8,819 nucleotides of DNA, taken from Candidatus Vampirococcus lugosii. GTDB taxonomy: Bacteria > Patescibacteriota > Gracilibacteria > Absconditabacterales > Absconditicoccaceae. Under the pieces are notes generated by a model, which saw only the letters and a program-made list of their open reading frames with translations, did no database searches and was not told the origin of the DNA. Of the stretch, positions 1 through 8,819 are shown piece after piece (within the stretch, counting starts at the first letter, position 1; every line of letters starts with the position of its first letter). Location of the stretch: the NCBI RefSeq assembly GCF_018420025.1, contig NZ_JAEDAM010000055.1:1-8819 (forward strand), written 5' to 3'. The position numbers and the translations under genes were made by a program.

Positions 1-128
1 GGTTAGAAGTAGTTGAATATATATTACATAATTGAAAATTTTTCCGAAATAGAAATCAAAGAAAACAGCTACAGAATCAACAAAATTCACTTTTTTCTTT
101 AATTTAGATGCAGAAAATTAGAAAAATG

Positions 129-156
129 TTGATTTTTTTTGTAAAAACAATACAAT
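129..156 (+). promoter_or_regulatory. Candidate sigma70-type promoter for the small acidic ORF (TTGATT, 16-nt spacer, TACAAT)
   Basis: TTGATT lies at 129-134 and TACAAT at 151-156, with a 16-nt spacer, about 65 nt upstream of ATG 223. Such hexamers arise easily by chance in DNA this AT-rich, so this is tentative. Confidence 0.3.
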
Positions 157-163
157 TAGTTTG

Positions 164-187
164 TCCAAACTTTATTTAAAGTTTGGA
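164..187. promoter_or_regulatory. Perfect 24-bp palindrome TCCAAACTTTA-TT-TAAAGTTTGGA; possible operator or 5'-UTR hairpin
   Basis: The 11-nt arm at 164-174 is the exact reverse complement of 177-187, with a 2-nt centre. It sits just downstream of the candidate -10 and about 25 nt upstream of the SD of the small ORF. The symmetry is seen directly; the function is inferred. Confidence 0.4.
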
Positions 188-222
188 TATATCTGTAAAC
201 ACTGCATCAAAAGGTGAAAGAT

Positions 223-525
223 ATGTCTTCTCAAAACTATGTTTTTAATGATGAGTTGGTTCTAAATGATTCCTGGGATGGCTTTGACTGGGAAGAGACC
301 TGGGATGATACGGTTGAAACTGTAAATGATTCCTGGGATGGCTTTGACTGGGAAGAGACCTGGGATGATACGGTTGAAACTGTAAATGATTCCTGGGATA
401 ATAATGATAGTTTTGACTGGAACGAAACTGTATATGATACAGTTGGAATAGTAACAGAAGTTTGGGATCAAGCATTCTTTTTTTGAATCCAAACTATGTT
501 CTATCTAAAAAAGTTTTTAGAATAA
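223..525 (+). CDS. Hypothetical hyper-acidic, Trp-rich repeat protein (100 aa under table 25)
   Basis: ATG 223 is preceded by AAGGTGA (211-217), the only clear Shine-Dalgarno in the window. An in-frame GTG at 214 is an alternative start. The frame runs through TGA 484-486 (Gly in table 25) to TAA 523-525 and is followed by a hairpin plus T-run. My count is 17 D and 10 E against 2 K, with 9 W. The unit NDSWDGFDWEETWDDTVETV occurs twice exactly, then once as a diverged copy. I recognise no family. Confidence 0.6.
263..453 (+). repeat. 60-bp tandem repeat inside the small ORF (2.3 exact copies plus a degenerate third copy)
   Basis: Positions 263-339 are identical to 323-399 at a 60-nt offset. 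The third copy (385-453) diverges and is 9 nt longer. The period is a multiple of 3 and in frame, giving a 20-aa protein repeat. Confidence 0.95.
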
Positions 526-545
526 AATAATAATTTCACCTATTT

Positions 546-575
546 CCTGTGCTGTATTTCAGTGCAGGTTTTTTT
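546..575 (+). terminator. Rho-independent terminator of the small acidic ORF
   Basis: The stem CCTGTGCTG (546-554) pairs with CAGTGCAGG (560-568) across the loop TATTT. It has 9 pairs, two of which are G-U wobbles on the + strand RNA only. Seven T follow at 569-575. It lies 21 nt after the TAA stop. Confidence 0.7.
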
Positions 576-584
576 AAGAATAAT

Positions 585-971
585 TTAATAAATTAGTTCT
601 CTTTCATCTTTTGATAATTTTTCTATATATATATTTAAATATTCTTTGGATATATATTCTTTTATAAATTTTGGCCATTCTATACATATATATTCATATT
701 CATCAATTTTATCAAAAATTCACATTTCATAAATTTGTTCTATAGATTCTAATCTATACATATCTATATGTAATAATTTTTTGTATTCATTTATATATGT
801 ATATGTTGGACTTTGAATTATATTTTCAGAAATTCAAATTCATTTTGCAAATCATTTAACAAAATTTGTTTTTCCAACTCATAATTCTCAATTTAATAAT
901 ATTTTTTTATATCATTTTTGAGCTATTTTTTCAGCAAATATTTGCATATCTTCACTTGATTTTATTATCAT
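585..971 (-). CDS. tsaE: tRNA threonylcarbamoyladenosine (t6A) biosynthesis ATPase TsaE (YjeE family), 128 aa
   Basis: I checked the table-25 translation triplet by triplet: MIIKSSEDMQIFAEKIAQKGYKKILLNGELGVGKTNFVKGFAKGIGISENIIQSPTYTYINEYKKLLHIDMYRLESIEQIYEMGIFDKIDEYEYICIEWPKF... It carries the Walker A motif GELGVGKT plus the SPTY, DMYRL and IEWP motifs typical of TsaE. There are 7 in-frame TGA, including two Walker A glycines. TAA stops the frame at 585-587, and another TAA sits immediately upstream of the ATG. Confidence 0.85.
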
Positions 972-1357
972 TTATCTTTATAAGAATATATAAAATTAAT
1001 TATATATATTTAATATATTTCAAAAATCAATGTATAATATATTGCTTTATTATTTTATTTTTATAAATTTATTATGATTTATTCTATTTACTTGGGATAA
1101 ATATAAATCTATAAAAAAACAAAATCGTATAAGTGAAAAAAGACTTTTATTATTAGCACTGATATGATGATTTATATGACAATTAATATCTATGATATTA
1201 TTTAATCATAAAACAAGAAAAACTTCTTTTCAAATAAAACTTTTTTTAATAGTTTTATTATGGATTATTTCTATAATAATTTTCTTATATTTTGATTTTG
1301 AATATTAAAAAAATATTATTATAATAATTTATTTAAAAATAAATAATTATTTTAAAT

Positions 1358-3778
1358 ATGGAAAAAAAAATAAATAAATTTTATGAAACAGATGAAATTT
1401 GGGAAGATATAATACAAATGAATGAAAATATATATGAAACATTAATAGATGATGAAGAATATATAAAAATATTATCAAGTATGAAAAATGATTTTTCTTA
1501 TATTTTATTAGATATTATAAAAAATATATATTCAATTGATGAATTTAATAAATTATCTAATGATGATCTGTTTATATATTTTATAAAAAATACAAAAGAA
1601 AAAAATTTAAAAAATATAGTTGATTTATATAATATTACAAGTTGAGAAGAATTTGAATTAATATATAACAATGAATTGCTTAGGAATTTATTAGAATTTG
1701 CAAAAGAAGAAAATTTGGAATTTATTATAAGAATATTTAATAATGTTGAAGATTTTCAAAAAATATATAAAAATACTTATATGGTAAATGTTTTGAAAAA
1801 CTCAAAAGAAGAAAATTTTAGATATGTAATAAAATTATATGAATTAGAACTATTACAAAATCCTGATAATTTTTATGTTTCTAATAATGTTTTGAATATA
1901 TTAAAATATTCAGATTTACACAAATTAAAATATATTATAGATTTATGTAATAATTCACAAGATTTTGAAAATATTTGTAATAATGAAAATCTTATGGAAG
2001 TTTTAAATTTATGAAAAGAAGAAAATATTGAATTATTAATTAATTTATTTGATAATTTGGAAGAACTTAATTATTATTTAAATAATAGAAAAATAGTTAG
2101 AATATTAATTTTTTGAAAGAAAAATAATATTAAATTAATAATGAATTTATCTAATTCTTTGCAAGAATTTAGCGAAATTTGTAAAAATATAAATATATTG
2201 GATATAATGCAATATACAAAAGAAGAATATTTGGAATATATTATATATTTGTATAATATCAAAAATATAAATGAACTTGAAGATGTATTTGATAATGAAA
2301 TTATATTTGATATATGAGAAATAGCTCAAGCTGAAAATATTAATTTTTTAAATCAATATAGAAATCATAATTTAAGTTATAATATAAATAATTATATCAA
2401 AAAAAGAATTTTGGTTTCTCAAAATAATAGTCAAAAATTTTTTACAAAAAATTTTCCAAAATATAAAAATTTTTCAAAATTATTTGAATATTATATAAAT
2501 AATAAACAAAAATCTTTTTTTGATCTTTTGGAAAAAATAAAATTTGTAGAAGAATATTGATTAAATATTAATATAGATAAATTTGAAATTATTGAAAATT
2601 TTGAAAATTATTGAAATATAGATTTTGAAGAATTAAGAAAAAATTTTGAAAAAATAATTGATCTTAATCAGGAAAAACAAAAAAATAAACTTTTGAGAAA
2701 GTTTGATAATTTTGTTAAATCTAAAAATTTTGATTGATTGAAAAATTTTTTGGCTGAAAATTTAATAAAATATTTTGATAGAATTTATGATAAAAAATTA
2801 AAAATAAGAATAATAAATGAACTTAGAAAAAATTTGTGATGAAATATAAATATTTGAAATATTAAAAAATATAAAATAAATGATTTTGATTTTATTGAAG
2901 CATACAAAATGTCTATTAATCCAGCTTATAATAAAGATCAAATAAATAGTTTATTATATAATTATTTGCTTTGAAAATTTGAAAATATACAAGACTGTAA
3001 ACAGTATGATACAGAAAATAATAATAAATGGTTGGCAGAAAATTTAACAGAAGAACAACAAAAAATATGGTTGTCATCAAATAGGGAAGAGATAAGTCTT
3101 GATCAAGAAATTAATGATAAATCAATAAATAATTTAAATAATTTAATAGAAGAAAATTACAATAATTGTATTAATATAATAAATTTAATAAATGAACTTT
3201 GATTTAATTTCAAAACTAATTTTGATAAATATTGACAATTATTGGAATATTACAATATACATATAAAAAATTGTAATAAAGATATAGAAAAAAGAGATAA
3301 ACAAAATTTGACACAAGATTTGGAAAATCAAATTAATTTGATAAAAAAATTATTTAAAGAAAAAAAATGAAAAAATAGCAAAAAAATAATAATAGAAAAA
3401 GAATTAAATCCTATCAAATGTTTGATGATGTGAAATGTAGTAGATTGAAGTTGTATGTCATTTTATTTTCATGAATCAAATTATTATTCATGTATATCAA
3501 ATACTATAGATGTAAATAAATGAATTTTTTATATAAAAAATGAAAAATGAAATATTTTGTGAAGATGTATAATAACAATATGAAATGATAAAAAAATAAG
3601 TAGATATAAAATGTGATATTCGTCAAATATAAATGAACCTATAGATAAATATTTTGATGATTATACTATAAAATTATCAAAAAAAATGTGATTAAAATTA
3701 AATTGAGATCAAAATAAAGTTGAAAATATAGAATGTGATAAATGGTACAAAGATTGAGTAAAAAAAATTATAGAATAA
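1358..3778 (+). CDS. Large hypothetical protein (806 aa): N-terminal tandem helical repeats, Asn/Lys-rich middle, Gly/Cys-bearing C-terminal domain
   Basis: A single frame runs from ATG 1358 to TAA 3776-3778. I checked it line by line and found no TAA/TAG and 24 in-frame TGA. It joins track ORFs 1358-1645 and 1676-2014, which share this frame, and continues 1.7 kb further. An 806-codon frame free of TAA/TAG is very unlikely by chance in DNA this AT-rich. I recognise no family. Confidence 0.85.
1595..2326 (+). repeat. Seven tandem 34-36-aa protein repeats (diverged at DNA level) within the 806-aa CDS
   Basis: The units are KEKNLKNIVDLYNITSGEEFELIYNNELLRNLLEFA / KEENLEFIIRIFNNVEDFQKIYKNTYMVNVLKNS / KEENFRYVIKLYELELLQNPDNFYVSNNVLNILKYS / DLHKLKYIIDLCNNSQDFENICNNENLMEVLNLG / KEENIELLINLFDNLEELNYYLNNRKIVRILIFG / KKNNIKLIMNLSNSLQEFSEICKNINILDIMQYT / KEEYLEYIIYLYNIKNINELEDVFDNEIIFDIGEIA. 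They total 244 aa, which matches 732 nt. The shared pattern is KEEN-h-x-h-h-x-L, a turn, then a second helix-like segment. Confidence 0.6.
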
Positions 3779-3980
3779 ATAGTATTATTGCTTATTTAAT
3801 TAAAGAAATTATGTAAAAATTTTGCTTTTTTTATTTAGTATTTTTTAAGTGTACAAATTTAGTATAAATAGTATTGAAATTTTTTTAGTTATTTACTAAA
3901 AATTTATTGAAATATTCATAAAGGAAAGTTTTGAGTCCAAATATATTGTAAATAATCTATATGTAGATTAATATTTTGTT

Positions 3981-4008
3981 TTGTAAAGTAGATAATATAA
4001 TATATAAT
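3981..4008 (+). promoter_or_regulatory. Candidate sigma70-type promoter upstream of trxB (TTGTAA, 16-nt spacer, TATAAT)
   Basis: TTGTAA lies at 3981-3986 and a consensus TATAAT at 4003-4008, about 80 nt upstream of ATG 4088. The AT-rich background makes chance matches likely. Confidence 0.25.
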
Positions 4009-4087
4009 TATTTACACTATATATAGTACAATGTAATTTAATTTGTATTATATGTTTAGTATTTTTAAAAAATTAAATTAAACAAAT

Positions 4088-5017
<930 letters not shown>

Positions 5018-5034
5018 AATAAAATATAATATAA

Positions 5035-5108
5035 TATAGACTAGTGTTGTTTACAAAAATAAAAATTTTATCTATTATATTTTTTTGTGTAAACAATGCT
5101 AGTCTATA
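5035..5108. terminator. Long inverted repeat (about 21-bp stem) between convergent trxB and the 129-aa ORF; probable terminator, possibly bidirectional
   Basis: The arm at 5035-5055 (TATAGACTAGTGTTGTTTACA) pairs with 5088-5108 (TGTAAACAATGCTAGTCTATA). Two positions are G-U wobbles on the + RNA and C-A mismatches on the - RNA. The A-run and T-run inside the loop can extend the pairing. It lies 18 nt after the trxB stop and 16 nt after the stop of the minus-strand ORF. Confidence 0.55.
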
Positions 5109-5123
5109 ATTACATTTAATATT

Positions 5124-5513
5124 TTAAGTTATATTTTTCCAATCAATAATTTCATTATTATTTTTAATTTTCCAATTATATAAATAAATATTAACTTTTT
5201 TATTTTGTAAATAAATTTTTGTCCTTTTATATCTAAAAAGATATACTGATTCTATAAATCAAAGCAATATTATTAAATAATAATATTTAAAAATTGATAA
5301 TTTATAATTATTTATTTCAGCAATTATATAATTTTTTGATTTTGATTTATTTCTAATTAATCACGGACTTATTCATAAATTGTACATTTTGTATCATTCA
5401 AGATTTATTTTTTTGGATAAATAACTTTTTGGTAATAGTTTTGAATATCTCTCTCATTCTCTCAAATTTCAATAATATATAAACCAATAATCTTTTTTTT
5501 TAAATAATTTCAT
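5124..5513 (-). CDS. Hypothetical protein, 129 aa, one hydrophobic segment (possible membrane anchor)
   Basis: The translation, checked triplet by triplet, is MKLFKKKDYWFIYYGNLREGERYSKLLPKSYLSKKINLEGYKMYNLGISPGLIRNKSKSKNYIIAEINNYKLSIFKYYYLIILLGFIESVYLFRYKRTKIYLQNKKVNIYLYNWKIKNNNEIIDWKNIT. It has 6 in-frame TGA, a TAA stop at 5124-5126 and an in-frame stop 6 codons upstream of the ATG. It is absent from the standard-code track. I recognise no family. Support comes from ORF length in AT-rich DNA and host-like codon usage. Confidence 0.6.
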
Positions 5514-5693
5514 TAAATTAAAAATTTTTTAGTAATTAAATAACAAAACTTATATTAAATTATTTTTAATATATTTTTCAGTATTTAATTTTTTTAATAT
5601 TACTAAATCTCTTTTACCCACTCATTTCATTAATATGTCTTTTATCTATTTTTTATAAAAATCAAACTTAATTTATTAATTAAGAATCTTTTT

Positions 5694-6254
5694 TTAATTA
5701 AAACTAATTTTAGGTGCTTTTTCTAATTCTTCTCTATTATCAATTTCAAAATATTCTTTTTTATTAAATCCAAAAATTGGTGCTATAATATTTGATGGGA
5801 ATATTTCTACATAAGTATTTAATTCTTTTGTAGAAGAATTAAAATATCTTCTTGATGAAGCAAGTTTATTTTCAATATTTGACATTTCATTTTGCATTTG
5901 CAAAAAATTTTGATTTGCCTTAAGATCAGGATAAGATTCACTTACTGCAAATAAAGATTTAAGAGTTCATTCCAACATATTACCTGATTGAACTTTTTCA
6001 TCTACAGTATTTGAATTTAAAAATGATGTTCTAGCTTCAGTAACTTTTTGTAATGTTTCTTTTTCATGATTCATATATCATTTTATAGATTCTAATAATT
6101 GTGGTATTAGATCAGCTCTCATTTTTAATTGTACATCTATATCAGAGAAACTATTTTCTCTATTATTTTTTAGTTTAACTAATTTATTATAAATTATAAT
6201 AATATAAATTATTATTATTCATAATATTATAAGTATAACGATTGTAGAAGTCAT
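5694..6254 (-). CDS. lemA: LemA family membrane protein, 186 aa
   Basis: The translation begins [75 protein letters not shown]. It continues through [61 protein letters not shown]. This is an N-terminal TM helix plus the canonical LemA core. The track reports only the C-terminal 69 aa (5694-5903). There are 3 in-frame TGA, checked triplet by triplet. Confidence 0.9.
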
Positions 6255-6279
6255 TAAATGTTTTTAAAATTTATAAAAA

Positions 6280-6870
6280 CTATTTTATTTCTTTACTTGA
6301 TACAATAATTTCATCTATTAATCAATATTTTTTTGCAGATTCAGCATCCAAAAAATTATCTCTTTCTACATCTTTTTCTATTTTACTAATTTTTTGTCAA
6401 GTATGTTGTGCTAATATTCAGTTTAATATTTTTCTAGTTTTGATAATATGATCAGCATGAATTTGTATATCAGATGCCTGTCATTCTACTCATCCCAAAG
6501 GTTGATGAATCATTACTTCAGAATTCGGTAATGCAAATCTTTTTCATTTTGTTCAAGCAGTAAGTAATATTGATCACATACTAGCTGCCATTCAAGTACA
6601 TACTGTAGCTATATCACAATTTACATATTGCATAGTATCATAAATAGCCATACCAGATGTTACAACTCAACCAGGACTATTTATATACATAACTATATCT
6701 TTTTCAGGATCTTGTTTTTCCAAAAATAAAAGTTGTGCAATTATAGAATTTGCCATATTTGGCTCCACTTGAGTTCATACAAAAATAATTCTATCTTCCA
6801 ATAATCTAGAATAAATATCATATGCTCTTTCTCAATTCGCTGTTTTCTCTATGACTGTAGGTATTATCAT
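6280..6870 (-). CDS. clpP: ATP-dependent Clp protease proteolytic subunit ClpP, 196 aa
   Basis: The translation is [143 protein letters not shown]...[21 protein letters not shown]. It is collinear with E. coli ClpP, including the catalytic Ser (GMAASMGS), His (MIHQP) and Asp (ERDNF) contexts. There are 12 in-frame TGA, all at Gly positions of the ClpP alignment. TAG stops the frame at 6280-6282. The gene is entirely missing from the standard-code track. Confidence 0.95.
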
Positions 6871-6997
6871 TAAATATTTTATTAAATTAAATAAATGTCA
6901 AATTTATATATAAATAATTAAAAATTTCAACTTGAAATATTACAAAAAAATATTATTAATGAATAAATTTTTATTAAATTAAAATTTATTTTGAATA

Positions 6998-8578
6998 ATG
7001 AAAAAAATATTATTTATATTTATTGTTATTTTGTTTTGAACAATATGAAAATCTTTTGCAAATTTGGTTGATGTTGTAGAAGAAAAACAAAATAAATTAA
7101 CTTCATCAGTATCTAATAAATATCAAAATTTACAAAATCTATATGAAAATAAAATAAATAAATTAAGTGAAAAAGAATATTATGATATATTAATAGAACT
7201 TGAACAAATAGATTTTTCTGAAATTAAAAAAGAAAATCTTGATAGATATTTTGAAATAGAAGATAAAATAATTAAAGATTTTAATTCTTTCAAAAATAGA
7301 AATAGAAATTTATCTAGAGATTTATCTTTTGATTTAATAGATCAAGATAGATTTGAAACACTTTTAGAATCTTTAAATAATGATATTGATTGAAATATTA
7401 AATATTATGAAGATTTAATAAATCAATATGAAAATAATTATAGTGATAAAATAAATAATTTGAAAAAAAAATATGAAAATATAGTTGACGAAAATCAAGA
7501 TAAAATTGATACTATATTTGATAATATATCAAAAATTGAAAATTTTATTGAAAAATTTAATAATCTCAAAAAAGATATAAATCATATAAATAAAGTTTAT
7601 ATGTGATCTTCATCTACTATTTATGATTTTATAGAAAGTTTTGAACAAGAAACCACTGCTTGACTACAAAAATCATTAAATTCTGAAATTGATAATTATT
7701 ACGATAAATATAAAAATTTTCAAAATTTTTTATGAGAAGATATTGAACAAAAAAAAGATTTATTATTGAAAGAATATAGTAAAGAAATTGATGAATATTT
7801 TCAATGATTGATTGATTGATTTTATTCAAAAAAAGATTATAATGATATTACTTCTTTTTATGAAGAAGTTATAAATAATTATTACAATGATGATGAAATT
7901 TCTTATTCATCAGTTATTGATTTAGATTTATCTTGATTGAATGATTATTCAAATTTAATTGATAAAAATTTGAATAGTATAGATACTAAATTAGACGAGT
8001 TTGATAATGCAAGTGATTATCAAGAGTTAAGAGAAAATTTAATTAATAGATCTGAAGATTTTTATGAATCAAAAAAAACTCAAAAAATAGAAGATATTAA
8101 AAAATATTTGGAAAAAGAACTTGAGTTTTTTATGTTAAAAAGTTCCAAAAATTTATCTATATATAATAATATAAATCAAGATATAGAAGAATTGGAAAAT
8201 TTGAGTACTTGAGAAAAGATAAATAAAATTGATAATATATTAAATTCTATAGAAAATAATCTTGATGAATTTATAGATTTGAATTTAAAAAAAGATTTGA
8301 AAGAACAAAAAAATAATCTATTAGTGAAACAAATAGATTATGAAATAATAAGTAGATGATTACTTAAATATGATATTCAATACTCAAATATATCAGAATT
8401 ATTGGAAAATATACTTAATAATATGTATCAAGAATATTGAGATAAAGAAGATTTTGTGATAAAAATAGAAACTGCTATAAATAATGCTAATGTTTTATTA
8501 CAACAAAATGATTTATGAAAATGAAATAAATATTTGTTGTTTAGAATAAAACAAGCTATGATTAAGTTTTTGAATTAA
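6998..8578 (+). CDS. Secreted/surface hypothetical protein, 526 aa, Sec-type signal peptide followed by a long Asn/Lys/Glu/Asp/Ile-rich predicted coiled coil
   Basis: The frame runs from ATG 6998 to the tandem TAA TAA at 8576-8581, with 14 in-frame TGA. It joins track ORFs 7064-7393 and 7937-8212, which share this frame. The N-terminus MKKILFIFIVILFGTIGKSFA|NLVDV has a KK n-region, a hydrophobic core and an S-F-A cleavage-type c-region. The rest is charged, heptad-like and low in complexity. I recognise no family. Confidence 0.8.
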
Positions 8579-8596
8579 TAACCTAAAAATATAAAA

Positions 8597-8819
8597 ATGT
8601 TTTCTTATAAAAATTATTCCAAAAAATGATTTACATTGATAGAAATGGTTTTAGTTACAATTATTTTGTCTTTGGTGTTTTTAGTAATAATATCTACATA
8701 TTTGGGGATGATAAGTTCTAGAGTACAAATACAAGCTAGACAAACTCTTACTGAAAATACATATTTTATGCTAGAGAGATTAAATGCTGTAGTATCAGAT
8801 TTTACTATAGATTATGAAG
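8597..8819 (+). CDS. Prepilin-type N-terminal cleavage/methylation domain protein (type IV pilin or pseudopilin-like), 3'-truncated by the window edge
   Basis: The translation is MFSYKNYSKKG|FTLIEMVLVTIILSLVFLVIISTYLGMISSRVQIQARQTLTENTYFMLERLNAVVSDFTIDYE. It has the class III signal peptide G/FTLIE with Glu5 and a hydrophobic alpha1-N helix. The cleavage-site Gly is the TGA at 8627-8629. The gene starts 18 nt after the upstream gene's first stop codon and runs off the window. Confidence 0.85.

Follow-up and report, generated by a model that had tools for sequence, protein, structure and literature searches.

UGA almost certainly encodes glycine in an 8,819-bp contig of Candidatus Vampirococcus lugosii

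The window, by which we mean the whole stretch of 8819 bp analyzed here, is almost certainly a complete contig of Candidatus Vampirococcus lugosii (Absconditabacteria, SR1) that uses NCBI translation table 25, in which UGA specifies glycine and translation stops only at UAA or UAG. When TGA was translated as glycine, the products of all ten ORFs (10/10) were identical to V. lugosii proteins at NCBI, where this organism is placed in the phylum Candidatus Absconditibacteriota. These exact matches bear out the proposal of an initial annotation, made from the DNA alone, that the fragment derives from a predatory or episymbiotic CPR lineage; V. lugosii is an epibiotic predator of Halochromatium (PMC8080830). 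The genome paper reported the reassignment of UGA to glycine and ran Prodigal with table 25 (PMC8080830). Moreira et al. 2021 (PMC8080830) and NCBI records MBS8122205-MBS8122213 have thereby already made public the organism, its UGA-to-Gly code and annotations for all ten genes.

Under the standard code (table 11), the window, with a GC content of 19.3%, contains five ORFs that reach 80 aa; they total 497 codons, and the longest is 112 aa. Reading TGA as a sense codon produced nine complete, non-overlapping ORFs totaling 2475 codons, the longest of 806 aa, and a tenth, partial, prepilin-like ORF, for a coding density of 87% of the window. Re-calling with table 25 thus outperforms table 11 in both ORF length and codons covered, and the ORF track supplied from the standard code is an artefact, as had been claimed. 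It had also been argued that standard-code calling would miss clpP and truncate the other genes, and under table 11 the clpP strand at 6280-6870 holds no ORF that reaches 40 aa. The long genes expected from the TGA-sense reading were recovered, although they number ten, nine complete and one partial, rather than nine. They are listed below, each with the V. lugosii entry to which its glycine translation is identical:

214..525, + strand: g1, hypothetical repeat protein rich in W and D, 103 aa if started at GTG or 100 aa if started at the ATG at 223; one in-frame TGA (484-486), nine TGG, stop TAA; perfect 60-bp tandem repeat at 263-399; MBS8122208.1 / WP_213349549.1, with Gly at the TGA
585..971, - strand: tsaE, 128 aa; seven in-frame TGA, stop TAA; Pfam TsaE; MBS8122206.1
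1030..1308, + strand: DUF1294 membrane protein, 92 aa; four in-frame TGA, 0 GGN, stop TAA; Pfam DUF1294; WP_213349555.1
1358..3778, + strand: 806-aa hypothetical protein; 24 in-frame TGA, 0 GGN, stop TAA; internal repeats of ~35 aa each, with TGA in a slot elsewhere occupied by T, A or S; no family matched in a Pfam search; MBS8122207.1
4088..5017, + strand: trxB, thioredoxin-disulfide reductase, 309 aa; 22 in-frame TGA, 13 GGN, two TGG, stop TAA; PDB matches at E 1e-107; MBS8122209.1
5124..5513, - strand: 129-aa hypothetical protein; six in-frame TGA, 0 GGN, stop TAA; no family matched in a Pfam search; MBS8122210.1
5694..6254, - strand: lemA, 186 aa; three in-frame TGA, stop TAA; Pfam LemA; MBS8122211.1
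6280..6870, - strand: clpP, 196 aa; 12 in-frame TGA, three GGN, stop TAG; Pfam CLP_protease; 100% identical to the NCBI V. lugosii ClpP (P0001)
6998..8578, + strand: 526-aa hypothetical protein with a hydrophobic N-terminus; 14 in-frame TGA, 0 GGN, stop TAA; MBS8122213.1
8597..8819, + strand: prepilin-type (PulJ/GspJ-like) protein, N-terminal 74 aa of an ORF cut where the contig ends; its single TGA (8627-8629) supplies the Gly at -1 in G|FTLIE, the motif for cleavage and methylation; MBS8122205.1 ("PulJ/GspJ family protein, partial")

Among the 2548 codons of the ten ORFs, TGA occurs in frame 94 times and TAA and TAG never do, while out of frame on the coding strands TAA occurs 327 times and TAG 126 times. 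The longest open frame spans 811 codons, whereas none of 200 dinucleotide-preserving shuffles exceeded 185. Eight complete ORFs end in TAA and clpP ends in TAG. That UGA is a sense codon, with TAA and TAG still acting as stops, is supported. The per-gene TGA counts of the initial annotation were all exact, but those counts sum to 89 and not to the 88 given; the total for the window is 94, as g1 (one TGA) and the DUF1294 ORF (four TGA) were absent from its list. Its assignment of stops to TAA, with TAG in clpP, was likewise correct except that TAA closes eight complete ORFs rather than seven.

If the standard code applied and the TGA codons were real stops, the genes would be pseudogenes or would carry errors of whole-genome amplification or assembly, and the sequenced material was indeed a few cells amplified by MDA and MALBAC (PMC8080830). 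Random stop-creating errors, however, would put TAA and TAG into the frames as well and would have no preference for glycine columns, whereas the frames here are free of both codons and the TGA codons fall on invariant glycine columns. Run SRR13241709, assembled independently by Logan, also has identical clpP DNA, and relatives carry TGA at the same codons. The real-stop or error explanation is refuted by these data, and we give it a vanishingly small probability.

The Mycoplasma-type code (table 4), in which UGA is read as tryptophan, is used by Mycoplasmatales, Entomoplasmatales, Hodgkinia, Zinderia, Nasuia and Stammera; its users include Mollicutes and very AT-rich insect endosymbionts, among them Zinderia, Nasuia and Hodgkinia. 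It captures the same codon in AT-rich reduced genomes and retains the same stops, UAA and UAG. Because their stop codons are shared, tables 4 and 25 give indistinguishable ORF maps and identical coding densities by construction. The comparison of coding density with table 4 that accompanied the initial annotation is therefore ill-posed, as only residue identity at TGA columns separates the two tables. The low GC content of the window resembles that of very AT-rich insect endosymbionts, and automated pipelines have in fact adopted the tryptophan reading, with Logan proteins P0003, P0123, P0125, P0128 and P0134 carrying W at every TGA.

The residue found in homologs at each TrxB and ClpP TGA column was tabulated. 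Across 74 standard-code TrxB homologs, the pooled TGA columns held 68.7% Gly and 0.1% Trp, and at 18 of the 22 no residue was more frequent than Gly. As controls, the TrxB GGN columns were 81% Gly and the TGG columns 43.5% Trp and 0.7% Gly; TGA and TGG thus occupy cleanly separate column types. Genuine tryptophan positions had been said to use TGG, and in TrxB 59% of homologs have W at position 203 and W is the commonest residue at position 129, and TGG in TsaE aligns to a conserved EW. Compared with solved structures, TGA lies opposite Gly at 11/12 positions in ClpP (S. aureus ClpP), 16/22 in TrxB and 6/6 aligned positions in TsaE, where the six within the aligned region face Gly of B. subtilis TsaE; the seventh tsaE TGA is opposite a Gly of T. 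maritima TsaE. The motif glycines to which TGA codons had been assigned also hold in alignments with TGA masked as X: GSGPAG, CDG and GGGDS in TrxB; SPGG, AGxKGKR, PLGG, TGQ and YGLID in ClpP; GxLGxGKT in TsaE; and G|FTLIE in the prepilin. Four of the 22 TGA columns in TrxB and one of the 12 in ClpP are not Gly-dominated in homologs, which have A, V, S or R instead. This is not real counter-evidence, because these columns are variable and the same is seen at 2 of 13 GGN codons in the window.

A Codetta-style likelihood was calculated over 32 TGA columns, using profiles of TrxB and ClpP homologs that follow the standard code and comparing all 20 amino acids. Glycine was the best of the 20 with a posterior of ~1, and lnL(Gly) minus lnL(Trp) was +135; for ClpP alone (104 homologs) the difference was +52. 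Six ORFs match a Pfam family, and five of the families were scored with TGA translated as Gly, masked as X or translated as Trp. The scores in that order were 113.9, 98.2 and 89.6 bits for TsaE; 78.6, 64.1 and 59.2 for DUF1294; 151.2, 109.5 and 85.4 for Pyr_redox_2 (TrxB); 187.1, 182.3 and 181.0 for LemA; and 283.4, 247.8 and 237.4 for CLP_protease. The order Gly > X > Trp holds in 5/5 of these curated families, with Trp 6 to 66 bits below Gly in each and below the masked sequence in all, and the Gly-minus-Trp differences sum to ~162 bits. The sixth match, N_methyl in the prepilin, scored 28.0 bits with Gly and 17.0 with X, falling below the cutoff of 21.2 when masked and reaching it only with Gly.

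Codons in orthologs from Ca. Absconditicoccus praedator and another relative follow the same pattern. TGA in the window is matched by TGA or GGN in the orthologs and GGN in the window by TGA, with zero cases of TGG opposite either in these two relatives. ClpP relatives mix TGA and GGN at the same columns, and the closest ClpP outside V. lugosii is that of Ca. Absconditicoccus praedator. The lemA gene adjoins clpP in relatives as well, and the 526-aa ORF is kept beside clpP in Absconditabacteria, with orthologs of 28-39% identity at the same position in L081 and L082. Taken together, the TrxB columns, the likelihood and the Pfam scores refute UGA as tryptophan; the absence of TGG opposite TGA in these orthologs and the identity of the organism as an Absconditabacterium also stand against it, and we consider it exceedingly improbable. 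Three independent tests, the TrxB and ClpP homolog profiles, the five Pfam families and the orthologous codons, show that TGA means glycine, as the initial annotation had assigned it under table 25; TGA lies on conserved Gly columns and never on Trp columns.

UGA also serves as the selenocysteine codon in many bacteria, and selenocysteine insertion or programmed read-through could in principle open the same frames. Here, however, 94 UGA codons are spread over ten genes, with up to 24 in one gene, and they sit at glycine columns rather than Cys or Sec columns. The redox-active CxxC cysteines of TrxB are ordinary TGT codons, and an Rfam search of the window returned no RNA family at threshold, SECIS included. 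This explanation is refuted by how many UGA codons there are and where they lie, and we regard its probability as negligible.

The glycine code would be expected to operate as described in the literature on the clade, from which the following steps are drawn, rather than from the window: UGA would be decoded by a tRNA-Gly with anticodon UCA charged by GlyRS, loss of release factor 2 (RF2) would have ended the use of UGA as a stop, and AT mutational pressure would favor TGA over GGN. UGA-reassigned Gracilibacteria and Absconditabacteria are expected to have a tRNA-Gly(UCA) gene, and RF2 loss is their reported state, while the non-reassigned exceptions in those clades are without tRNA-Gly(UCA) and with RF2 (PMC8629427). 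No tRNA genes were found in the 8.8-kb window or in 46 kb of relatives' loci, and no release-factor genes within the 8.8-kb window; the accessible part of the supplementary text of PMC8080830 mentions neither release factors nor tRNA-Gly.

A dual use of UGA can also be proposed, in which most UGA codons are read as glycine and some terminate, such as the g1 TGA at 484-486, ten codons before the end of the ORF, or in which tRNA-Gly(UCA) misreads between UGA and UGG through wobble. The sequence is compatible with partial termination at the g1 TGA, and in this clade U34 wobble may make translation of UGA (Gly) and UGG (Trp) ambiguous (PMC8629427). However, none of the ten ORFs (0/10) needs TGA as a stop, with TAA or TAG following shortly past the conserved region, and TGG and TGA lie on cleanly different column types. 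The loss of RF2 reported for the clade also argues against partial termination. We judge dual use to be very improbable.

The SR1/Gracilibacteria code (table 25; Rinke et al. 2013 and Hanke et al. 2014, as cited in PMC8080830 and PMC8629427) combines UGA as Gly, UAA and UAG as stops and UGG as Trp with low GC, and the window is alike in each respect, including the heavy use of TGA for glycine (PMC10746230). There is no difference in kind from the table 25 clades. The source of the window is a named member, annotated with that table. Its GC content lies slightly under the genome range of 0.21-0.53 for the two clades (PMC8629427). Codetta further predicts that CGA and CGG encode Trp in Absconditabacteria, besides UGA as Gly (Shulgina & Eddy 2021, PMC8629427), and table 25 may thus be only part of the clade's code. 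The window shares the depressed CGN box and AGA-dominated arginine of that extended code, with Arg codons CGA 0, CGG 0, CGC 0, CGT 1, AGA 55 and AGG 4 (Cys codons are TGT 17 and TGC 0). Having no CGA or CGG, it neither supports nor contradicts their use for Trp in V. lugosii.

As a discovery these results are worth nothing; in practice they serve as an example for quality control. The genes of this contig are destroyed by calling with the standard code, and choosing the code by coding density picks table 4, which places Trp at each TGA-encoded glycine. This table 4 mistranslation is really present for the V. lugosii contig in a large public protein collection (Logan), and such proteins can end up as contaminants in the alignments, profile models and structure predictions made for Absconditabacteria and Gracilibacteria.

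Glycine is encoded in the window by 94 TGA versus 23 GGN codons, giving TGA an 80% majority, and the TGA share in two relatives' loci is 74% and 87%. The DUF1294, 806-aa, 129-aa and 526-aa ORFs, which match no characterised family, encode glycine with 48 TGA and 0 GGN (100% TGA). The codons CGA, CGG and CGC are missing too. One could propose that in this lineage, at 19% GC, UGA is taking over from the canonical GGN box, beyond being an "additional" glycine codon, a suggestion we find doubtful. If it were true genome-wide, V. lugosii would represent an extreme AT-driven codon takeover, in which GGN (or CGN) would be nearing a rarity that permits further reassignment and the UGA/UGG ambiguity from U34 wobble would impose a significant proteome-wide cost.

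When the window (8819 bp, GC 19.3%) was read with the bacterial standard code (table 11), five ORFs reached or exceeded 80 aa, summing to 497 codons and with a longest ORF of 112 aa. The loss of clpP under this code, predicted in the initial annotation, was borne out: on the minus strand between 6280 and 6870, not even a 40-aa ORF was present. Reading TGA as sense yielded nine complete, non-overlapping ORFs and a tenth that leaves the window at its 3' end, and together the ten account for 87% of the window:

214-525, plus strand, g1, 103 aa
585-971, minus strand, tsaE, 128 aa
1030-1308, plus strand, DUF1294 ORF, 92 aa
1358-3778, plus strand, 806-aa ORF
4088-5017, plus strand, trxB, 309 aa
5124-5513, minus strand, 129-aa ORF
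5694-6254, minus strand, lemA, 186 aa
6280-6870, minus strand, clpP, 196 aa
6998-8578, plus strand, 526-aa ORF
8597-8819, plus strand, prepilin, partial, 74 aa

Across the ten ORFs there are 94 in-frame TGA codons and no in-frame TAA or TAG, versus 327 TAA and 126 TAG out of frame on the same coding strands. The longest open frame spans 811 codons, compared to a maximum of 185 among 200 dinucleotide-preserving shuffles. TAG-sense and TAA-sense readings were also tried and were rejected, as each gave an incoherent gene map. A recount of TGA per gene matched the initial annotation exactly for every gene it listed; its stated total of 88 should be 89 by its own per-gene counts, its list omitted g1 (1 TGA) and the DUF1294 ORF (4 TGA), and eight complete ORFs, rather than seven, end in TAA. 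Because tables 4 and 25 have their stop codons in common, ORF maps are unable to tell whether UGA means Gly, as in table 25, or Trp, as in table 4, and equal coding density under table 4, which had been proposed as a refutation of the glycine reading, is ill-posed for the same reason.

The identity of the residue was addressed by four tests, each of which started with X in place of every TGA in the translation. Aligned to solved structures, 11 of the 12 TGA positions in ClpP face Gly of S. aureus ClpP and the twelfth faces Arg in a variable column, while 16 of the 22 in TrxB face Gly of yeast Trr1, with the others facing A, N, S or H. All six aligned TGA positions of TsaE, including those of the Walker-A motif G-x-L-G-x-GKT, face Gly of B. 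subtilis TsaE, and the seventh faces Gly of T. maritima TsaE. An independent reference set of 74 TrxB homologs from standard-code phyla gave 68.7% Gly and 0.1% Trp when the TrxB TGA columns were pooled, and Gly was the commonest residue in 18 of the 22. As controls, columns occupied by the window's own GGN codons in TrxB contained 81% Gly and 0% Trp, and those occupied by its TGG codons contained 43.5% Trp and 0.7% Gly.

A Codetta-style likelihood was calculated with profile HMMs built from the 74 TrxB homologs and 104 ClpP homologs. Over 32 TGA columns of the two proteins, Gly ranked first among the 20 amino acids (posterior about 1), and its lnL differed from that of Trp by +135; the positive controls GGT and AGA were recovered as Gly and Arg. 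Curated Pfam models were then scored with TGA translated as Gly, X or Trp.

Table. Pfam bit scores with TGA translated as Gly, X or Trp
Model: Gly / X / Trp
TsaE: 113.9 / 98.2 / 89.6
DUF1294: 78.6 / 64.1 / 59.2
Pyr_redox_2: 151.2 / 109.5 / 85.4
LemA: 187.1 / 182.3 / 181.0
CLP_protease: 283.4 / 247.8 / 237.4

At the -1 position of the prepilin N_methyl motif (G|FTLIE), Gly scored 28.0 bits versus 17.0 for X, and the Pfam cutoff was passed only with Gly. Structures, TrxB homolog columns, likelihood and Pfam scores thus all bear out the proposal that TGA encodes glycine. These data show that UGA is a glycine sense codon in the window, that UAA and UAG are the sole terminators and that UGG remains Trp.

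Two softer lines of evidence agree with this assignment. In the ~35-aa repeats of the 806-aa ORFan, TGA fills a slot whose other occupants are T, A or S. Orthologous codons were compared with loci of Ca. Absconditicoccus praedator (L081) and of another, closer relative (L082): window TGA stands opposite TGA at 14 and 20 sites and opposite GGN at 4 sites, in each locus two of five window GGN codons stand opposite TGA, and neither TGA nor GGN is ever opposite TGG in either one.

TGA supplies 80% of glycine codons in the window (94 versus 23 GGN), compared to 74% in L081 and 87% in L082; heavy use of TGA for glycine has been noted in code-25 bacteria (PMC10746230). All 48 glycines of the DUF1294, 806-aa, 129-aa and 526-aa ORFs are encoded by TGA, and GGN persists chiefly in trxB (13 codons). 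The GC content of the window is lower than both the 23-28% of the relatives' fetched loci and the genome range of 0.21-0.53 quoted for Absconditabacteria and Gracilibacteria (PMC8629427). Codetta also predicts CGA and CGG to be Trp in Absconditabacteria (PMC8629427). The arginine-box codons of the window (CGA 0, CGG 0, CGC 0, CGT 1, AGA 55, AGG 4) fit the depressed CGN box of that group and leave the CGA/CGG prediction untouched, both codons being at 0. The relatives have few CGA or CGG codons, among them a CGA kept at codon 123 of the M48 peptidase in both L081 and L082, and a CGG at codon 117 of L081 PilB, at 'LPTV?GEKLVMR'. This position is often aromatic in PilB/GspE ATPases, and the codon would fit the predicted CGG = Trp.

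By analogy with the clade literature, UGA would be decoded by tRNA-Gly(UCA) and RF2 would be expected to be absent. Among nominal 'Gracilibacteria', the sole exceptions to UGA = Gly are reported to lack the tRNA-Gly(UCA) gene and to have RF2 (Shulgina & Eddy, PMC8629427). Scans for tRNAs found none in the window or in 46 kb from five relatives' loci, an Rfam scan of the window gave no match, and the supplementary files of PMC8080830 nowhere mention release factors, prfA, prfB or tRNA-Gly.

Among solved structures, TrxB best matches the low-molecular-weight thioredoxin reductases of eukaryotes (yeast Trr1 and Arabidopsis NTR, E about 1e-107), and less strongly E. coli TrxB (E about 1e-70). A TrxB search of GTDB representatives matched standard-code phyla only, at ≤66% identity, the best being in Fibrobacterales, Omnitrophota and Spirochaetia, and returned no Absconditabacteria TrxB. 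This absence may stem from the effect of TGA on the search, or may hint that trxB was acquired horizontally; 126 HGT genes are reported for the V. lugosii genome (PMC8080830). Four hypothetical proteins matched no significant Pfam family with Gly restored. In g1, which has no Pfam family, a perfect tandem repeat at 263-399, with 2.3 copies of a 60-bp unit at 100% match, codes for acidic units rich in Trp ('NDSWDGFDWEETWDDTVETV'), and this region of about 25% local GC contains 9 of the window's 21 TGG. The 806-aa ORF, also without a family match, has at least six degenerate ~35-aa repeats anchored on '[small]-KEEN-[ILF]' in its N-terminal half and a C-terminal 150 aa rich in Cys and TGA-encoded Gly.

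In a comparison of window 5124-8578 with L081 8211-12115 and L082 8272-12090, the block containing the 526-aa ORF, clpP and lemA is syntenic across Absconditabacteria. Past lemA, an M48 peptidase is found in L081 and L082, whereas the 129-aa ORF and then trxB follow in the window; rearrangement or gene loss or gain has therefore occurred there. Between the convergent g1 and tsaE, a hairpin at 546-568 resembles an intrinsic terminator, with a run of T after its GC-rich 9-bp stem. A second hairpin at 5035-5108, between the convergent trxB and 129-aa ORF, is a long inverted repeat with 32-nt arms that are 84% complementary and 10 nt apart, its two mismatched positions forming G-U pairs on the plus strand. 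A sigma-70 promoter scan of this AT-rich DNA found 114 candidates versus 108.7 expected.

The Gly translation of ClpP is 100% identical to ClpP of Candidatus Vampirococcus lugosii in NCBI, and all ten Gly translations are exact V. lugosii GenBank/RefSeq proteins (MBS8122205 to MBS8122213, WP_2133495xx). An exact DNA search of IMG/VR with the window returned no match, hence no sign of viral origin. The suggested episymbiotic or predatory CPR source proved correct: V. lugosii belongs to Candidatus Absconditibacteriota and is an epibiotic predator on the phototroph Halochromatium (Moreira et al., PMC8080830). That paper states that UGA is reassigned to Gly and that the genes were called using Prodigal with table 25. 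Apart from small corrections to its counts, the initial observation stands confirmed, and its interpretation is supported. The window is a textbook case of table 25, from a named, published member of the clade; its UGA-to-Gly recoding is already published and annotated, and is not novel. Logan proteins from SRR13241709 (P0003, P0123, P0125, P0128 and P0134), covering clpP, tsaE, lemA, the 806-aa ORF and trxB, equal the NCBI proteins save for Trp at each TGA, and the DNA behind them is identical to the window (clpP DNA compared; L085 81-671). Related Absconditabacteria ClpP proteins (P0005, P0006, P0008, P0009, P0010 and P0013) likewise carry Trp at TGA. The presence of such table-4 mistranslated copies in a public protein collection is a side observation of practical value.

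Follow-up and report, generated by a model that had tools for sequence, protein, structure and literature searches.

A small compositional island at the left end of an 8,819-nt contig of the predatory bacterium Candidatus Vampirococcus lugosii, covering approximately positions 1–584, carries a lineage-unique gene for a hyper-acidic, Trp-rich protein. The window analysed here is this one entire contig. The island most likely represents a cassette recently acquired by horizontal transfer; for the fuller reading, in which a recently transferred orphan gene encodes an acidic helical protein, we consider the chances to be about even. The 100-codon open reading frame (ORF) at 223–525 is already annotated as encoding a hypothetical protein, and its product is identical to WP_213349549.1 (Ca. 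Vampirococcus lugosii). Judged from the sequence, it is best read as a real gene, and any function that we propose for it below is a guess.

The window can only be read with TGA as glycine (code 25), because TrxB, ClpP, TsaE and an 806-aa ORF are intact under this code (for example, GSGPAGHTAG in TrxB) and broken otherwise. Given code 25, the original prediction of a 100-aa hyper-acidic ORF, with about 27 acidic against 2 basic residues and 9 Trp, is exact. Similarly, the cassette is self-contained as had been proposed, with 5′ palindrome, Shine-Dalgarno (SD) sequence, ORF and terminator all present at 129–575 (Table 1). The product has a mass of 12 kDa and a net charge of about -25.5. It contains neither a signal peptide nor a transmembrane segment (maximum Kyte-Doolittle 19-residue average 0.87), nor a lipobox; the earlier reading had likewise noted the lack of a signal peptide and of Cys.

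Table 1. Features of the cassette and its immediate surroundings in the 8,819-nt window
Feature	Position	Strand	Description
Possible 3′ end of an upstream ORF running off the contig	1..107	+	frame 3, ...NSLFSLI*; six-frame translation; GC 23%
Promoter-like hexamers	129..156	+	TTGATT / 16 nt / TACAAT; 9/12 matches; candidate
Perfect palindrome	164..187	+	TCCAAACTTTA-TT-TAAAGTTTGGA; 11+2+11; arms 164-174 and 177-187, 100% complementary
Shine-Dalgarno-like sequence	211..217	+	AAGGTGA, 5 nt upstream of ATG
ORF	223..525	+	100 codons + TAA, code 25; 17 D + 10 E, 2 K, 0 R, 9 W, no Cys
Perfect tandem repeat	263..399	+	60 nt x 2.3, 100% identical; 20-aa unit NDSWDGFDWEETWDDTVETV; GC 45%
Third, diverged repeat copy	385..453	+	NDSWDNNDSFDWNETVYDTVGIV; 9 nt longer, in-frame +9-nt insertion
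Imperfect inverted repeat around the TGA	459..495	+	AGTTTGGGAT...ATCCAAACT; -11.4 kcal/mol, z -2.3
In-frame TGA	484..486	+	Gly88 in code 25; stop in a standard-code donor, giving an 87-aa product
Complement of the SD region, in 3′ UTR	534..544	+	TTTCACCTATT; complementary to 209-219; both paired in the minimum-energy transcript fold
Intrinsic terminator	546..575	+	9-bp stem 546-568, 5-nt loop, T7; -13 kcal/mol
TsaE, core gene, convergent neighbour of the cassette	585..971	-	PF02367, 6e-33

The signals flanking the ORF differ in how far they can be trusted. A promoter of the cassette's own had been predicted, and the corresponding hexamers do exist, but they are indistinguishable from the shuffle background: the window contains 13 promoter-like matches, against 15.5 expected from shuffles. 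As such sites are no commoner than in shuffled sequence, the pair in Table 1 is an unproven candidate. The predicted palindrome, by contrast, has perfectly matching 11-nt arms and folds as RNA with -12 kcal/mol (z = -5.6). Because it begins ~7 nt past the -10 hexamer, it would form either a stem-loop at the 5′ terminus of the mRNA or an operator. The clean terminator that had been noted is likewise confirmed. No other intergenic site in the entire window looks like a terminator, and this one ends 9 nt short of the stop codon of the convergent TsaE gene.

The SD sequence was originally described as the only strong one in the window. It is the only one that precedes any gene, with none ahead of the nine other gene starts in the window or of 30 genes in two related genomes (0 of 39 other genes in all, window included), but it is not a sign of good native signalling. 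Absconditabacteria are SD-scarce and lack a CCUCC anti-SD (PMC10783764). Since the lineage is essentially without SDs, AAGGTGA is best read as a mark of foreign origin, and it may be useless in its V. lugosii host.

Codon usage and the GC content of the ORF and its flanks quantify the foreign composition that the first reading of this DNA had noted. Among 68 unique codons other than those for Trp and Met, 15 end in G or C, against 3.1 expected (P < 2e-5), and the GGC, ACC, ACG, TCC, GAC and GAG codons of the ORF are almost missing from neighbouring genes. GC3 is 0.33, compared with 0.08 in the 806-aa gene. For the ORF as a whole, the amino-acid composition predicts 29.1% GC and the actual value is 36.3%; part of the GC excess is due simply to that composition. 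The cassette's non-coding flanks have 24–27% GC, against 0–14% for six other intergenic regions. At ~584 the composition changes sharply, and the TsaE gene marks this right-hand edge of the island; the left flank is missing, as the cassette lies at the contig end.

If the cassette was transferred, it would have come from an organism or mobile element with moderately AT-rich DNA, SD sites and intrinsic terminators, and probably with the standard genetic code. The in-frame TGA may then be the former stop codon of the donor. Glycine is encoded in the ORF by GGC (twice), GGA and this TGA, whereas 94 of 113 Gly codons in the neighbours are TGA. The inverted repeat surrounding the TGA re-uses the TCCAAAC heptamer of the 5′ palindrome, which occurs window-wide only at 164, 181 and 488. 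A Mollicute (code 4) donor was rejected, as the ORF contains 9 TGG and 1 TGA, and an origin in the prey, Halochromatium, was rejected because the high GC of the Halochromatium genome is at odds with the island. The window shows no mobile-element gene, and a tRNA search of it found none. The earlier reading had also asked for a comparison of synteny across relatives: beside TsaE in the two closest ones the cassette is absent, and these neighbourhoods are not collinear with the window on that side. The V. lugosii genome is reported to hold 126 horizontally acquired genes and DNA-uptake machinery, with ~49% of its proteins, the present one among them, lacking annotation (V. lugosii source paper); the text supplementary files of that paper do not mention contig 171.

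A sharp compositional boundary close to a contig end could also arise if contaminant DNA, or a chimera formed during amplification, made up the left 0.58 kb and only the rest were a genuine Vampirococcus contig, and the repeat copy number could be mis-assembled. The genome was obtained from MDA and MALBAC products of ~10 consortia with 2 × 125-nt reads, and contaminants were noted in the project (V. lugosii source paper). The 137-nt perfect repeat would be too long for one 125-nt read to span, and the repeat copy number from such an assembly cannot be trusted. However, the junction would have to fall exactly inside the 9 nt between an intact terminator and an intact TsaE stop codon, which makes a random chimera unlikely. 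Furthermore, the non-repeat parts of the cassette are still AT-rich (23–30% GC), and no known organism matches the segment. We therefore consider an artefact quite improbable.

The centre of the gene is a tandem repeat whose 60-nt period equals 20 codons and thus keeps the frame. Its third copy differs at nine codons, three of them through synonymous third-position changes from G/C to A/T. The third copy also departs from the others by an in-frame insertion of 9 nt. The 20-aa repeat appears to be a shortened pair of 11-residue amphipathic-helix units, a periodicity that had been overlooked; unit lengths along the product are 9+11, 9+11, 12, 11, 11 and 12 residues. Under the transfer reading, a very recent in-frame 60-nt tandem duplication would have followed the arrival of the gene.

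It is possible, if unlikely, that this ORF is a passenger or proto-gene within recently imported or expanded repeat DNA, either untranslated or without a selected function in Vampirococcus. The protein is a singleton among ~15 billion proteins, its codon usage is unadapted to the host, and its SD sits in an SD-scarce lineage. Under code 25, five of the six frames are open across the repeat, so that an open frame comes cheaply there. An ATG-initiated ORF of at least 100 codons arises by chance in 2.5–4.3% of composition-matched simulations; seen from the other side, the ORF is longer than in 96–97% of them, which speaks for coding. Against the passenger possibility, the whole cassette, 5′ hairpin and terminator included, is intact despite a strongly reduced genome and AT mutation pressure, the indel among repeat copies is in frame and is accompanied by synonymous differences, and the protein matches a real repeat array in an order-specific manner.

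The 100-aa product is a strict orphan, known from one sequence only and absent from every other sequenced organism. No relative was found by a word-indexed search of 5.8 billion proteins or, beyond the cyanobacterial repeat arrays described below, by phmmer run exhaustively on 1.84 billion representatives. Genome, metagenome and viral contigs scanned by back-translation gave no relative either, blastn and tblastn against phages and plasmids gave no match, and the exact DNA sequences of the palindrome and the repeat were found nowhere else. Pfam, NCBIfam, PHROGs and PADLOC likewise held no match for the protein, and the only match among PDB sequences was insignificant (E = 0.69). 

The statement that the repeat resembles nothing nameable was nearly right, the exception being one weak, order-specific similarity to a W-D hendecad array in a cyanobacterial toxin, MEL6552833.1 (1071 aa), and in the partial MEO0645457.1. 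Both are ADP-ribosyltransferase toxins of the Scabin-like / enterotoxin-A family, in which the repeat array itself is uncharacterised. The similarity extends over 50 residues at 46% identity, with a phmmer E of 7.7e-7 library-wide (1.84 billion proteins). Its Smith-Waterman score of 137 was reached by none of 1000 shuffles, including those that kept the repeat architecture (59–63 ± 11–13). Shared between the two proteins are the ordered motif xDSWDxF...TWDxxxETxxDSWD, 11-residue units in which position 4 is Trp and the next residue Asp, and a polar face that is acidic and hydroxylated. The cyanobacterial array differs in comprising ~25 regular, Ser-rich 11-mers flanked by an N-terminal domain on one side and a C-terminal toxin domain on the other, whereas the V. 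lugosii protein stands alone, has 9+11 units richer in Glu and Trp, and ends in a hydrophobic helix. A profile built from the query and the cyanobacterial repeat segments retrieved no further members, so common descent with the array is unproven.

Resemblance to the W-D array suggests that the product forms amphipathic helices in which a stripe of Trp/Val is set off from a polyanionic face. On a helical projection, W23, W27, V31, V34 and W38 fall inside an 80-degree arc, as do the corresponding residues of W43–W58 and W66–A84, with a hydrophobic moment of 0.45; the amphipathicity exceeds that of shuffles by a z of only ~2. Single-sequence AF2 places helices at 23–39, 43–59 and 66–99 with low confidence (pLDDT 56.6, pTM 0.24), and charge-hydropathy analysis assigns the first 75 residues to the disordered class. 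We picture the product as a cytoplasmic polyanion of degenerate 11-residue W-D units, arranged 9+11, 9+11 and 12+11+11+12, which when helical would display Trp, Val and Phe on one narrow stripe and Asp, Glu and Thr everywhere else. Such helices could pack via the Trp/Val stripe, within or between chains, possibly only upon binding a partner. Ca-binding loops of the EF-hand or thrombospondin type were rejected by inspection, their spacing being unsuitable.

The same stripe might instead let the protein coat a membrane or another hydrophobic surface, like apolipoproteins, phasins or YtxH, with its Trp residues anchored at the interface and the C-terminal AFFFGIQTMFYLKKFLE helix providing the point of attachment. 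We think this improbable, albeit worth weighing. In its favour, the only similar sequences are hendecad arrays with sub-threshold similarity to the Apolipoprotein, ApoLp-III, Phasin and YtxH profiles, and the C-terminal 25 residues are, as originally described, the only hydrophobic part of the protein. These profile hits, however, belong to the cyanobacterial relatives and lie mostly under the curated cut-offs, with only Phasin_2 above its 24.9 bits (25.1 and 28.4), whereas the 100-aa query itself matches none of the four families. Moreover, anionic bacterial membranes should repel a protein with a charge of -25 if no divalent cations bridge the two, no transmembrane segment is present, and the 9+11 units are not regular 11-mers.

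The ~410-nt transcript could in principle act as a non-coding or dual-function RNA, in which a 5′ hairpin, a GGA-containing CUGGGA array and a terminator form a protein sponge of the CsrB/RsmZ type. GGA occurs 11 times in 413 nt, against 4.3 per kb elsewhere, and CTGGGA 7 times, only in the cassette; 8 of the 9 codons preceding TGG end in C, compared with 0 of 12 in the neighbours; and the transcript has a fold z-score of -4.7, the ORF by itself one of -3.65. Yet in 8 of the 11 cases the GGA lies across a Trp codon and the Asp or Glu codon after it (TGG-GAT or TGG-GAA) and is thus accounted for by the protein sequence. In the minimum-energy fold, the GGA motifs lie mostly within stems or at their edges. 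The repeat amounts to just 2.3 copies, the ORF shows evidence of coding, and Rfam gave no match even with the limit relaxed to E ≤ 1. We regard an RNA sponge as very unlikely. Three further candidates were rejected: a CRISPR array, as there are no spacers; a type III toxin-antitoxin RNA (ToxI-like), as repeats and a terminator are present but the next gene is the convergent TsaE and there is no same-strand toxin ORF; and a Trp-codon attenuator leader peptide, as the ORF, at 100 codons, is too long and the terminator is not followed by any gene or operon on the same strand.

W-acidic linear motifs form a class bound by TPR receptors of the kinesin-light-chain type, and read directly, the product contains x-W-[DE] in acidic context (TWDD, SWDG/SWDN, DWEE and VWDQ). 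An array of such motifs had been proposed to dock onto the helical-repeat 806-aa protein encoded 0.8 kb away. That protein is repeat-rich, and TWDD, SWDG and DWEE do resemble W-acidic motifs. However, Pfam and PADLOC gave no match for it, TPR or otherwise, two unrelated genes (TsaE and DUF1294) lie between it and the cassette, and the two genes differ in strand context and composition. The proposal is thus unsupported, and we hold docking to be extremely unlikely.

As for a function, the dense carboxylate surface of the packed helices could titrate a basic nucleic-acid-binding protein, such as a restriction or other defence enzyme, as small acidic DNA mimics of mobile elements do; the size of the product, its charge and its lack of an export signal would suit such a decoy. 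Possible targets include the five restriction systems and two CRISPR loci of V. lugosii (V. lugosii source paper). The polyanionic mimic proposed in the original prediction finds no support from Pfam, PHROGs, PADLOC or PDB, none of which gave a match, and the structure model is of low confidence; taken by itself, we rate a polyanionic decoy role as unlikely. A bolder version, in which the protein founds a new family of Trp-Asp hendecad polyanions on mobile DNA that neutralises a CPR defence or nucleic-acid-binding protein and was captured across a genetic-code boundary, seems to us rather improbable. There, the donor's TGA stop would now be read as Gly, adding a 13-residue hydrophobic tail.

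With one sequence known, the present value of the cassette is that of a curiosity and test case rather than a discovery. If the transfer reading holds, it would represent a clean, very recent gene import into an organism with a different genetic code and no SD-based initiation, and would show how the codon usage, stop codon and ribosome-binding site of a foreign gene fare once it has been transferred. Trp-Asp hendecads would also be a new sequence type among the small acidic proteins carried by mobile DNA.

Several known systems resemble this protein in part. With the Ocr, ArdA, Arn, Ugi and AcrIIA4-type proteins it has in common a length of ~100 aa, 27% Asp+Glu, a charge of about -25 and no export signal, so that it is small, strongly acidic and non-exported as DNA mimics are. 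As with the small acidic DNA mimics of phages and plasmids, its gene is a stand-alone cassette of foreign composition, and the host has several restriction systems. By sequence or profile it belongs to no described family, with no similarity to Ocr, ArdA or anti-CRISPR families in Pfam, NCBIfam, PHROGs, PADLOC or PDB and no confident fold, and the cassette has no match in phage, plasmid or viral collections; the likeness to Ocr/ArdA-type mimics is limited to a possible mode of action. High Trp content and Trp-rich internal repeats are not known to be typical of DNA mimics.

With apolipoproteins A1/A4/E (PF01442), apolipophorin-III, phasins and YtxH, the protein shares a hydrophobic periodicity of ~11 residues and a narrow apolar stripe, but it is far more acidic, has Trp as its main apolar residue, and has alternate units cut to 9 residues. 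Finally, Treponema pallidum Arp and size-variable mycoplasma surface proteins carry acidic repeats encoded by 60-bp in-frame tandem repeats. Proteins of the Arp type are exported or surface-anchored, in contrast to the V. lugosii product with its lack of signal peptide, lipobox and sequence similarity to them; what they share with it is an acidic unit of 60 nt, or 20 aa, in perfect copies prone to copy-number change.

In the window, an entire 8,819-nt contig of Candidatus Vampirococcus lugosii, the ORF encodes a 100-aa product that matches WP_213349549.1, a hypothetical protein, at every residue; a 103-aa version in GenBank starts at the GTG at 214. Reading TGA as Gly is obligatory here, as TrxB, ClpP, LemA, TsaE and two large ORFs are intact only in this way, consistent with the published description of the V. 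lugosii genome. With a pI of 4.05 and a net charge of about -25.5, the product has the acidic, Trp-rich composition of the original prediction and carries no signal peptide, as proposed there, and no transmembrane segment. The palindrome, SD and terminator described around the ORF were likewise recovered, the other nine genes lacking any SD-like element. The candidate promoter sequence is present, but such matches are equally frequent in shuffled sequence. The SD region (209-219, AAAAGGTGAAA) is complementary to TTTCACCTATT at 534-544, shortly downstream of the stop codon, and pairs with it in the transcript's minimum-energy fold. This pairing could close an mRNA loop or mask the SD, or could be due to chance.

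Features of the cassette (window coordinates)
Feature	Position	Strand	Details
Palindrome	164-187		Perfect; as RNA -12 kcal/mol, z = -5.6
AAGGTGA, SD-like	211-217		Sole SD-like element before any of the window's 10 genes
ORF	223-525	+	17 Asp, 10 Glu, 2 Lys, 9 Trp, no Cys
Perfect tandem repeat	263-399		60-nt unit x 2.3, 100% identity
Terminator	546-568 + T7		Sole intergenic terminator in the window

ORFs of at least 100 codons starting with ATG arise in only 2.5-4.3% of composition-matched simulations. Within the repeat, however, five of six frames are open under code 25, so that openness by itself is weak evidence of coding. Stronger evidence comes from the repeat period and the inter-copy indel, both multiples of three, and from synonymous differences between copies: aligned codon by codon, a third, diverged copy has an in-frame 9-nt insertion and differs at nine codons, three of them through synonymous third-position G/C-to-A/T changes. 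Furthermore, the frame-1 translation resembles the repeat array of a real 1071-aa cyanobacterial protein (MEL6552833.1), with a Smith-Waterman score of 137 that is reached by 0 of 1000 shuffles (composition-preserving, 59 ± 11; repeat-preserving, 63 ± 13).

The same region folds better as RNA than its shuffles (z-scores: transcript, -4.7; ORF alone, -3.65). However, Rfam yields no family at a cut-off as loose as E ≤ 1, and 8 of 11 GGA motifs span a Trp codon and an Asp or Glu codon. Within window 270-470, a C-ending codon (TCC, ACC, GAC) precedes eight of nine Trp codons, a context seen at 0 of 12 in the neighbours; these codons before TGG create CCTGGG and CTGGGA motifs that are absent from the rest of the window. 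Much of the predicted structure arises because CCUGGG can pair with itself through G-U pairs. Given the coding evidence, the lack of an Rfam match and the origin of the GGA motifs in codon pairs, we treat this as a protein gene and consider a regulatory-RNA role very improbable.

The gene is probably both real and foreign. Its GC content is 36.3%, against 29.1% expected from its amino-acid composition and the neighbours' codon usage, and 15 of 68 codons end in G or C where 3.1 are expected (P < 2e-5; non-Trp/Met codons, one repeat copy removed). GGC, ACC, ACG, TCC, GAC and GAG are used in the ORF but hardly occur in 2,600 codons from the neighbours; TGA supplies 94 of 113 Gly codons in the neighbours, whereas the ORF has GGC twice, GGA and one TGA. 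The untranslated flanks of the cassette stand out at 24-27% GC because the six other intergenic regions are so AT-rich (0-14%). Three intergenic regions are extreme even for this genome (1309-1357, 0%; 972-1029, 6.9%; 6904-6997, 6.4%). An SD precedes 0 of 39 other genes (9 in the window, 30 in two relatives, at loci L001 and L002), including the S1 and S15 ribosomal protein genes of one relative, in agreement with a survey in which Absconditabacteria are SD-scarce, lack the CCUCC anti-SD and carry an SD on 2-7% of genes (PMC10783764).

Together, codon usage, GC content, flanks and an SD in an SD-scarce lineage argue for recent acquisition from an SD-using donor with intrinsic terminators, in keeping with the 126 genes of horizontal origin and the machinery for DNA uptake that have been reported in V. 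lugosii. In a donor with the standard code, translation would have ended at the TGA at 484-486, giving an 87-aa product ending in AFFF, and the last 13 residues (GIQTMFYLKKFLE) would have been gained by read-through in the present host. A counter-argument is that the 11-residue hydrophobic register runs on through the Gly at that TGA. The assembly was built from 125-nt reads of DNA amplified from about 10 consortia, with contaminants noted, and could have produced the island (~1-584, the cassette and its flanks) as an artefact. We find this very improbable, since a chimera formed at random would rarely have its junction within the 9 nt that separate the intact terminator from the intact TsaE stop, and the segment matches no known organism. 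The repeat copy number, and hence the protein length, is insecure because the 137-nt perfect repeat exceeds one read's span.

The cassette is a single-sequence orphan in a genome with half its proteins unannotated. A search of 5.8 billion clustered proteins, a profile search and a search of PDB sequences yielded no relative of the protein, no family matched in Pfam, NCBIfam, PHROGs or PADLOC, and no relative of the cassette appeared in genome, metagenome and viral contigs or in phage and plasmid records. The earlier statement that the repeat resembles nothing holds for these databases but not entirely, as exhaustive reading of 1.84 billion representative proteins returned three repeat proteins and no other relative. 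In the suggested synteny comparison the cassette was not conserved, being absent beside TsaE in the two closest TsaE relatives (56-57% identity; one from a closed 1.13-Mb genome). At L003, a relative's TsaE locus, the divergent pair of TsaE and a DUF1294 membrane protein (window 585-1308) is kept at 1-727, with TsaE 56% identical; the cassette-bearing side is not conserved.

Among the other genes, the 806-aa protein (1358-3778, +) had been proposed as a receptor for the Trp-acidic motifs. By eye, its N-terminal half contains helical repeats of ~35 residues with the pattern (K/E)EENLxxIIxL(Y/F)N. It matches neither TPR nor any other family, including Pfam and PADLOC, and its Cys-containing C-terminal 130 residues have no match (E ≤ 1); such docking is extremely improbable. 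At 6998-8578 (+), a 526-aa protein combines an N-terminal hydrophobic leader with long coiled-coil-like sequence, and 18 nt further on lies a gene (8597-8819, +) that encodes a prepilin N-methylation motif (PF07963) and continues off the contig; the pair may be part of the source paper's pilus or fibrous surface apparatus. A 129-aa basic ORF without a Pfam match lies between TrxB and LemA (5124-5513, -).

The 20-aa unit, NDSWDGFDW (9) plus EETWDDTVETV (11), corresponds to two 11-residue units, the first of them shortened. In a helical conformation, W23, W27, V31, V34 and W38 would lie inside an 80-degree arc, as would W43-W58 and W66, V70, V74, V77, W81 and A84, with a hydrophobic moment of 0.45 and a z of only about 2 in a shuffle test. 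Of the structure and disorder predictions originally recommended, AF2 yields a low-confidence model with three helices (pLDDT 56.6), and by charge-hydropathy residues 1-75 classify as disordered and 76-100 as folded. The ORF may be a passenger without function, a reading to which we give some limited credence. An amphipathic protein coating a hydrophobic surface or membrane seems rather doubtful. The best-fitting mechanism, to which we likewise give limited credence, is polyanion titration, in which a polyanionic helical protein would pack via its Trp/Val stripe and its carboxylate surface would titrate a basic nucleic-acid-binding protein, by analogy with the small acidic proteins of mobile DNA.

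The closest sequence parallel is the array of MEL6552833.1, a cyanobacterial Scabin-like ADP-ribosyltransferase toxin, in which SD(S/T)WDS(F/V)S(D/E)(S/T)A recurs about 25 times and is followed by SDSWDNVTETV and SDTYDDVIETY. These near-perfect 11-residue repeats span residues 388-760, which are covered by no Pfam repeat family and match apolipoprotein and phasin profiles only weakly. The cyanobacterial relatives show mostly sub-threshold matches to apolipoprotein, apolipophorin-III, phasin and YtxH profiles, and end at the C terminus in a Scabin-like ADP-ribosyltransferase domain.

Follow-up and report, generated by a model that had tools for sequence, protein, structure and literature searches.

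A tandem helical repeat joined to a conserved C-terminal domain in an 806-aa protein of Candidatus Vampirococcus lugosii

The 8,819-nt stretch of Candidatus Vampirococcus lugosii DNA analysed here (contig NZ_JAEDAM010000055.1; hereafter the window) carries a complete gene for an 806-aa protein with an acidic array of tandem helical repeats. Judged by sequence and profile searches, which found no counterpart in Pfam, NCBIfam, or PDB, the repeat is a new type, although tandem helical scaffolds as such are familiar. The protein belongs to a family that has no name and whose defining feature is a conserved C-terminal domain of unknown function. The repeat is present both in candidate-phyla bacteria with table 25 and in archaea of the Altiarchaeales; in bacteria, it is joined to the well-conserved, unnamed C-terminal domain, which is represented in more than 100 protein clusters. 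The gene is kept in very small genomes, for example that of Ca. Absconditicoccus praedator (1.13-Mb contig). The retention of family members of 800-1300 aa in genomes of about 1 Mb, those of the predatory or epibiotic Ca. Absconditicoccus praedator and Ca. Vampirococcus lugosii, suggests that the function matters to these organisms.

The gene occupies positions 1358-3778 of the forward strand. With translation table 25, it is an uninterrupted ORF encoding 806 aa and ending at a TAA stop. It contains 24 in-frame TGA codons and not a single GGN codon. TGA was read as glycine because it encodes Gly in the GSGPAG dinucleotide-binding motif of TrxB, whose gene (trxB) is adjacent. The TGA codons of the 806-aa gene align with conserved Gly columns (MMGN, GSCL, and IxGR) of low-Trp relatives, a set that includes NCBI table-25 translations, and the genes for ClpP, LemA, and TsaE read through TGA and give full-length Pfam matches. 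These features are those of genetic code 25 (SR1/Gracilibacteria, TGA = Gly), and the close relatives belong to Gracilibacteria and Absconditabacteria. Under table 11, the repeat region is broken into the tail of 1358-1645 and the further pieces 1676-2014 and 2141-2317. Recoding is therefore needed to see the array, which bears out the original prediction on this point.

The database copy of the protein, P0001, is the identical ORF in a table-4 translation, with W at each TGA. Public resources translate TGA as stop or Trp, which leaves the family fragmented or mistranslated. It therefore escapes word-indexed searches, and the protein gives the false impression of an orphan. A word-indexed homology search with the table-25 sequence returned only the protein itself, and a search of the same kind with a three-unit repeat profile gave no match. 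The C-terminal profile found 18 proteins in this way, all unnamed or hypothetical. The protein had been described as an orphan, which turned out to be wrong: exhaustive phmmer, with the table-4 translation (Trp at TGA positions) as the query, found 138 cluster representatives at E <= 1e-3 and 84 at E <= 1e-10. Among the matching proteins are hypothetical proteins of Ca. Absconditicoccus praedator and Ca. Vampirococcus lugosii, and every named source labels family members as hypothetical. Four genome loci of relatives are located in Gracilibacteria and Patescibacteria MAGs. A literature check found no description of the helical repeat; the repeat of a Gracilibacterium in PMC6851277 is a PTD tripeptide repeat, unrelated to the helical units.

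Periodicity and a unit HMM confirm that the tandem repeats proposed for the protein are real, and they indicate units shared by descent. The BLOSUM62 autocorrelation of aa 80-323 had peaks at lags 34, 70, and 104 (z = 6.3, 5.3, and 5.9, respectively), all above the maximum z of 4.35 in 1000 composition-preserving shuffles. The remainder of the protein, which is compositionally identical, had no such peak. The family unit HMM was built from 105 units, all taken from other proteins. It scored the seven units of aa 80-323 at 16-45 bits, compared with a maximum of 6.6 bits in 1000 control windows. In a leave-one-out HMM analysis, six of the seven units were above all 600 controls, and unit 3, which carries an insertion, was borderline at 8.1.

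The seven units span exactly nt 1595-2326 of the forward strand, where the array had been placed. Unit 1 (aa 80-115; 1595-1702; 26.0 bits) contains a TGA codon at aa 96 and is followed by unit 2 (aa 116-149; 1703-1804; 36.5 bits). Unit 3 (aa 150-186; 1805-1915; 16.0 bits) is the most divergent, with its insertion in the helix A-B loop. Units 4 (aa 187-219; 1916-2014; 45.0 bits) and 5 (aa 220-253; 2015-2116; 21.5 bits) each end in a TGA-encoded Gly. The last two are unit 6 (aa 254-287; 2117-2218; 37.5 bits) and unit 7 (aa 288-323; 2219-2326; 16.2 bits), the latter with a TGA codon at aa 320. The number of units given for this interval was thus correct, but their lengths are 33-37 aa rather than 34-36 aa, and an eighth unit lies outside it. 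This degenerate unit, unit 0 (aa 43-79; 1484-1594, forward strand), scored 10.2 bits and was counted because it outscores all 1000 controls; it also has the three-helix pattern in the structural model described below. The flanking segments, both on the forward strand, are not repeat units. The N-terminal aa 1-42 (1358-1483; pI 4.05) scored -0.7 bits against the family unit HMM and are helical in the model at pLDDT below 50. The helical linker or cap at aa 324-357 (2327-2428), also helical in the model, scored -3.1 bits. By inspection, the acidic N-terminus is without a recognisable signal sequence, so the 806-aa protein is probably cytoplasmic.

The consensus of the unit is (A/G)-K-E-E-N-L-x-x-I-I-x-L-C-x-I-x-x-x-E-D-F-E-x-L-C-x-N-x-N-I-R-x-I-L, with a period of 34 or 36 aa. 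It had been claimed that each unit opens with K-E-E-N. This sequence is exact in only three of the seven units; the others have KEKN, LHKL, KKNN, and KEEY. The mean identity between units is 30% at the amino acid level and 60% in codon-aligned DNA (38% expected from composition), and TRF revealed no array with a period near 102 bp. These values agree with the view that the repeats are old and diverged at the DNA level.

A structural model was obtained with AlphaFold from a multiple sequence alignment and the table-4 translation, so that it carries Trp at the 24 true Gly positions; 10 of these fall in the C-terminal domain, including its MGN and GSC motifs. The alignment was composed of architecture-matched rows, and unanchored repeat fragments, which MAFFT scattered across the query, were left out. 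The model had a mean pLDDT of 80.3 and a pTM of 0.69, with aa 330-806 confident, while a single-sequence AlphaFold run reached a pLDDT of only 35. DSSP applied to the model assigned three short helices to each unit, A of about 10, B of about 8, and C of about 8 residues, in an array modelled at moderate confidence (pLDDT 55-82). At this model confidence, the result departs from the two amphipathic helix halves per unit that had been envisaged.

A survey of repeat number in orthologues had been suggested, and the number proved to vary among relatives from 1 to about 20. The unit was found in 20 proteins (112 units in total), with a spacing of mainly 34 or 36 aa. In the Vampirococcus protein P0010, an exactly duplicated stretch of at least 40 aa is offset by two units, which indicates a recent duplication. 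The repeat is also present in giant proteins of Altiarchaeales that do not have the C-terminal module, one of which additionally bears a transglutaminase-like core. Since it occurs apart from the C-terminal module, the repeat behaves as an independent, portable module.

Conservation within the family increases toward the C-terminus. More than 100 representatives cover the last 130-150 aa, about 30 cover aa 340-806, and few cover the repeats. The all-alpha middle domain (about aa 340-670; 2375-3367, forward strand; pI 8.8) was modelled at a pLDDT of mostly 85-98 and is common to the closer relatives. The alpha/beta C-terminal domain (aa 676-806; 3383-3775, forward strand; pLDDT 83-98) is found more widely than any other part of the family. 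Its motif is E.DPL..L.MGN.V.GSCL...N..S...NA.D.NK.V.Y..D..G.I.GR...WY.D., and in the domain alignment Cys699, Lys721, Arg736, and Trp are invariant, with Glu682, Asn, and Asp near-invariant. The C-terminal 460 aa, rather than the repeats, are the best-conserved and probably the function-defining part of the protein, a point that had been overlooked.

The protein is built of three modules: an acidic array of eight 33-37-aa repeats (aa 43-323), a conserved basic helical middle domain, and a conserved C-terminal alpha/beta domain. We propose that the array acts as a protein-binding platform or adaptor of variable length, which would bring a partner to the middle and C-terminal module or set its position there. 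The functional core would then be this module, whether as an enzyme or as a ligand-binding site with the invariant Cys at its centre. Duplication of units would change the copy number and may in this way adjust how long or how specific the platform is in each lineage. The array has a pI of 4.57 in the 806-aa protein, 4.84 in P0010, 4.94 in P0030, and 5.92 in P0057 (three lineages), in contrast to the basic middle and C-terminal parts. We give about an even chance to this account, the most likely one, in which the acidic, variable-length array is a protein-binding scaffold serving the conserved C-terminal module.

The array could instead bind nothing specific and serve as a rigid helical spacer or an oligomerisation rod, fixing the spacing or the valency of the C-terminal module. 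This is unlikely, but it would fit the roughly 20-fold variation in copy number next to a constant C-terminal module. It would also fit the conserved positions of the unit, which are mostly those of the hydrophobic core (L5, I8/I9, L11, F18, and L31), while the polar ones vary widely. However, bacteria and archaea share the polar K-E-E-N as well as the Cys/Tyr at position 12, a conservation beyond the needs of a pure spacer, and giant archaeal proteins of unrelated type also make use of the repeat.

The array was also compared with known repeat families. In line with the initial impression that no known consensus fits, Pfam, NCBIfam, and PDB sequence and profile searches gave no family match. 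Scans of the whole protein, three sub-regions, and many relatives with Pfam, NCBIfam, PHROGs, and PADLOC revealed no meaningful family, and a PDB sequence search with the whole protein found nothing. The unit length had been likened to that of TPR, Sel1, or ARM repeats. The likeness in length held for TPR and Sel1, but the modelled units are not two-helix hairpins and the array does not match the ARM profile. TPR and Sel1 arrays share with this one a unit of about 34-36 aa, an all-helical tandem arrangement, and a general scaffold role. The TPR is a 34-aa helix-turn-helix with the consensus W4 L7 G8 Y11 A20 F24 A27 P32, and the Sel1-like repeat is a two-helix unit of 36-44 aa with a conserved pattern of Ala and Gly. 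TPR was rejected since no model matched the array or 18 related arrays at E <= 10, the units have three helices in the model, and the TPR pattern of small and large residues is absent. Sel1 likewise had no match at E <= 10 in these arrays, and Ala is nearly absent from the protein (7 in 806 aa). The ARM repeat, which in its own family stacks into a right-handed superhelix, resembles the unit in having three helices (H1-H3), as seen in the model at pLDDT 55-82. Nevertheless, it is about 42 aa long compared with 33-37 aa, ARM has a signature other than K-E-E-N...F...C/N, and there was no Arm match in Pfam. HEAT, Ankyrin, PPR, PUF, mTERF, and TALE were searched by hmmscan in the array, 18 related arrays, and clean archaeal arrays, with none found at E <= 10. 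According to the model, the three-helix units are closer in form to ARM, PUF, or FliG than to TPR/Sel1 hairpins. No solenoid appeared among the best 50 Foldseek matches in PDB, none of which reached E <= 0.001.

ARM-type three-helix repeats include Armadillo, ARM_M and ARM_C of FliG, and the MgtE N-domain; those of ARM and FliG are typically scaffolds for protein-protein interactions. The repeat might be a very divergent member of the three-helix ARM-type superfamily (FliG/MgtE_N-like) and not a new type, although we consider this unlikely. The three helices per unit in the model would agree with it. The best PDB sequence match of the three-unit profile was H. pylori FliG (3usw; E = 0.069), with 'FEDIVKLDNFAIREILKVADKKDLSLALK' aligned to the B-C-A' helices, and the FliG_C segment 'FEDI..LDD..IR.IL..VD...L..ALK' bears a weak sequence likeness to the repeat. 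In Pfam, MgtE_N was weakly matched in two repeat-bearing relatives (E = 0.0064 in P0045 and 7e-4). However, all of these matches are below the curated (gathering) thresholds, MgtE_N was found in only one of 18 arrays, and the 806-aa protein itself has no such match. An hhalign comparison of the repeat profile with E. coli FliG gave a probability of 0.25%.

For the C-terminal domain, the best 50 Foldseek matches in PDB were almost all of GNAT fold (probability up to 0.98, 110-140 aligned columns, E 0.24-1.6). They are weak, with a target-normalised TM of 0.3-0.48 and an identity of 9-17%. The proteins matched include NatD/Naa40, SpeG, serotonin N-acetyltransferase, GCN5/PCAF, and L-PGS, and a Foldseek search of BFVD again gave GNAT-like viral matches. 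In the model, the order of elements, beta-alpha-alpha-beta-beta-beta-alpha-beta, fits that of the GNAT acyltransferases, whose full fold is beta1-alpha1-alpha2-beta2-beta3-beta4-alpha3-beta5-alpha4-beta6. Unlike GNAT proteins of about 160 aa, the domain has about 130 aa, and its conserved set (E, MGN, SC, N, NA.D.NK, GR, and WY.D) differs from the GNAT signature. GNAT motif A (Q/RxxGxG/A, the CoA pyrophosphate loop) is absent: the beta4-alpha3 consensus is 'RF..Y.......L...F..Y', in which no Gly is conserved. At E <= 10, the Pfam acetyltransferase models (Acetyltransf and FR47) did not match any of 39 domain sequences.

Other candidates for the C-terminal domain were rejected. PcfJ-like proteins (PF14284) also have a C-terminal domain of about 140 aa after a helical region, with one conserved Cys in 'x-C-[VL]' followed by beta-strands, and two PcfJ proteins were among the BFVD Foldseek matches (probability 0.15-0.16). 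However, the PcfJ motif EG..xRHCVG is different from E.DPL..L.MGN.V.GSCL of the family, and PF14284 had no match in 48 plus 39 members. In hhalign, the domain profile matched pCF10 PcfJ with a probability of 0.14%, while pCF10 PcfJ itself matches PF14284 at 1e-43. A 47-residue PDB match of the C-terminal profile to ribosomal protein S8 (E = 0.003) was judged to be due to chance. Polymorphic toxins begin with a domain for secretion or trafficking, end in a toxin domain that varies, and are encoded next to an immunity gene. The conserved C-terminus and variable N-terminus found here are the reverse of this layout. A toxin or secreted effector was rejected also on the lack of a signal sequence by inspection, of constant downstream genes, and of a PADLOC match. 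The genes downstream differ by locus (trxB, an L25-like gene, and EF-G). Nothing conserved or informative was seen around the gene in the window, at four genome loci, or on two stand-alone-domain contigs; the neighbours are variable and housekeeping, so the context gives no functional clue. A tblastn search of phage and plasmid collections with the conserved module gave no match.

A more far-reaching proposal, which we regard as doubtful, is that the middle and C-terminal module is an unrecognised enzyme family with a GNAT-like fold minus the CoA loop. Besides the invariant Cys, it would employ Lys, Arg, and Glu, either to transfer groups of acyl or aminoacyl type or to carry out a thiol-dependent modification. 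The new, rapidly expandable three-helix repeat, which giant proteins of Altiarchaeales also have, would steer it to varied protein substrates in predatory and epibiotic bacteria with code 25. If this were true, the array would direct a new protein-modifying activity to its targets in a programmable way. Should the C-terminal domain prove to be an enzyme, both pieces would merit new family definitions; otherwise, the result is a routine and tidy domain annotation.

Modular nucleic acid-binding repeats have similar dimensions: the PUF unit has 36 aa and three helices, the TALE unit 34 aa, and the PPR unit 35 aa. In its 34-36-aa unit length, three-helix layout, and changing number of copies, the array resembles PUF, TALE, PPR, or mTERF repeats, whose units each recognise a single base or short stretch. 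The likeness is further extended by the basic adjoining middle and C-terminal domains and, for PUF, by the 36-aa unit and about eight tandem three-helix copies. It is nonetheless very improbable that the array is such a repeat. PUF forms a basic RNA-binding crescent, whereas the array is acidic (pI 4.6 in this protein and 4.57-5.92 in every lineage checked). The unit consensus has no conserved exposed basic or aromatic position, and the Pfam PUF, PPR, mTERF, and TAL models were all without a match at E <= 10.

The reading that extreme A+T composition, with its low complexity rich in N/K/I/E, merely mimics a periodicity, or that the gene is unreal, could draw on the 13-15% G+C of the region and on the share of Asn, Ile, Lys, Leu, and Glu (60% of residues), but it is refuted: shuffles of the same composition never attained the observed periodicity, the remaining protein of identical composition has no period, the unit also occurs in Altiarchaeales proteins of ordinary composition, and the full-length ORF has its 138 homologous cluster representatives, with the TGA codons aligned with Gly.

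The 8819-base window is extremely A+T-rich (13-32% G+C). Its genes look ordinary once table 25 is applied. TsaE (585-971), LemA and ClpP are on the minus strand. Also present are a DUF1294 membrane protein (1030-1308), the target gene (1358-3778, plus strand), thioredoxin reductase (trxB, 4088-5017), a coiled-coil protein of 526 aa (6998-8578, plus strand) and a pilin-like gene (8597-8819, plus strand; N_methyl, E = 1.4e-6) that runs past the window end. The GSGPAG motif of trxB is written with TGA, which indicates that this codon stands for Gly, not Trp. The same is true of the target gene, because its TGA columns match conserved Gly (MMGN, GSCL, IxGR) in relatives with normal Trp. The reassigned stop codon TGA is the preferred Gly codon of the Vampirococcus genome, presumably owing to A+T pressure. 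It specifies every Gly in the target gene (24/24, GGN 0), in the coiled-coil gene (14/14) and in the DUF1294 gene (4/4), and prevails over GGN in TrxB (22 vs 13) and ClpP (12 vs 3). With table 11, the target gene fell into many pieces and its repeat region was split into 1676-2014, 2141-2317 and the tail of 1358-1645; the standard code hides the array, as had been stated.

Residues 80-323 of the target protein (nt 1595-2326) were strongly periodic. The BLOSUM62 autocorrelation peaked at lags 34, 70 and 104 (z = 6.3, 5.3 and 5.9), above the maximum of 4.35 reached by 1000 composition-preserving shuffles, and the remainder of the protein, equally biased in composition, lacked such a peak. The region resolved into seven cleanly aligned units of 33-37 aa. 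In a leave-one-out HMM analysis, six of the seven scored above all 600 controls, and unit 3, which carries an insertion, was borderline. The most stringent test relied on an HMM made from 105 units, all of them from other proteins: the seven units obtained 16-45 bits, and the best of 1000 control windows 6.6. Residues 43-79 also exceeded every control (10.2 bits), and residues 324-357 were rejected by the same HMM. The array therefore consists of eight units (aa 43-323). The mean identity between units was 30% for amino acids and 60% for codon-aligned DNA (38% expected from composition), and no array of roughly 102-bp period was detected by Tandem Repeats Finder. The repeats are old, as had been claimed. 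The finding was real and its interpretation in the original prediction partly right: all seven proposed units were upheld, but the total is one higher.

A word-indexed homology search returned the query protein alone, a likely result of index saturation by low-complexity words and of a different TGA translation in the database. An exhaustive phmmer search of 1.84 billion representatives gave 138 proteins at E <= 1e-3, of which 84 reached E <= 1e-10 and 23 reached E <= 1e-30, so the description of the protein as an orphan had to be abandoned. Most matches were Trp-rich and Gly-poor; most database copies (P0001-P0029 and others) contain 3-7% Trp and about 0-2% Gly, which indicates table-25 genes translated under table 4. 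The public copy of the target protein itself (P0001, from a Logan assembly of SRR13241709) was translated in this way and has Trp for each of the 24 TGA codons. The named members, both hypothetical proteins, come from Ca. Absconditicoccus praedator (WP_231176292.1) and Ca. Vampirococcus lugosii (WP_213348962.1), and the genome loci from Gracilibacteria and Patescibacteria MAGs, oral GN02-872 among them. Conservation was layered. The last 130-150 residues were common to nearly all matches and also occurred in ~1000-aa proteins of ordinary-composition genomes; aa 340-806 were shared by about 30 closer relatives, and the N-terminal repeats by few.

The repeat itself forms a family. An iterated unit HMM found 112 units in 20 homologues; their core consensus is EENLKYIIKLCKTIEDFEKLCNNENIREIL, and neighbouring units are most often 34 aa (42 cases) or 36 aa (28 cases) apart. 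The copy number varied from 1 to about 20: ~20 in a Vampirococcus relative (P0010), 9 in one from Absconditicoccus (P0004) and 1-5 detected in genome orthologues. In P0010, a stretch of at least 40 aa recurs unchanged two units away, which indicates that the array grows by recent unit duplication.

AlphaFold gave a pLDDT of 35 from the single sequence; given an alignment of 79 rows made up of homologues with matching architecture, it reached a mean pLDDT of 80.3 (pTM 0.69). This model was built on the table-4 translation with Trp in place of Gly at TGA positions. The pLDDT was mostly 85-98 for aa 330-806, 65-83 for aa 180-330 and 55-67 for aa 80-180; the first 50 residues were poor. The repeat region was modelled as helical and ordered, with moderate confidence. 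Every unit showed the same three helices: A (~10 residues, EENLEFIIRIF), a 3-5-residue loop, B (~8 residues, VEDFQKIY), a two-residue kink at the N-x-N position, and C (~8 residues, TYMVNVLK). The predicted unit is helical, as proposed, but its three helices point to an ARM-, PUF- or FliG-like form rather than the two-helix TPR/Sel1 hairpin. The units may stack as a superhelix. Foldseek found no PDB match at E <= 0.001, and no solenoid was among the best 50 PDB matches listed.

The C-terminal domain (aa 676-806) carries the motif E.DPL..L.MGN.V.GSCL...N..S...NA.D.NK.V.Y..D..G.I.GR...RF..Y...WY.D. Among 39 diverse members, Cys, Lys, Arg and Trp never varied, and Glu, Pro, Gly, Asn, Tyr and Asp seldom did; this conserved polar cluster suggests a catalytic or ligand-binding site. 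The domain had no Pfam, NCBIfam, PHROG or PADLOC model, no convincing sequence relative in the PDB, and no relatives in phage or plasmid collections. The best Foldseek E-value against the PDB was 0.24, which is not significant, and the best 50 matches were almost all GNAT-fold acyltransferases (NatD, SpeG, serotonin N-acetyltransferase, GCN5/PCAF, L-PGS), with probabilities up to 0.98. GNAT-like proteins also recurred in the viral library, where an uncharacterised phage protein matched best (E = 0.009, 269 aligned columns). The order of secondary-structure elements in the predicted model fits the GNAT topology, but the CoA pyrophosphate loop Q/RxxGxG/A is missing. We would class the domain as an unnamed family that has a predicted GNAT-like fold and is unlikely to be a canonical acetyl-CoA enzyme. 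Suspected PcfJ-like membership was tested and was unsupported. In a distant member (P0138), aa 556-717 weakly matched four PADLOC candidate defence models named PDC-S35 (E = 0.001-0.02). The matched stretch lies for the most part immediately before the conserved domain and extends into its beginning; such matches occurred in one of seven family members scanned. At locus L007 (5351-8837), an 866-aa gene without Pfam match is followed directly, on the same strand, by a stand-alone homologue of the domain (P0153, 278 aa); the two may be a split or mis-called full-length member.

We give an even chance to the reading of the target as a modular cytoplasmic protein, in which the variable-copy acidic three-helix array would provide a conserved effector module with a platform for binding proteins; this module would comprise the basic helical domain and the GNAT-like C-terminal domain with its invariant Cys. 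The repeats and their homology, the variation in their number, the order of the domains and the absence of any named family are established; the binding role of the array and the catalytic or ligand-binding role of the C-terminal domain are inferred. That the array is a passive spacer or rod is distinctly less probable. Somewhat less probable again is a divergent member of the FliG/ARM clan. At a threshold as loose as E <= 10, neither the window array nor 18 related arrays nor the clean archaeal arrays matched any repeat model of Pfam or NCBIfam (TPR, Sel1, ARM, HEAT, ANK, PPR, PUF, mTERF and others), in line with the earlier failure to recognise a consensus; the FliG/MgtE_N group was the sole recurring hint. 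H. pylori FliG was the best PDB profile match (E = 0.069), its FEDI..LDD..IR.IL..VD...L..ALK segment aligning plausibly to repeat helices B-C-A', and MgtE_N gave sub-threshold matches in two relatives; however, hhalign of the repeat profile with E. coli FliG gave no support. We regard this as a resemblance in form. A nucleic-acid reader of PUF, TALE or PPR style is improbable, as the array is acidic in every lineage checked (pI 4.6-5.9). A composition artefact is effectively refuted by a very regular 36-aa form of the repeat in two giant partial proteins of ordinary composition from a Ca. Altiarchaeales archaeon MAG: RLI91705.1 (P0030; repeats aa 2802-3141, transglutaminase-like core aa 2539-2628) and RLI90717.1 (P0057; repeats aa 896-1140). 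Both lack the bacterial C-terminal module, and the repeat is therefore portable. Helical repeat arrays are a known protein element; here, a new, unclassified variant spans two domains of life, bacteria and Altiarchaeales archaea, and is joined to an unnamed domain family.

The target gene is flanked by housekeeping genes, and its orthologues in four MAGs adjoin differing ones (EF-G, NAD kinase, CoaD/CoaE, L25, PriA). The contexts of stand-alone small homologues of the C-terminal domain were uninformative, and no operon, mobile-element or defence-island signal was seen at the loci examined (the window, the four MAGs and the stand-alone homologues). Elsewhere in the window, the trxB-lemA interval holds a putative 129-aa ORF (5124-5513, minus strand) with six TGA under table 25 and no Pfam match. 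A perfect 60-bp tandem repeat (263-399; 2.3 copies, 100% identity, TRF score 274) lies inside an ORF at 223-525 (plus strand), whose product, a small protein rich in Trp and Asp and without Pfam match, shows it as NDSWDGFDWEETWDDTVETV units. Local G+C is 32% there, as against ~15% in the remainder of the window, and the repeat looks like a recent expansion, unlike the old repeats of the target protein. The 526-aa protein has a signal-peptide-like N-terminus, long coiled-coil-like sequence and sub-threshold Pfam matches only. The pilin-like gene directly after it carries a prepilin N-terminal methylation motif, and the two may form a type IV pilus-related pair.

What the first reader, a model, noticed from the sequence alone, without database searches (positions are those of the whole stretch)
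3404..3778. Distinct C-terminal globular domain of the 806-aa protein with no family I can name
The last 120 aa or so change character abruptly from Asn/Lys-rich helical sequence. They read LNPIKCLMMGNVVDGSCMSFYFHESNYYSCISNTIDVNKGIFYIKNEKGNILGRCIITIGNDKKISRYKMGYSSNINEPIDKYFDDYTIKLSKKMGLKLNGDQNKVENIECDKWYKDGVKKIIE. This stretch holds 10 of the protein's 24 UGA-Gly codons and 5 Cys, and it has beta-strand-like alternating patterns. The motifs D-G-S-C-M and G-R-C-I could be catalytic or metal-binding. I have only a vague recollection of similar S-C-M-containing domains in phage and conjugative-element proteins, and I cannot name or verify a family. A scaffold of repeats plus a small Cys-bearing effector-like domain is an architecture common in host-interaction and conflict proteins.
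Basis: inference. Interest (0 to 1): 0.65.

Follow-up and report, generated by a model that had tools for sequence, protein, structure and literature searches.

The report
Uncharacterised GNAT-like domain with invariant cysteine
The last 125 residues of this 806-residue protein form a real, conserved domain with an acetyltransferase-like (GNAT-like) fold and one invariant cysteine, and it defines a widespread, unannotated protein family in bacteria and archaea whose biochemical function is still unknown.

Summary
Under genetic code 25 the ORF at 1358-3778 encodes 806 aa with 24 TGA-Gly codons. Ten of these, plus 5 Cys, lie in the last 124 residues.

The domain spans aa 674-800. It recurs in at least 173 protein clusters and at least 120 GTDB species genomes, from CPR bacteria and DPANN archaea to Planctomycetota, Myxococcota and a cultured Firmicute.

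AlphaFold2 on a 56%-identical normal-code homologue gives a confident model (pLDDT 92). All top-50 PDB fold matches are GNAT acyltransferases.

Pfam, NCBIfam, PHROGs, PADLOC and PDB sequence searches find nothing. The canonical CoA-binding motif A is absent.

Only one Cys is invariant: C699 in the motif G-S-C-[L/M]. G692, N715, N720, K721, R736, W796 and D799 are also invariant or nearly so. The other four Cys vary, so a metal-binding Cys cluster is excluded.

The about 330 helical residues upstream are co-conserved and fold with the domain as one unit.

I found no link to phages, plasmids or defence systems, and no conserved gene neighbours.

My best reading is a cysteine-dependent transferase or hydrolase on a GNAT-like scaffold. 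The fold and conservation are shown; the chemistry is inferred.

The parts
1358..3778 (+). Whole gene: 806 codons plus a TAA stop under genetic code 25. It has 24 TGA-Gly codons, no GGN codons, and is 15.6% GC.
   Evidence: A 2.4-kb ORF free of TAA and TAG in 16%-GC DNA. The database copy is P0001.
1529..2263 (+). Lineage-specific N-terminal region (aa 58-302). It holds seven tandem helical repeats of about 34-35 residues, of the form ..[ED][ED]F..I..N..L..VL...KEEN[IL]..II.L[FY]N..
   Evidence: Autocorrelation peaks at offsets of 34 and 70 residues exceed every one of 200 shuffles. The units align in register. Few homologues share this region.
2375..3376 (+). Conserved all-helical module (aa about 340-673) that accompanies the terminal domain in most family members. 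It includes the near-invariant residues N555 (nt 3020-3022) and D654 (nt 3317-3319).
   Evidence: HMM coverage of about 70-105 of 150 homologues. The AF2 module model has pLDDT 88 and pTM 0.81. The window is 48% identical to the modelled homologue. This part has no PDB fold match.
3377..3757 (+). GNAT-like alpha/beta domain (aa 674-800). Element order: b1 676-681, a1 685-688, Cys loop 689-710, a2 711-717, b2 721-727, b3 733-741, b4 746-750, a3 762-777, then the C-terminal WYxD segment.
   Evidence: Present in all 150 listed homologues and all 80 GTDB loci. AF2 pLDDT 92.2. All top-50 Foldseek PDB hits are GNAT, and BFVD agrees.
3401..3412 (+). E682-L-N-P685, at the end of strand b1 and the N-cap of helix a1. 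E and P are conserved.
   Evidence: E in 101/121 and P in 104/121 normal-code rows. E in 56/80 and P in 67/80 GTDB members.
3428..3457 (+). Hallmark loop M691-G-N-V-V-D-G-S-C699-M700. G692 (a TGA codon) and C699 (TGT at 3452-3454) are invariant. Position 698 is Ser or Thr.
   Evidence: G in 115/116 and C in 115/116 ungapped normal-code rows. G31 and C38 are invariant in A2. In recoded rows C is 27/28.
3479..3520 (+). N708...S711...N715..D718.N720-K721: helix a2 and its junction with strand b2, carrying conserved polar residues.
   Evidence: N708 93/121, S711 96/121, N715 105/121, N720 117/121 and K721 116/121. N708 is 74/80 in the GTDB members, where it was not fixed by the search pattern.
3560..3571 (+). 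G735-R736-C737-I738 on strand b3. R736 is invariant and position 738 is Leu or Ile. C737 is not conserved (V, K, C or L in the family).
   Evidence: R in 116/116 ungapped rows and 78/78 ungapped rows in the independent GTDB set. At position 737 the counts are V42, K20, C16 and L12.
3743..3757 (+). The conserved C-terminal motif W796-Y797-K-D799-G800.
   Evidence: W 105, Y 99 and D 97 of 121 rows, with the remainder mostly gaps. W 74/75, Y 70/75 and D 72/72 in the GTDB set.

Best explanation
The C-terminal about 125 residues (aa 674-800) are the signature domain of a large, unannotated family of cytoplasmic proteins of about 500-1,600 residues. The family occurs across Bacteria and Archaea.

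Shown:
- The domain has a GNAT-like (acyl-CoA N-acyltransferase-like) alpha/beta fold.
- It lacks the canonical CoA pyrophosphate-binding motif A.
- Its conservation sits on the N-terminal arm and neighbouring strands: G692 and C699 in the a1-a2 loop, N715, N720 and K721 at the a2/b2 junction, R736 on b3, and W796, Y797 and D799 at the C-terminus.
- In most members it is fused to a co-conserved, mostly basic helical module of about 330 residues. The two fold together as one unit.

Inferred:
- The domain is an enzyme. The invariant, His-independent Cys699 would act as a nucleophile, forming a thioester or covalent intermediate, or performing acyl/aminoacyl transfer or amide hydrolysis.
- Its thiolate would be tuned by R736 and/or K721.
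- N715, N720, K721 and R736 would bind an anionic part of the donor or substrate, such as a phosphate or carboxylate.
- The helical module would be the substrate-recognition platform.
- The lineage-specific N-terminal repeats would mediate protein-protein contacts.
For: - The family is real and broad. The exhaustive HMMER search gave 173 cluster representatives at E<=1e-3 and 77 at E<=1e-10. The domain HMM matches all 150 listed.
- A DNA pattern for the motif found at least 120 stretches in GTDB species genomes. All 80 loci returned were verified with the HMM at E<=1e-15.
- Taxa include Absconditicoccus, Peregrinibacteria, Kaiserbacteria, Woese- and Nanoarchaeota, Planctomycetota, Myxococcota, Verrucomicrobiota, Chloroflexota and Pseudobacteroides cellulosolvens.
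- Fold: the AF2 domain model has pLDDT 92.2 and pTM 0.86. All top-50 Foldseek PDB hits are GNAT enzymes, with probability about 1.0 and TM 0.45-0.55. BFVD gives phage GNATs. The module model has pLDDT 88.1 and pTM 0.81.
- Conservation: G, C and R are invariant, and E, P, M, L, N, N-K, L, W, Y and D are at least 90% conserved in 79 sequences at 26-45% identity to the first sequence. R736, W796 and D799 were confirmed in an independent set.
- The window keeps these positions unchanged apart from two conservative substitutions (M for L at 700, I for L at 738). It also reads Gly at 753, an alignment-register ambiguity (YY versus -Y), and keeps Tyr at 754.
- There is no second conserved Cys or His.
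- The helical module has median pI 8.9 against 6.1 for the domain.
- tRNA-dependent GNAT-fold transferases (FemX, L-PGS) are among the fold hits. To my knowledge these also lack motif A.
Against: - No experiment bears on any member. No sequence-level link to any characterised enzyme was found.
- The fold match is modest: best PDB E about 1e-3, rmsd about 5 A.
- The most conserved GNAT element, motif A in the b4-a3 loop, is the least conserved part here. The GNAT resemblance therefore says little about chemistry.
- I could not see model coordinates, so clustering of the invariant residues in space is inferred from topology only.
- An invariant Cys could instead be a redox or regulatory site.
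- E682 is only 70% conserved in the GTDB set.
Confidence: 0.5

Rival explanations
1. The domain is a non-catalytic GNAT-like module, in effect a pseudo-enzyme. It binds a ligand, a protein or a nucleic acid. The invariant Cys serves as a redox or ligand sensor or a structural residue. The protein acts as a scaffold or regulator.
For: - The canonical GNAT cofactor motif is absent.
- Most of the protein is made of helical modules and repeats typical of scaffolds.
- No operon partners point to a pathway.
- To my knowledge, the GNAT-like fold superfamily includes non-enzymatic binders.
Against: Near-absolute invariance of a lone Cys together with Gly, Arg and Asn-Lys, across bacteria and archaea at about 30% overall identity, is more typical of an active site than of a binding surface. 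Structural Cys residues are usually replaceable by Ser, Ala or Val, yet here 115 of 116 rows keep Cys.
Confidence: 0.25
2. The domain is a divergent PcfJ-like domain (PF14284), which is the phage and conjugative-element family the first reader half-remembered. On this reading the protein would be a mobile-element or conflict effector.
For: - PcfJ of pCF10 shows the same local order of elements: a strand, a short helix ending in G, then x4-5 and [H/S]C[V/L], a helix, and a three-strand meander.
- The best, though non-significant, hhalign path aligns exactly that motif.
- An rve transposase lies next to two homologues.
Against: - The Pfam PcfJ model scores 149 bits on genuine PcfJ, but hits none of 79 family members even at E<=10, and does not hit the window protein.
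- hhalign gives probability 0.2% against one PcfJ sequence and against a 7-sequence PcfJ alignment.
- PcfJ has a His-Cys pair, whereas this family has Ser/Thr-Cys and no conserved His.
- The family was not found in IMG/VR; the one pattern hit is a chance match. It was not found in phage genomes or plasmids either. There were no PADLOC or PHROG hits.
- The window context is housekeeping: TsaE, TrxB, ClpP, LemA.
Confidence: 0.07
3. The domain is a canonical acetyl/acyl-CoA-dependent GNAT N-acyltransferase that has simply diverged beyond sequence recognition. The Cys would be incidental.
For: All top fold matches are CoA-dependent GNATs. The complete b1-a1-a2-b2-b3-b4-a3-b5 order is present.
Against: - No Q/R-x-x-G-x-G/A motif follows b4, and that loop is variable in both length and sequence.
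- There are no hits to any Pfam GNAT-clan model in 79 members at E<=10.
- Helix a4 is missing.
- The strongest conservation lies outside the canonical cofactor site.
Confidence: 0.13
4. The domain is a Cys-rich metal-binding (zinc or iron-sulfur) module, as the five cysteines suggested.
For: There are five Cys in 124 residues of the window protein, an enrichment with p=0.017.
Against: Four of the five Cys are replaced by V, I, A, T, S or K in most homologues. No His is conserved. Only C699 is invariant.
Confidence: 0.02

Closest known systems
GNAT / acyl-CoA N-acyltransferase-like fold superfamily (for example aminoglycoside acetyltransferase 5f49, GCN5 1ygh, SpeG 4jjx)
   Same: The overall alpha/beta topology (b1-a1-a2-b2-b3-b4-a3-b5) matches. 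All top-50 Foldseek PDB hits belong to this superfamily, with probability about 1.0 and TM up to 0.55.
   Different: - No sequence-profile similarity.
- No motif A (Q/RxxGxG/A).
- No helix a4.
- The conserved residues lie on the a1-a2 loop, a2, b2 and b3 rather than on b4-a3 and b5.
- An invariant Cys, which typical GNATs do not have.
- Fusion to a 330-residue helical module that has no PDB counterpart.
tRNA-dependent GNAT-fold aminoacyl transferases (FemX 1xe4/7z6a, lysyl-phosphatidylglycerol synthase 4v36)
   Same: They appear among the fold hits for both the domain and the whole module. To my knowledge these enzymes also work without the CoA motif and use a polyanionic donor. That would fit the conserved Arg, Lys and Asn residues and the basic helical module.
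   Different: To my knowledge those enzymes contain two GNAT-like lobes and do not use a catalytic Cys. No sequence similarity was found. The analogy is an inference and has not been tested.
PcfJ-like domain (Pfam PF14284) of conjugative plasmids and phages
   Same: A similar local arrangement around a conserved Cys: a strand, a short helix ending in Gly, 4-5 residues, then Cys and a hydrophobic residue, then a helix and a beta-meander. It also sits at the C-terminus of a longer helical protein.
   Different: - No HMM or profile-profile signal.
- PcfJ has His-Cys and Thr-x-Glu motifs that are absent here.
- This family has N-K, R and WYxD motifs that are absent in PcfJ.
- PcfJ is common in phages (449 phage records), whereas this family is absent from them.

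Membership tests
GNAT (acyl-CoA N-acyltransferase) superfamily | Characteristic mixed alpha/beta fold, b1-a1-a2-b2-b3-b4-a3-b5-(a4)-b6 | tested here: met
   The AF2 model has pLDDT 92.2. Foldseek top-50 PDB hits are all GNAT, with probability about 1.0 and TM 0.45-0.55. BFVD agrees. Helix a4 is missing. The model is of a homologue that is 56% identical.
GNAT (acyl-CoA N-acyltransferase) superfamily | Motif A, Q/R-x-x-G-x-G/A, in the b4-a3 loop, which binds the CoA pyrophosphate | tested here: not met
   The column-by-column family alignment shows no conserved Gly or Arg between b4 (aa 746-750) and a3 (aa 762-777). The loop varies in length.
GNAT (acyl-CoA N-acyltransferase) superfamily | Match to a Pfam or NCBIfam GNAT-clan profile | tested here: not met
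   No GNAT model hit for the window protein. None for 79 family members at E<=10. None for 16 full-length homologues.
GNAT (acyl-CoA N-acyltransferase) superfamily | Binds acyl-CoA and transfers the acyl group to an amine | not testable with these tools
   This needs biochemistry or a co-structure.
PcfJ-like (PF14284) | Match to the PF14284 profile | tested here: not met
   The positive control, pCF10 PcfJ, scores 148.9 bits. The window protein and the 79 family members give no hit at E<=10.
PcfJ-like (PF14284) | Profile-profile similarity to PcfJ sequences | tested here: not met
   hhalign probability is 0.2% against one PcfJ sequence and against a 7-sequence PcfJ alignment. That PcfJ alignment was small.
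PcfJ-like (PF14284) | E-G-x-x-[LM]-x-H-C-[VL] motif with a His-Cys pair | tested here: not met
   This family has M-G-x4-5-[ST]-C-L. No His is conserved anywhere in the domain.
PcfJ-like (PF14284) | Residence on phages or conjugative elements | tested here: not met
   No verified family member in IMG/VR, in phage genomes or in plasmids. Neighbourhoods are chromosomal and housekeeping.
Cys-cluster metal-binding domain | Three or four conserved Cys or His ligands | tested here: not met
   Only C699 is conserved. C688, C712, C737 and C793 vary, and no His is conserved.
Genetic code 25 (TGA = Gly) lineage (Absconditabacteria / Gracilibacteria) | In-frame TGA at positions that are conserved Gly in normal-code homologues | tested here: met
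   At G692, normal-code rows have G in 115 of 116, and recoded rows have TGA. In the window's TrxB, Gly residues of the GxGxxG motif are TGA. The closest named homologue is from Candidatus Absconditicoccus praedator.

The most novel reading that the evidence does not exclude
This is a new, widespread family of His-independent, cysteine-dependent enzymes built on a GNAT-like scaffold. The active site has moved to the a1-a2 loop, b2 and b3 (Cys699, Lys721, Arg736, Asn720). The enzyme would use a polyanionic donor or substrate, such as an aminoacyl-tRNA, a nucleotide-linked group or a phospholipid, held by the basic helical module. It is conserved from genome-reduced CPR and DPANN symbionts to Planctomycetota and Myxococcota, so it may perform a general but so far unrecognised cellular modification.
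Probability: 0.3. Interest if true: 0.75.

Novelty: new variant of a known kind. Interest (0 to 1): 0.5.

Why it matters
Proteins of 500-1,600 residues that occur in hundreds of bacterial and archaeal lineages, including minimal-genome CPR and DPANN organisms, yet have no Pfam or NCBIfam coverage, are uncommon. They are good places to find new biochemistry.

This work supplies several things:
- a domain definition;
- an HMM-quality alignment;
- two confident structure models;
- a short list of candidate catalytic residues (C699, K721, R736, N715, N720, D799);
- a specific DNA pattern that retrieves members;
- a cultured host (Pseudobacteroides cellulosolvens ATCC 35603) in which genetics and biochemistry are feasible.

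It also shows a practical problem. Public databases hold this protein, and about 28 recoded relatives, translated with the wrong code (Trp instead of Gly). That hides the relationship from word-based searches.

Tried and rejected
- Direct family scans of the whole protein and of the C-terminal piece against Pfam, NCBIfam, PHROGs, PADLOC and PDB sequences gave only noise.
- Word-indexed homologue searches found only the protein itself. The full-length query was swamped by low-complexity words. The domain alone found nothing. The family alignment found 10 short hypothetical proteins.
I therefore searched with the Trp-containing database version and modelled the normal-code homologue P0007 instead.
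- Ribosomal protein S8 matched the family profile over 45 residues (E=0.005; E=0.21 with the module profile). I rejected it. From my knowledge of S8 structures, the matching S8 segment is largely helix where this domain is predicted to be strands b3-b4. No S8 appears among the fold hits.
- DUF6253 (PF19766) hit one of 79 members at E=1.6e-4 and P0111 at E=0.003, below the curated cut-off. The hits are not consistent, so I did not pursue it.
- The PcfJ-like hypothesis was tested and not supported.
- Conserved gene neighbourhood: 8 database contexts and clustering of 1,017 flanking ORFs from 80 GTDB loci. The only recurrent clusters were antisense shadow ORFs of the family gene itself.
- Partner domains in the other architectures: Pfam, NCBIfam and PADLOC on 8 long homologues gave nothing, apart from one sub-threshold PbeC hit.
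- The fold search on the whole 474-residue module gave no match for the helical part.
- Literature searches on PcfJ and on catalytic cysteines in the GNAT fold returned nothing relevant. The search on Absconditicoccus praedator listed papers on the organism, which I did not read.
- An apparent loss of a conserved Tyr (G753 in the window) turned out to be an alignment-register ambiguity, YY versus -Y.
- No RNA genes or Rfam matches overlap the region. The promoter scan was uninformative in this AT-rich DNA.
Full report
**1. The observation**

The window is 19% GC and uses TGA as a sense codon. Translated with table 25, it carries nine ORFs. The target is at 1358-3778 (+). It has 806 codons, 24 of them TGA, and no GGN codon.

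They hold 10 of the 24 TGA codons and 5 of the 11 Cys. The shift in composition is significant:
- Gly: p=0.0015.
- Cys: p=0.017.
- N+K+E+L: 34% in the tail against 50% upstream.

Two lines of evidence show that TGA means Gly here:
- At the family column where 115 of 116 normal-code homologues have Gly (window G692), homologues from recoded lineages have TGA. Public databases translate it as Trp.
- In the window's own thioredoxin reductase, Gly residues of the GxGxxG motif are TGA.

**2. Is it a real domain?**

Sequence libraries do not name it. I tried Pfam, NCBIfam, PHROGs, PADLOC and PDB sequences.

The word-indexed protein search found only the protein itself, stored with 24 Trp in place of Gly. 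An exhaustive HMMER search with the C-terminal 148 residues found 173 cluster representatives at E<=1e-3 and 77 at E<=1e-10.

A family HMM places a domain of about 125 residues in all 150 listed proteins. In most, it ends 4-8 residues before the stop. In the window it spans aa 674-800.

**3. Conservation**

Among 121 normal-code rows, the near-invariant positions are E682, P685, M691, G692, S/T698, C699, L700, N708, S711, N715, N720, K721, R736, L738, W796, Y797 and D799. In a cleaned 79-sequence alignment at 26-45% identity to the first sequence, G, C and R are strictly invariant.

The other four Cys (688, 712, 737, 793) are replaced freely, and no His is conserved. So the D-G-S-C-M motif is the family hallmark. 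In G-R-C-I only the Gly and Arg matter. A Cys-cluster metal site is excluded.

Eighty further members came from GTDB genomes. They were retrieved with a DNA pattern that did not constrain R736, L738, N708 or the WYxD motif. They confirm these positions: R in 78/78 ungapped rows, W in 74/75 and D in 72/72.

The window protein keeps these residues unchanged, apart from two conservative substitutions (M700, I738). It also reads Gly at 753, but that column is a YY/-Y alignment-register ambiguity, and Tyr is kept at 754.

**4. Fold**

AlphaFold2 was run on the 79-sequence alignment. The first sequence was the domain of P0007, a hypothetical protein of Candidatus Absconditicoccus praedator that is 56% identical to the window domain. 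The model has pLDDT 92.2 and pTM 0.86. Its element order is b1-a1-long loop-a2-b2-b3-b4-a3-b5.

Foldseek against the PDB returned 686 matches at E<=10. All top-50 hits are GNAT-fold acyltransferases, including aminoglycoside acetyltransferases, GCN5/PCAF, SpeG, VipF and L-PGS. Probability is about 1.0, TM is 0.45-0.55, and the best E-value is about 1e-3. The viral structure library gave phage GNATs.

The match is consistent but modest, and there are real differences:
- Motif A (Q/RxxGxG/A after b4), which binds the CoA pyrophosphate and is usually the best-conserved GNAT element, is absent. That loop is the most variable part of this domain.
- Helix a4 is missing.
- Conservation sits on the a1-a2 loop, a2, and the start of b2 and b3.

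I therefore describe the domain as GNAT-like in fold. I do not file it as a GNAT acetyltransferase.

**5. The domain is part of a larger conserved unit**

Window residues of about 340-806 align with 70-105 of the 150 homologues. These include normal-code archaeal and bacterial proteins.

A 23-sequence alignment of this module gives a confident single-body model: 474 residues, pLDDT 88.1, pTM 0.81. It consists of about 330 residues of helices followed by the alpha/beta domain. The window is 48% identical to the modelled sequence.

The helical part has no fold match in the PDB and no sequence match there either. It is usually basic (median pI 8.9), whereas the terminal domain is near-neutral (median pI 6.1).

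Upstream of the module, the window protein has seven lineage-specific repeats of about 34-35 residues.

**6. Distribution and context**

Named sources include:
- CPR bacteria: Absconditicoccus, Peregrinibacteria, Kaiserbacteria.
- DPANN archaea: Woesearchaeota, Nanoarchaeota.
- Blastocatellia.

A degenerate DNA pattern for M-G-x4-5-[ST]-C-[LF]-x12-14-N-x2-[DE]-x-N-K-x-[VI] recovered 97 of 150 known members. All 80 returned loci are true members.

These loci come from Planctomycetota, Myxococcota, Verrucomicrobiota, Abditibacteriota, Armatimonadota, Chloroflexota, Obscuribacterales, Holophagales, Bdellovibrionales, Gammaproteobacteria, Bacteroidota, Methanosarcinales and the cultured Pseudobacteroides cellulosolvens ATCC 35603.

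Three architectures occur:
- The domain is terminal, as in the window.
- The domain is followed by about 180-220 residues.
- The domain lies mid-protein, with 500-750 residues after it.

None of eight long representatives has any Pfam or NCBIfam domain.

Gene neighbourhoods share nothing. This holds for eight database contexts and for clustering of 1,017 flanking ORFs. In the window, the gene sits among housekeeping genes: TsaE, a DUF1294-like membrane protein, TrxB, LemA and ClpP.

**7. The phage and conjugative-element idea**

I fetched genuine PcfJ from plasmid pCF10 and six phage homologues. PcfJ does show a similar local arrangement around a conserved Cys (…EGSILRHCVG…).

The relationship is still rejected:
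- The Pfam model hits none of 79 family members.
- hhalign gives probability 0.2%.
- The two families conserve different residue sets.

The family pattern has only one hit in IMG/VR, and it is a chance match. tblastn finds nothing in 50,697 phage records or 72,556 plasmids. PADLOC and PHROGs are negative. So I see no support for a mobile-element or conflict role.

**8. Mechanism**

Shown:
- The family is real.
- The fold is GNAT-like.
- A lone Cys is invariant, together with Gly, Asn-Lys, Arg and WYxD.
- The domain is physically coupled to a conserved basic helical module.
- There is no CoA motif, no metal-binding ligand set and no operon partners.

Inferred:
- The domain is catalytic and uses Cys699 as a nucleophile.
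- With no conserved His, activation by Arg736 or Lys721 is the likeliest arrangement. From general knowledge, Cys-Lys-acid triads in nitrilase-type and isochorismatase-type hydrolases, and Cys-Arg pairs in peroxiredoxins and sortases, are precedents.
- The conserved Asn, Lys and Arg would hold an anionic group of the donor or substrate.
- The absence of motif A, the basic helical module, and the presence of tRNA-dependent GNAT-fold transferases among the fold hits make a non-CoA, polyanionic donor an attractive possibility. This is untested.

The main rival is a non-catalytic binding module with a regulatory Cys.

**9. Verdict**

It is a distinct, unnamed domain with a functional S-C motif. 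It is not a metal-binding cluster and not a phage or conjugative-element effector.

The finding is a divergent, unannotated branch of the GNAT-like fold with its own conserved site, inside a widespread family of large proteins. It is a good candidate for new enzymology, but its function is not yet known.

Noticed in passing
window 1358-3778 and all ORFs: TGA has almost replaced GGN as the glycine codon. The target gene has 24 TGA and 0 GGN. Three other ORFs also have no GGN. Across nine ORFs the totals are 93 TGA and 22 GGN. GGN survives mainly in the higher-GC genes trxB and clpP. Window GC is 19%.
   Followed up: partly
window 263-399 (inside ORF 223-525, + strand): A perfect 60-bp tandem repeat, 2.3 copies, lies in a small ORF of 36% GC, about twice the window average. 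It encodes Trp/Asp-rich units (NDSWDGFDWEETWDDTVETV) with TGG-encoded Trp. Its function is unknown.
   Followed up: partly
window 5035-5108: A 32-nt inverted repeat, 84% complementary with a 10-nt loop, lies between the convergent trxB (ends at 5017, +) and ORF 5124-5513 (-). It is probably a bidirectional terminator. The simple terminator scan covered only 900-4200, so this stretch lay outside it.
   Followed up: partly
P0001 and about 28 recoded homologues in the public protein collection: The public collection stores this protein translated with code 4 (TGA=Trp), so 24 residues are wrong. The same applies to recoded relatives. This hides them from word-based searches and would distort structure prediction.
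   Followed up: yes
L002 7078-7866 and L006 5065-5922: An rve-family transposase gene lies directly upstream of the homologue in Candidatus Absconditicoccus praedator and in a 1.2-Mb contig that looks archaeal. The other contexts lack it.
   Followed up: no
window 6998-8578 and 8597-8819: A 526-residue protein with an N-terminal signal-like hydrophobic segment and coiled-coil-like, Asn/Lys/Glu-rich sequence is followed by a gene that starts with a type IV prepilin-like N-terminus (KKGFTLIEMV). This could be a pilus-related locus, as is common in CPR bacteria.
   Followed up: no
L019-L097 (GTDB loci): In Planctomycetota, Myxococcota and Gammaproteobacteria, proteins of about 1,100 residues carry a further conserved-length extension of about 180-220 residues after the domain. 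Some Myxococcota, Bacteroidota and Xenobia proteins carry 500-750 residues after it. These extra regions have no Pfam or NCBIfam match either.
   Followed up: partly
family profile A2 positions 45-89 (window aa about 706-750): A 45-residue local resemblance to the N-terminal part of archaeal ribosomal protein S8 (PDB 1i6u, E=0.005). I judged it to be chance, because the predicted secondary structure differs and no S8 appears among the fold hits.
   Followed up: partly
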